Shown piece after piece: positions 1 through 64,000 of a stretch of DNA of 64,000 nucleotides. The position numbers and the translations under genes were made by a program. Under the pieces are notes generated by a model, which was given only the letters and a program-made list of their open reading frames with translations, did not search any database and was not told the origin of the DNA. Source of the DNA: Octopus sinensis. Taxonomy: Eukaryota. How positions within the stretch are numbered: the stretch's first letter is position 1; each line of letters starts with the position of its first letter. The DNA is taken from the NCBI RefSeq assembly GCF_006345805.1, contig NW_021825323.1, forward strand, positions 930,001 through 994,000. The letters run 5' to 3'.

Positions 1-468
1 GTATTAATTTATTTTTGAATTAAATAATTAAATGATTAAATTGAAATACAAATTTTTTAAAGAAAACATTCATTTATATACTGGTATTAATTTAAAGACA
101 TTTTGAGAAGGCATGTGACATTTCAGACTAGCGACCCTTAACGAAAAAGCAATGCATCATTTTGCCTGAAAATTTTTTGTAGCGTCTTTGAGTTTCTGCA
201 TTAAATATTCCGAGAAAGCCCCTGGACCTTTTGAATATTTTTTTAATCGAAACGTGTTCAAAAGAGTGGAGCATTTTTCACTCATCGGCTGGAGATTAAG
301 AAAGTCAAAATTATAGCTATTTAATTGATTGATTTCTATAAATACTGAGATTTATTGATATAATGAAGAAATATCCGAGTCCCTCTAATATAAAAACCTT
401 TTAGGATTAAAATAAGTAAAAGTTGATAAATTTATTAAACGAAAAAAGATTTTTGGTAAATAACCAGA

Positions 469-1710
469 CTAAACACGAAAATGATTTCGTTGTTGTTTAT
501 TGCGACCACTTTGAGTACGTAAAGTAGAAGCAGTTGATGAAACATCAGACATGGATCTCCGAGATCGTACACTTGCAGTGGAAGACATTGACAGTCGTGC
601 TAATTTCATATTAGTAATATATGTCAAACCGTATTTATTTTGATCTTTAATTATTATGTCGAGAGTTTTTTGCATCGAATCTACATCTTCTGGTGTAAAT
701 TTATTTCCGTCTCCAGAATCAGGTGTTATCAACGTCATCCCAAAATTTTCCTGAGCTACTTTAAGTCCTGGAAATGATCAATCTCACATCTCATAACCTC
801 CGGAAAGCACAATCAAGTTTGTGTAGCCACGTTCGACCAAAGTAGTGGCTGCTTGATGAATGTTTTTTTCATCCCAATCGTAAACAATAATCAATTTGTT
901 TTCTTTGGTTTTCTTTAAATTTTTATCCTCATTTCATACATAAGCTAGCATTTCTTTGGTCTCGTAGTTGTGCATTCGAGAGAGCATTGTCATTGGATAT
1001 GAAAGTGCTATATTTATGTGATTCACAAAACCAGTTTTTATGTGGCCTTTCATGTACAGGTCTTTATCCCTTAAATCCAATAGCAGATATGGAGACAGGG
1101 AATCTTCCGGAGTTAGACATTGATCAGTTTTTTTAACAGGTTCCTTTAAATAGGGCTCCATATTTTCATCCAGTTCTCCAGATCCGGATATAAGCCTATT
1201 ATATTAGCATAGAGAATACGTCAATAATGTCGGACGGGAATGTGATTTTGAGTTATTCCCATTGATATTAGTAGATGATGAAACCTCTTCTAAAACAAGT
1301 TCAAAAAACTTGCTAAAAGAACCATTTTTTGTTACATTTTTGGACAAAGCTAAGTCGACGTGTTCAATTTGTAAAATCTATGTGAATCTGCATCAAATTA
1401 TATTTTTATAAACCATTTGAATGAATGTTGTCAGTTTTATTCGTTTGAATATTTCGTTAGACCGAATTCGGAAATCTATATAAAAAGTATTCCAAGTACT
1501 TGTTCTGACATATTCCATATCTTGTGAATATTTGGCGCTGCTGCAGCCTATTAAATATTGTCACTCTTGGTAATAAATACCAGTATCAACCACGCTTGAT
1601 ACATGGTCATATTTTGGATTTTTTTTGATTTTTATTTCCAGGATCTTAATTTGGTAATCAACATATACTACACTCAGCGGTTTTGTGTTTCTTTTAGCAT
1701 TATATGACAT
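469..1710 (-). CDS. CEP41: Centrosomal/ciliary protein CEP41 (rhodanese-like domain), about 317 aa, 10 microintrons
   Basis: Spliced reading gives KNPKYDHVSSVVDTG, NEIFKRIKLTTFIQM, PYLLLDLRDKDLYMKGHIKT, IIVYDWDEK, RGYTNLIVLSGGLKV, matching CEP41 motifs. GT-AG introns at 1645-1671, 1548-1580, 1476-1499, 1378-1413, 1290-1322, 1196-1219, 1008-1031, 913-939, 768-797, 600-629. Confidence 0.9.
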
Positions 1711-1774
1711 TTAAATCAGTGCAATCCACAACCTATTAAATAAGTATTGTAATTGGTCCCATGGAAACGTTATT

Positions 1775-2307
1775 TTTATTTGCACTATCATAGAAACATA
1801 ATGTAACGAAAAACTAATTCCACATATGCCACACATGAGACTGTTGTCTTAAATATATTTTTCAAAGATGCGCGGTTGCGTGTTATACTCCTGAGAGTAT
1901 CAAGGTCGTCTTCATGAGAAAACAGTAGATAGGGTTATTTATGGATGTTCTTGGAACGCCGATTTGTTGTCTTTGTAATATGATTTTATTGCCTCAAAGA
2001 AAGCTGGAACACTCCTAGGAGATAGCGAAGACATTATAAGGAGAAAGATGCTGTTGACTGTTTTAATTAACGATTTGCGGACCATATGGCTACGAAACCG
2101 CAAGGTTGGAACATCCTTGCGTCCCAAGTTATACAATGATTTTGTTAAACCTATATTTTGGACATCTGAGTCTGAACTAAAATTCCTCAATACGTCCCAC
2201 AAAAGACAGTTGAGACTTCTTACTGGCATCAACTAATCGAAGAACATTAAGAACTCCACTCTATACCATATCTGAAACAGCAGACCAGTCGCTATGGTAC
2301 ATTATCG
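1775..2307. mobile_element. RTE-like LINE fragment with 5' inversion (3' segment on -, inverted upstream segment on +)
   Basis: + strand 2011-2307 reads LGDSEDIIRRK...LYNDFVKPI...HKRQLRLL...RPVAM. - strand from about 2010 reads VPAF.EAIKSYY...EDDLDTLRSITRNR, then an RTE-type 3' UTR and A-rich tail. Direct repeat aacgttatt at 1766-1774 and 2308-2316. Confidence 0.75.
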
Positions 2308-2610
2308 AACGTTATTAATACTTAATTTATAAAAACAATTTTTAGTTACTTTTGTTATATGTTTAGGAACTGAACTAAGAATAAAATATAACGAGTCCGA
2401 TATATTTTTTACGACAAACAGATAATTTAATATGGTTCGTTAAACGGTGTCACGTCAATAAATGATCTAAAATTTGTAGAAATAAAAAACTGCAGAAATA
2501 TGACATTCTAGTCAGTAAATTACAGTTAAATTGTAAAGCTTAAATGAAGATCGACGAAGGGATGGGATTACTAATTTATTTAACAAATAATACATTAAAT
2601 TATCATGAAT

Positions 2611-3589
2611 TATTATTATATAGCACTGTCGGAAAATCATAAATTTAATTAAGTTTTCCTTGTGCCACAGCCAGTATCCTCACACACATCCGTTTCCATG
2701 CCCCCTGTTTTTTGCTATAGTCCGTAATGAATCAAGATCGTCCCAACTTTTCAGTCTTTTGTTTACTCCTGTCAAGTCTTCGTTTAACGCGGTAGGTAGA
2801 GTGACTCTAGGTCTTCCACGGAAAGCTCCTTTGGATTGGGCAAAATAGTTTTCCATGGCGATGTTCGGCGGAGCGAGGTTGTCCAGTCTCAATATGTGCC
2901 CAAAAAGTCTCCATCTGGATTCCAGGATGTCCATGGAGATCAGTCTCGAGTTAGATCTGTTGTATAAGGCCGAGTTAGATATTTTTCTTGGGAATTGTAT
3001 GTTCATAATTCTTCTCAGTTGATTTTGATGAAATTGGTTCAAACTGTTATATCAGCTTTGGTGATTCATGTAGATCCATTATACATCAAGACAGGAACAA
3101 TAAACGTATTATATATCTTTAGTTTTGTCTTTGTACTCAGTTTCCTTAATCTCCAAATGTTCAAAATTTTGTTATACGCAGCGATCGATAATATCTTTCT
3201 ATGGGTGATATCTTCAGAGTCACCCAGGAGTGATCCGACTTTTTTTTGCTTTCTCCAGGGCTCATCATGGGTGGGTTCAACGTGAACAATTTTCGTGTAT
3301 TCCGTTTTATTATGATTGACTGTTAGAAACCATTTGGAAAATATATGTGGTAATGTTTCAATAATATACTGAAGGGTTTCAGCGTCTTCAGAAACGAAGT
3401 CGACATCTTCGGCATATATTATTTCATTGTATTTGCTATCAATTCTGAGAATCTCAGTACACCGTTTATATTTTTGACATAAAGCAGCGGTCCATCTGTG
3501 CGTCCAGATAACATCAGCAGTGAACCTTCCAGTTCTGAATCCCCGTGTACTAGCCCGTTTTCACACCTGGTATCTACTAGCCCGTTTTC
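2611..3589 (-). mobile_element. 5'-truncated, internally deleted RTE-like LINE
   Basis: Motifs GFRTGRFTADVIWTHRW, IYAEDVDFVS, VGSLLGDSED, ESRWRLFGHILRL, RGRPRVTLP; (TAA)n-like tail; 10-bp TSD tatcatgaat at 2601-2610 and 3590-3599. Confidence 0.9.
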
Positions 3590-3710
3590 TATCATGAATG
3601 GTGTTTCTATTATTAAATAAAAGCAATTTATTCTTGAATAAAGAGCATTTTTAATTATTTTTAATATATTCTCAATCAAATTAATTTAAAAAAATCATAA
3701 ATATATTATT

Positions 3711-5718
3711 ATGAATAATGTTGTCATTTATCACTTACAAAATAGCAAAAGAATGAAATCGGAAAATCTTATGAGATTTCAAACAAAGATGAACTTCTTG
3801 CAATATTTTCTCACACAGATGCAATTATGGAGACCACCGTTTTCAGAAACATCCCCAACTTTATAAAAGCAGGAGGGACACCCACAGAAACCGTAGATCT
3901 GCTAAAAAACAGTTATGTTGGGTATCCTAGATTAAATAATTTACTAATGGAATGGCTACTTGAATTGGGTTATTTTTCCATAAGTTTATTCACAGGAGAC
4001 GACAAGGCTTCAGTCGAATCTACAATTCGTGAGACCTTTGCTGGAATTCTCAAAGAAAAAGTACAATTTAAAGATTTTGATCATCTGACACCTTCTATTG
4101 ACAACCCTCCGACATGGCTTAAAAATTTCATGTTTTACCCGGAATGGCGGGAACTTGTTTATTGTCAGTTTAAGGAAAATCCTTCTAGTAAAGTTCTTGG
4201 TTGTGCAATAAAAGTATTTTTATTATTTTTTTATTTTTCTAAGTATGTCTCGACCACGAATTTTCGGTATGAACTTGATTCGGTAGCACATCTCGTAACT
4301 GAAGATATTGAAATATTTTTTTCTATTTTATCTGACCTACTACGACGGTTTATTGACGCTTCGAATCTTGGAGAAGCTTTCAAAGCTCGGAAGTCTCTTG
4401 TGGTACACTGTTGCTGTTATTCTTACTAGAAACTAGCCAGTTCTAGTTTTCATTCACTTTTGACAGTTCAGTTAGTACTTAGCTCGTTGGCTCATACAAA
4501 TGGGCGGATTCGTGACTGCATAACAGACCTGTCTCACTATGTTTACAAAAATGTGTCAAAACAGTATTTTGTGAATTTATTTCTTAGATTAAATGTATTT
4601 TGTGTTCAAAATATTATTGAACGAGTAAATTTAACTGATTCGGATTTGATGGAAATGACGGTCCAAATGAACGCTGTTATTGACCGAGGGAGTTTTGCGG
4701 ATCTTGATATCAGCAAAGTGGGCATTTCTATTTGTGTACTAAGAAATAGTTTTGCGATATATGCAAAAATAAATCATGAATTTTATTGTATATTTTGATA
4801 GATTGGAATAACAGAGGGTTCAGTGGATGGTCATTGGTCTTGTTCTGTCAAACCTTTTATGGGTTTGGTTAATTTTGTGTTAATGTAGAAATTCTGGTTG
4901 AAGCTATATTCGTTGAGAGATTTTCTTTTCCAGAAAATTCATTTCAATCTTTAATTCAATTTGCTTACAATTTAGACGAGTCAAATGTTATAGATAGTAT
5001 TTAAATTGACCAGGGGACTATGTCAGTCTCAAGTTTCCATGAACTTGTGACGGAGACTGTTGATGTCATGTACAAATCTGAAAAATCTGGTGAACTAAAG
5101 ACAGCATTGTGTTTTTTGAAAGAAAAAAGTCTTGAAACTCCTTTTACGGCATTGGGAATCCTCAGGTGGATTTTTTCCGTCACACGAAAACCAAGTTACT
5201 TTATGATTGAGTCGGAAAAGCCTTTGCATTTATTTTTTATCGACGAAATTGTGGATGCCCACCCATCGCTGCATTATCAAGTCTATTCGGTGCTAATCGA
5301 ACTATTCGAAATTCACTATGATGCCATTGACGTCGGGAACTCTCAGGTATAAACTCAAATGCACATTATTTATTTTTGATAGATCAAACACAGAAAAATA
5401 ATAATCGACAGATTAGTCCATTTGTTGTTTAATGGATTTATTTTTAAAATTTTGTATTATTTTACTGGGAGGATTGCTTCAAAGGACGTTGATTTTTCAC
5501 TCGTTCGTTATTTTGTTAATTCGGTTTTTTGTTGAGTATTAATTGGTAGGTTTTGAAAAATATTAGTCCTCCATATAGTCCAGAGTTCCACCAAGTGTTA
5601 TGTGATATTATCAAATTGTTGGAGCCTTCGGAAAGATCTAATTTTTGTTATAAAACATTTAAGGGTTTGTTCAAATTGAACCATTTTTGTAGACTGGACA
5701 TCTGATACTGCTAATTAA
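3711..5718 (+). CDS. NELFCD: Negative elongation factor C/D (TH1-like), about 548 aa, 11 introns
   Basis: FSHTDAIMETTVF...AGGTPTETVDLLKNSY...NLLMEWL, PTWLKNFMFYPEWRELVY, LFFIDEIVDAHPSLH, IIDRLVHL, ISPPYSPEF. Intron lengths 26,27,30,27,24,84,26,27,36,26,28 give a continuous frame. Confidence 0.88.
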
Positions 5719-5968
5719 TTTTGACGTTTTTACTGATGTTTTTAATTAAAATAATTCTTTTTAAGCTAAAATATGTTGGTTTCGGAAGATGGATTGGTAC
5801 AGTAGTTTTGGCAAAGTTGCTCTCCTCTACGGGAAGAGCAAGACTTAAAAATATAGATTAAACATGAATATGTAAAATTCGAGTTATCGATTTGTTAATT
5901 ATGAGAATATATCAATAGTTATCTAAAGAAAAAAATAAGTCGATTAAAAGTTAATAATATTGAGGTAT

Positions 5969-8632
5969 TTAGTGATTCAAAGATAAAAAATCTGGGATAT
6001 ATTCCTGCAGATTAATATAAAAGACAAACCTCGGCACTATTTTCCTCATTTAAGTGATAGTTGGATTCGTCATTTAGAGAAATTTTCTAAATTTATCAAA
6101 AATAAATTAATAACCTTATATTTTCCTATATAGAACCAAAGAAAAGAGTGAATCTTCAAAAAACGACCCAAAATAAAAAACACTGAGAGAATAGAGGTGA
6201 GAAAAGATACAATCGTCAAATGATATAAGATACCAAACATTAAAATAATTACAAACCTTCTCGAACATACAAATAAAATGTTATGTTGAACTGAAGAAAC
6301 ACGGTGGCCAACAAAGAACAGTTTATTGACAGGCGACAGACACTTCTACTTACCGTCGCTTTCTTGTATGCGTAGATTAAGTTATATTTGTCGATTTCCC
6401 GTTTGATAATAAAATAGAGCAGCCCTAGAAGTGTTTTGTATGGTTTTACTAACCAAATGGAGTAATGATAGGACAGGAAAGACTGTAAGATACGACAATA
6501 ACAAAAATACACAACTGCCAAGCATAATTAATGCCGAATTGATATTCGTATGTTAATTTCTAAATCAGGCCAAAAACTATACGTTTTGTAAATTTTTGAG
6601 TTCATTAGTTGATCGGAGACACATGAATCTGAGGAAAAACATGAACAATTCTCCAATTCTAAGTAACTCGGCTATATTCCCCAAAAAGGCAGCAGTAATT
6701 ACATAATTGACGAAAAAAACCCCATTTGACGACAGATAAACACATCTGGCAAAATAAGTAATGTAAATCACTAACTCCCACGTGATAGAATCAAAGTCAA
6801 ATAAATAAGCAACAAGAGAAAATGCACTAAACATAAGAAAATATGAGAACCTGGTAAGTCCAAGAGAGGGGAGAATAAATACCATCAAGAGAAGGAAACT
6901 GAAGCATTTCAAAACAACGGCCTTATGTTCGGCAGTCCTTGAAATGCAAGGAATAATGAAACCTAGTAAAATGTTGAACCCACTGTTCGGAAATGTACAG
7001 AATATTTGGTAAAAGAGAGGAAAGAAGCACTAACAAAAATGGAGGCAACAAATCCACAAAAATTCGGAACTTTAGACTTGTTATTTTAAAAATACTTTAA
7101 AGCTTTTGATAGTGGTGGTCAGTTTCAGTTGTTCCAAAGAAGCCAACATTATGGTTGGAGTTGTCAAAAAGAAGAGAGTTATTAACAGCACTAAGTTTAT
7201 TAGCCAAGTACGTATAGTCCACCACCACTTTCCGTAAAGTGGAAGTGTCTCCCTATAAATGCTTATATAGATACAACCAATATATTGTGCTGGAAGTCGG
7301 GGCTCTGATAACTTTCCATTTTGGGACATTTAGTAATATAGAAACGGAAGATGATTTAAAGTTATCCTCCTTTGGTGGCAATAGAGGATTAAAGTTTCCT
7401 AATACTCTTTGAACGTTTAAACTAAAAATTACTCTACGGAGTCGTTATTAGACTGAAACGTCACAAACGCAATTCCAAGTTTTTTTAGTGAATTTTGTTC
7501 TTGTTCAATTTTGGATTCAACATCAACAAGTGTTTTTTCGTAATATTCAATTGCGTCGGTCTAAAATGATTAGTGAATTTAACTTGTTGACAACAACAGC
7601 ACATAATCCCACATTTCATGGCAGACATGAGAGGGCGAGAATCTGTATTTTGAAATTTCCTCAGTACAATACATAACGCACTTTTCAGCATTTCCCTGTA
7701 CATAGAAAGCATTAAACTTGCCTTTCCTCCATCAGTATCTTTAATTTCCGAATGTCTCTGGCAATTTCAACATGGGTGACCAATGAATACGCTTCTCTGT
7801 TAATATTATAATTTTTTAGAGAACTCAAAATGTCTTTTAATCAAATCCTCCGACAATTCCTTAGAAATACGACTTATCATCAAAGTTTTTGAAGACTAAA
7901 TAGACGTTATTAGACTTACTTTAGAGGTTTCAGAACTAGGCAACACATTTACAAATTTGAACAACATTATTATGACAAGCACAATATGATATAGGAGAGC
8001 AAGCAATATATGTGTCCAAATATATGGTGATCTGAAAGTTATATCAGAAATTCAACTTTGGATCAATATTGCTTAAGATTGTAAGAGAAAATGAATCGGT
8101 TCCTTTATCTAGAATTGATAATTTGTAAAAATCTTTACATATGTTTCCTTGGGAATTTATGGGAGCAACCACAAATAGTGAAAGTAGACAAATAAAAGCA
8201 ATATATGCAATTAGATATCTTTGAAAACGAATATACTGAAGGGCGTCGTTTCCACATCGGTCGGCTAGTTCTCCCTCGCTTAAAATTAGTCATTTTCGTT
8301 AACCTCAACATAAAAAACTTAAAAAAAGATATTTTTTCGTTTCCAAAATCATCAAATGATTCCTGTACTTTGTAATATGAAAGAATTGTGTTTGAGTGAC
8401 TAGAAGTTTATTTTTTTCGTCTTAAAACCACTGCTTTGGGATAAGGGATGCACTAGGTCCTGTCAACCGTTTACTCATTTTTCTAAGAATATAAAACACG
8501 ATGAGAAGGCTCTAAGGAATTATATTTAAGAAAGCTAACCGCAAATCCGAAAACATTGAAAGCGATATTTTCAGGAATTCCATCAAATTTGGACTTGAAG
8601 GTTGTGTTTCGATTACAATTCTGAACATTCAT
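5969..8632 (-). CDS. TMEM63: CSC1/TMEM63 (OSCA family) channel
   Basis: DGIPENIAFN, CGNDALQYIRFQRY, LGIAFVTF, WKVIRAP..IYWETL, LFFLTTP, VFILPSLGLT, NGVFFVNYVITAAFLGNIAELLRI, IDKYNLIYAY; many hydrophobic exons separated by microintrons. Confidence 0.9.
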
Positions 8633-9189
8633 GTTACAGAACTATATAAAACAGAATGTATTTATAAACTTCATTATTAAAGAAATTAAATAATTAATTA
8701 AATGAATTTAAATTTATTAAAATTGAGACTCAGATGGTTAAAAATTATCCATCTAAGAAAACTCAGATAAAAATTAGCTCTAAGACACTTGGGATTTAAT
8801 TAAGTTCGATCTTAATTAAATTTGGTCAAAATACGTCAATAAAAAATTATACTGTTATGAAGTCAGATAAATAAAGAATTCCTTTAATTTCCGTTTAATT
8901 CTTCAATATAATTTACAACAAAATGCCTTATTTGGCTATTGTGTTAATTGCCTAATTAGGGTTTTCAAAGTTAAATATTATAAATCAGTCTTAATTGGAA
9001 TTACACTTATGTTTCAAAGTGCATTCAATAGCATAGTAATAAACAACAATTATGTTTTTGGTTAGCCACATAAGGTAGCATAGATTATTCTAACTTAATC
9101 AATTGATTAGTATAAAATCAATTCATTACTTAAAAATAATATATCGCGAGCGCAGAAAGCAACCAGTCAATGTCGAAGTTTTGTTGGGG

Positions 9190-9500
9190 TCACCATTATT
9201 GTCCAAATCAGCTTTGGAAGTGTCCAACGCAATAAATAAAATAAAATTAATGTTTGGAAAATCTTTAATTCCTCAAATGAACAATAGGAAGGAATTTTTC
9301 AACGAAAGGATTTCCCGATTATGTCAAGAGTACAGGATAAAGCACGTGAGAGTACGTGCAAGGAGCCCCTGGGTGCAGGGGCAGGTAGAAAAACTAAACC
9401 AATCCTTGAAATATATGTTTTCCTTCACCTGTTTGTCTGAAAACCTCAATTATAAATGGATTTTATAATAGACCGGATATCCAGTTCATATAATTCAACG
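9190..9500 (+). mobile_element. Degenerate rve-type integrase remnant (Ginger/KRBA2-like or LTR-derived)
   Basis: IPQMNNRKEFFNERISRLCQEYRIKHVRVRARSPWVQGQVEKLNQSLK resembles the QSDNG.EF...H...P..QG.VER.N..LK integrase core; the catalytic D is lost. Confidence 0.7.
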
Positions 9501-10254
9501 AAATCTGAAGATGGCTCTGCTGTTTGAAAAAATAGCAGAGACTTGGTCAGTTTATGAACCAATTGTTTTTTTAAATAAATTTTGTTTAATATTTTGGCTT
9601 TCTGATCTTTCAGTTTTTACTCATTAAGATTCCCCATTGTCACCTGAAGTTTCAAATATCAGAAAAGATGGTCACAGTAGATATGGATTGTAATTTTGAC
9701 CCACGAAAATCTCCCTTTAGTAAGTATCTCAACTCACGTGAGACCATCTGTTGACGTACCGTTGACGCCTTGTTTAAGAAATTTCAAATAATAGATTTTA
9801 AATTTCTTGAAATTTCAAGTGAGAGGCAAGCATAATGTTTTGATTAGACATTTTTGAAGTGCATTCTACTAAAAATTTTAACAATTCAAATTATATAATG
9901 ATTAATTTTTTTTCAAATAATTGAGTCAAATAACAAGGTCAGGAACAGAGCGGCCAAGTTCGATCTGCGAACACGAATCTGCGAGCATTGTTAATTAATT
10001 AATTATTTGTCGTTCTTTAAGCAAGTCTACCAAATAAATACATTTGGTTTTTTCAATTATTTATGGCTAGCTTAGACAAATCGCCCTGTTTTTTTCTTTC
10101 CAAAGGACAGTAAGTACGGTGTATTAAGTTTGGATACTTAATGACTCGGTTGCATATCGTTAACTTTCGGCGTTATGGCAAGCGGCCCAAACCGATTTCG
10201 CGCGATTGTTTTTAGCCTGCTATCACACAGAACCGGTGACAATTAAAACCAAAG

Positions 10255-10582
10255 ATAGTCAGCAACCCAGGTTCCGCCAGTGTTCAGGCTGAGGAGTCAA
10301 AGAGGACAAAATATGCTTGTATTTTAGACGCTCTCGAGTTTGCCACCCTCGCCTTCGAAACCTATGGAATCGTCGGCAAAGCTGCGACTCAACTTCTTTT
10401 TGACATTGGTTGGAAAATTTCGACACAAACTAACGACTGGGGGGAGACTAGCTGTTTTTTCCAGCGAATCTCAGTCCCTGTTTTCCACGAAAACTGCCAC
10501 TCAATACTCAACGCGGCGTCGTTCTTCAATAAAATTTGACTTAGTCATAGTCACTAAATTAAAGTACTGTCATGTAAAAAAA
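10255..10582 (+). mobile_element. 3' fragment of CRE-like non-LTR retrotransposon (restriction-like endonuclease end)
   Basis: PGSASVQAEESKRTKY...FATLAFETYGIVGKAATQLLFDIG...FFQRISVPVFHENCHSI, followed by a short A tail. Confidence 0.7.
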
Positions 10583-10841
10583 CAGTAGATAGATTATTCT
10601 TGATGTTATTCACATATATTATTATTTATTTTATCACTTCATAAGGAGAGATTATAATTGTCTTGGAAGAAGTTAGGACGGCCAGTAAAATTATTTTCAA
10701 ATGACGTTTTCTTACAATGAGAAAATTTAAGAAAAATATTAAATGAATAGTTTTTAATTTCAAATATCTTTGAGGTTAGTGCTGATCTATATTTTGAAAT
10801 TGTGATATTTTTTTAACTATTGATTAAATTAGTCTTCCGCT

Positions 10842-11679
10842 ATGGAAATCAAAGCAAAATTGGAACTTATAAATAACTTAATATCCTCTGTCTGGAATAA
10901 TTCTGGTCTTAAGTCTCCTTTTCCTCGGCTTGTCTGCGTAACTAAGAAAAAACCGGTTGAGAGTGTTATCGCTGCTTATCAATGTGGCCAAAGGAACTTT
11001 GGAGAAAATTATGTAATATATAACAAGGAGATGTTTCTAGATTTCTGAATTACTGGAAAAATCCAAAAATTCCGACGTTTATTAAAAAATGTATATTTTA
11101 GATAATTAATCATTGTCCTGAGATAAAATGGCACGTCATTGGACACATCCAGTCAAATAAAATCTCGAAATTATCTGGTTTTTTGATTATATAATTTAGA
11201 AATACAAAATTTATTTATGGTCGAAACAGTGCATTCCAGAGAATTTGCCGCCAAATTAAACCATGTTTGGCAGTCACTACAAAGACCTTCTTTAAATGTG
11301 ATGATTCAAGTCAATACAAGCCAAGAAACTCGTAGTTTCATCAATTTAGTTTTCTAGAAAAAAGCGGATGCGATGTTGACTCTGTTCCTGAAATCGCCGA
11401 ATTCATAGTCCGTGACTGTCCTTGTTTAAATTTTGTTGGATTAATGACGATTGGCATGCAACTTGATTCAAAATTAAACTTTAGTGTTGGAATTTCGGAT
11501 AAGCAAGTTTTTAGGTTTTGTTGGAATGTCGTAACGAAGTTTCGCGTCGTTTAGGAATTCCGACAGATGGAATTGACCTGAGTATGGGAATGTCGAATGA
11601 TTTTGAAACTGCAATTTCCATGGGAAGTTCAAGCGTTCGTATCGGAAGTAAAATATTTGGTTCAAGAACCCCGCAATAA
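10842..11679 (+). CDS. PLPBP: Pyridoxal phosphate homeostasis protein (YggS/PROSC)
   Basis: [73 protein letters not shown]; introns of 28, 25, 22, 26 and 29 nt. Confidence 0.95.
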
Positions 11680-12089
11680 TTCTTGCTATTCTGACACTAA
11701 TTTTTTTCATTTAAACGTTAAAAATATTGTTTTAGTTATTTAAGTTTGAGTTTCATTCCCATTTTTTGAAAAATATGAATTTTTTAAACAAGGAAATTGT
11801 ATAAGAATATATTCAAACAGATTTACACAAAGATTAAAGACCACATTTTTTCAAAAAATAATCTTGATTTAAAAAAGGAAATCAACTAGAATATTTTGTA
11901 TATGAGACTTAACAGATTTCATGGGAAGCTATAATTCAGTGTTTATTATTTTTAATGTTTTTTCTGTTATGAATTTAAATATTTTTTATATATAATTTAT
12001 TAATTTATAATTTATTGTTTTAAAATAATTTTTAAACAAGTTATATATATATAAGGAAATAGGAAATAAATCTCATTTTTGTTTTTCTG

Positions 12090-12571
12090 ATGGCGAAAGG
12101 TAAATCTAAAATTAAAATTGAATACATTTCTGACAACATTAAACGAAGACAAACGTTAAGCAAAAGAAAACAAGGATTGATCAAGAAAGCTGAAGAATTA
12201 GGGGTTTTAACTGGATCTGAAGTTCTTGTTATTATCTACAGTCCCACCAAAAATATGTATGTGTACAACACTGAAAGATTTAAACCTTTTGTCGACGGCA
12301 AAGATGCCATTTCTACAATTGCACAATGCCTTAACGATAAAAACTTTTCCATGGTTTATTAAGTTAACTTTACTATTTTATATAGAATATATCCGACAAA
12401 GAAATGACTGGAAACTACGACTCCTACGGATATTTAGATAATCTTAATCAAAATTCAAATTATAGTTGTTATTCGAATCATAACTACAACGATTCTTATG
12501 TTCCTGATGCTCAAGACTTGTGCCCTTCGATGTCATCGTGTTATGAACGAGGGTATAATCAAAACTTATAG
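12090..12571 (+). CDS. SRF: SRF-type MADS-box transcription factor, divergent and short
   Basis: KGKSKIKIEYI...RRQTLSKRKQGLIKKAEELGVLTGSEVLVIIYS...FKPFV...IAQCLN matches the SRF/MCM1 MADS and SAM domains; 32-nt intron at 12354-12385; 3' end uncertain. Confidence 0.8.
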
Positions 12572-12899
12572 AGTATTCATTTGATTCAGTGTTAAATAAA
12601 TCGAATTTTAATTTATTAATCCAAATTTGTCAATAGTTTAGTTATTGTGGCGAGAACAAATTTTCGGAACTTTTTGACAGAAATTCTATCTTTTCGGAAC
12701 TATCTCAATCATCATGTAGACACAGTTCCAGCATTTTATTCAGAAGTATGGAGTAGAAATAAAATCCCTAAACATTCATAATTATACAAATACATTTAAG
12801 ATAGAAACCTCATTTTGATAGTAAATTTGTTTTGTTTATGAGGTTGATAAAGTTTTAACAAAATATTTTGTAAAACATACATAGATTTAATATTATTTA

Positions 12900-15668
12900 A
12901 TTGATATTAATCCGACCGTTGTCCGCTGGAGGTTAATCTCCTCTTTTTAGATGATGAAGTAACCAACACCACTCCTTGATCCTCTGTCTCCAAGTTAGTT
13001 ACGACTCTTTTTCCCTCATTCTCCATATTATCTTCGTACGAATGACTTGCTTCAATTAAGAGGCTGCTGGCTCAATTTATCTCCTCGTCAGTGATTCTTA
13101 ACGATTTTAACTGTGTTCTGTGTAAAGAATCAAGACGGTCCATATCGTGTTTAGAGATTCCCCATGTGCCAGAGTTATATTCTCAGCCTGGTATTTAATC
13201 CTATTTTTTGTGATTCCATATAGCCGATATTTTTTCAATGCAGCCATAGCAAGAATCTTCCTGTGTGTAACATCTTCTGAGTCTCCTAGATACGAGCCCA
13301 GTTTCTTTTGCTTTCTCCAAGAGTCGTCGGATTCACGATCAGTACGTGTGAGCATTGTAAATTCCGTTTTATCAGATTTACGGATAAAAACCATTTCGAG
13401 AATACGTGTGGAATTTTGTTAAGAATGTGGTGTAGTGTTTGAATATCCTCGGAAACAAAGTCCAGATCGTCTGCATAAATCATCTCCTCAGAATTGTTTC
13501 CAACGAGAGCTCTGAACTCTCTTAGTGCTGCTTCAAGGTATACAACGAAGAGGACCGGAGAAAGCGAATCCCCCTGTGGGACTCCACGAGAAGTCCGAAA
13601 AAACTTTGAACAGCGTTTGCTAAGTTTGACAGAGAGATGAGTGTTCTGCATGAGCAGGTGTATTATTTTAACGTCGTCAGGGTGAAGAAAACTCTTCAGA
13701 ACTTCAATAAGTTTTCCCCTGTGTATAGAATCAAACGCCCGAGAGATATCAATTCCAAGTATTGCGATAGATTTTTTGTATTTTTGGCATAGAGCGCAGT
13801 ACCATCTGTGCCCCCAAACAATATCAGCAGTAGACCTGCCTGTACGAAAACCACTTTGGCCAGGGGATAGGAATTTGTTAACTTTGTTTTTTATCCGGTG
13901 TAATGCGATGAGGGATAATGTTTTGCGTATGGAAGTTGGTAGAATTATCGGTCTAAAGTTGCAAACGGGGCCTTTAGCTTTCCTGGGTTTATGTAATGGG
14001 ATTAGCCATTCTTTTCCAAGATCCAACGGATTGTCTTCCTGAAGAAACCGATTGAAAACATCAGTAATAATTTTAGCTAGCTCCACTGGTGCGTGTTTTA
14101 TAAGTTCTGCCGGGATATTGTCTGGCCCTGCGGATCTTCCGGTGTTCAACTTTTTAATGGCTTGCAGAGTTTCAGGGAGACTTATTGGGTTTGTTAATGT
14201 GGATTTATCAGGTTTTAAAGGTTTCAGGGTCTGATCAGTTTCAGTATACATATTGAATAAGGAATCAAAGTGCGAAGCTAGAATACTAGCTTTTTCGGCG
14301 TCCTCGGCAACAGTACGATCGAGATTATCGTGGAAAATGATAGGGGGCGTGCACTTCCCTCTGTTGAGGAGGCGAATAGCTTTAAACATCATTGGCCCAT
14401 GTTTGTATTTCATTATTTCGGAAACTTGTTTTTCTGCTTCACTTTTGGCAAGAAATTTTTGTAGTTGTTTCATCTTTGTTAATAATCTTCCTCTCTGCGT
14501 ACGGAGTTCTTTGATTTTCTCAGGTGAGCTTGTATTTTCCGATTGTAGTCTAAGTTCTTTTTGTATTAGAGAATTAGAAAACCGCGGTATTCCGTATTGC
14601 GGTAACTGTTTCCTCCCAGATCTTGTTAGCTGGTTGATTTTGGTCGATACAGTCGATGCTGTTTTTCAGGTCGTACAATATCGAAGCTTGGTGGACTCTT
14701 CGTATCCAAGCCTCTCCATATCGTATCGTACTGGGGCAGTGCCTTTGAGCTTTCCACGTATTCCATGGATTCTGTACAGCATTAACTGAGCCACAACAAG
14801 TTTATAATCGTTGCTGGTTTCAAGTTCACCGTATGACCTCGAGTTTTTCAGAAGGGCCTTTTGATGCTGCCTGCAAAGAATATAGTCTATCTGGTTATAA
14901 ATCGGAATGGTATTTCCAAGTTTATCTTTTCTAAACCCAGTCCAGGTGGTTTTATGCCTTGCCGGGTGCTTGAAGCAAGTATTGCATAAGAGTAAGTTGT
15001 ACGCCGTGCAAAATTGTATCATGGATTCTCCGGGGAGGTTGCGGCGGTTTCTTCCATGAGCTCCAATGCATGTTTCCCCAGGTTTGGCAGTTCCAGCCCT
15101 AGCGTTCCAGTCTCCGGCAACAAACAGTAGGTAAGAAGCGGAAAGCGAGCTGTATACACTCGTGAGGGTCGAATAGAAGTTGTCCAGCTCTTTGTATTTG
15201 TTGAGACTCGCACCCCAGTAGGAGCATATAAATTTATAATCTAAATGAGGATCTTTCGACAGTTGGTCTGCGACTGAAGTCGGCGGATGACCTGGACAAA
15301 CTCAAAGATATCGCGCGCAGCAGAAAATCCTGGTCGAGACTTAGGGAGAGAATGTACAGAACACGGCACAAGGGAGACTTAATTAACTTTATGTTTTCTC
15401 GAAAGTGCTCTTAATAATAATCAGTGATTCTGATCCCATGCCTCTGTTTAACAATCATACTCTCCAGTATTTTCTTCAACACAACTGACTGTATATAAGA
15501 ATGAGTTACGTCTTCGATAGCCAACTTTTCAATGTAGTTCTTAAAAAACTTGGAAACGAGCCCGTCCCAAATCAAAACCAGTGGAATTATTTTTACTTGA
15601 GCGTCGTAAAGAATGGACAACTCCCCTGCCAATAGATCGTATTTATGGCATTTCTCGACCTCGACCTG
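12900..15668 (-). mobile_element. 3' fragment of an R4/Dong/NeSL-like RLE retrotransposon, interrupted by the RTE insertion at 13099-15420
   Basis: QVEVEKCHKYDLLAGELSILYDAQVKIIPLVLIWDGLV...YIQSVVLKKILESM...RITD at 15421-15668 continues in frame as EEIN... below 13088 once the insertion and one TSD copy are removed. Confidence 0.7.
13099..15420. mobile_element. RTE-like LINE (APE + RT) with 5' inversion: about 2.1 kb on - (13099-15240) plus 180-nt 3' end on + (15241-15420)
   Basis: - strand: NLYAPT, NQIDYILC (APE); SGFRTGRSTAD, DISRAFDSI, RGVPQGDSLSP, YADDLDF (RT); frameshifted. + strand: LNEDL...ADDLDKLKDIARSRKSW, UTR, (TAA)3. 11-bp TSD tcagtgattct at 13088-13098 and 15421-15431. Confidence 0.88.
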
Positions 15669-15669
15669 T

Positions 15670-16490
15670 CATGAAGTTTTTACATCATTAAGAGCCACTA
15701 ATAATTATTCAGAAATATTCTACAAATTGACACTAGTTCATCAAATGGTAAAATTTACGAATACTTCATAGGATGATTTTTTAAAGTAAACTAGGCATAT
15801 TTCAAAGGATTAGGAAGTGGTCATTACTTCCATGTTTAAGAAATCTAAAATTCAAAAGAAAGAAGTTGATTGGTATTATCCACTGGTAGGAAAGATGTGT
15901 GTTTAGTCTACTTCTAGAAGACTGAAAGTATTTTATTACAATTCAGCTTTCATTGCCTAACGTTAGGTACAGTCCGACCCCAGTTTGGCCAGACATAAAC
16001 AGATCAAACCAACTGAAGATTCCAATGAGGGAATTGTAATGGAAAAGTTGCTAAATTTCACAAACTTGTTATCCAGACTCCGCAAGATTATTGAGACAAA
16101 ACAACCTTGAAACTAATTAGAAGGAATGTCGCTCTGTCCGCCGTCAATCCTGGGCACGCTTCGAGGCAGGCCGAGGACCGAAAGATTCTCAAGTACGGCC
16201 ATCTCTCCAACTCGCTGTTCTTTACTCCAATCGCCGTGGAGTCCTCCAGGATCTTCGGCCCCAAGACACTCCGCTTCCTACGAATTTCAAGGACAAGCTA
16301 CGATCCAAGAGAGTATTCTTGGCTCCTGAAACGTCTGTCGATTGCTGTGATTCGAGAAAACGGCTTCGCCATTCGCGAGGCTGGCCGGGTGTCTCGTGAG
16401 GCCATTAATTAGCTTAGCTATCTTTTTACTTTTATAAGCCGAGAAAGACGTTAAAGCAAAAAAAAATTAGAAGGAGAACTTGAGCTATCT
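15670..16490 (+). pseudogene. Unidentified decayed gene fragment with microintron-like GT..AG segments, split by a CRE-like insertion
   Basis: Short reading segments (VQSDPSLARHKQIKPTEDSNEGIVMEKLLNFTNLLSRLRKIIETKQ; LEGELELSRRR) bounded by 21-39 nt GT..AG segments; in-frame stops. Confidence 0.35.
16126..16464 (+). mobile_element. 3' fragment of CRE-like non-LTR retrotransposon with poly(A) tail
   Basis: PGHASRQAEDRKILKY...FTPIAVESSRIFG...WLLKRLSIAVIRENG; A run at 16458-16466; 11-bp TSD aattagaagga at 16115-16125 and 16465-16475. Confidence 0.85.
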
Positions 16491-18050
16491 CGACGTAGAC
16501 AAACTGCAGTTGGAGGCTGCCCTGTTTGGGGTCATCAAGTCAAGGCAGTAGAAAAATTGGCAGAGAGAAGGGTCGATGCTGGATCCATATGCCACACTCA
16601 CATGACCTGACTCTACAATCCCCACGTGTATAAATACTCGAATCGAGGTCGTAAAAATACTTGAGGGGGAACAGTGACTTTACAATCTCGAAATCCCCGA
16701 ATGGAATGACGACTTGGTCTACCAGAGGACACAATAGTCAACTCAAATATGTCCCCGTGAGTTCTACCCCTCACAACAGTCCCCAAAACCGACAATTATT
16801 ACAAACAATAAGAGACACGGAATAGTCCCGGAGAGCAGTCCTCATTTTTTCAAACTCGAAAACCACAAAAGAGAGTGCTGAATGATGTCTCCCCACTGTC
16901 AAAACTACTCCTCACTCACACAATCCACCATTCAGGCTCCACTCCCTTCATAAACCCCAGAATATTGTCGTCTCTAAAAATGGAGGAGTCTGGCAAGGCT
17001 TAGAAGGAGACCCCCTCCAGACTGATCCGACAGAGGGTTATGATCCCTTCTTGTTGCCGACGGTGAATCCCCACTCGCTCAATGTACTGGGAGAAATTCT
17101 TTTGCTTCACTGTGGCAATTCATCTATTTTATCGACTTGAATGATACACAACACTCACTCAACATGCTTTCCGCCATTTCTTGCAGTTGTTTGTCCAGAA
17201 TTACTGATTTCTACACCTTTTCCACAAACTCATCACTCAATAACTGCAATATGACTGACTCTCCTACTCTGAACTTGCTCAATATCCTGTTCTTGAATGG
17301 GTCGTCCTCGAACACCACAGAAAAGTGCTGGGACTAATAAGGACTCGGACATTTATGCTGATTTTCAAATCACTAATCAATGTCGGGGCTGCATCGAAGA
17401 CATTTCTAAACTTTTTGTGCACAATCCTCATTATTTTAAAGGCGTCCTTCAACTGGGGCACTTACAATAATAACTACCGCCACAAAACAGGAATCAAAGT
17501 TGTAATTAAATGGAAACACCACGTGAAATGACCCGAACGTGTAATTACTGACCATTTAGTATTACTGGTCCTTCACTTCAGTCTATCCACCACTGGTTTA
17601 AGATCAGTGAGGACATCATAGATTGTGTGAAACACGACAGAATATGTCCACTCACTCTTACTTAACTTGACTGTGATCAGCTTAGTCTCCGCGCACATGT
17701 GTCCAACCAGTGGACTGTTAATGTCATCCACGTTTCTTATCACGGGACGGAGGACCCACACCTCTCCACTCACATTCAACGACAGCTTGGATTTAAGGCT
17801 GGAAATAAGTGCCATTGCCAATTTGGAGTCCACACATAAGCACACACCTGCAATCTTGACTTTGCAAAATGAAATGGTCGGTGTTCTCATTGTGAGGACA
17901 TCACCTGGGAGGTATCTGATGGATGACAGTCCTCTGGTTAGCAGTCCTCCAACTGGACATGGACTGGGGGTATTTAAGGAGGAGAGTGTCCTACTGAGGA
18001 GTGTCCATAGCAGTCCACATAAATCGACGAGTCTGTCCCATCACTCAACA
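16480..18050 (-). pseudogene. BLTP2: Internal fragment of bridge-like lipid transfer protein BLTP2/KIAA0100/hobbit, unprocessed pseudogene
   Basis: HVVFPFNYNF, SQHFSVVFEDDPF, KQKNFSQYIERV, ALPDSSI, ALRDYS, PFGDFEIVKSLFPLKYFYDLDS, AYGSSIDPSL..CLDLMTP occur in the order of the KIAA0100/FMP27 mid-region; microintrons retained; in-frame TAA/TAG and frameshifts. Confidence 0.7.
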
Positions 18051-18162
18051 ATAAAACAAGGACACATGGAGATAAAATCAGTTGGAGAAGTAAAGAATAA
18101 ATAAATTTATATCCAGTTAATAAAATCCATAAAACTCCAGACTAAAGTTAGATCCAAAATCC

Positions 18163-19693
18163 TCAAGAAACGACAAATTCATGATCAAGATCATACTTGT
18201 CTCCCTTGGCCGTAAGCTTAGCTTTAATTTGTTCAAAAACGGGAATTTCCTAAAATAGACATTTAATAAAATACTTTGACATCTCCTTCAGAATCGATTA
18301 CGTTGATAGCCACAGCACTGTGCTTGGAGAAGTAAAAACTAGTCAAAGCATGGTGAGTGTCACTAATCTCCACAACAACACTGTCCGACTTGTCCACGTT
18401 TACAGATGGGCACTGTCCGAGAATCTACCATGACAGTCCAAAAGACCTTAATTTTGACATCCTGCGAATTGCCAATGTCAACCATTCCGACAACACTGTC
18501 AATCACAATCACACATTTTTTCAAACTGTCTAATAATTTATGGACAAATTCGGTTTAACCCAGCGAGATGGTGTTTACTTTGGTTGTCACATTCAGCGTA
18601 GATCCAACACAATTACAAAACAACACAACATGCTTGATGGCACCATCTTTAATCACAATGTCATTAGCATTCACTTGATACATCTTCCCAGGTTATCGCC
18701 ACCAAATATACCACAGTCCACTTATTCCCATCAAATGAAAAAACAGGGTCTTTGACTTTCTGGGTCACTTTAGCTGCCGGAACGTATTTCCGAGAACCGG
18801 AAGCTTTATCGGAAGTATCTTGCATGTTCACATTTCCTCTCAAATCAGGATTCTTGTGAGTTTTCATATCATCAGTCACTTTTTTGAGACCTTACTGATA
18901 TTAATTTAGTACTACCGCTGGTTATTCCCAGACCACATTCGAGGTCTGACTTCAAAGCACTGAACGGATTTGAAGTGGTTGTCGGAGCCTGAGATTTTTG
19001 AGTAATTAAACCAGCCTAATAAATAATTTTTTGAGTACTACTTGAGAAACTGACTTAAATCCTTTAGGGTAGTTGGCTCTTATAAAAGTCATCATTTTTT
19101 TGGAAATGGCTGACATGGAATTGCACCAGGAAATTTGATTTCCATCACTAAAGTCGATTCCCATTAAATTAACCTTGATTTGTACTGAACTCGGATTTTA
19201 TTGAGGAAAAAAACAGTTGCATCTTCGATTGTCGAGCAAAAACTAGGAGGATCGTAATCAGTCTAGGAATATCAGTCCTACCACCCACAACCATGAAGGG
19301 CCAGGCATAGAAAGAACAGAATTCTGAAACTGCTTTCAGATTATTGGGAAATTTCGACTTGAAATTATCTTTTTCGAATTTCTTTGGCTATGATAAATAA
19401 TGGAAACCTGGATTTTAGTGATTATTGAATTAATCACATCATTATTCTATAATAAATTAATATTTTAATTCACTTCTTCCGGGTTGCCCTGTGATAAAAT
19501 ATTCAAATGCGAGTTTAATCCATCAACCAGTAATTGAGTCTAATTTAACGATTTAAAATTAATTATTACTATTTCCTGAACTTCAGGACTGATTTTGCCA
19601 GCTATAGTAATCAGTTCTTTTCCATCAGCATTTAGAACGCTTATTAGATCGTTAAGGCCTAAAATTTTAAATTTCGATATAACAACAAGACAT
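18163..19693 (-). CDS. CAP: Adenylyl cyclase-associated protein (CAP/Srv2)
   Basis: NLKAVSE..YAWP, DATVFFLNKI (helical domain); GLKKVTDDMKTHKNPDLR (WH2/P2 region); GNKWTV, ILGQCPSVNVDKSDSV, EIPVFEQIK (CARP domain); microintrons. Confidence 0.9.
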
Positions 19694-19849
19694 TCCAAAG
19701 AATTAAATATCAATTAGAATATAAATTTTATTTTTATTTTTTCTAAGTAATAAATATATAGTAATTTATTATTAAAATTAAAACAAAAAATTAGAGAACT
19801 CTTAGTAATAACATTTAATGTTAGATAAATTACTTCCTCCCTGAAAATA

Positions 19850-20500
19850 ACACAGGTAACTGTGGATTTTAGTCGTTATGGAGTATCTATAGCTTGCCTC
19901 CAAAAAACAAAAGTAAAAAAAAGACATGCAGACTCTATGGAGGAGGATGAACTATTCATCAGGTAAGAAATCAAAAATTTATTTGGAACTCATAGTAGAG
20001 GCAAGAAAAATTCAAATTGAACTAACAGGCTTTTTTTGTAAATTTGACCTTTTTCTGTGCAACATAGATGGGACAAAAAAAATCAGAACGAAGAGAGACA
20101 GTTCAATCTTATGGAAGCATTCGGGTATTGAGTGATTGTAAAGCAGTCGTCCCTCGTTTTAAAATAGGAAAAAGCCATTGAGTAATCAAGAAAAAGCCAA
20201 ACAAACACAACACTAAAAGATTAGATTTGGAAAATCTGGACACAAATAGCATCACCCACAAGAGATTTACTGATAAATTTGACGTTTATGTTTTAACATA
20301 AGACCTACCAAATCAGCGTTAGGCTAAAAAAACTAAAGGAATTGGGAATATTTCCAGGTAAAAAACACGTCTATAGGATAAACAAAGCTGAATGAACCTG
20401 TGTAAAATCTTAGACCAAATATCTTTATAACGATTCTAAGAAAACTACTGTCCTTGATTGTCCAGAATATGATTTCTTGTACAGTGGACAAATTTGAATC
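19850..20500 (+). mobile_element. Highly degenerate LINE (APE-region) remnant
   Basis: RYGVSIACLQKTK resembles the APE N-terminal (I.CLQETK) motif; the remainder is fragmentary. Confidence 0.4.
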
Positions 20501-20569
20501 GTTAAGCGACAATTTGTCTACGAAGAAAAATATTTTAAGGGTAAATAAAATAAAATTTTAAAACAATCA

Positions 20570-22830
20570 CTTTTTATTCTGAACTTTTAAAGCAAATCAA
20601 ACCATCAATTAGCTTAAAATAGCAATCTACTTCAAATTCATGAAAATTTTCACATGCTCAGTTCAAGTTCCTTTTTGCAGTCTGTCGCAGACACTTCAAG
20701 ATACCTTCCTGACTTAATTTGTGTCATTTTCACAAAAAGTCTTTGTTTTTCCCTGGCCAAAATATTGACAAAAGCTGCCAAATTTGGATGCGCTCTGTTA
20801 AAAGAACTGTTCAACAGCTTAATGCCAACCTTCCAATGAATTGGTTGTCCTAGGCATTGACTTTAATACTCGATGAAAACAACTCCAAAAACTGACGTCA
20901 TAAGATGGGTCAGCAATAAATTGTTTTTTAAAATAAATCAAAAAATTCATTATTTGTTGGTTGTTTTCTTTTCCTGGCGCATCAAGAGAAAATTTTCCAA
21001 ATTCCAATAAAACATTTTCCACAGGGATGAAAGCTAAATGGTAGCATTTCCTCAATAATTTTTGTTCCCACCACAATGAAACGTCTTTGTAGGCTCCCAC
21101 AAGACCAAGACATTGTATTTTCCACCATATGATTTGGCCGAAATGGGAATTGTAGCCAAATACATTAGACGACGAAAAAACTGATTTTGTGGAGTTAATT
21201 AACCCCTTTTCAAAATCAATTAAAATACTTGCTGGTGAAGTAGCAAAAAGTGTCTTTATTTCTTCAAATAATGCACAGTAGGCATTTTCTGTTTTGTTGA
21301 GCAAAAGAGCGTGCGCAAGAGGCCAGAATTTACCTAAGTATTTTCTTTTATTGTAATCATTTGTTCGAATGCTTCTTCAGAACACTCAATTAGCAACCAA
21401 CGTAAAAAGTGTCAAACTATTTTACACATCACGGGGCATACCACAAGGCGATCGCTGTCCCCAGTTCTCTTATCGTCTACCTAGAGGCAGCACTCAGAGA
21501 CTTTCGGCCTTTGTGGACAACACTAAATACAACGAAATAATATATGCTGATGATGTCGACTTCGTATCTGATGATGCTGAAACCCTTCGATTTATTATCG
21601 AAACATTACCAGATATTTCCAAATGGTTCTAACAATCAACCACAATAAAACTGAACATACGAAATTTATTCGATTGAACGAACTCATGATGAGCCCTGGA
21701 GAAGACAAAAAAAGTCGGATCTCTCTTAGGGGACTCTGAAGACATTATGCACAGAAAAATACTATCAATTGCCACATACAATAGTTTATGAACATCTGGC
21801 GCTAAAGAAGCTAAATTCAAAGACAAAACTTAAAATATACAACACATGTGTTGTCCCAGTCCTAATGTACAAGGATCGACGTGGGGAATCAGTAAGACCG
21901 ATATGAACAATTTGGACCGATTTCATCGGAACAAACTGAGAAGAGTGATAAACATGCAATTCTCAAGGAAAATAGCAAATTCCACCCTATACAAAAGATG
22001 CAATTCGAGACCGATCTCTATGGACATCCTGGAGTCCAGATGGCGACTCTTTGGACACAATTAAGACTTGACAGCCTCACTCCGCCGAATATCGCGATGG
22101 AAAACTACTTTGCCATTCCAAAGGAGACTTCCGTGGAACCAGGGTCACTATGGCTACCACGCTAAATGAAGATCTAGCTGGAATTAATAAAAAACTGAAA
22201 AATGGCGATGATCTCGACTCACTCAGGACGATCGCAACTGACCGAGAGCCTGGAGACGCATGACCGGGAGAATTTCAATGGTGGCACAAGGAAAGCTAAT
22301 AACTTATGACTTTTCCGAAAGTGTTTATATAATAAATAATTTGTTCGAATTGATTAGGCACGTTTTTAAAGGTACCATCAATAACCCAGACATCTGATTT
22401 TCTCAAAATGTCAACCTGATAATCCGAACAAAAAATGACGTAACGATTTGCATCATTAATTCCAGAATCCTTGCGGTAAAAAATTTCGCCCCGATCATTA
22501 TACCACAAACTTTCAGGAATTTCAGGAATGGTCAGAACAAAATTTGGTATCAGTGTTTCTCTTTCCCGTTGAACAAGACGAGTCAATGAACGTTTTTTTG
22601 GCAGGATTTTAATGACGTCAACATTGGCTCCAATGAGGCTTCTTAACACCACATTTATAGTTCTGTCTTTTGACGCCTTTGCGGCATCTTTCATGTCAAA
22701 AACTAATTTCATGCTTTTTATCTCATGATCCCCAAAGGGTCCATGATTATGAGCATTTTTGTGCTCAACTTGTTTTTAGCATTCACCATGCACCTCGTCC
22801 TGCATTCTCGATTTCTTGCATTCGGTTTTC
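20570..22830 (-). mobile_element. Mutator-like (MULE) transposase pseudogene interrupted by an RTE insertion
   Basis: HNH zinc-finger end, WVIDGTFKNVPNQFEQ joined to MITI..YLGKFWPLAHALLLNKTE, ILIDFEKGL, HFGQIIW, RTTNSLEGWH, HPNL. Confidence 0.85.
21371..22338 (+). mobile_element. 5'-truncated RTE-like LINE inside the MULE transposase
   Basis: RGIPQGD, IYADDVDFVS, VGSLLGDSED, ESRWRLFGH; AT-rich tail; 12-bp TSD atttgttcgaat at 21359-21370 and 22339-22350; closely related to 2611-3589. Confidence 0.92.
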
Positions 22831-23044
22831 AAAAGATTAAAATCTTAAAACTTAGGAACGTCGAGTTTGAATGAACCATGGGATGGATCTTGCTGCTCCT
22901 AACAGCATGGAATCGTATTTCCAAACCTACGAGTTTTTCGAGACAAATCAAATAGAACTATGCCAGTATCAATAGAAAATTACTTAAAAATACCAGAATG
23001 CGATCAGAAACATCAGAAACGGTATCCAAACGTATTACATCAAC

Positions 23045-24395
23045 AACGTTAGTATTGTCCATGTTCACCATGTTCATGGTTAGAAGCCATTCCCCGAGTT
23101 TTCCCGGTGCAATCTCCAATAGTTTGAGGAGCGCAGATTTGTCAGTCGACACAAAGTCGACGTCATCAGGGTAAATTACTTTGGTGATTGACACTTTATA
23201 TAGGCTTCTCTGCTCTTGCAAAGTAGCCTCGAAGTAGATCATAAATAGTAGAGGCGAGAAAGTCACCCTGAAGAAATCCCACGTTTATCGAAAAAAATCT
23301 GGACGATGTTGTCCCAAGGGAAACAGTGAGATCCATTTTTTTCAGTCATTTGTGGTAGCATCTTCGTCTAGGAAACTTCTTAGGACCTTCATGAGCAAAT
23401 TTCGATTAATGAAATTGAAAGCTCTTGATATTCGAATATTCAAAATTTTTGTGGCACTTTTGTATCTATAGTGGGTTGCGCACTGCCATCGGTGACTTCA
23501 CGGAACGTCCTTCTCTGAATCCGCTATCATTCGGAGACAGAAAATTGTTGACTCTGTCCTTGATAAGATCTAGCACAATCAATGAGAGAATCTTTCACAG
23601 GGAATTTAGCAAAATGACTGGGCAGAGGTTTTTTACTAAGCCGACATGTTTTCTTTGACTTTTGGATTGGAAATCAAGCAGGAGTAGGTCCTTCGTTGCA
23701 AACATATTGTTGATGATGTTCTTAATGTTGCGTAAAAGAAGCCCGAGTCCATATTTCAAAAGCTCCACACTAATGTAGTCCGGTCCCGCTGCACAGTGGT
23801 TTTTGAACCTGCTGACTGCCTTTGTAACGTCTTCCAGATTGATTACATTCCTCAGGATAGAGATTGGATCACTGTTTGTGTAAAATCGTTGTTCAAATAA
23901 GTCCGCTATAAAGCTCACTTGTTATACTGGATCAGAAATTTCAATCCCTTTGTTGGTTTGGAGCTGCTCTTATTTCTCTTAAACAGCCATAATGCCATAA
24001 ACATTTGTGCATTAGCTTTGAAAGTTTCCGATTCTTTGAGACGAGAAGTCAGAATATCTCGTCCGTATTTAGATTTAGCTTGTCGGCCTTTTATGCACGT
24101 TTGGTATTTGTATTTTTAGTGTTCTCAATCATCAACTCATGCTCGTTTTGTTCAACCAATAAAACAAAAACATTTAGATTGCATAGTCCATTAGAGTGCT
24201 TGTTCTGCAACTGTTTTCCACATATTTATCTGCGGCCAGGTGGATGCTGATAGCTTTCCAAGCGTCGGAAGGCATTTTTCCAGTCTCCATGTTTTTAAGC
24301 GATTCTTCAATAGATGATTTATACAGATTAATCCAAATAATTTGTACAGATTGAATCGGCCGATGACCACTTTGTGATTGCTTTTAAAGAGTGAC
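23045..24395 (-). mobile_element. Degenerate RTE-like LINE
   Basis: SNHKVVI (APE end), AAGPDYISVELLK, NLCPVILLNSL, SGFREGRS, SPLLFMIYFE, IYPDDVDFVS; many frameshifts. Confidence 0.8.
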
Positions 24396-24496
24396 CCCCA
24401 TATGAAAGAGAAAGAATTTTAATTATTAGATTAAGTTAATTTATCTGTATAAATTAAATTATTTAATTTAGTTGTTGTGTACTACATAGATTACAA

Positions 24497-24850
24497 ATGA
24501 CATTGCTAAAAAACTCAAATTTAATATTGAAAAACTATTTATTACGTAATAATTCACTACATGCATCCATTTGCCGAAATCGTGGAGTTTATAAGCGTAC
24601 ATATCCATGCCTTTTAGTATTTCTTGACGGTTCGACTACTTATATAAGATATCACGAACCTCGAAAAATAATCCGGGTATTATAATCATTTTTAATGAAA
24701 AAGCTACCTTTTAATATTGGAAATATGTCAGAAAATGAGAAACGCATTCATGTAAATAAATCCCGTGAGAAAGAAAAAGTTGAAGTTAAATTGGAAGAAG
24801 ATGTCGAGTTCGACTCTGAAAAATATGACTTTTTGTTTGATAAAATTTAA
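24497..24850 (+). CDS. MRPL55: Mitochondrial ribosomal protein L55 (bL31m)
   Basis: ASICRNRGVYKRTYPCLLVFLDGSTTYIRYHEPRKIIR|LPFNIGNMSENEKR...FDSEKY matches the Y.R.YP...DGST..IRY.EPR motif; 27-nt intron at 24677-24703. Confidence 0.88.
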
Positions 24851-25219
24851 TATATAAGTAAAAAAAATTTGTTTTTCTTGGTAACCCTTCTCTGTTTGGT
24901 TTACAAATTTATCACAATTATTCAAAACAAATTATTGAAAAATGTTAAAAATATCTTAAGCCACTAAATTTGCACTTTTTATTATTTTAAAAATAAACCA
25001 TTTCTTTTAATTTACAAAATTTTAATACAACGGAAACTTGAAATATTTGACAAAAATATAAGAAGATCAAAAATGCAGATTTTAAAAAAAATTATTAAAA
25101 AATTTTTTCGAGTTAAACACGCGCTTTTTACAACAGTTAAGCAACAGCATTTTAGCCTGAGTTATAGTCTAAACTTTTGTGAATCAGGCATAAAACTAAC
25201 GATTTGACTTATCCGATAA

Positions 25220-28200
25220 TATGACTGTCTGATGTGGATTTTATAAAAATCATCTGTTTATGGGTAGGGATGGTAAAATATTGTATTTTAATCCTTTATG
25301 TTAATAATATTAATGAAAACCTAATTATTTATTTCAAATTATTTACAATAGATAAATTTTAAAATCACTACAGTCATGGTGGACAAGTATTGTAAATGAT
25401 ATCTAATCTTAGCATACTTGGAAATAAAGGAATAAAAAATGAAAATATTATCACATTTATCAAAAATAAATCATCTTCATTTGTAATTTAATTTTAATCA
25501 TTAACAGGGCTTGGACGTGGTAAAAACAGCTAATTTAGTTATCTCTTATTTCAAAAGACATCTTAACATTGACGTGACTGCTTCATCTGTAAGTTTTGAG
25601 TACCTCATATTAGCTATCATTTAATCCCTCCCCAGAATACGACCGACAGTTTGTGTTATTTCTGTCTACAGAGAGAACTGTAGCATTGCACGTGCTCTCC
25701 CAAATGGTTTGAAATTTATTTTATTTAAAATCATTTTAGATGACTGGAAATAACAACAATTTTAACGAAATTATTGAAAAAGTTTTTTCTCAATAATTTT
25801 CTAGATTATTTCAAATTTTTCAAATGACAGTTTCTTGAATGGAATATATTCGTGTCCTTATGAGACTGTATTTATTTTTATTTAAATATATAAACATATA
25901 TATAATAATGTATCACAGAGACATCAATTGTGGCTCCAATTGCTCACAGAAAAGGTATTTATTATTATTTTTTGTTAAGAGGATTTCCCTTGAAATAATT
26001 TTGATTTATCTTTCAAAAAACGTCTCCACGGAAAACTATTTTTTCAAATTTTTTCCAATATTAAACAAAGTACTAATACTATCTTATAATCCAGACTAGT
26101 ATGTTCTCGGATGATGATTTATGTCTTCCTGCTAGCATTTCAACGTAATTCTTATTTCATATTTCAGTACTCTCACCGACCTGGTCTTGACTGTCATGTT
26201 TGTAAGATTACTGAATTTGGATTCTATTATTGCAAAAATAAAAAAGGCTGGGAATTATTGCCCAATTTCTGAATTGGTGATGCTCAAATGGTTTTTTGAC
26301 GACTCGGAGACCACTGAAGGAGATCTTGTCGATATTTATTTTTATAAACTGTTCCGAATACTAAAAAATAGTGGAATGAGTCAAATGGTTAGTTTTCTTC
26401 ATTTAAAATATTAAAAATAAGTCAAATTTTACTTTAAAAAATGATGAAATGATGTTTATTTTGGTAGTGTTTGACTGAAAAGGACATATTTGAAAGATCC
26501 CTAAAAATAGTCATCCTCGAATTACTCGAAGCTGTTCTTTCTACAAATAGACTACGTCATGTCCCGACTGAGGTATTCAAATTTTAATTTTTTAAAGATT
26601 TTTATCGACATTTTGTCTCTTTGTCCTTATAAAGATGGTAATTACGTATCCATTTGTGCATTTATATATCGCCTGCAAAGACTGATCCCAGTTTGTATGG
26701 ATTATGCCAAATTATTGACATGTCAGACTCAAGTTCTGGTACTTTTATCTATGATCATGATAGATCCCATCATGTGCCTTGCTCTACGAAAAAACGTGTG
26801 ATTTATATGTCGACGATGCTCATGTCGTAATGGAAGGAGCCAATTGGAACAGCAGAAATTCGATATTTGGGGGTTTTTGATAATTCTATTTATTCAATCA
26901 CTTAATTTAATTGTTTTTAGAAATAATTGACATTCCAATTGGAACTGTGGGGAATTTTTCGAGCGATTTTGACGAGAGTAAAATATTTGATTACATTCCT
27001 AGACCTTGATTTGGTGATTTGGGAGTACCCCTGTAACCTGGTACACCTCAGTGCTTCGTTGCTTCTACTTTTTCAAGGTATTTTGCAATTGGGTGACTCG
27101 AGACACGGATTTTGAGACTTTCGATGAGCGTATGGTATCTTCGCTGTGCTGTGTTCTCAAAATGATTGCTGGTGGCTCGTCCAGTCAATACATCCTCTCT
27201 ATGTCTGAGGCTGAACTAACACTGGAGTCTCTTGCAGTCTCAATAATGTCTAGGTTTGTCTTTTAAGAAATTTTGTGAATAATTTCATTTTGTAACTTTC
27301 ATTAGTTTTATCCAATTTGGCTCTGACTTTCAGGGATGTGAACAGCTAATGCCCTTAGTATTGAGACTTTTTACTAAATCATTGATCGAGGGAAACTCGG
27401 TAATGTTATTATTTAGTATTTTTGCTTAGAGCATAGAATTTGTTATTAAACGAGGATTTTTTGCAGATTTTCTGAAAATGAAGGAAATATTTGACTATGA
27501 TATTCGTTTTGAACAAAACGATTTTATTAGTGCGTTATTTAATCTTTTGTATGTTTATATCCACGTATGTGACTGTATTAATGTGCAGAATAGTCAATCT
27601 GTTGACCAAATTTGGCTGACAGAAATGGTCAATTTTATTTTCAGCTCAATTTGCTCAATGGCAGGTAATTACGATTGTTGGGAGGAAAATGCAGCCTATA
27701 TTGAATTGAGTTATGTTTCCTTTTTTATTTTAGTTTCCATATTTGCTACATTTAGTCAGGAAATATGTGAAATTTATCCAGAATTTATTGGACAAGCAGT
27801 GACTGGATTTTTTAGATCAAATTTCTATTTTTCGGAGAGCAATTCGGGTGTGACGAATTTGTTTGATTTGATGATTTTAAATGAATCTACGCTTCATTTG
27901 AACTTGTTTTTATTGGCTTATATTACTTGAAGTTTGTGCGACTGTCCTCAGCGTAGGCTGTTTGATCGACTCATTAAACTATTTTGTACATGTTTTATAA
28001 ACACCAATTTGGAAGAGAATGCGTCACTTGGATTTTTGCTCAGAATTCTCCCACATTTGATTGTTTCATGTGACGAAGTTAACTGCGATAGTCTTAATAT
28101 GTATTTTACAGCACTTAAAATAATTATAAATGTATTAATTTCTATCTTATTTATAGTTTTTTGATGAAGTTGAGAGTGAACGTTTTAATATTCACCTATT

Positions 28201-30766
28201 TATGTCTCGATGTTCAGCAATTTTGAAAGTATTTTCCTATTTTCTGATAGAAGTCGACTAATTTCAGTTTACAGGTTTCTGTTCTCGGTTTTTGGAATGC
28301 TCTTTACTGCAATTCTCCAAAAATTTTTCGAGCTTAAATGAGGTTTCCATTTAATCAACATTTTAGAATTTCATTGTCCAAAATTCAATAAATTCAGTGT
28401 TTAAAAATATAGTATTTTTTATAAAAATTGTTTATTCTAGCACAAACATAACATTGAGAATATTCCATTATTAGAATCAGTAATCAGATTATACAAAAGT
28501 GTTTTAATTCAAGAATGTGACAGTCAGCTTAAGCACGATTTGTATTAATTATATCTAAACTTTTTTAGCAAACATTCTTGTAAGGAATTGATAATCATTT
28601 TGTCAAATCGTCTTGAAAATGTTATTTTTTGTATATTTAGTATTAGAACTGTGAAGATGCCGATATTTTGTTTTTATGTGATTTATTTGGTATAATTTTT
28701 TCCCTTCCTCCCCCTTTGGATGAACATTCAACACGCAGTCTATTTTATTCGATAGAAAAAGCATTTGAGTATATAAATCAGGCTGTTTATATTTCAAATG
28801 AGATTGAACTGAACAAATATCACATTTTCTTTACAGCTTTTGAACAATTCATAACTTCCAGTCCATCTAATTGTGTAATCTGTGATCATCTGGGAGAGCT
28901 GATCAGTAATTTAACGACCTCGACTCTTCTTTCTAAAGATTTGTACTCCAAGAGCTCGATTGATTGTGTTTCTTGTGCCTTTTCTGCGTTTGTTTCATTC
29001 GTAGTCAGGTATGATATATTAAGTTAGGCATTTAGTAAATTCGAGATTCAAAATATCGATTGTTTGGATGTCTGTTTAAAGTCAATATTGAATATTGCTG
29101 CGAAACTGACACCAAGCAATGGAATGCTTCAATGTGGACCAATAACTCAAATACTTTGCTCATTCATGTCAATATGGAAAATTTATTCTGAGATCTCCCG
29201 GATTTGCAAGTTTGAATTGAGGCCAGTAGTCGTTCTCTGTCTTAATTTGCTGTCAAATTTGCCCGTTTTGAATGAATTAATGCCTACATTTGAGTTCCAC
29301 TCGTTATTGGAGATTGTTCTCTTCGTATTGGCTTGTTTCCTGAACGATGATGTGCACTCAGCGTTGATAGAGTATCAAACATTCGAGCATTTGGTGACTA
29401 TTATAGTTGGGACTGTATATTGATGTTTTTAGTCTGATGTGTCAATGTTCTCGGTCCATTGGACAGGTGTAATTGCAATAATCTCCCAGGCTTCTAAATG
29501 GCCCAAGGTTTAAGTTTGCTAAATAAAAATGTTAGATTTCCTCCATTTTGTTGAAATCTCGCGTATTTGACTCTTTTTCGGTCAATTTTATGGTTTTAGT
29601 TAGTTTGTGATGTTCAAGCAAGAGAAATGGGTGGAAATGGGGAGATTGTTGCTGCTTGTTGCATACAATTGTGGAAACAGTGCTATTCCAGTATTAGCAA
29701 ACTTTGTTGGAGTGACAGATAAAGAATTTTTCTCTGTTTTTTATTTTCTTTAAATTGGTCAGAAAATAGAAAACGTGGTTGCCATGCCAGTCAAAGGAGG
29801 AGAAGAAATGTCCCCTGAGGATGTTTTGGCTTGTAACATTTTTATTGAATTAACTGCAAATTCGAAATATTGGCGGCAATCTGGTATCGTCGGAGGAGTT
29901 TATCACAGAATTATGGTTTTTTATTCGAATAATTAAATTAGCAATTCATGATCGACCAAGTCACAATCTTTGCCAATAACTTAAAAGTATGTATGCCAAG
30001 TGTTCTCAAACGCAGGGTAACTACATGTTTGATATTCCTAGTTTGTCGATACCACTATAACTGCTCTCTATCCATCTATCATGTCTAGTCCGAGTGCTCA
30101 TATATTTAACAGGTAATAATTATATATTCGATATTAAGATATCTCAAAGGAGGGGTCCTTATTCTCCATGGTTTGTCGATGTGTTCGTCTTTTTCTGTAT
30201 TTATGCGATTACATTTCAAGTTATCTGATGTCTCAACATTCCCATCTTCTCATTGTGTTGTACTGACTGAAAACTTTTTCTTAAACACAGATTTTCAAGA
30301 ATCACTTGTACTGATTCTGCAATACAGCCATCGAATTAGGAAATTGGTGAGCAGTTTGGATTAATTGGCAGATTGTCGAAGGTTTATTAGACTCAGAAAA
30401 TGAGTATTGCGATTTTCTTTCTATTTGTGGGTATATTAAATTTGTTGATGTTAAGTGAAAATTTAATGTTATTGATGGAGAAGTCTACTGCTCTAATGTT
30501 TGGAGAGATTTTATATTCAGAAAATATTGGAAGAGACTCGAATGTTACACGTTTGCTGGTGGGATTGTCTGTGTGAGATTTAGGTGCCTCTGCTTTCTAG
30601 AATTGTCAAAAGTTTCAGATGGAAGAGTTTTAGAATATCTGAAGAGCGAACATTATCACTGAGGGATTCTAATAGCTTGTTTTCACCACGTGCTCATCGG
30701 ATTTTCTACTATTCTTTGGCCGAACTCCAGAAACTGTTTCGAAACTCTCCGTTGTTTTTACAATAG
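25220..30766 (+). CDS. NUP188: Large alpha-solenoid protein, probably nucleoporin NUP188; start uncertain; many microintrons
   Basis: GLDVVKTANLVISYF...FLSTERTVALHVL resembles NUP188 GLDE.Q...YY.ER..IL; IPIGTVG...LVIWEY resembles IPQGTVG...LVRWEY; continuous exon/microintron structure for about 5.5 kb. Confidence 0.6.
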
Positions 30767-31263
30767 ACTATGTAAAAGTGTTTTCCGAATTGTTTGTTTC
30801 ATAAATCGAATTATTTTTTTAGATAATACGGATTATTATTGATATATTATACTAAAATGTAGAGTTGGTTCTTAATTATCATTAAAGTGATAGTTCGGAG
30901 TGATATTATTCTAAAAAACATGAAAAAGATAATATTTTCATCATAAAATTAAGGTCTTGAATTTTTTAACAGATCATTTTATATCAGGTTGAACTTATCA
31001 CATTAAAAAATTATTTTATCGACTATTAATTTCACAAAATATTTGAAAAATCTATGTAGCTTGGTCCAGCTCGTTTATATCATTAATATGTCGTCCTTAC
31101 AATTTCTGCTTTAGGGTGCTGGACTGCAAACGAAACAGGTATCCATTTTAGTGTATTTGTTAATAAGAATATCTCACTCCTGGCCGTTAGTTTTATTTAA
31201 ATGTAAAAATAACAAGAACGATGTTTATATAAACATAGAAAACTTGAATTAGAACAGAACGAA

Positions 31264-31580
31264 TTATTTGATTTTATTGATAAGCTGCTTAATTTTACTA
31301 GAAATAATATTAAAATATTACTTTATCTTGTTAAAAATATGATTGACGTCTTTACGCATTGAACGTGCTAGATTTATGGCCTCAGACATATCGTTGGAGT
31401 ATTTAGAAAATGTTTCGGAAGAAACTTGTTGCATCAAATCTGCCTTGGTTAGTGAAATTTCGATTTTATCAATTCTATTTATTCATCTTAAAATGGATTA
31501 CATTTTATTTTGTTTTTCTATAATTTCATTAATGATAGTGTCATCTATTTTTAAAAAATTGTTCATCTGCCACAAGACAT
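31264..31580 (-). CDS. KXD1: KxDL-motif protein (BORC/BLOC-1-associated)
   Basis: Spliced: MSYDTIINEIIEKQNKIIDKIEISLTKADLMQQVSSETFSKYSNDMSEAINLARSMRKDVNHIFNKINKIKQLINKIK; M.KD...IF.KI motif; three microintrons. Confidence 0.7.
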
Positions 31581-31830
31581 TAAACAAAATAATAAATTTT
31601 TTAAATTATAACATTTATAAAAAAAACAAAAATTTTTTTATAAGTGAGGTACTCTCATTAATTAGTGCATGATGCACAATTATGTCAAGATTTATATTAA
31701 TAAGATTTCTTATGATCTGTTTAGCATTATATCATTTAAATTATTTGTTATTTTATTAAAATTTTAATTTAAAGAAAAATAAATTTAAAAAAGTAATTTC
31801 ATCTGTTGTAGTACATTTTTCTTGATTTAG

Positions 31831-32556
31831 ATGAATTTATTCTCCAGGAAAAAACCCGAAGTAGTATTAAGAGAAAATCAACGTATTTTAAACCGAACAA
31901 TACGAGAGCTCGACAGAGAAAGAATAAAAATGGAACAACAAGAGCGAAAAGTCATATCCGACCTTAAACAAATGGCCAATAAAAATCAAATGGTTATCAA
32001 AATACTTTAAAAAATCAATTAATCATATTAAAAAAACAATTATCGCTTAGGATGCTGTCAAAGTAATTGCCCTCGACTTGGTTCGCACACGAAGACAAAT
32101 AAAAAAATTAATAATGATGAAGATAAATATTCAGGGAGTCGCCTCAAAGTTGGTTAGTCTCAAGTCGAATGCTTCCATGGGGAATGTCATGTGTTCAGTG
32201 GCCAAAACACTTTCTGCCATGAACCGACAAATAAATCTTCCTCAAATTCAAAAAATCGCAATGGAATTTGAAAGACAGTCAGAAATGATGGAGATGAAAC
32301 AAGAGGCTATGGATGACGCGATTGATGACGTTGTAGGAGATGCCGATGATGATATTGAGACAGATAAGGTCGTGGAACAAGTCTTGGATGAGTTGGGCAT
32401 TAAGATGACAGCAGATTTGAATGGTATTTGTTATTTGGTCAACTTTTAGCTGTTCAAATACCTTCAGGAGTGACTTCTTCAATGATTAACAAGTTGCCAG
32501 ATGTCCCTTCTGGTGATGATTTGGACGAACGTTTAAGAAATTTAAAGCGGCAGTAA
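31831..32556 (+). CDS. CHMP2A: ESCRT-III subunit CHMP2A (Vps2)
   Basis: LRENQRILNRTIRELDRER, QM|DAVKVIALDLVRTR, MNRQINLPQIQKIAMEFERQSEMMEMK, QVLDELG, C-terminal MIM DDLDERLRNLKR. Confidence 0.95.
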
Positions 32557-32699
32557 TTTAATCTTTATTTCTTATATAATGCTTTCTCTCGTTTTTATTC
32601 AGTCTGTTTTCATTATGGAAACTAAAACCATATTTTAACTAGTTAAGTAACAAAATTATATTTTGTTTTTAATGCACCACTTGTAGTTTTTTAATGTAT

Positions 32700-35415
32700 A
32701 TCTGCTAGAATCGAGGAATAGACTTATAACAGTGTTACTCGGGTTAAATAAATAGATTCAATTTTGTAGTTATTTACCGATTCTGACGAGTCTCTCTTTA
32801 TTATTCAGTCGTACAGATGGCAAACGATAGCTTATACTATCCGTTCATTCGGTAGTGGAAATTGTTTATTCAGCAAAGAATTTAATGAAATTTGATGGAA
32901 ATTTATTGGAGAATAGTGGAAAGTTGTACTGAAGGAACTATGACTGTATGAGTGTAACAATGAAGGCACACAGTCCTCTCCTCACTGTAATTCCAGAAGT
33001 CTTTGAAAAATATTCTGTCAAATTCCTTGCATATATTCATTCAAGTTATTCAGTTTTATTGGCGCATGGCGATTTTACTGAACACAACTCTGTTGCTGCT
33101 GTGTCGTCCTTTGATGTTAATTTTACCGTTTTCCAATTTATTTACATATTCCACTTGATTTAACTATTTCTCACTAGCCATAATTGGTTTGTAATAATAA
33201 GCTCCCGTGGAATTAATAAAGATGATTTTTCAGATGAGACCTGTTTTCATTAAATTATAGGAGTTATTGGGTCTTCGTTTGGGTCGGTGACCACTTTCAT
33301 GCTAGTCTCATGAATAAACGATCTTTCGACGTGCAAAAGTTTGAGAAATATTTGAGTGATGCATCCTTCAGTTTTGTGAGGTTTTCTGTCATATTCTTTA
33401 CGTTACTTGGAATTAAACCTCCTTCATCCTTTAAATTTGGTTTTCGACTAGTAATTTGATGTAAACACTATACCTGCCTTTGGGAAACATGGAAGAGAGC
33501 CTCAAGTAAAGGACTGAATGTACCGAGGGGCAGTCGACTTGTTCGTAGATGTCTATCTTCTTTTGGTAAATAATAGAGTCCTCGAATGGCTTGAATTTTA
33601 GGTTCAAAAAATTTTTATCGGCTTTTAAGCAGGGAGCCGTTTGTTTTTTAATGGATTGTTGCCAAGGCAAATGATATCCGAGGAATACTACTGAGAGATG
33701 GGTAATAATCTATAAGAATAAGTCAAATGCCAACTGTCTGTCAGAACTGGCCGGAAATATTATCACTAGTCAGTGAGAGCACAAAAATTGTTAAACGCAG
33801 ACTTCCTTCAAAGTGCATATATGCAGTACAGTAAACAAAAATAAAAACTGAACAAGAATTTTCTCACAAATTTACTATGAAACAATATAAAAAAAACAAC
33901 TTCTACTGATTTAAAACATTAAATAAAGTATTGTTTATTTGTTGTTTTTCTAAAAAAATATTTATACGGTTCTTCATTCATTGATAATTCAGAACCCAAA
34001 AAAAACTTAAAAAATTTACTTTAATATCTAGTATGTTCTCCATTAGCTCTAATTACATCTAGTATTCGGCCTGGCATGCTATTAATAAGACTTTTTGCGT
34101 ATTCTATTTTGAGTGAATTCCAAATGGATGATATTTCTGCAAATAAATGTTCCTTTTTCAAAAATTCCCTTCCTTTGATTTTTTCTTTAATAAAGGCCCA
34201 AACATTCTCTATAGGGTTAAAATCTGGGCTTTGTGTAGGCCATGGTAGCAATTCGATATTCTTTACTTAAAAAAAGCGCCTTGCTATTGCCGAAGTATGT
34301 TTCAGATGATTGTCATGTTGGTAACTAGGATCTTTATGTTCGATTTTGTTCAGAAATGAAATAATTTTATTCGTTAATATGTTAACATGCAAAGCTCCAC
34401 CCATATTCCCTTTTATCAAAACCAAATTAATGAATCCAATAATGCTCATGGCACCCCATAACATGATAGTTCCTCTACCGAATTTTACTGTTTTTGTCAG
34501 ATTGTTTGTTAAATATTTTTCCTTGCGATTTCTCCATACAAAAGTTCTTCCATCACTATTGTACATATTAAATTTACTTTCATTACTTAAAATAACTCGC
34601 TCCCAAAATATTTTGAGAGCATATTCAATGTTTGGCATAGCGTCAATTATTCAAGTTTACAGGTTTTTGGTAAGAAGTGGTCTTTTCGTGGACGGATATG
34701 CATTCAGACCAATTTTTTATGGTACTTCTTATTGTTTGAGCTGTTACTGATTTCTATTCTTTTTTTGTAAATTTGTTGGCAAATTTAAAACAGTTGAAAT
34801 TGACATCCACTTTTCAAGCCTCTTTAATTTAAAATATTTCTTGAAGATTGAACAACGATGGTCGACCAAACCCGACTTTTTTGTCCGTCAAGCACTTATT
34901 TAAATAGCTTCTGATAATTTTCGATATCATGCCGAGCAATATTTTGATGATATCTTGTATTTCTCTGTATGTTTTTCCAGATTTATATATGCCAATTATT
35001 CTGCCTTTTTCTTCAGATGTTCAATGACCAGCCATGTAGAGAGATTAGAAATGATTGAATTTGAACTAATTTTAAAAAATAAATAATTTACAAGAAAAAG
35101 CATGTTCAGTTTTTATTTTTGTTCACTGTACCTTTTCTCCAACAGATCAGAATCGTTCTTTCTCTACCGGATTAGTGACTATGTCCCTTCTACCCTGTTC
35201 AGCAGATTGACCTCGTAATCCTATGATGCAACGTCATAGACAGCTACGTTAGAAAGGAATTCTTGAACCAAGTCGCTGGGAATGTATTCCATCTCCTTGC
35301 TTTGTTCTGCCAATTCCTCTATTTCGTACAAGATTTGATCGTGTGGCTCGAAAATGTTGAGTACAAAGTTCTAGATGGTGGAACTAAGGCACCAGAGTTG
35401 ACTTGATTTGTGTCA
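32700..35415 (-). pseudogene. Unidentified decayed intron-bearing gene copy split by a Tc1 element
   Basis: Exon-like segments (NFVLNIFEPHDQILYEIEELAEQSKEMEYIPSDLVQEFLSN|DYEVNLLNR|...) bounded by 22-30 nt GT..AG segments on both sides of the Tc1; scattered stops. Confidence 0.4.
33829..35128 (-). mobile_element. Tc1-like DNA transposon, defective
   Basis: 26-bp TIRs cagt(a/g)aacaaaaataaaaactgaaca, TA on both sides; WERVILSNESKFN, MLWGAM, YQHDN, WPTQSPDFNPIENVW. Confidence 0.92.
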
Positions 35416-35416
35416 C

Positions 35417-35650
35417 AAACCTCAGGAATTGTCGGCAAGGACGCGACTCAATTCCTCACTGACATTGGTAAAGAATCTCTTCGAATACAAACGATCGGAG
35501 GGAGACGAGCTGGCTCTTTCAGCGAATCTCGGTCGCAGTGCTCATCGGAAACTGCCATTTAATACGCAGTGAGGCGTCGTTGAGCTGACTTTCAAGCTCT
35601 CGACTATTCTTTGAGCTACTTAGTTTTTCCGTTCTCACAGCACTAAAAAA
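35417..35650 (+). mobile_element. 3' fragment of CRE-like non-LTR retrotransposon
   Basis: TSGIVGKDATQFLTDIGK...ETSWLFQRISVAVLIGNCHLI; short A tail. Confidence 0.75.
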
Positions 35651-35742
35651 TAATTGTATTTCCTACTGGAGGTACTTTTTCAGTCATATCTCAAATATCT
35701 TTTTGGTAAATTTATAACCCTGGCAATATTGCAAAGTTGTTA

Positions 35743-37226
35743 CACCCCTCGACAAAAAATTTGGTTATTTAATCTTTCCTGCTTTTTTTCATTTAAAAAC
35801 GAATAAATTCATACTTTAAGATTTTTTAGATCTTCTAAAATAATATTTATTTTGTATTTATAATTAAAATAGATTTAAATTTTAATATTGCAAGAAATTT
35901 AAAGCATGTCGGCAATTAGGTTAGTGACATAAAAATTGGTTATAAAATTTAAACCGTCAAATTATGCTAGTATTTAGAGATTGATCTTAATAAAAAAATA
36001 TTTTTAGATATAATACTCTCGATTCGTTTATGAAAGGGAAAATAATTGCGCTATACGACTTAAATATGTCATATATTAAAATTTCTAAAGAAACCGGTGT
36101 TCCATATTCAACAGTCGTAAATTTTATCAAGAAATACAATAAAACTGGATCATATGACCGCCAACATGGTTCTGGAAGACTATCAATTTTGAATAATGTG
36201 CCAAATTAATCATTTGGTACGCACATCAGAGGAAAATTCATCTTTAACTGCTTCTGAACTCTCTAATGAAATAGAAAAGTTTTCTGGAACACGTGTCTCG
36301 TCTCGAACCATAATACGAAATTTAAATAAAAATGGAATTTTCGGAAGAATTGCAAAGAAAAACCACTTCTAACAAAAAACACATGGTTTCCAGATTCCAA
36401 AAATTTCTTCAAATTTCAGACCATGATTTTAGATCAATAATCTTTTCTGATGAATGTATTTTTGAATTATTACCGATCCAAAAGAAAAATTCTGCATAGA
36501 AAAATTTGAAATGAATAAATTCGAAAATATTACTCCAATTGTCAATTTGGAAAAGGTAAATTATGATGTAATAAAAAATTAGGGAAAGTCATGGTGTGGG
36601 TGTTTTTCCTATCATGGGGTAGGCGATTTGGTATTTTAGACAAAACGCTTAATTCTGCAAAATATCAATCTATTTTGACCATAATTTGCCATTTCTGTAC
36701 AAAAAATGGGGATTGTTGACTATATTTTTAAACAAGACATCGCTCCCTGCCATACATTAAAAATGATTATTCAATATTTCGCGAAAAAAATATTAAAAAA
36801 TTAGAATGGCCTTCGCAATCTCCGGATTTAAATCCGATAGAGCATTTGTGGGCTTATATGAAGGTTCAAATTAGGCAAAGAAAAAATGAGAACATTCAGG
36901 CACTGAAGGAAAATCTATTAGATATTTGGAATTCTATTCCATCAAAAACACTTGAAAAATTAGTTGAGTCAATGAAAAAAAGGTGTTGGGAGATCTATTC
37001 GGCAAAAGGAGGTTATTCTACATATTAATCTCACAATAACCAAATTTTATGCCAATGAAAGTCGTTGTTTTTTCCAAATTTCTTAGACAAAATTTCAAAA
37101 TTTAAATAATTAAATTAATTTTTATCAATTTTATCAGATTTTAAAATATATCTGAAGAAAAAATTAAATCATTCTTTGTATGAATGAAGTAAGTTGAAGA
37201 TTCACCAATATTTATGTCGAGGGGTG
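35743..37226 (+). mobile_element. Tc1-like DNA transposon, defective
   Basis: About 23-bp TIRs beginning cacccctcgaca, TA on both sides; ISKETGVPYSTV HTH, IIFSDEC, VMVW, WPSQSPDLNPIEHLW. Confidence 0.92.
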
Positions 37227-37545
37227 TATTTACAGAGGTTTCCGGCCAGTTGGGCATTTGATGGAATGCGACTCTGTAGACTTTCTCTAGCAGCAACATT
37301 GGTTTCTCAGAGCATTCTACTTCAATCAAGTAAAGAACTCTAAAAATAAACGAACTTTCAAATTAGAATTAATGTTTATTTGAAAGAACTTTTAATAAAT
37401 GAAAAACTAAGGCATTTGACATGGATCGTATCCGTCAAAAATCTATCAAGCCATTTTATAACTAATTTTCACCTCTAATTAATAATAATCTTTAAAAATA
37501 TCTCAAACTCGATAATTAGAATAACCCAAATGTTATTAATAAGAG

Positions 37546-38897
37546 CTATAATGGCTTATAGTCCAACTTGCTTTCCAATTTCTTGTTAGCAGAAATTTTT
37601 CTCACAGCCTTCACAAAGTCATCCATTATGACGTAATCCCTGTCTTCCTTAATTGCGAACATTCCTTTAGAATATTTCTAACTGAATTCTACCAGCTTCC
37701 GTACAGACATTCCTCAAATCAGCACCGTTAAAGTTCTCTGAAAGTTTAACAATCCTCTCCCAGTCTAAAATCACCAACAAAGCACAACCAACAAATCCAT
37801 GAACTGTCATTTTGGACGCGTGAATATTAATTATATGCAACCTGGCATGCTGGTTCGGCAAAGGAATTTCTATTTTCTTATCCAATCTACCAGGCCTTAG
37901 TAAAGCAGGGTCCAGTGTATCGGGCCTGTTAGTGGCCATAATCAACATAACCTTCGACAAAGAATCAAACCCATCAATTTGATTAAGCAACTACAAATTA
38001 AAAAAGATGAATTAACCTCCATTAGAGTTCTCTGTATTTCCCTATCAGCAGATGTCCCTTCAGAGAATCTTCGTCCCCCTAAAACTAAATACTGAAAGAC
38101 ACCAATTGCATCAATTTCGTCTATGAAAATAACAGAAGGACTGTTTTCTCGTGCAAATGAAAACATATCTCTGATTAGACGCGAACTCTCCCCAATGTAC
38201 TTATCAACAATTGCACTGGCCACGACTTTAAGGAAATTGCAGTTTATTTGTTTGGCTACAGCCCGAGCTAAAAGTGTTTTTCCAGTTCCAGGAGGGCCGT
38301 AGAGAAGAACCCCTTTTGGAGGCTTCATTCCTACACGAACAAAAATATCTGGATTGACTATTGGCAGTTCAATGACCTAAAAATCAGATTTATTAAGACC
38401 TCTCGAAGTTCCCTTATCTGATCACTGAGTCCACCAATGTCTGTATATGACACATCCCCAGGCTTTTCGACTGACATGTTGTAAACTAAAGGATCCACTT
38501 CTGTAGGGAGAGTTCTCATAATCACGAGGGTTGAGACGTCTAATGCTACTCGCCCAACAATTGAGGATTTGTCCAGTTGACGGCGACAGCCCACCACATA
38601 TCGAGGTCCGTTAGCAGCCTTTACTACAACTGAGAATATTATATGTTTTAATACATGTTTCCTCGTCCAACTTACGGAGAACTTCCCCTACGATTTGGCC
38701 GACACTTTGAAGAGCTTTAAGTCCATTCTCAGTTTTGTCAAATTCATCCTTTAATACTTTGTATTCTTCTCGCACTTTATTTTAGAATATTTTGAATTAC
38801 ATTTTTTTACGTTTTTGTCCATTTTCATGTGATTTCCCAATGTTCGCCTGTAGTTTACAATTACTTGTTCACGTGTGTTTGATACTCGAGGAGGCAT
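37546..38897 (-). CDS. PSMC6: 26S proteasome AAA-ATPase Rpt4
   Basis: [76 protein letters not shown]; introns of 26,25,23,24,26,24,28 nt. Confidence 0.97.
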
Positions 38898-40011
38898 CAC
38901 CACAACAACTTTAAAGCACTATTATCGTATTTATTATATAAAATAATATTTTAGAAAATGGAATTAGAAATCGAATTTTAAAGTTTTCCTACAAATAAAA
39001 TTATTTCAAAGGATTTTACAGTTCTAGATAAGCTTGTCATGAATGAAGTCTCCAAATTTAGAGACCTTAGAATTCCCTCTCAGCTTAAATTGTCTTTGTA
39101 ATCTTCCAATGCAGGCCTTTGAGATTTTGCACTTATCAATACCGAGTAATTAGATGTTTAAAACTCGTTTTATCGTCTTAAAAAACCTGATTTGTGACTT
39201 GATTATGTAATGCTAAAGCTTTTCTTTTTTTCCTTCATTATGAATTTATTTCAATTGGTATTGATAAGTCAAGGTAGATATTCAGGAGAAAGGAGTTAAC
39301 CTCCAGGAAAACAAGCTGAATTTTATATATCAGTGCCAAGTCTCCGCCATCCCTTGTGTAATGACTTGAAATGGACTAATTACCCAAAAAGTATTTAAGA
39401 CAGCTAGCTATAGATAAACCCCTCTAGTCTTGTATATAATTAAGAATGCTTAAAATGCATCAATACTTGCCGATAAATTCCCTACCTGACCTTTTTAGAG
39501 ATTTGCACAATATAGAAAATGGGGAATTGTCGCTTCTTGATCACTGCAAAGGTTGAAAATGCAGTTAATTTTTATTTTCCAAAACAATCCGAAAATAGAA
39601 TGCTTTACGTAGAACATTATAAGTTAGCGTAAAATCATATTTTAGAACAACAGCTGTATGAAAAGAGCAAGTCTCGAATCATCAATAGTTTTGTTAAGTT
39701 CTTTAGTCTTTTCCAGTGTTGGTTTCTGGAGCCTACGTAGTAAAGAAAATAAACTTGTTGTGTTATATGAAAAAGTTATTTATATGTTCATAAATTGATA
39801 TTGTAATGTATAAATTCATATTGCCTCTTAGATACAAAAATCTCTATAATTTATGAAAATATAATTTTGTTTGAATAATAATTTATACATTCATAATTTA
39901 TTATAAAATAGTGCCATGTTTCTAAGATCTGTCAATGAAATCAATTTTTAATTATCCACTTTATTAATTACTTGCCTTAAAAATATTTTAGTATATAAAT
40001 GTCTGAGATAA

Positions 40012-43000
40012 ATGCTTCTACGTTACTCAATGCTATATTTTATTTTATTCAGTAAACTATTTTAATTAAAAATTCAGTTTTATTAAAATGTGAAAAAGAA
40101 AATTCCAACTATCTAAAAATATGTATTAAGTCAAATTGTCGACAAAAAATCAAATTCAGGAAAATTACAAATAATAATAATATTTCCGACAAACTGTACT
40201 CTCGAAGTTAGAATATTTTTTAGAAAAACAAGTTCAGATAGTTCTACAAGACCTACAACAACAGAAAACAATATTCCAACTCGATTAACTATGACGAATA
40301 ATGTCACATCAATTAATACAGTTCCAAAAAACACAACAAAATATTCGCCCAATTTGAACAATAGTCTTGTTATTAATCCGATAGAAAAACAAACTTCAAA
40401 TATATTGTTTCAAAATAAGTGGAATTCTTGGAAAATAATAAAAAATTGTTCTAAAGAATGCGGATATGGAGTTTTTGAAGTTTTGAAAAAGCGGATTATA
40501 AACAGTACTATAGTAGAAAGTAGAGAAAAAATCCCATGCATAAAACAACATTGTCCTAGTTATACTTTTATTGTCTTGTATTTTAAAGGAATTGATGGGA
40601 AATGGAGTTCATGGAGTAATTGGTCAGAATGTTTTTTATTTAGTTGTTCTGACAACGAAGTCAAATACCGACAACGTTATTGCAACAATCCAAGCCCTCA
40701 AAACGGAGGGAAAAAATGTAAAGGCGATAAATTCCAAGTTATGCCGTGCATCGACGGCTGTAAAATTGAATCTGGTTTATTTACGATGGAAGAAGATGGG
40801 AAATTATTCCAACGTATGTGAAAATTTTATAATTTCAGAGTTTAAATATTGCCAGAAAGATACGGAATCAAATATTACATGGCCACCAACTCCGATAAAT
40901 ACAACAATTTATCTAAAGTGTCCAGCAAATAAAACTGGTTTCCCATTTTAATGTTATAAATAAAGGAAAAATAACCAGAGAATGTAACCTTGCAGGAGAT
41001 TGGTTGATTCCAGATTATTCTGATTGTTCTAATGTTGTTGTAAATAATTATGATTCTAATGTAATATAAAAAACCATGTGAATAATTTATAGTTTGAGAA
41101 CGAATATTATTATGAAAATTTCACAAAATTAATTCAATGTCTTAATATAATCAAAAAAGAATGTCAATTCTTTAATATTTTAAGCTCTTTGGAAATGAAA
41201 AGATGTCTAAACGTTAGCAGAAAAATGTTTATGCTCCATATGGACAACAATAAGAGTCTTTCATACAATTTAATAATAGAATATCTGAAAGTTGCTTTAA
41301 CTTTTTTTAATTCTAGAATATTATTTTAATCGAATCAGTGAGTTTAAATAAATATCAATATTTGCGTTACGTATTTAAAGTAACTTTTATACAATAATAA
41401 ATTTTTTAGTCAGAAATAATTGAAGAATCTAAAATTTACTATTCTTTTTATCTAATAAACAAAGCAATGGAAAGATTGCTATATTATTACAATACCAAGT
41501 GCGAATTTTATTCAGATGATAATCTCAGTTTTTTAATATTTAAAAAATAGTAGAAATTTGTTATCTTTCTACTTCCGTAATTAATTTTAACGGAATTTTC
41601 ATAACTTCTAACCCCGAATTTTCATCATTTAATGAGCCAGATATGTTAGACAATGCTTATTCGACAATTAAAGTAAATAAAAAACTTCTAAAAAGATCTT
41701 CATTAGGTTGAATAATTAATAAATTAATTTTAGGATTTACAAACTATGATAAAATTAAAATGGCGGTTTATATTCAAAGTACCTTTTCCAAAAATATAAA
41801 ATACTTTTACGAAACAGAAAATGATAAAATTGGGCTGTTTTTTAATTTAATAATTATAGAAACATAATTGTTAATTCGGATGTGATTGGATTTCAGACAA
41901 TACCGACGTTATCAAAACAAGATTATTTGAATTCTGGAATTGAAATGCAATTTAAAACTTATTTGGTTTCAGTATGACAAATTATATTTTAGAAAGGCTA
42001 CAAGTCCAGATGTAGTCGTTTAGAGACCATAAACCACTTGCAGTTAATTTTATGAATTTATTCAAAGACAATGGAAAAAAGCAAATTGTTCGATAGAAAC
42101 TAATCGAGAAGGATATATGTGTAAATGCAATAAGCAAGGAGTTTATGCCATTACAAGTGATTTGTCAGTTAAAATTGTGATTTATAAAATAGATGCTTAA
42201 CATTTTTATTTAGATTAAAAATGAAGACGATGATTCAATTTATGAGATAATAATTTTGCATCTACTATCAACAACATTTTTATTGATAAGTCTTTTAAAT
42301 TTATTATTAATAAAGTATTCTGATAATTTTTTTCAGAGTTCAAACTGAACGTACATTTTCTCAAATAATGAAAACATTTTGTGCATTTACAGTTAATATC
42401 ATAATTGTGATTATTTTCTTCGACAAAATAAATCAACAAGTAAATTTATAATTGTATTTTTAAGACTATTCACATTCTCTCTTCTATATCTCTTCATTAT
42501 TGCCTTCTTTGCATATCAGGATGGAATGTTTGTGTAATCGTCAGCAACATAAGAAAAGTAATATGAACTAGACGATAAAAATAGTTCTACGCTTTAGATA
42601 TGAAATGCCAAACACTTAGCGTTAAAGAATATTACGGAATTATTGGATTTGCAATACCGGTGATTCCCGTTGCGGTTACATTTATGCTGACTAGTTCCTA
42701 CATAAGTCATAACTAGTCAATTTATGTAATTAAAAAATAGTCACTGGTCAGACAAGTTTGATATATCATGGAGTGTTAAAATTCCATTATTATTTTTTGG
42801 AATAGTAATATGCAATCTTATTTAAATTTAAGATCCAATTGATTATGATTTTCTATACAGTTATATGTCTTAAAAATATGAAACATGAATCAAAATGCAC
42901 ATTCAGATATGAACTATGGTGGTTATTTTTATGAATATTAAAATTCAGTAAGAGAAATTTAATTTATGATGGACTGAATTCTTTTTTTTCTTACCTGTGG

Positions 43001-43350
43001 CTATTTTTTACTGCTGAATCCATGTTCAATGTGAACAGTCGTTATAATCTTATAACTGGAATATTTTCCACTATATCGGTAATGCTATTTGTATTTACTG
43101 TTGAAGACTAGTTTAAATTTGATTGTTTTATTAAAATTTGCCCCAGAAGAATCCTTTTCAGGAAAGCAAGAAAGAATTGAAATGATAACTTATTCAAAAA
43201 TTGGAGAAACTAACGAATTGCTTTTTAAATCAGTTCCAGTGAGATCTAAATGGATGGTTGTTTTATTGTTGATTATGTTTATAGGAATTAACAAATAAAC
43301 CATATGTTGTAATAGAATCAGACAAAACTCGTCCAGTATATAAACAATAA
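40012..43350 (+). CDS. Adhesion GPCR: signal peptide, S/T-rich stalk, TSP1 repeats, HRM, GAIN/GPS, 7TM (BAI-like architecture)
   Basis: DGKWSSWSNWSEC...RQRYCNNPSPQNGGKKC (TSP1); ITWPPTP...CPANKTG.ITRECNLAGDW.IPDYSDC (HRM); WKKANC...CKCNKQGVYAI (GPS); hydrophobic exons including IIGFAIPVIPVAVT. Exon boundaries partly uncertain. Confidence 0.8.
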
Positions 43351-43658
43351 ACTTGGCATTTTAATCCTCACTAACTTAAATACTAAATTTATTATTTTTT
43401 TTGTTTGATTATTGAGAAACCCTTCAAAAATCCCCTGTTTATGGGGAATTTTTATTTTAAAAAATCAAAGCCGTTTCAGATGTTGGTCAAACTCCAATTG
43501 AAACATCAAAAACTTTAAATTTTTTAATTCATTACTTTCGTCACTATTGATGTAAAATAAATTTAAATGACGACCTTTTAAAGTCAAAAGTACAAATACA
43601 ATTCAATAAATAAGCTAGATTTTGAAAACGCTAGCTGTTTAATGTTATTTTAGTTAGC

Positions 43659-44039
43659 ATGTCTAATAAAGCTAAAGATAAGAAGATGTTAAGTGCCGGA
43701 CATTATGAAGATACGTCAAGTAAAAAAAAAGATAAGCAATCTAATAAAACTGAAAATTCAAAAGAAGACAAATTAATGGATGCTCTTTATCATTTAAAAG
43801 AGGCATATCTCTTGGTTGGGGAAGACTATGCAGGAATGTCCCCGGTTATGACAGAATTATCAAATATTGAATCCACGTATTATGCGGACGGGGGAGCAAA
43901 CAGCGCTGTGATCGAAAATATAAAAGATTTAAAAGCAGAGGCTTGGGCACTAGAAATGGTCGCCAAAATGAGACGACCACGTGAGAGATGTCAAGGTCAG
44001 GAATGCTGCATTTACTACCCATATTGTCACCGCTTTTAA
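43659..44039 (+). CDS. Intronless orphan ORF, 126 aa, with Cys-rich C-terminal tail
   Basis: Clean ATG-to-TAA ORF with natural-looking composition in a short intergenic gap; no family recognised. Confidence 0.55.
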   Translation: MSNKAKDKKMLSAGHYEDTSSKKKDKQSNKTENSKEDKLMDALYHLKEAYLLVGEDYAGMSPVMTELSNIESTYYADGGANSAVIENIKDLKAEAWALEMVAKMRRPRERCQGQECCIYYPYCHRF

Positions 44040-44099
44040 CAATTAAAAAACTAACATGCCTTATGTCGTTTTATTAAACAAGGAAATTAATAACACAAA

Positions 44100-47000
44100 T
44101 CAGATTCTAAAAAGCTTCTTGGAGAGGCTTTTCAACTTATTAAAGACATAGGATTCGAGATTTTCAGAACATCTATAAAACACGGAATTTTGCTGATGGT
44201 ATGTTCTGCAGTTCACAAACAGTTTGTTAAGGTCGGCAGTGAATTCGTCGATGAACTTGTAGTGCCCACTATTAGCCCGTTCTTCGATGACAGTCAAGTC
44301 TATTAAAATAGTGACAAAGAACAAACCAATAGGCTCGGATATGATATCAAAATAGTCAGGAAATTCAGCTCCAGAAACAGGATCAATAAATGGCCAAGAC
44401 ATCTTATGAAGCTTAATTTCCCCCACAAATGAAGCCAGAATTGAGTGATGTTCTGGAGTAAAAGGACTTCGATGAGGAACTCCAGTGTCATTCTCATTGC
44501 GTGTACGACAAGACACGCAATTGTAATTCTTCAACATAGTTGCATCCCCTTTGGAAATTCCTACACACTCATAGTGGAACCATTCTTCACAAACAGCACA
44601 GGATATATAATCACTAAATTAACCAATAAAAAGATATTTACAACCGGTAATCAAACGGCTTCCGACACATGCAGTAAAGACGATTCTCACGAGTCCTTCG
44701 CTTCCTGGAGGACTTTGGCTGGATTTCCTCAACAACAGGTTTAGGCTGTCTTTTGGGAGTTTTCTTGGGAACTGGAGCTGGAGGTTTTCGCGGAACTCCC
44801 CCATTGCATTCATCACAAATATATGACTCAATCTTCTCTGCCTCTTCCTCAGTCAGCTGAACGCACGACCCATGAAACCAATTCTTACACTTATCACAGC
44901 CAATGTAAAATCTGTAAAATAATTAAAAATAACTATACTTAGTATTATCATATGGAGTACGACAAACACAATACACATCTCCGACGTCCTTTGGAGCATT
45001 TTCCATGGTAGTACTGTGTCTATTCGAAGACCTTTCAACTGTTCTAGCCTCCTTCTTCTCTGGTTTTATCTTGGAAGTCGTAGGCTGTGAAGAATTATCA
45101 AGAGCCTTCTGAACTTCTGACTAAAGAAGTAATGACGACAAAAAAAACAAACTTTGACTTCTCGTCGAATACTTTGTTCTGTCATTGTCCTCTTGCGAAT
45201 TATAGATCTTTTTAGACTTTCTTTTTGTTTGTGTAGCTGACTCATAATCCGCTGACTTATAATCTTTCTTTGACGAACTGAGGACGAATCAACATGCGAT
45301 ATTCTACGCCGAGAATTCTTCTCATGTCTCTCGACTTTCTCCAACATCATTTTCATAACATTACAGCACGTTTGGCGTCTAATTTGTAGAATAGAGTTAT
45401 CCATACAATTGGTTAGTTTCGAAACTGTCAGCAGGATTGATCAAATCAGCCTCAAGAGAGAGCATTGACTGATCATAAATTGAATCGCCTTCAAATTTGT
45501 CCACAGAACGCATACTCAACTCGTAATGGTTGAGAAAAAATTTGACAACATCAGGATCAGATTTGTAGTATTCATACAGACGTTGTTTGGCTTCAGGATT
45601 GTCGGGATTCTGTGTATATTGTTTCACAACTGCACATAATTAGGAAACCTCCAAAACCTAGTTGAACTGACTTATTGAGTGGAGACATTTCCCAGTCTTC
45701 AAAATTTCGTATTAACCTCGTGGCAGTACGGATATGACGAGATGTCTACAAATTAATTTACTCGGGTCAACTGCGTGACTGTTTTCACCAAATTTTCTAT
45801 GCTGGGACTGATATCCCTTGTGGCCTTGGTAGTCGAAACAGACCTTACTAGTCCTCTAATGTATAAAAAGGGCCATATCATACCGAGGGAGTCAACCCTG
45901 GTTCATATGCGGGCGCGTATGAGTCAGGACGGTTTTGAGTGACCAACCGAAATTTACCATCCGGGCCTTCAACCAATTTTTGACCTGATTTTATTAAATT
46001 TAAAACCAAACTAACCGGCTTTTAAGCCATGAACTTCTGATATTCCATCTTTATTTTTAATGACTCTAATTTTTTGTCGGCCTACAAAATATTTCAATAC
46101 ATAAAAAACAACCATCCCCATCCTGAGCAGATTTAACTGGCACAGCAGTCTTGGCTGAATTCTGAATACTTTGTCTTTGTAAATATATAAAAGTTACCGT
46201 TCATGGAATAAACGAATTTGCCATAACTGGAGAGTTTCCTCCGCAACCCATTCACGGACTTCATAGGATTCATCCATCTTCATTCCATCCCCCAATGGAC
46301 GCTGCCGGGAGGAAAATTTATAGTAATCATCTAAAGTTAATAAAAAGTTACATACCTCGATCATTGCCATATGAAGGCTGGAATCCCTTCAATACAAGAT
46401 ATTCGACTTTTTCTCCATGTCGAGATCCACCATGTTCTGGCCTCCTTTCAAGAATCTCAGTAGTCAAGGTCCCGTTATCAATTGGAGTTACACAACACCC
46501 ACTGGACGGAGCTTGTTCATTCATTTGATTCCATCTAACAAAATATTAGAATACTTACAGACCTAATACAAGTAAAGAATATTTTTAATTGGAGAGAAAA
46601 TGCAGACAACGACTGGACAGTCTGAACTCGATATCTCCAGCCAACTCCAAACGAAGGCCGAGCAAATGGGCCCGGCCAGAAAAGGGAGGAAACTCTCTGA
46701 TCATAATTAAATCCACTGATCTGACGTAATCCGCCACGGCGACACATTCTGGACTGATAACACACACACTACCGAGTGTGCTCTTTCTGGGGAAGAATAA
46801 AAATGCTTTGCTTCTCTCCCTGCGTTGAAAAACGATGAACCTCCGCTAAATGTTGGGCATCGACAGTATTTTCAGTAGACTCGAGTTTATTTGTTAAGCA
46901 TTGCTTCTGATCAGTGGGTGGAAACCACAAAATCATTAACTAAAGAAAATTACAGCGATTATTTTACATTATAAAGACCATTACTAAAACTCTCCTTGTC

Positions 47001-49714
47001 ATTACTATCCAAACATTCAATAATAGTCCTCAAATTGTCATCAACCTTTATGTTATCCCGAGAACTATATTTTTCAAATCACAAATACACACCATCTATA
47101 TAACTCAATCAAATCACAAAAGGATCGCAATTCGCTCTTCAGTTCGTCGTCGTTGTTGGTCAGTGAAAGGTTACGAATGTCAGAAATCGACAAAACACCA
47201 GCCTCTTGAATAGTCTTCAATAATATGTTTCTTCGCTCGTCGATATTTGCAATACATCGTTCAAGCAAAGCATTCAATCTTAAATTATAAATATAAAAAT
47301 ACTTGGCGGACGATATGTTCCAATGAGAATATATCGTGTGTTCGAGTAATCCAGAAGATACGTCTAAAACATCGAGGGATGCGTTTGGATGCGAGCGAGA
47401 ACGTTCCATTTCATTCACAACAGTAGAAGAAATGTCCTCTTCAAGGTAGGAATTACCACCCTCTTTGTTACTGGGTTTATTCTTAAATCTAATTAAAATG
47501 AACGTACATTGCATTCCGACACAAGTTCGCGAATTTTAAGAGACACCATTGCCAATCCGACATAACTCGACTGGCGAATTCGACTCTTTCTGATTACGGA
47601 CACCCAATGCCACCCGGGAGCAAAATAAGTTCTATATTCTTCTCCCTTCTGCTTATGAACCTACGAATTCAGTCAAAAAAACAAAAACCTTGTGAATTAA
47701 AGGATGTGGATATTTTGACAACGAGTATGGCTTAGCCTCCTCCTGGTCCTGTGACTTTTGAACGAGGAGAAGATCATGCTCATATTTCTTCTTCTCTTCA
47801 ATTTCGGATGCTCTCGTGCGTCTCAACCAAAGTACAGCTATTATTAGTCCTCAAAAGCACAGCTTACCACAACTCTCCGTCCACTGGGACGAAAATATAA
47901 TTGGATTGATGTAAGAATAAAGAACAGAAATAGCCATTGAAAATTGAACGTGAGTTTCGCATTTTTGGACTGCCTTGATCCAACTATGCTTGAAATATGT
48001 CCACGTAGAAAACATAAAGGCAGAAGGGATCATATTCTCAAACTGAATTATTCTTTTAATATACGTATTATATAACTTACGATGCTCTCACTGATGTAAG
48101 GATTTGTTTGTATGTCCCATAAATGTGCCCATGCCAACGAAAGTCTGTACTCTGATTAAAACGAGAGAATAAAGTCCGTTTCTTTATTCGCTCCTCTTCT
48201 CTTTGCTTCTTACTCAAAGAATTGTGATCATCCGCTGAAAAGAGATTTACATATTTCTTGTATTCATCGTCTTTCCCTACAAAATAGCATTAAATTATCA
48301 AATTAAATCAATAAATGTCAAATCAATGATAATAATCGATTGATCAAATAATAGTAACAACAACCGAGAACATAAAGATTTTCTAGTTCTTTTGGAGAAG
48401 TCGACAAAACAGGTTTAGTATCTAACAAGTCCTCAGTCTTTGTCTAATTTTCTATAAAAACAAATAAATTGAACCGCTTCCTTGTCGTTAATATCAATAT
48501 TTTGAAATTGTTTTTCTTAAAACGATGAATTTAACACAGAAATACCCTGCCAATCAAAATATGACATCATATCTCCTTTATTAGAGTCAGTTATAATTTC
48601 AGTTATGCGCATTTGTCGCTCGATTTCAGGTCTGGACAACTCAAACTGCTCCAAAAGATTTTTCTCAACACAAATCGAACTGTCAAAACAGCAGAGCAAA
48701 CGCTTAAGCTGATGTACAGTTGAGTAGTACCAACACTGACACCCATTAGCCGAAACTCTAAATCACAAATAGCCACAAAATTTCAACGCAACAACTCTTC
48801 TAGCCATGAGATAATACTTTCGACCACAACGATCATTCCCCAAACAAGAATGACGGGAACACCCCTGAGTACTCTCAAACTGAGACATACAATCTACAAC
48901 CCCGACAACCTAACAAATATTTAAACTACTAAACATTATGTTTCTGACAGACAGTACACACCCAGACTCGCTCATTTTCTGGAATATTCCCGGCAGGAAT
49001 GCACTCATAGTGCATAACACAAGTGCACCTATCACAGCAAATCAGCTCCCCAATCCTAAAAAGTTACAAAAATTAAAAAGCCAACTTTCCACACGACCGA
49101 CAAAAATCCTCGTGGTCTAATTCGGGAGAAGACATCAACTGATTTCTCGCATTAGTTGATATAAAATGGTCAATTAAGATCTGCAGGAGATCCAAATTCG
49201 AATCAATGTCCAAAAGTGGGGCTGCTGGACTTGAAAGTGGACGAGTTGTCTCTGCTGAGTCAAAATCAGGCACAGTCAATCCATTTAAATAAAATCTCAG
49301 AACTTCAGAGTATGTCAGTCCATCCATCAAGTAAAAAAGAATGGAATAATTGTGCAGGACATCGCTGGGGCCAAAAACAATTCCCTTCTGCTCATCGTCT
49401 TTCACAATTGCTTTTATTAGAGCAATAAAAATGTCCGATAACAAAACTGTGTTCTCTTCAGATGTGAGTGCAGAACAAAAAGTTTCAACCCTGAATGGAG
49501 AAAGTCTCAAAGTGTTCCAAAAACGAATAAGAAGTTGATAAATCGAAAGGACGTTCATAACATGGCGGTTCTCCACTAAAAGATCACATGAACTGGGAGG
49601 AATTTCAAAATTCGTGGTTTTTGTTTGAAAATTCATTTTTGAAAATTCTTTCGGGTTTTCTGTCTCGAAATTCTCCTGGCTTATTACTTCGTCCCGAATT
49701 GATGACACATCCAT
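44100..49714 (-). CDS. BPTF: Nucleosome-remodeling factor subunit BPTF/NURF301
   Basis: EIPPSSCDLL...LRLSPFRVETFCSAL (DDT); HEDFCRSCGK..LICCDRC (PHD); LGNDRCGRKYY; WPGPFARPSF; two C-terminal PHD fingers; bromodomain HKMSWPFIDPV..PDYFDII..IDL...NCRTY. Confidence 0.93.
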
Positions 49715-50469
49715 CCACTAGTAATAAATTAAATATATAATTTTCGGTAATATGCATCACAAAGTGTTCTAACTAGAGTATAAGCGTAATAAGGTTGCAA
49801 AATATTAATTATATATTTAAAAATATCAGAAAATTGAATAGTTTATTAATCTTAAAATAATTTATTAATTAAAATTAATCCTGGCACTAAAAGTATATTT
49901 TAAATTTGCACCACAAGAAACAGGAAATACCAAACAGCAATTTAAATTGGTGTCCGTAAATTTAAATTATATCATAATAATAGTTACCATATTAAACAAA
50001 TCTTACTTTTTAATTTATAAATTTTATAAAAAATAATTATTTATAATGTTTATCGTTTCTAATTAATCATTTCCCCCAGTTGTTTTTGTGATGTTTTTTG
50101 ATTGACTTAATTCATATTAAAACCTACAATTCTCTCTCTCCTTTTCAATTATTTCGATTTTTTACACAAATTCAACTCTGTCGAATAATTAATTTATTTG
50201 AAATTACATTTTAAGATCCCATTAGCCCTAAATGTACCATTTCACCACCTTCCTTGTTTTTATTCAACCGCGTGTCATATTAAACTAAGAAAAAATGCAT
50301 TTATTAAAATCAGACAAGTGGGGGAATTAATCAGTCGGCTTTATATTGATATTGTACTAAAATATGGATTTGAAATACTTGAAATCTACAATATTAGTCT
50401 CAAAACGTGCTAATATGTCGATGTATGCTCCACCTGGAAACGATAACAATATTATTTATAGTAGTTAGT

Positions 50470-50760
50470 TGGTTAGCCGTCGGGTCCACAAGCGTGAGAA
50501 TTCTTAGCGTTTTTTATAAGTTGACTTATTTCAGAAATTGATATTGTGATTTCTAAAAAGAAGTTTTTGTAAAGTTTAGTTTTCGGCAACGATTGTCTTT
50601 ATCCATCTTCATGTGACTGATCTTTGCATAGTGATTCATAAGAGTATTTGCATGAACGATTTCGTTTGTCTCTGAACCATTTTGTTTGTCTTTTTTGGTT
50701 AAGGCCAGAGGCGTGTGAAGCTGATTGTGATGTATAAATTCCTTTCAGAGCTCTCTAGAA
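50470..50760 (-). mobile_element. LINE remnant (jockey/I-like, pre-RT region)
   Basis: ISISEISQLIKNAKNSHACGPDG resembles KKTNSCGPDG of the element at 56463-57900. Confidence 0.55.
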
Positions 50761-50779
50761 ATGCTTGGTTCTGTGGTAC

Positions 50780-51265
50780 AGCTTAAAAAATTGGATTTAC
50801 TTCTTTTAAAGCTCGGTGACTTGATAGATTTAAATCACGACATGAGCTTCAATTCAAGTCAATATGTTGAGAAAAGGCCTCATGCGAAATATGTCATGTA
50901 AAAGATTATTTTGAAAAATTCGACGTAGAAGTACTAAAATATGGATTTGAAAATGTATTTAATTGTGATTGTTTTTATCGATAAACTTCCCAAAAATAAC
51001 TTAAAAAAAGATTCACTGTTCTTCTATGCAGCAGTTTAATTGGGGAAAATTTTGATCCGTTAATTATTGCAAAGTACAAAAAACCTCGGTACCTAAAAAA
51101 ATTTGATGCCAAAGAGTTTGGGTTATTGTATTTGTCTTCTAAAAATGCATGGATGGCTGAAAAGACCTTTATGGACTGACTTACGCTAACAAATGAATTT
51201 TTTTGCAAAAACAACAGAAAAATATTATTGTTATATGACAATGCGGGATGACATGAAACTGTTTA
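50780..51265 (+). mobile_element. pogo/Tigger (CENP-B-like HTH + DDE_1) transposase remnant
   Basis: FKA...LDRFKSRH, ENVFNCD, RFTVLLCSS..GE..PLIIAKYKKPR, KNAWM, RKILLLYDNA. Confidence 0.8.
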
Positions 51266-51584
51266 AAAAGTGAATAATTATTCAAAATGCAAGCTTTAAG
51301 AATAGTTTTTAGATTTATTCAAATACTATTTTGAAATTTATGATATAATAAATATGAAATAAATCATGCAAATTAAAATTTAAAGAACATAGTTTCGGGT
51401 TTTCTAGATATTAAAAAGAAGTTCATTAAGAATCCTTAATAATCTTTATTTTAGAATTGCAAACTTAACCTTATTCTAGAATTTTAAAGTAGCAAAACAA
51501 ATAAAAAATAAATTTATTGTCTTTAAAATATGAAATTATTTATTAATTGATTGACTTTTACAACAAATAGTTGTTATTAGATGC

Positions 51585-52420
51585 TTAATAAGGGTTAACT
51601 TGTTTGCCACTGTGGGACAAGACATGTTTGTTTAGATAGCCGACGTTCGAATATGATTTTCCACAATAATAACAAATAAAATGTTTTTTATGTTTTGTTT
51701 CAATATGCATTGGAATATGTGCCCATAGACTGGCCTGGTCTTTAAAGCATAAATGGCAAGAGTAGCATTGGAATGGCTTATACATTTTTTCATGAACCCT
51801 AAAAAGTTTAAATCTCAGTTGATATTACCGCTTATGAGATAAAAGATTTGAAAGTTGACTAAAATTCTTTCCACAGTGCGGAAAATCGCAAATATATGGT
51901 CTTTCACCAGAATGAGTACGCTGATGTTGTATTTTATGTGTCCGTTGCTTGAATTTTCGTTTGCAAATTTCACAGACGTATGGTTTGTAGTTGTCGTGAA
52001 TTCGTTGATGCTGAGACAAATAAGACGAATAAGCAAATTTCTTTGGACATAGTTTGCACTGATATGGTCGTGGATTCACAAGATGGACATATTCAATGTG
52101 ATATAATAATTTTGCATAAGTTTCAAACGTCTAAATATAATTTATTATTAAATTGATGAGACCATGTTACAAACTTTACAGTTATAGCGATGCTTTGCTA
52201 TGCCTGTTTTATTTTCGAGAAAATTTTGTATTTGATTATTGTTAAAAACCATCGATGTTGGATTCTTAGACATTGTTTCTTTGTTAAAACGATCATCATA
52301 TTTAATGATATTTTGATTCGATTTTTTTCTCTCAAATCCATTGTTTGTAAGCTTAAGCTGATTAAAAATTTCACAATTATTTGACGGATCATAATATTTG
52401 TTGTTGTTTGAATGATTCAT
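51585..52420 (-). CDS. lin-29: C2H2 zinc-finger transcription factor, lin-29/rotund/ZNF384 family
   Basis: FAYSSYLSQHQRIH, QHQRTHSGERPYICDFPHCGKNFSQLSNLLSH, FQCYSCHLCF, HIPMHIETKHKKHFIC, GKSYSNVGYL follow the lin-29/rotund finger array; introns of 32 and 30 nt. Confidence 0.88.
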
Positions 52421-53220
52421 GTGTAAATAATTACAAAATAAATTGTTACATTGTGGAAAAAGTTGTTTTTATATAAAACCATATAGAAAAAGTAGCATAT
52501 GGTTCTTTATCATAATGTTTTTATTATAAAGTACCAAATTGGAATTGATTAGAAAATGAAAAGCATTCTAATCATAGCACATCTTGAGAGTATTTGATCT
52601 AGTCTCATTAACAATAATACATTATTTTCAACTCAAAAGTGACCGACGGCATATGGGCTAACTATCAATGAAATTCTTGAAATATATCTCTGGATTGCTC
52701 GTAACTTGTTTGTCAAAGGAACTGACGCTAAACTATCAAATCTAATCTAAATCACATTTCAAGATGATCACATCACATTACCCCTGATCACATTACCGAT
52801 GAAGAATCTCCATTATGCAAAACCCGTCCGGATCCAAATGAAGTGCGGTGAGCTACGGTAGGAGGCTGACAAATGGGAACTGGACATATCAGAATTCCCC
52901 ACCTCTCTTTGGAGACGAATGGCTGTAATGAAGATTTGGAGGCTAATGTTGATCGGCACAAGCAATCCCTTCGTTCCTTGCTCCTTCATTTGATTAGTTA
53001 GTTGTGACTGTTTGTGCTGGGCTTGCCATGTTGTGCAAGCTTGGGGGTTATAAATAAATAGATACATTTCAAAGTGAAAGTTTAAAAAAGTGAAAATTTC
53101 AACTTTCCTAACCACATAAGGTTCCAAAAATTTAGAACATTAATCCCTTTTCACGTGAGCCAACTTGGAGTTTTTTTTATTTCTATGATTGTGGGTTCTT
53201 TTTTACTTTTTAGCATTGAT

Positions 53221-55402
53221 TATTATTATTATTAAAGCAATCTCGCGGAATCAAAAAGTTAATTAAGATTACACTTTTGCCATCCGACTCAGGATACGCT
53301 CTGTTAGTCGTATCCACGCTCCCCTGTTACGTGCGAGGTATCTCAGTTCGTCCAGATCATCGGCCGATTTCAGTTTTCTTCCAATCGACGTGAGATCATG
53401 GTCGAGCGTAGTCGGTAATGTTGTTCTTTGTCGGCCCCTATATGCCGTTTTATTTAATGAGCAGAAGTACAGTGCCTGACAAAAAAATTGGATTTGTAAT
53501 AAATCGACTTTTTTTAAAAATAAATTATAATTTAATTTTCTTACATCATTCTTGGCAAAATTATAATTATTTTTTTAATTTTTAAAATTATTTTTGGTTT
53601 TTAGAATTTAATTTTAAAGCAGAATTTAAAATTTGCCGGACAAAAAAATTGGATTTTCGTATAAATGAAGCGTAATTCAAAAATCCATTTATCTGATTTT
53701 ACAAAAGGAGTAATAATTAGATAGTACTCTTCAGGAAAAACAATTGAAGAGATATCTAAAATACTGAAAATTCCCAGATTGACCGTAAGATTTGTGACAA
53801 GAAAATTTTCCAAAGAAGGCACCACTACGCGAAAAATTAAATCTGGGCGTTTACCGAAACTCTCTTCAGATCAAAAAAACACAATACAATTAATCTCGAG
53901 GGATGAACCCTCAATTTCTGCTGTGTCTCTTTCTGAGATAGCAAAAACTCAATTTAATGTGGACGTATCTCCCAGAACAATTGGTCGTATACTAGATTCA
54001 TTTGGATTACATGCCCGAGTTGCAAAACACAAACCTCTTTTAACATCAAAAAACATCAAATCCAGATGGTTAATTGCGAAAAAGTTTTTAGCCATATCTG
54101 ACGAAGAATGGAAGAAAGTCATCTTTTCCGATGAGTCATGTTTTGAGGTCTATAACAGCAAAATAAGGATCTATAACAGCAAAAAAAACGGTACTGCCTA
54201 TGAATAGTCCAATATCGTACCTACTGTTAAGTATGGTGGAGGAAAGTTATTGGTTTGGGGATGTTTCTCATATGAAGGCGTCGGTAATCTTGTTATTATA
54301 AATGGAAAAATGAACAGTGCTTATTATTTAAACATTTTGTCGAATAATCTGAAGCAATCAGCTCTAAAAATGGGGTTAAACTCATTTATTTTTCAACAAG
54401 ATAATGCTCCATGCCACAGTTCCCGAGTAGTTAAATATAAAATTCTTGATTGGCCGTCTCAATCACCTGACCTTAATCCATTGAGCATGTTTGGGCAATG
54501 ATGAAGAGAAAATTATTGCAAAAACCGCCGAAAAACTTGAAGGATTTGGAGACAAAATTAGTTGTGATATGGGAGTCAATACCGAAAAAATACCTAGAAA
54601 ATTTAGTTATGTCAATGAAAAAAAGAAGTTCGGAAGTTTATGAAGCACGTGGAGGGATTTTAACTTATAAAATTTTAATTTGTTTCATTAAAATAAAAAA
54701 TCCAATTTTTTTTGTCCGGCAAATTTTAAATTCTGCTTTAAAATTAAATTCTAAAAGACAAAAATAATTTTAAAAAATAAAAAAATAATTCTAATTTTGC
54801 CAAGAATGATGTAAGAAAATTAAATTATAATTTATTTAAAAAAAAGTCGATTTATTACAAATCCAATTTTTTTTGTCAGGCACTGTAGGATTCTATGTTC
54901 TGATTAGCCGGCGTCATTTCCGAGGCTCTTAGGACATGTCCAAAGAACATCCACTTCGTGGACATCACTTTCTTTGCAATCTCGGATGTATGGGTAATTC
55001 TGTAGAGTTCATTATTGGTCATCTTTTTGGCCAGTGATTTCCCAGGAGTAGTCGTAGTTGTTTTCTGTGGAAAGAGTTGAGCTGCTCCAGTTCTTTAGCG
55101 GTTAGGCCCCAGGTCCCCGCGTTGTAAAGCAAGATTGGTTTGACAAAGGAGTTGTACAGCCGAATTCGAAGGCGGGTTCCTATGTACTTGCGCCTCATCC
55201 AGATCGTCCACATTTTTTTGAAGTATGCAACAGCCAAAACTTTCCTTCGAATAACGTCCTCCGAGTCCCCAAGGAGAGATCCAACTTTCTTGCATGTTCT
55301 CCACTTCTCCTCGTTTCTCGTCCCCAGGCGGGATATGGTAGTTCTTTCCGTTTTGTCCGGGTTTATTACAAGGGACCAGTCTTTCAACGAATGAGGGATC
55401 AC
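53221..55402 (-). mobile_element. 5'-truncated RTE-like LINE hosting an IR/DR Tc1
   Basis: KKVGSLLGDSED, LYNAGTWG, WMFFGHVLR, ESY|FCS..YRGRQRTTLP (frame restored on removing the Tc1); (TAA)n tail; 12-bp TSD tttagcattgat at 53209-53220 and 55403-55414. Confidence 0.92.
53470..54885 (+). mobile_element. Tc1-like transposon with about 190-bp IR/DR-type TIRs, defective transposase
   Basis: TIRs 53470-53657 and about 54697-54885; TA on both sides; 18-bp direct repeat gacaaaaaaattggattt at both ends of each TIR; VIFSDES, VWGCF, FQQDNAPCH, SPDLNP; stops and a frameshift. Confidence 0.95.
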
Positions 55403-56462
55403 TTTAGCATTGATAGACAAACAAATCGGATAGAAAATCTTTTTGTTCTAATCATAATAGATCTATGTCATTTTAAACAAGTTTTTTTTAAAAACGTGAT
55501 AATTTTAATGAACATTTCCTTGCACTTTTTAGCCTAGAAAACGTCAACCATTTATAGTAAATTAAAAGATTTTTTCTTTCGAAAGATAACAATACCTGAG
55601 AAACTGCCACTTTTATTACGCCATAAAAATATTTTTTGTGGATTAAATTAAATGACTTAAATTTCTGCGTCCCTCGCTTTTTACAAAAACAATCAGAATC
55701 AGTATGGTAAGAAACTTAGGTCTTTTTACAAGAAAGCGCACTGTTAGCTTTTAGTAAAAACTATAGACGTAAAAATGTTGATTTTGAAAATATTTTAATT
55801 TAGACCTATAATTAACATGACTCGACTAAAGTGGCTGGTCACCCAGGGATCAAACAAATCTTCAGGCGTTGATTGGGTAGAATGAGATTCAGAAAGAATT
55901 ACAAAAAATAAGATAATATTTTTATTTTTCAAAAGAGTCTTTATGTTATATTTGAATCTTTCTATGAATAACGAAAATATTATTATCGATTTTTGAGAGT
56001 AAACCAATAAAAAACTTAGATTCCTTCAAATCTGCCGACTAACCATTAAAATTAGACAGAAATAAGAGCATTGTCACATAATTGATTGACTTTTAAGAAA
56101 TATAATACTTTGCACAGCATGGCTTTTTTATTGATACAAAAAACTGCCATTCAGCGAAGACGATGAGTGCTATGAGATTTCACATGTACAGACACGTTTT
56201 CAAAGTCAAGTATCTCCAGAGGACGCAGTAAACAAGGTCGAGGGTTTGGAAACCAAGAAAATGACAAACTATCGCGGACCACCATCTTTTTGCCTCCGTC
56301 GTATTCAAAACTTCAAGATCGCTGAAACACGCATGACAAACTTTATCCATGATATCGAAATAAGAATTGCTTTTCAAAGATATGAACATCGGGGATCTAT
56401 CGGAGAATTTTGGCGGAACATTTCCGCGCACGGTTAATTCTTTCTTATTTTTTTATATAAAC

Positions 56463-57900
56463 AATTATTATTATTATTATTTAAGCTAAACAAAATCACC
56501 GTCTTAACCATTAACTAACGTTCAGGTGATTCCGACACTTCTCAACAGTCGAGCATTCTTTTCACGATGTTCCCACCGTGACCCCACACACTTTCTGTAT
56601 GTAAGGTGAATGGTTTGTGGTCCATTTCCACGATCCCCCCCATTTGCCTCTACGAGAGACTCCAGTGTTCTATGGACAATTTCCCTATCGGTATGGTATT
56701 GATAAAAACTGGAGAAAAAAAGGAAACTGGGATCTCTACTTGGTGATAGTGGGGAAATGATGTATAAAAGAGTCCTAGCTAGTGCAATGTATAAAAATGC
56801 AAAAATATGGAGTCGACCAAATGTAGATTGTGGGAGAAAAGGAAGGCTTTTGCAAAATTTATCTTCTTTATACAGGTTGATACGATCGATTCTACGTGAG
56901 GTGAAAAACAGAGGAAAGTATCAAAGGTTACTCCCAATATCTTCTGTGTTTTCTTTTGTGGTATTGGAATTCCGTTCAACGTGACATCAATAGTTTTCGT
57001 CCCCACCTTCCTATTTTTCGTGAATAGAGTGACTGCTGACTTTTCGGAACATGCATGTAGTCTGTTTTCATATAGCCATCCATATAAGTCGTCCAGTATT
57101 CTTTGTAGTCTTTCCTTCGCGTATTCGACATTTACATCCCTAGATGCGACAACTATGTCGTCGGCATAGGAGAGTAGTATGTCATTATTATCCATAGGAA
57201 CCGGGAGATCATTCAGAAACAAGTTGAAGAGGGTCGGGGATAAAGGAGAACCCTGAGGTACACCATTGGGCAATAAGCGTGATCTTGAACTCTCGTGCCC
57301 GACGCACACTTTCCCACGACGTCCGCTCAAAAAATTCGCTATCCATAGCTTCATAGGTGTAGAAATATTTGTACCAAATATCTTTTGAATTAGGATCTTC
57401 CTTGGGACGGAGTCAAACGCTTTTTCAATGTCGATAGTGCATACAATCGATTTCTCCTGCAATTTCTTCTTTTTGTGTCCTTCATTTATGAAATCTGTTA
57501 GTGTGGTAAGGAAGGAGGTCGTTGACAATCCTTCCTTGAATCCATGTTGGAATGTAGATTGTGGGAGAAAAGGGCGAATATGTTTTAGGACCAGTTTTTC
57601 CAAGATTCTTGACAACACACATTTAAGGGATACTGGTCTATAGGAGCCGGGGTCGTTCTTCGGTCTTCCAGGTTTTAATATTGGCCAGATTTTTGATAGT
57701 TTCCATAAGTTCGGTATAGAGTTCGTGATTAATGACGTGTTATAGATCGTGGTTAAAGCATTTATTGAAACAGGGCCCAAGTGTTTTAGTAGAATAAGTG
57801 GAATTCCATCCGGTCCACATGAGTTTGTTTTCTTCTGATTCGAGATTGTTTCAGACACCTCTTCAGGAAGAAAATAAGTCGTCGGGGCCTTTTGGATGGC
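56463..57900 (-). mobile_element. Jockey/I-like LINE RT fragment with internal deletion
   Basis: CGPDGIP, SYRPVSL, QHGFKEGLST, IDIEKAFDSV, GVPQGSPLSPTLFNLF, SYADDI, KILGVTFD; (TAA)n run at about 56464-56480. Confidence 0.88.
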
Positions 57901-58582
57901 TTTGATTTTAATCTTGGCTGTGATTTGATTTTAATCATGTATAACTTTTATAATAAAATGATAGCTTTTATAACTTTTATAATAAAATTGTGTATTCTTT
58001 TTAACTCATTTTCTATTAATTATTTTCATAACTTCAAATAAATATTAATGAAACTGCATTTTAATTGAAAAATGTCAAAATTTATGTGGAAAAAAATGAT
58101 GAGTCTATGAAAGAAATATGGATTTTTTCTGCAATAAGATATAAATGATTATTTTGTGGTAGTTTCCTACTTCTTAGAAATGATTGATTAGCCGTAATTT
58201 CAATAAAATTGACTAGTAGATTCTGATTAGTATAAATGCACTTTCATTTTTTACTCGTTATTAAAATTATCATGTCGACGAGGAAAGAGCATTCTTTGAC
58301 CTCAAAAACGAGTTGTAACGGTCTAATAAAAAGGTAAAAGTTATGGAGAGATTTCTAAATTGCTGACATTACCAAAAAGTACTGTTTGGAATATTATTAT
58401 CCATTAGAAACAACAAAGAACTGTTATTCATCGACCAAAATCAGGTGCTCCGAGACGTTCTTGCTCACTAATTAAAATAATAGTTTTGGAATATTTTAAC
58501 AATAATAGTTGGTTTAAGGAAGCCAAAAAACATTCATTAATTGGAAACAATTTGCTATGAAGAATGGGGAAATATTAGTCAG

Positions 58583-60890
58583 ATGCCGTCTGGTCCCGAA
58601 GATGGATATGTGCCGAACAAATAAGAACATATTGATAAAAACTGGAGAAAAAAAGGAAACTGGGATCTCTACTTGGTGATAGTGGGGAAATGATGTATAG
58701 AAGAGTCCTAGCTAGTGCAATGTATAAAAAATGCAACAAATATGGAGTCGACCAAAGCTAATCAAAGCATAGCTACGAATAAGATTATACAACTCGTATA
58801 TAAAGCCAGTACTTGTGTAAAACTCGGGTACATGAGGAGTAACAAAGTTAGAACTCAGGAAAATAGGCACATTTTATCGAAAGCGATTACTTGGCCTAAA
58901 TTGACAAAAAAGATTTCCAACAAGAAATTATACTCTATATCAGGCCTGGCCAACCCAAATCGCATCGCGGGCCACTTTGTCCAAATGAATCCTTTCCGCG
59001 GGCCGCATATACATGTACATACTAAGGATAGATATCAAAACAACACAGATAAGATTTTATTTAGTAAAATAGCATTCAGTCCAATTATACGTATCAATGA
59101 GAAATCTGTTTTTCTTTATCTTCACTTAATTTTTTCAAATCAACTTCACAATTACTAGTTGCACATCTTAATTGGTTTTCTAAGTTTTTATCTGTTAAAG
59201 AAGATCTATATCTACTTTTACTAAACTTTAATTTTGAAAAGAATGATTCACATACGTAAGTAGATCCAAAGGAGCTTACAACTCTTTGTGCAAAAATTCT
59301 TAAGTTGGGACATTTTTCTGCAGTCACATATTTGTTATAAAAGTCAATTTTGGATATAGTAGGATAAACAAGTCTTAGTTCACTGTTGCACTGTAGGTCA
59401 ATTATTTCCGTCTGCAAAGTATTTGAAACAATAGAAACGTCAACATGAAATGGAGAAGAAAATGTTTCAAACATTTTCTCATATTTTTTTAGTTCCGAGA
59501 ATCGACTGTCAAATGCTGCAGCAAGATTTTTTATTTCATCAGCGTACTTGAAGAAATTTTTACAATGGCTGATTTTAAATTGATTTAGCGTTGGAAAATG
59601 TTGATCATTTCCATTTCTTATTTGACATTCAAACAATGACAATTTCATTCGAAATGCTTTGACTTGATGGCATGCATTAGTAATCAAATTATCCTGTCCT
59701 TGTAACTCCTTGTTTAATTGATTAATTTTTTCGGTTATATCTACCAAAAAGCACAGATCTAGCATCCATTCTTCATCATTTAATTCAGTTAATGTCATTT
59801 TCTTATGCATCATAAAACTTTTGATTTCTTCTCTCAAGTCGAAAAAACGTTTTAAACATTTTCCGCGACTCAGCCATCTGACATTGGAAAAATACACAAG
59901 ATCACCATAGTGAGAATATAACTCGTTCAATAATTCTTTAAACTGGCGATGTTGAAGTGCATGAGAACGAATGAAGTTTATAGTTCTTACAACCACACTC
60001 ATAACATGGTTCATAGACAACACTTGCGCGCACAAATTGTGTTGATGTATCAAGCAGTGTATTACAAATAAATCATTTTTTATCTAAAAAAACTGCGACC
60101 ACTTCGACAAAAGTACCGAATTTAATAGTCTTTGCTGATTTCTCAATTCAGATTTAAGCGAATCCAGTTTCCTTGTTTTCAATTCCTTACTAAATTTCGC
60201 GTATTCGGAATGCTTTGTTTCATAATGTCTTCTTACATTGTACTCTTTCACCACCGATACTTTCTCCTTGCAAATTAAACATGTTGGCTTGGAATTATGC
60301 ATTATAAAAAAGTAATCTTCTTCCCAATGATTGCTGAATTGCCTGTTTTCTTCAAAAATTTTCCTTTTCTTCATATTGATAACAGCTACAAAAATAGATA
60401 AACTTTAAAATTTATTAAACTTATAAAATTTATCTTTATTTATTAAACTTAAGAAAAATTTATCTTGAATGTATTTATAGGTTAACTACATACAAAATTT
60501 CTCTCGCGGGCCGCACCAAACTCCATCGCGGGCCGCATGCGGCCCGCGGGCCTTGGGTTGGCCAGCCCTGCTCTATATGATACAATCGGTTCCAATAAGA
60601 ACTGAAATTATCGAATCAAGATGGAGGCTATTTTTAAATATACTTAGAAAGGACATTAACACTTCCGCAAACATTACAATGGACAATTACTTTGACAATG
60701 AAAACAGAAAATTGTTCGAAGAAAGACCTAAATTTACTCTCCCTGTTGTTCTAAACAAGAATCTTAATAAAATTGGAAAAAACCCAAATGTGCGGACGAC
60801 CTAGAAGAACTATGAAAAGACGCAAAAAACAGATAAAGAAATTTGGTGAATAGAATCTCGAAACGTGTGCCACGAACAGAATCTTGATTA
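58583..60890 (+). mobile_element. Degenerate RTE-like LINE hosting a hAT element
   Basis: DAVWSRRWICA, KLGSLLGDSG, WPK..KKISNKKLYS, then after the hAT IIESRWRLF..PKFTLPVVLNKNL. Confidence 0.8.
58941..60570 (-). mobile_element. hAT transposon, Buster/Charlie/SPIN (GTF2IRD2-like) group, internally deleted
   Basis: TIR cagg(c/g)ctggccaaccca; 8-bp TSD ctctatat (58933-58940, 60571-60578) with central TA; PTCLIC..RRHYETKH, HCLIHQHNLC, VRWLSRG, FGSTYVCESFFS; gcgggcc subterminal repeats. Confidence 0.95.
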
Positions 60891-60897
60891 ATTTACA

Positions 60898-61280
60898 TTC
60901 TATTATTCCCGTTCAGGAAAGGACTGGCACTCGTGTGGGATGTTACCTGCGTATACTCATTTTCCTCATCATCGCTAATCGACCCTGCTTCCCGTCCTAG
61001 ATCTGCATCTGCCCTTGCCGAATCTACAAAAACTGCAAAATATGGCTCTTTGACCGATACCTGCTGCTTCATTCCTCTGGCTTTCGAGACCAGCGGGATA
61101 ATTGGACTCAAAGCGCTCAAACTACTCTCAGAGATTGGTTTAATCATCTCGGGGAGGAATGAAACGAGCTGGCTTTTTCAGCGGACATCGTTCGCAATAT
61201 TACGTGGAAATTGCCTGTCCATCCGCTCGGCGACTTATCTAATTTAGTTAACTTCTCGTTTTCTTGTTCTACAGAAAAAA
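60898..61280 (+). mobile_element. 3' fragment of CRE-like non-LTR retrotransposon
   Basis: LVWDVTC...AESTKTAKY...FIPLAFETSGIIG...WLFQRTSFAILRGN; A tail; 8-bp TSD aatttaca at 60890-60897 and 61281-61288. Confidence 0.85.
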
Positions 61281-61438
61281 AATTTACAAAGCGTTCCACG
61301 ACTTTTTTGTCCCACTGTACCTATAAAGACTTGATTTTATTATGTTAAATTCGAATATTTGGACACCACACACCAGGATACACATTGAAAAACTTAAAAA
61401 TAATCAAATGAAAGAAAAATGTCCAAATGAAAGAAATT

Positions 61439-62198
61439 CTACTTATTAAGTGCGAATTTTCTGGCCAATTTGACTTGTTCGATCCATGTCTTGAGCGAGC
61501 CATTTTGTGCCACGACTTTAGCGTTGGAGCCATCAGGAATAATCTGATTACTTGCCCTTAGTCTTTGATATTCACTTCTCTCTATTTGAGTGAATCCCCA
61601 ATTACGAGACACAGCAATCTTTTAATTCACAAATATTCAGCCAAACCACATGCTTCCCAGCAAATTTATGCTTGGCTCTTGTTAAGGCAATTTGGGCCTG
61701 CTTGACATGGTGGAGTTTCCCTCGGATAGACAGAAGGATCTGCCCAATGTCAACTCTCGCTGCTGTCCCCACGGGCTTCCCCCAGGCATGTCTCATTCCA
61801 GTTTGAAGTCTATCAGCCCCAGCACACGTGAGGACTTTATTCGTTCTGATGACATGGAAAGGATGGACATGAATTCGGAGATGATAATTTTCTTTTCCGC
61901 ACTTTTTGTCCATGTATCTGTTTGCAGCAATTCTAGCAGCCTCTAAAGCCTCAGATGAAATTTGTTCTCGTTCTTTAGAGATTAAATGCACACAAAGTGG
62001 TAGATCGTCCACCTTGGCCTTTTTCCGTCCACAGTCATAGACTCTGACCCTCGGATCTGGTGGTACAGATAAGGACAATTACCAGGAACTCCTCGACAAA
62101 ATCTTGATTTTGGAAAAGGCTTGTTTTTCTGGTATCGAGAACTATTAAAATATGTTAGGGATATTTAAATTGAACCATTTTGCTGGCTTTCGTCCCAT
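61439..62198 (-). CDS. RPL10: 60S ribosomal protein L10 (uL16)
   Basis: [54 protein letters not shown]; introns of 34, 26 and 28 nt. Confidence 0.98.
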
Positions 62199-62209
62199 TT
62201 AGTAGTAAT

Positions 62210-62268
62210 CTATATAAAAATGTAAAATGAATTAAAATAATTGCTAATTAGGATACCAACAAGAGGAG
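62210..62268 (-). promoter_or_regulatory. Probable 5' TOP-like pyrimidine tract and 47-nt 5' UTR intron of RPL10
   Basis: ctcctctt at 62268-62261, followed by gtatcc...atatag (62256-62210) ending 11 nt before the ATG. Confidence 0.5.
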
Positions 62269-63157
62269 CACGAGCTGTAATTTGATTAAAAAAATTAAAA
62301 GAATATTTAAATATTATAATTATAAATAGAAAAATTCTTTTAATATATAATTTTAACATGATATTCATTTATTTGAGCATTCTTAACTTAACCAACATTC
62401 ACAAGAGCGGAATAAATGGGGTTCAGCTTAATTTTTATTTGTTTTGGTTACAAACTCTAAATTATCTTTAGTAACCACTTCCACTAGAAAATTCTTTTAG
62501 TTGTGAATAATTTGAAAAGGTTAGATCTCAAATTCTTTAATGAAACTGTTAAATGTGTTCTACCCAGCGTCTGGTTTTTAGCGATAAAAGAACAATTACC
62601 GTTTTTTGGTTTCTCATAAAATCTCTAAATATTGTTTTTAACTAAGTGATTTAAAATTTTTTTTCTAGGTCTAAAAGACTTAATCAATAGAAACAGTAGA
62701 GGATTTTTCAGTTATACAAACAAGACATCAATAATACTATTGATCATTTTAATTATCTTAAAAGCATGAAAAAAGCGTTTTCAATTTCTTTCTTTTTTGT
62801 CTTTAACTAGGAGACACGAAGCTGCTTGCTTCTCCAAAACTTGCAGGTACAAAAAACCAAGAAATAAGTTCAGGAATGTCAGAATCACTTATTTAAATTA
62901 ACTATAGATAATTTCTTAGTTTTAGACTTTTCTTAATCATTTATTTCAACGATTTTTAGTTTTGCCAACATTTTTGATTTTCTCAAAAGTTTAAAAGTCT
63001 AAATTCAACATTGGAAGAAAATTAGACAGGTCAAAGGATTGTAGAAATCAAATTTAAAAATTAAAATAATTCTAATTTCCCATTTAAATTTATCTAAAAT
63101 TACATTTTAGAATTTTGAGTAAAAGATGGATAAAATTAAAGTAAGATATCAAATTTA

Positions 63158-64000
63158 TTAGATCCATAATTCCTTAATTTCATTAATACCGTCATCTATG
63201 CCTTTAAGCCAATATGTTGTCTGTTTTCCTTTTCCCTAAAAAATAATAAAAATTCAAAATATAATGACTTTTATATCAATAATTCCTCTTTCAATTGTTT
63301 TAAATCTGGGGTCCACACTCAACATTTTTTGACAGCTTGAGCTTATTTGTATTTTCATCGCTAAAATTTTTTGAAATAAAAACCACCTTCTCCGGTTGAC
63401 TCCATTCTGGAAGCAGTATTGACGGTATCACCAAACAAGCAATAACGAGGCATTTTTATTCCAACAACTCCTCCACAAACAGGACCTACGTTTTTAGACC
63501 TAAATAAAAATACCAGAGTGAATTCCAATTCGGATTTTTAGTTCATTTATTGTTTTTTCAGAAGGGATTTTCAGTTGATGGACAGCATTAAGAATATGCA
63601 GAGCCATTGCCCCAATTTCCAAGGCATGGTGAGGATTAACTTCTGGAATTCCCGAGGCAACCATGTAAGCATCGCCAATAGTCTCAACCTTTCAATAAAA
63701 TATCAAACTAATTATACTTTATAGACATCAAAATCAGCTATGATTGTATCAAGAACAGAATAAAGGTGATTTAATAAATTTACAACTCCCATTGGTTCCA
63801 ATTCTGAGCTAATTTTTGTAAATCCAACAATATCACTAAAATAAATTGTGACACTTTCGAATAATTTTCCTTTGACTTCTCTCCCTTGACGTAAATCCTC
63901 AGCTACTGACCTAATCAAATTGGAAACCAAATAGTCTTACATTGGTAACATCCGATATAAAAGATCTTCTGACCTAATCAGCAATTCTTCTGATCTTTTC
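63158..64000 (-). CDS. Guanylate cyclase catalytic C-terminus, probably receptor/NPR type; partial, 5' part outside window
   Basis: [71 protein letters not shown]; GTP-specifying E and C present. Confidence 0.93.

Follow-up and report, generated by a model that had tools for sequence, protein, structure and literature searches.

Second-strand cutting and joining is a long-open step in the insertion of LINEs, and 5′ inversion is its clearest footprint. Elements of the L1 clade have ORF1 and ORF2, a C-terminal CCHC motif and a poly(A) tail; those of the RTE clade, beside which the related clades RTEX, RTETP and Proto2 are named, have a short 3′ UTR, a microsatellite end, a TSD peak of 10–12 bp, and neither an RNase H nor a C-terminal zinc knuckle. 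For the 5′ inversions of mammalian L1, the twin-priming model (Ostertag and Kazazian, 2001) is described in the available text of PMC2912911, PMC12016303 and PMC4245944. Inverted copies were counted in 639 of 2068 L1 insertions of human and chimpanzee (PMC2912911, Table 2) and in 1 of 5554 Alu insertions (PMC2912911), and a frequency of 18–22% is also given for L1, with arms meeting within 20 nt in 46% of inversions (PMC12016303). In the portion of PMC4245944 available, L1 inversions are linked to TSDs of 10–20 bp and 5′ inversion is treated as nearly L1-exclusive in human cells, inversions being seen there only with L1 except for one Nimb-2 insert. The same portion describes a zebrafish LINE outside L1, Nimb-2_DR, that gave a 5′-inverted de novo insert in DT40 cells and whose TSDs are ~12 bp long; this is a single event in culture, in contrast to the standing 25% in the natural family reported below. 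For L2 and RTE, the accessible text of PMC4476161 gives U6 chimeras by template switching only, and a term search of the accessible text of PMC13295347 found inversion nowhere mentioned for Bov-B. A literature search, which covered few subscription journals, turned up no account of 5′ inversion as a frequent event in RTE or invertebrate LINEs.

Positions 1766–2316 of a 64,000-nt stretch of DNA (the window) support a reading as one decayed RTE-type LINE insertion, 5′-inverted, between 9-bp TSDs (Table 1). A sequence-only reading of the window had reported identical 9-mers at both ends, and these are indeed present; if each of the two boundaries is fixed to within ±6 nt, a common 9-mer is expected by chance with a probability of 0.0016 for random pairs and 0.0064 with the real 3′ boundary. 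The same reading had proposed a single 5′-inverted RTE-like insertion, which is borne out: flanked by the TSD on both sides, the two arms lie in opposite orientation and tile adjacent, non-overlapping stretches of the consensus of one family (family A), in the order TSD-[2696→2360]-[2756→3′ end]-tail-TSD. On the plus strand, 1993–2309 corresponds to consensus 2360–2696 with 82% identity over aligned columns, and the 3′ arm is 78% identical to family A. A genome search (G000) placed both halves at ~77% identity to one repeat family in opposite orientation, with most relatives colinear. The copy is dead, with stops and deletions in both arms (in-frame stops and a deletion of ~20 nt in the inverted arm, an internal deletion of ~35 nt in the 3′ arm). 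It is ~20% diverged from every relative compared; the best relatives are 80–85% identical, and no closer subfamily was found among them.

Table 1. Features of the inverted insertion and its surroundings (positions refer to the window unless a locus name is given).
Feature	Position	Strand	Remarks
CEP41 first intron	1671–1645	-	27 nt
CEP41 first coding exon	1672–1710	-	ATG 1710; spliced contigs X2, X5
TSD at element's 3′ end	1766–1774		AATAACGTT on minus strand; first five bases overlap TAA-type tail
Decayed (TAA)n-type tail	1775–1781	-	One substitution versus older relatives (alignment with L312–L320)
Non-inverted 3′ arm	1775–1992	-	Consensus 2756–3016: ORF C-terminus, stop region, short 3′ UTR
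Inverted arm	1993–2307	+	Consensus 2360–2694; dead
Microhomology of 2 nt, inverted arm/TSD	2308–2309	+	Likely internal priming site
TSD at element's 5′ end	2308–2316		Second copy of the 9-mer
RTE-type copy, family B	2601–3599	-	10-bp TSD at 2601 and 3590; internal deletion; inverted 5′ tip 3560–3592
Third inverted RTE-type copy	13088–15431	+	11-bp TSD; inverted arm 13099–15240; forward arm 15241–15420
5′-tip class	L093, L099, L103, L115, L185, L208; window 3560–3592		

The strands of the arms had been assigned correctly before (3′ arm on the minus strand, preceding part on the plus strand), but the junction had been placed at 2010/2011. It lies 18 nt further left, at 1992/1993, with 1993–2010 forming part of the inverted arm: the plus-strand family alignment starts at 1993, and the loose ends of family contigs from runs X2, X4 and X5 fall at 1993–1996. 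The stretch missing between the arms, formerly thought to be 36 nt, is consensus 2697–2755 (~59 nt), part of which may be a later deletion. Microhomology at the inner junction is 0–2 nt and varies with the reference, the copy being ~20% diverged. Whether family A or either of two older relatives (L117, L313) serves as the reference, the outer junction keeps its 2-nt microhomology, which, taken alone, is not above chance. With a TSD of 9 bp and no T run at −10, the RTE target signature is weak in this copy, and the TSD is shorter than those of young inverted copies of family A (10–15 bp) and falls below the 10–20 bp given for L1 inversions in the available text of PMC4245944.

Two insertions of the same family lying head-to-head, or an assembly chimera, with the 9-mer arising by chance, could imitate this arrangement, the more so as the region is AT-rich and five of the TSD bases overlap the tail; in the runs examined, neither an empty site nor an independent read across the junction was seen. 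We nevertheless consider this very improbable, since the 9-mer has a chance of only 0.002–0.006 and the two arms, equally diverged, cover neighbouring intervals of the consensus. The arm on the plus strand also lacks a separate tail and TSD, and the same pattern with TSDs recurs in young copies. The flank is single-copy in G000, in which no empty allele was seen. An orthologous contig from run X4 tracks window 408–1775 at ~95% identity and then continues with 17 unlike letters, covering the left flank only; its departure just past the first TSD copy is compatible with, but not proof of, an empty site.

The consensus of family A was built from 9 full-length copies and is 3020 nt long, with one 975-aa ORF from position 48. 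This single ORF, which follows a short 5′ UTR without an ORF1, encodes an endonuclease and RT (homologues carry PF03372 and PF00078; the database label of the endonuclease is CFDP2/Bucentaur-like), and the element ends in a 3′ UTR of ~45 nt and a (TAA)n tail. No C-terminal CCHC was found in the ORF by inspection, and no RNase H among the Pfam entries of the homologues. TSDs of 34 copies measured 8–16 bp, mostly 11–14 bp, and in these copies the T fraction at −10 from the TSD was 0.65 vs. ~0.4 elsewhere. The ORF plan, the 3′ end, the TSD size and the upstream T stretch are those of the RTE clade, and family A is accordingly classed as putatively RTE-type; the single ORF, the absence of CCHC and the TAA tail depart from the L1-clade plan. 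Likewise, RTE-clade LINEs of the BovB and RTE-1 type are described, in the text available, with a short 5′ UTR, a single endonuclease-RT ORF, a microsatellite tail, a TSD peak near 12 bp and T-rich sequence ~10 nt upstream of the TSD (PMC13174262, PMC4245944, PMC6007223), the last of these giving an RTE insertion signature. The nearest relatives of the family A protein outside this genome, which include sequences from sea slug, sponge and oomycetes, are at most 52% identical.

The copy at 1766–2316 is ordinary in itself, and its value lies in the statistics of its family. An exact 28-mer from the 3′ end of family A, searched over 2.7 Gb, gave 52 matches (control pattern, 0), which left 48 independent copies after removal of four duplicate pairs: 9 full-length, 23 truncated, 12 inverted and 4 internally deleted. 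In the closest family, inversion therefore occurred in 12/48 (25%; Wilson interval 15–39%) of the independent young copies, as the suggestion that inversion is a regular outcome for the family had anticipated, and this rate was not different from the 639/2068 of human and chimpanzee L1 (p = 0.43). Inversions had reportedly been held by Ichiyanagi and Okada in 2008 to be confined to mammalian L1. All 12 inverted copies had distinct breakpoints and distinct flanks, and in all 12 the 3′-most end of the inverted arm pointed toward the 5′ flank. A TSD abutted the inverted arm in 11 of the 12, none being found for L103; the TSDs of the 10 young inverted copies listed were 10–15 bp, with ~12 bp typical. 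On the consensus the arms met within 20 nt in seven, overlapped by 37 nt in one and were separated by gaps of 1.6–2.7 kb in four, and in seven of the 12 the inverted arm reached the 5′ end of the element. Two further inverted copies (L115, L118) were not captured by the exact-match census and are not included in its count. The same inverted junction was present on two contigs (L045, L046), and another was shared by three loci (L191–193). Nine loci from older relatives (~five insertions, 1.5-kb flanks) showed no inversion. Four full-length copies (L037, L039, L041, L095) carried a short, variable, T-rich leader ahead of the common 5′ end; inverted copies reaching the 5′ end have such a leader at their inner junction too.

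Like inverted mammalian L1 copies, these insertions have the order TSD, inverted arm, forward arm, tail, TSD, with arms often ≤20 nt apart, microhomology at the outer junction and a similar frequency (25% vs. 18–31%). Unlike L1, family A is a 3-kb invertebrate element that has a single ORF, lacks ORF1 and ends in a TAA tail; its TSDs are ~12 bp (9 bp at 1766–2316), its inverted arms reach the 5′ end in 7/12 copies, and it includes a class in which only the first ~100 nt are inverted. The geometry of twin priming, i.e., the 3′-most end of the inverted arm at a TSD, then a forward arm with tail, between TSDs, was found at 1766–2316 and in 11/12 census inversions, and we conclude that the copy at 1766–2316 very probably arose by twin priming at insertion, as the census inversions likely did, the individual steps being reconstructed from end products. 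At 1766–2316, the endonuclease would have nicked one strand, the freed end pairing with the TAA tail and starting the first cDNA (the 3′ arm). Before copying finished, the other strand would have been nicked 9 bp away, and its 3′ end would have annealed within the same RNA via two matching bases and primed the second cDNA (the inverted arm). The two cDNAs would then have been joined end to end with loss of ~59 nt, fill-in would have yielded the TSD, and point mutations and deletions would later have eroded the copy.

It might be argued that an ordinary 5′-truncated insertion came first and that its upstream part was flipped locally afterwards, particularly since the copy at 1766–2316 is old and older copies in this genome show many rearrangements. 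However, such a flip would need a breakpoint exactly at the TSD edge, both here and in the 11 inverted copies that are >98% identical to the consensus. A search for an inverted repeat bounding the inverted arm at 1766–2316 found none, and a plain flip gives neither gap nor overlap, yet offsets of −37 to +2700 nt occur. A later flip thus appears highly unlikely.

Microhomology at the outer junction averaged 2.0 nt in 11 family A inversions vs. 0.72 nt in simulation (p = 0.0006), and 2.3 nt in 14 inversions of families A, C and D (p = 5e-6); for this scoring, L044 was corrected by hand for an indel, L099 (one extra base) was set to 0, and L103 and L185, which have no TSD, were omitted. At the inner junctions of young inverted copies, microhomology was 0–4 nt, several junctions having extra bases. 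Colinear truncated copies also showed junction microhomology of 1–4 nt, and because of this the microhomology supports annealing but not twin priming alone. A separately made or folded-back piece of cDNA could have been captured in reverse at the 5′ junction by microhomology-mediated repair, as the similar microhomologies of truncated colinear copies would allow; the 1.6–2.7-kb gaps in 4/12 inversions, together with the four internally deleted copies, could likewise reflect loosely joined RNA pieces. Such a capture does not explain why the 3′-most end of the arm is always at the TSD or why 7/12 arms reach the 5′ end of the RNA, as cDNA grown from the target would; the presence of Ku genes in the compact genome and the differing rates of families within one host also speak against it. 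We therefore regard capture as improbable, and twin priming as the better account of these copies.

What is new here are exact-match censuses with a non-RTE control, family-specific rates and a class of 5′-tip inversions. In family C (RTE-type; census of 32, 31 independent) inversion was found in 1/31 copies, and in family D (RTE-type) in 3/26 independent copies drawn from a best-scoring sample (the best 33 of 77 candidates) rather than a census. Family E, a non-RTE endonuclease-RT LINE, gave 1/49 (census of 57, 49 independent; upstream flank only 1.5 kb at several loci, and an edge reached at four). The rate of family A exceeded that of C (Fisher p = 0.012), that of E (p ~0.002, computed with 48 rather than 49) and that of C, D and E pooled (p = 0.0005), but not that of D (p = 0.23). 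In family B, for which ~13 independent loci were collected without a census, two inversions were clear and one was possible. A scan for overlooked short inversions in the 60 nt upstream of non-inverted copies (39 of A, 31 of C, 28 of D, 56 of E) yielded only one weak junction candidate (L222, 14 nt), which was not counted. Families A and C are both young, share ~50–55% protein identity and reside in the same genome, in which their inversion rates are about eightfold apart (25% and 3%). Since the other families on these contigs have lower rates, the rate is mostly set by the family; the host allows inversion in all families that were examined. The earlier alternative that inversion is regular for the host is thus only weakly upheld: each of the four families has at least one inversion, but the rates outside family A are 1/31, 3/26 and 1/49. 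Loss of Ku as a host cause was rejected, as two compact Ku genes are present on small contigs. In a family-E element at L239 (4164–4861, reverse strand), the last 345 bp are tandemly duplicated, with the copies 90% alike.

In seven copies from families A, B and D, the inverted arm corresponds to the initial ~100 nt of the RNA, and the forward arm stops far downstream of these. Of the four wide-gap inversions in the family A census, three began within the initial 100 nt (p = 0.0003, post hoc), which suggests the idea that the 5′ end of the RNA may be held near the second nick. Capture of the 5′ end would also fit the tendency of RTE elements toward bipartite derivatives with 5′ and 3′ ends. In bipartite non-autonomous RTEs, as described in the available text of PMC5786205, both ends are kept and the middle is lost, much as in the internally deleted copies of family A, three of four of which (L084, L085, L090) start within the first 32 nt. 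Unlike bipartite RTEs, the 5′-tip class has its 5′ piece in reverse orientation, and its copies arose as separate events rather than as members of an amplified family. Six internally deleted copies (L084, L085, L090, L092, L210, L188) have a 5′ piece and the 3′ end in the same orientation within one TSD, although in L210 the 5′ piece is only 13 nt and the TSD is unclear; they resemble bipartite RTEs but are separate events.

Since a 3-kb single-ORF element has the same inversion rate, ORF1p is likely not needed for inversion at an L1-like rate. A more far-reaching possibility, which we offer tentatively and hold to be rather doubtful, is that twin priming is encoded by the element, with a one-ORF RTE inverting at an L1-like rate without ORF1p or mammalian host factors, sister families differing about eightfold, and the RTE protein perhaps holding the RNA 5′ end at the second nick. 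If so, comparing families A and C would be a natural way to ask what times second-strand cleavage. With 25% and 3% inversion in one genome, the determinant can be tested by swapping the endonuclease, the RT or the RNA ends.

Five TSD-bounded RTE-type copies are found in the window, at 1766, 2601, 13088, 21359 and 53209. Two had been counted as inverted; the number is three, as the copy starting at 2601 also has an inverted 5′ piece, of which 30–33 nt match the 5′ region of its family on the opposite strand. The other inverted copy reported earlier, at 13088, is real. In the copy starting at 2601, the inverted tip is followed by a second copy of the first 15 nt and then by the forward arm, and re-priming is a possible origin of the repeated 15 nt. 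DNA transposons interrupt two of the RTE copies: that at 53209–55414 contains one with 190-bp inverted repeats (53468–54887), and that at 58600–60900 one with a hAT-type ORF (59094–60083; Pfam PF05699). In a family-E LINE at 56467–57932 (a 2.9-kb element whose single ORF bears a putative 2A-like motif near its start), ~160 nt are replaced by a 127-bp piece (56697–56821) that matches the RTE copy at 58630 (58630–58756) with 98% identity.

The gene beside the insertion had been named CEP41, and the match of its exon at 787–933 to PDB 11yj CEP41 (E 1.3e-7) bears this out; a second exon matches at E 0.086. The start codon had been put ~65 bp from the insertion. An ATG at 1700 runs into a stop ahead of the first intron, which leaves 1710, 55 nt from the TSD, as the open start. 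Whether the insert lies in the CEP41 promoter or 5′ UTR had been raised as a question. Spliced contigs end at 1726 (X2) and 1721 (X5), and although such contigs cannot fix the start site, they hint weakly at a position of the insert upstream of the transcript and not in the 5′ UTR. A divergently oriented gene at 3710–4800, which we take to resemble NELF-C/D, shares the intergenic stretch with CEP41, and the insert likely lies in this stretch, between CEP41 and the divergent gene near 3710, alongside the second RTE copy.

The window is gene-dense, and spliced contigs from runs X2, X3 and X5 show introns of 24–36 nt. In animals, introns so short are described, in the available text of PMC13644364, PMC6543705 and PMC6736024, only for dicyemids (parasites of the cephalopod kidney) and myxobolids. 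All census loci fetched lie on contigs of ≤1.3 Mb, and RPL10 of the window shares no more than 69% identity with any listed match, with no close named one; the proteins of family A carry an octopus label in databases. Ku genes are of two kinds, compact ones on small contigs (L321 = G000:C11397 and L322 = G000:C12460) and single exons at chromosome scale (L323, L324), which points to two genomes in one assembly. The contigs thus probably come from a dicyemid-like parasite with tiny introns that was assembled together with its host. A parasite genome apparently filed under the name of its host matters for annotation. The seven single introns placed by spliced contigs (within 500–1710 and 3892–4103) measure 33, 36, 33, 27, 24, 24 and 27 nt, all divisible by three, which would occur by chance in ~1 of 2000 cases; the summed intron gaps of 57 and 135 are also multiples of three.

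Follow-up and report, generated by a model that had tools for sequence, protein, structure and literature searches.

How can a retrotransposon come to lie with its front reversed and its 3′ end in the normal orientation, both parts enclosed by one target-site duplication (TSD)? The question is raised by a locus in a 64-kb stretch of DNA (G000:C1794:930001-994000; hereafter the window), where an earlier note had described a 2.1-kb minus-strand APE-RT segment and a 180-nt plus-strand 3′ end with (TAA)3 as an RTE-like insertion with a 5′ inversion of the twin-priming type. Our analysis reproduced this layout (Table 1), and we put at about 0.8 the probability that the locus holds a single dead insertion of a ~3-kb, single-ORF APE-RT LINE of RTE-like type, the front of which was inverted within one TSD by twin priming. 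The twin-priming model for 5′-inverted L1 is said to go back to Ostertag and Kazazian in 2001.

Table 1. Parts of the inverted insertion and of the host repeat that it interrupts (window coordinates).
Feature	Position	Strand	Remarks
Host repeat, 3′ part	12887..13098	-	C terminus of an RLE-type non-LTR element present in many copies
Left TSD, TCAGTGATTCT	13088..13098	+	3′ end is the putative second primer; last T common to the element
Inverted 5′ segment of the LINE	13099..15240	-	Family positions 2538 to 367
Inversion junction	15240..15241	.	Parts meet without filler and overlap by 0-2 nt; 214 nt of family sequence (RWSLFGHVLR...RGRPR region) missing
Non-inverted 3′ segment	15241..15411	+	ORF end and short 3′ UTR; starts at family position 2754
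(TAA)3 tail	15412..15420	+	Tail common to related copies
Right TSD	15421..15431	+	Second copy of the 11-mer
Host repeat, 5′ part, same ~450-nt RLE fragment	15421..15668	-	

The 11-mer that brackets the insertion occurs exactly twice in the window, allows no further extension and leaves the perfect 11-bp TSD of the earlier note exact; the chance of an 11-mer repeat ≤3 nt from both element ends is ~2e-5. An empty site lies on the same contig, in a paralogue (G000:C1794:1232262-1233181) that is 95% identical to both flanks and joins them through a single 11-mer. Flanks of the host repeat were found at 28 loci, with the left flank present in 20 (15 distinct places): the exact 11-mer occurs once in 11 of the 15 places, two have one mismatch and two have deletions. 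Since the 11-mer is single at the paralogue and at most of the flank places, we regard the duplication as a true TSD. It may originally have been 12 bp long, because the base just before the left copy is G in the window and A in 20 of 20 flank rows. At a distance of 290 kb on this contig, locus L082 (G000:C1794:1230762-1234444) carries a 95%-identical second copy of window positions 11921-13098, including a MADS-box gene and lacking the insertion, which represents either a duplication or a second haplotype.

What the insertion interrupts is itself no more than a 3′ fragment, ~450 nt long, of an element of RLE type. The claim that excision restores the host reading frame holds at the rejoined site, but in the window copy a stop follows a few codons on, where the paralogue reads through. 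A longer copy of the host repeat (L083) carries what we take to be a CCHC-type knuckle and a PD..D..E motif; searches with the host RLE protein gave no PDB match at E 10.

Within the insertion, the inverted segment (2,142 nt) is 5′-truncated in the APE domain and continues through the RT and thumb as far as the residues HRTQLKSL. It matches RVT_1 over 13286-14665 (E 6e-29) and is dead, interrupted by indels and by an in-frame stop (14666-14668). On the family map, the forward segment together with most of its tail (15241-15418) corresponds to positions 2754-2931, and the stretch missing between the two parts measures 214 nt in place of the ~250 nt previously estimated; uninverted sequence in L075 and L062 runs continuously from HRTQLKSL through the missing stretch to the same 3′ end. 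Both segments come from a common family and not from different subfamilies, as their identities to 12 other copies holding both parts are correlated (Spearman 0.75, p = 0.005). The 3′-most end of the inverted piece adjoins the upstream TSD, as had been noted, so that the outer breakpoint falls at the edge of the TSD and does not extend past it as in a post-insertion inversion. Read support consists of assembled short-read contigs at the inner junction, where a 213-nt contig from run X1—which may be the assembly’s own sample, and whose contigs leave 13070-13096 without cover—spans 15131-15342 with one difference and crosses 15240/15241. The outer junction is thus neither bridged nor contradicted by X1, and contigs of runs X2 and X3 cover neither junction. 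We consider the window copy to be a dead element within a dead element, with no likely function.

What kind of element this was is clearer from its relatives. In a search of the same genome, no intact copy of the window’s own family (family A) was found among the matches listed; the related family C has an intact single ORF of 981 aa (L204:2281-5223 and L291:1072-4014) that matches Exo_endo_phos and RVT_1 in Pfam. Because such intact ORFs occur beside many copies that are 99–100% identical, family C is, as judged from its sequences, probably still active. In all families, the element has a short 3′ UTR and ends in (TAA)n, not poly(A). The family proteins show no C-terminal cysteine motif and gave no Pfam match to RNase H or zf-RVT; elements of the RTE clade lack a C-terminal CCHC knuckle and RNase H. 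At 35 target sites, T accounts for 55% of bases at positions −15 to −6, against 37–41% elsewhere (raw frequencies), and the TSD opens with A at 20 sites and with T at 15. The accessible part of one study of RTE-related elements (PMC6007223) gives as their insertion signature a T stretch ~10 nt upstream, a TSD that starts with a tail base and a TSD length of 7–15 bp; the present families resemble these elements in their TSDs of ~9–16 bp, in a T-rich stretch about one turn upstream and in TSDs that open with a tail base. They are likewise similar to AdLINE3 and the Caenorhabditis elegans RTE, as portrayed in the available portion of PMC5850137, in being ~3 kb long with one ORF of ~980 aa, APE and RT domains and a tandem-repeat tail.

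Phylogenetic analysis of the RT was less conclusive. A tree without named RTE references placed families A–C in a clade of 15 rows (100/100) together with Phytophthora and unnamed proteins. As to the sister group of this clade, a quick RT tree leaned towards the BovB-like rows and a second tree towards the RNase H/other side (82/55), and AU tests of the two placements gave p 0.43 and 0.46 (5,000 replicates); the zf-RVT-bearing protein P0237 and two neighbours split off at 99.9/100. Over the whole protein, the match to P0216, presumably a BovB-like protein, had an E-value of 5e-65, against 2e-17 for L1 ORF2p. The RT here falls in a well-supported clade of its own, apart from the BovB-like group. 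Assignment to the L1 clade was rejected, given that there is no ORF1, no C-terminal CCHC and no poly(A), and that the RT is distant from that of L1 ORF2p. As the RTE architecture and target signature match, while the RT trees leave clade membership unsettled, we term the element RTE-like, in its build and in its way of working. The RT clade of families A–C, which also takes in proteins of Phytophthora and a large number of unnamed ones from metagenomes (see P0038, P0052 and P0202), is apparently an unnamed LINE lineage with a patchy distribution.

The genes in the window are densely packed and of animal type, with candidate introns of only 22–30 nt (within 3746-4429, 12352-12385, 37942-38376, 40117-40821 and 44100-44618); a contig of run X3 leaves out a further one, which is 32 nt long and bounded by GT..AG. 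Host genes on this contig include RPL10 and PSMC6. The window belongs to an assembly of 2.7 Gb, and the nearest named relative of the RT is labelled Octopus sinensis. Dicyema japonicum, which belongs to a genus of octopus kidney parasites, has a mean intron length of 38 bp and 36.7% GC, according to the accessible part of PMC6736024. Because the introns here measure 22–32 nt, we infer that the contigs likely derive from a co-sequenced dicyemid-like parasite, which would then be the host of the LINE families. Other mobile remains in the window include three more related RTE-like insertions, none of them inverted (2612-3542, 21368-22335, and 53228-53469 with 54885-55405, the last split by a ~1.4-kb insertion), an RT from a different clade (56779-57930), MULE-like pieces with a weak Pfam match, split by a family C insertion (20819-22775), and what we assume to be a transposase-like ORF (59094-60083).

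The structure in the window is not a solitary case. The earlier note had proposed a genome-wide count of TSD-bounded inverted copies, and our own-genome search brought to light at least 13 inverted insertions, each independent of the others, spread over five related families of ~3-kb LINEs; 11 are bounded by TSDs. Counts were based on the best 40 candidates per search, clustered by downstream flank before their junctions were inspected. Families A, B and C map to 2.9–3.0 kb and are joined by two further relatives. Families B and C are young (97–100% identical within each family); family A is old and rearranged, its copies being 84–95% identical to the window copy. Among the matches listed, inversion affects 5 of 18 insertions in family A, window included, in a search biased towards that family’s inverted window copy. 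The least biased query, the last 111 nt of family B alone, gave 5 of 30 among the matches listed, or 4 of 29 once the copy that had seeded the search was left out; for family C, searched with two queries of which one, at 901 nt, is biased towards copies without an inversion, the figure is 1 of 36 among those listed. Comparison of 4/29 with 1/36, again among the matches listed, gave a Fisher p of 0.16. The two other families contributed one inverted insertion each and were not used as rates. Copies only 80–86% identical, which belong to other families, were left out of the rates (L212 for family B; L312, L318 and L335 for family C), and L266 and L278 were merged into one insertion. Some flagged loci were rejected: L259 and L309, where the adjacent piece belongs to another family, and L263, whose antisense scrap (35 nt) originates 1 kb downstream of its truncation point.

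TSDs of 9–14 bp enclose 11 of the 13 inverted insertions (window, L062, L064, L330, L290, L256, L325, L329, L308, L318 and L217), L063 having a doubtful ~6-bp TSD and L271 no clear one; in 25 non-inverted copies, TSDs are 9–16 bp long. The 3′-most end of the inverted piece adjoins the left TSD in every one of the 11 TSD-bounded cases. Four inverted insertions recur on two to four separate contigs (L061/L062; L064-L067; L057/L058; L290/L323/L324) and so are not read artefacts. The inverted piece extends to the element’s first base in four insertions. Three mini-insertions (L330:3624-3775, L329:4280-4474 and L271:4189-4493) consist solely of the inverted first 56–87 nt and the last 76–250 nt of the element, and two of them have perfect TSDs of 12 and 14 bp. 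Second starts within the first 100 nt of the element make up 2 of about 11 events retrieved without a query from its 5′ end, a possible excess (p about 0.04, estimated by hand).

These observations bear on whether the inversion arose during insertion at all. That an ordinary insertion was later altered by a chromosomal micro-inversion, or that the structure is an artefact of assembly, might be suspected from the age and rearranged state of family A and from homopolymer indels in the assembly. We nevertheless hold this to be very improbable: a later event would have had to place its outer breakpoint at the TSD edge in 11 of 11 cases, the structures are repeated on allelic contigs, inversions are found in the young families too, and the inner junction of the window copy has the support of a short-read contig that runs across it.

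By contrast with a later rearrangement, twin priming would produce the inversion in the course of integration. The endonuclease would nick both target strands 11–12 nt apart; the bottom-strand end would prime on the (UAA)n tail and copy about 180 nt, and the top-strand end would anneal to the RNA at a point ~214 nt further upstream, from which it would copy 2.1 kb in the other direction, halting in the APE region. The two cDNA ends would then be joined, and repair would fill in the duplication.

If the top-strand end anneals before extension, the 3′ end of the left TSD should overlap with the antisense element. In ten events, this overlap is 1 (window), 2, 3, 1, 3, 3, 0 (L325), 4, 4 and 2 nt, making 23 nt against 6.97 expected (p = 5.8e-5), or 22 against 6.27 with the window omitted (p = 6.3e-5); an overlap of at least 2 nt is seen in seven of the ten, against 1.65 expected (p = 2.6e-4). 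The null was two-sided, letting matches arise by chance to either side of a cut whose position is not fixed, and L063, L271 and L318 were excluded. This excess shows annealing of the top-strand end, with the partner left unspecified. In the window itself, the upstream junction has 1 nt of exact microhomology, which has a chance of 0.44, and a 6/7 match 3 nt away (1.5% background) was spotted post hoc. With an overlap of 1 nt only, the priming signal rests on the set and not on the window copy; the microhomology that the earlier note had suggested seeking at this junction is significant over the ten events together, though not for the window copy alone. Moreover, plain 5′-truncated copies show a mean overlap of 2.1 nt (18 of 22 scorable), against 2.3 nt for inverted ones, and because the two overlap equally, microhomology does not separate RNA priming from DNA end-joining.

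At the inner junctions, gaps of 1, 11, 18, 41, 49, 61, 212 and 214 nt occur in 8 of the 13 insertions, overlaps of 13 and 20 nt in two, and gaps of 2.7–2.8 kb in the remaining three (L330, L329 and L271). In every one of the 13, the source of the inverted piece lies upstream of that of the forward piece; the pieces share no sequence in 11 and share 13 or 20 nt in the other two. That the inverted piece had an RNA and not a DNA template is suggested most directly by these duplications of 13 and 20 nt and by starts that almost abut; its synthesis would have been the work of the element’s own RT.

Some inner junctions contain fillers that copy nearby sequence (L062:5858-5868, L057:1484-1501 and L217:3277-3316), drawn from the end of the TSD or a local fold-back, from the downstream flank, or from the first ~33 nt of the forward piece; fillers are also listed for L330. 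They resemble what we understand to be the templated insertions of polymerase-theta-type joining and point to host repair at the joining step. In L064-L067, a ~390–400-nt piece of another high-copy repeat (421 candidates) with an A-rich tail lies exactly at the inversion junction, through either a later insertion or capture during integration; the notion that this 390-nt stretch was the element’s 5′ end was rejected once it matched that repeat.

Could host repair have made the inversion itself? A long first-strand cDNA or duplex might have broken and had its 5′ part rejoined in flipped orientation through microhomology-mediated joining, an account with which the templated fillers, the equal overlap at inverted junctions and plain truncations, and the internal deletions seen in many copies would all agree. 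It would, however, demand a break and a flip that lost only 1–61 nt, or created a 13–20-nt duplication, in 8 of the 13 cases, and the duplicated stretches are more simply explained if one stretch of RNA was copied twice; the TSDs, too, are intact and of normal length (9–14 bp against 9–16 bp in the 25 non-inverted copies). We thus judge an inversion made by repair to be unlikely.

The spacing of the two starts also bears on how many RNA molecules were involved. If each target end had primed on a separate RNA molecule of the family, insertions such as L330, L329 and L271, which join the inverted first 56–87 nt to the last 76–250 nt and skip 2.7–2.8 kb, would be readily understood, and inverted snRNA/L1 chimeras have been attributed to such a route in the accessible part of PMC4476161. 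Yet start points lie ≤214 nt apart on the family map in 10 of the 13 insertions, which independent molecules would not yield, and the two segments of the window copy share their nearest relatives, making the use of two templates highly unlikely. More improbable still, to the point of being negligible, is a snap-back in which the first cDNA folds and primes antisense synthesis, as described for R2 transgene insertions by R2 proteins in human cells (PMC11371274, in the part available). Such an origin is conceivable for the 35-nt antisense scrap of L263 and for the short palindromic filler seen in L062, but snap-back duplicates sequence of the forward piece, whereas the inverted piece in the window lies wholly upstream, 214 nt away; since the two pieces do not overlap, fold-back of the first cDNA is refuted for this copy, and the upstream origin of the inverted pieces excludes it for the other twelve insertions as well. 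Twin priming on a single RNA accordingly remains our preferred reading, and the proposal that an RTE-clade element primes from both target strands is retained for the priming, at the probability given at the outset, and relaxed to RTE-like for the clade, which the RT trees do not settle.

Twin priming itself is known; to this the present locus adds a count at family level, an empty site, a junction signal that was put to a statistical test, and source elements that are intact. As in human and chimpanzee L1, to the extent that the accessible texts describe them, a single TSD encloses an inverted 5′ piece and a forward 3′ piece, the upstream junction shows a short overlap, and the inner one has either a gap or an overlap of ~12–20 nt; gaps and ~12-bp overlaps are given for human L1 inner junctions in the available part of PMC12016303. 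The same text puts 5′ inversion at 18–22% of human L1 insertions and that of PMC2912911 puts it at 31% for L1, and the family B rate (4 of 29 among the matches listed) comes near these values. In contrast to L1, the elements here have a single ORF, lack both ORF1 and a C-terminal CCHC, end in (TAA)n in place of poly(A) and live in an invertebrate host, and three events capture just the extreme 5′ and 3′ ends; furthermore, inverted L1 copies have longer overlaps than truncated ones in the accessible part of PMC2912911, whereas here they are not longer.

A cell-culture survey of L1, ZfL2-1 and Nimb-2_DR (PMC4245944) reports, in its accessible sections, inversions in L1 in human cells and one of Nimb-2_DR in chicken cells, proposes that inversion requires an overhang of 10–20 nt and concludes that it depends on L1 features together with human host factors. 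The 9–14-bp TSDs seen here fit the overhang of that proposal; as a contrast to the conclusion, as worded in those sections, inversion recurs here in five non-L1 families of a non-vertebrate genome. In a non-exhaustive search of the main texts of the literature, no report of 5′ inversion was found for RTE-type elements, and the only other non-L1 inversions were the single Nimb-2 case and the R2 snap-back; the available portions of PMC3747384, PMC13295347, PMC5389967 and PMC13367326 contain nothing on inversion in RTE or other non-L1 elements. The earlier note, too, held that such priming is rarely reported outside L1.

To date, 5′ inversion has been regarded as peculiar to L1 in mammalian cells. 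Its recurrence, bounded by TSDs, in five single-ORF families argues that nothing more is needed than a suitable timing and spacing of the second nick, and implies that in such elements the second strand can be cleaved before reverse transcription has ended. A wider reading, which we offer tentatively as possible though not quite probable, takes three propositions jointly: that twin priming is general to APE-type LINEs with nicks about one helical turn apart, ORF1p, poly(A) and mammalian factors being dispensable; that a minimal RTE-like enzyme, likely of a dicyemid parasite, twin-primes at near-L1 rates; and that priming at the extreme 5′ end of the RNA gives rise to inserts of ~170–310 nt made of the two RNA ends only. 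If true, such inserts would mean that the RNP holds both ends of the RNA at the target. The intact young copies, with their 981-aa ORF, offer a small one-protein system for second-strand nicking and priming, the poorly understood half of LINE integration.
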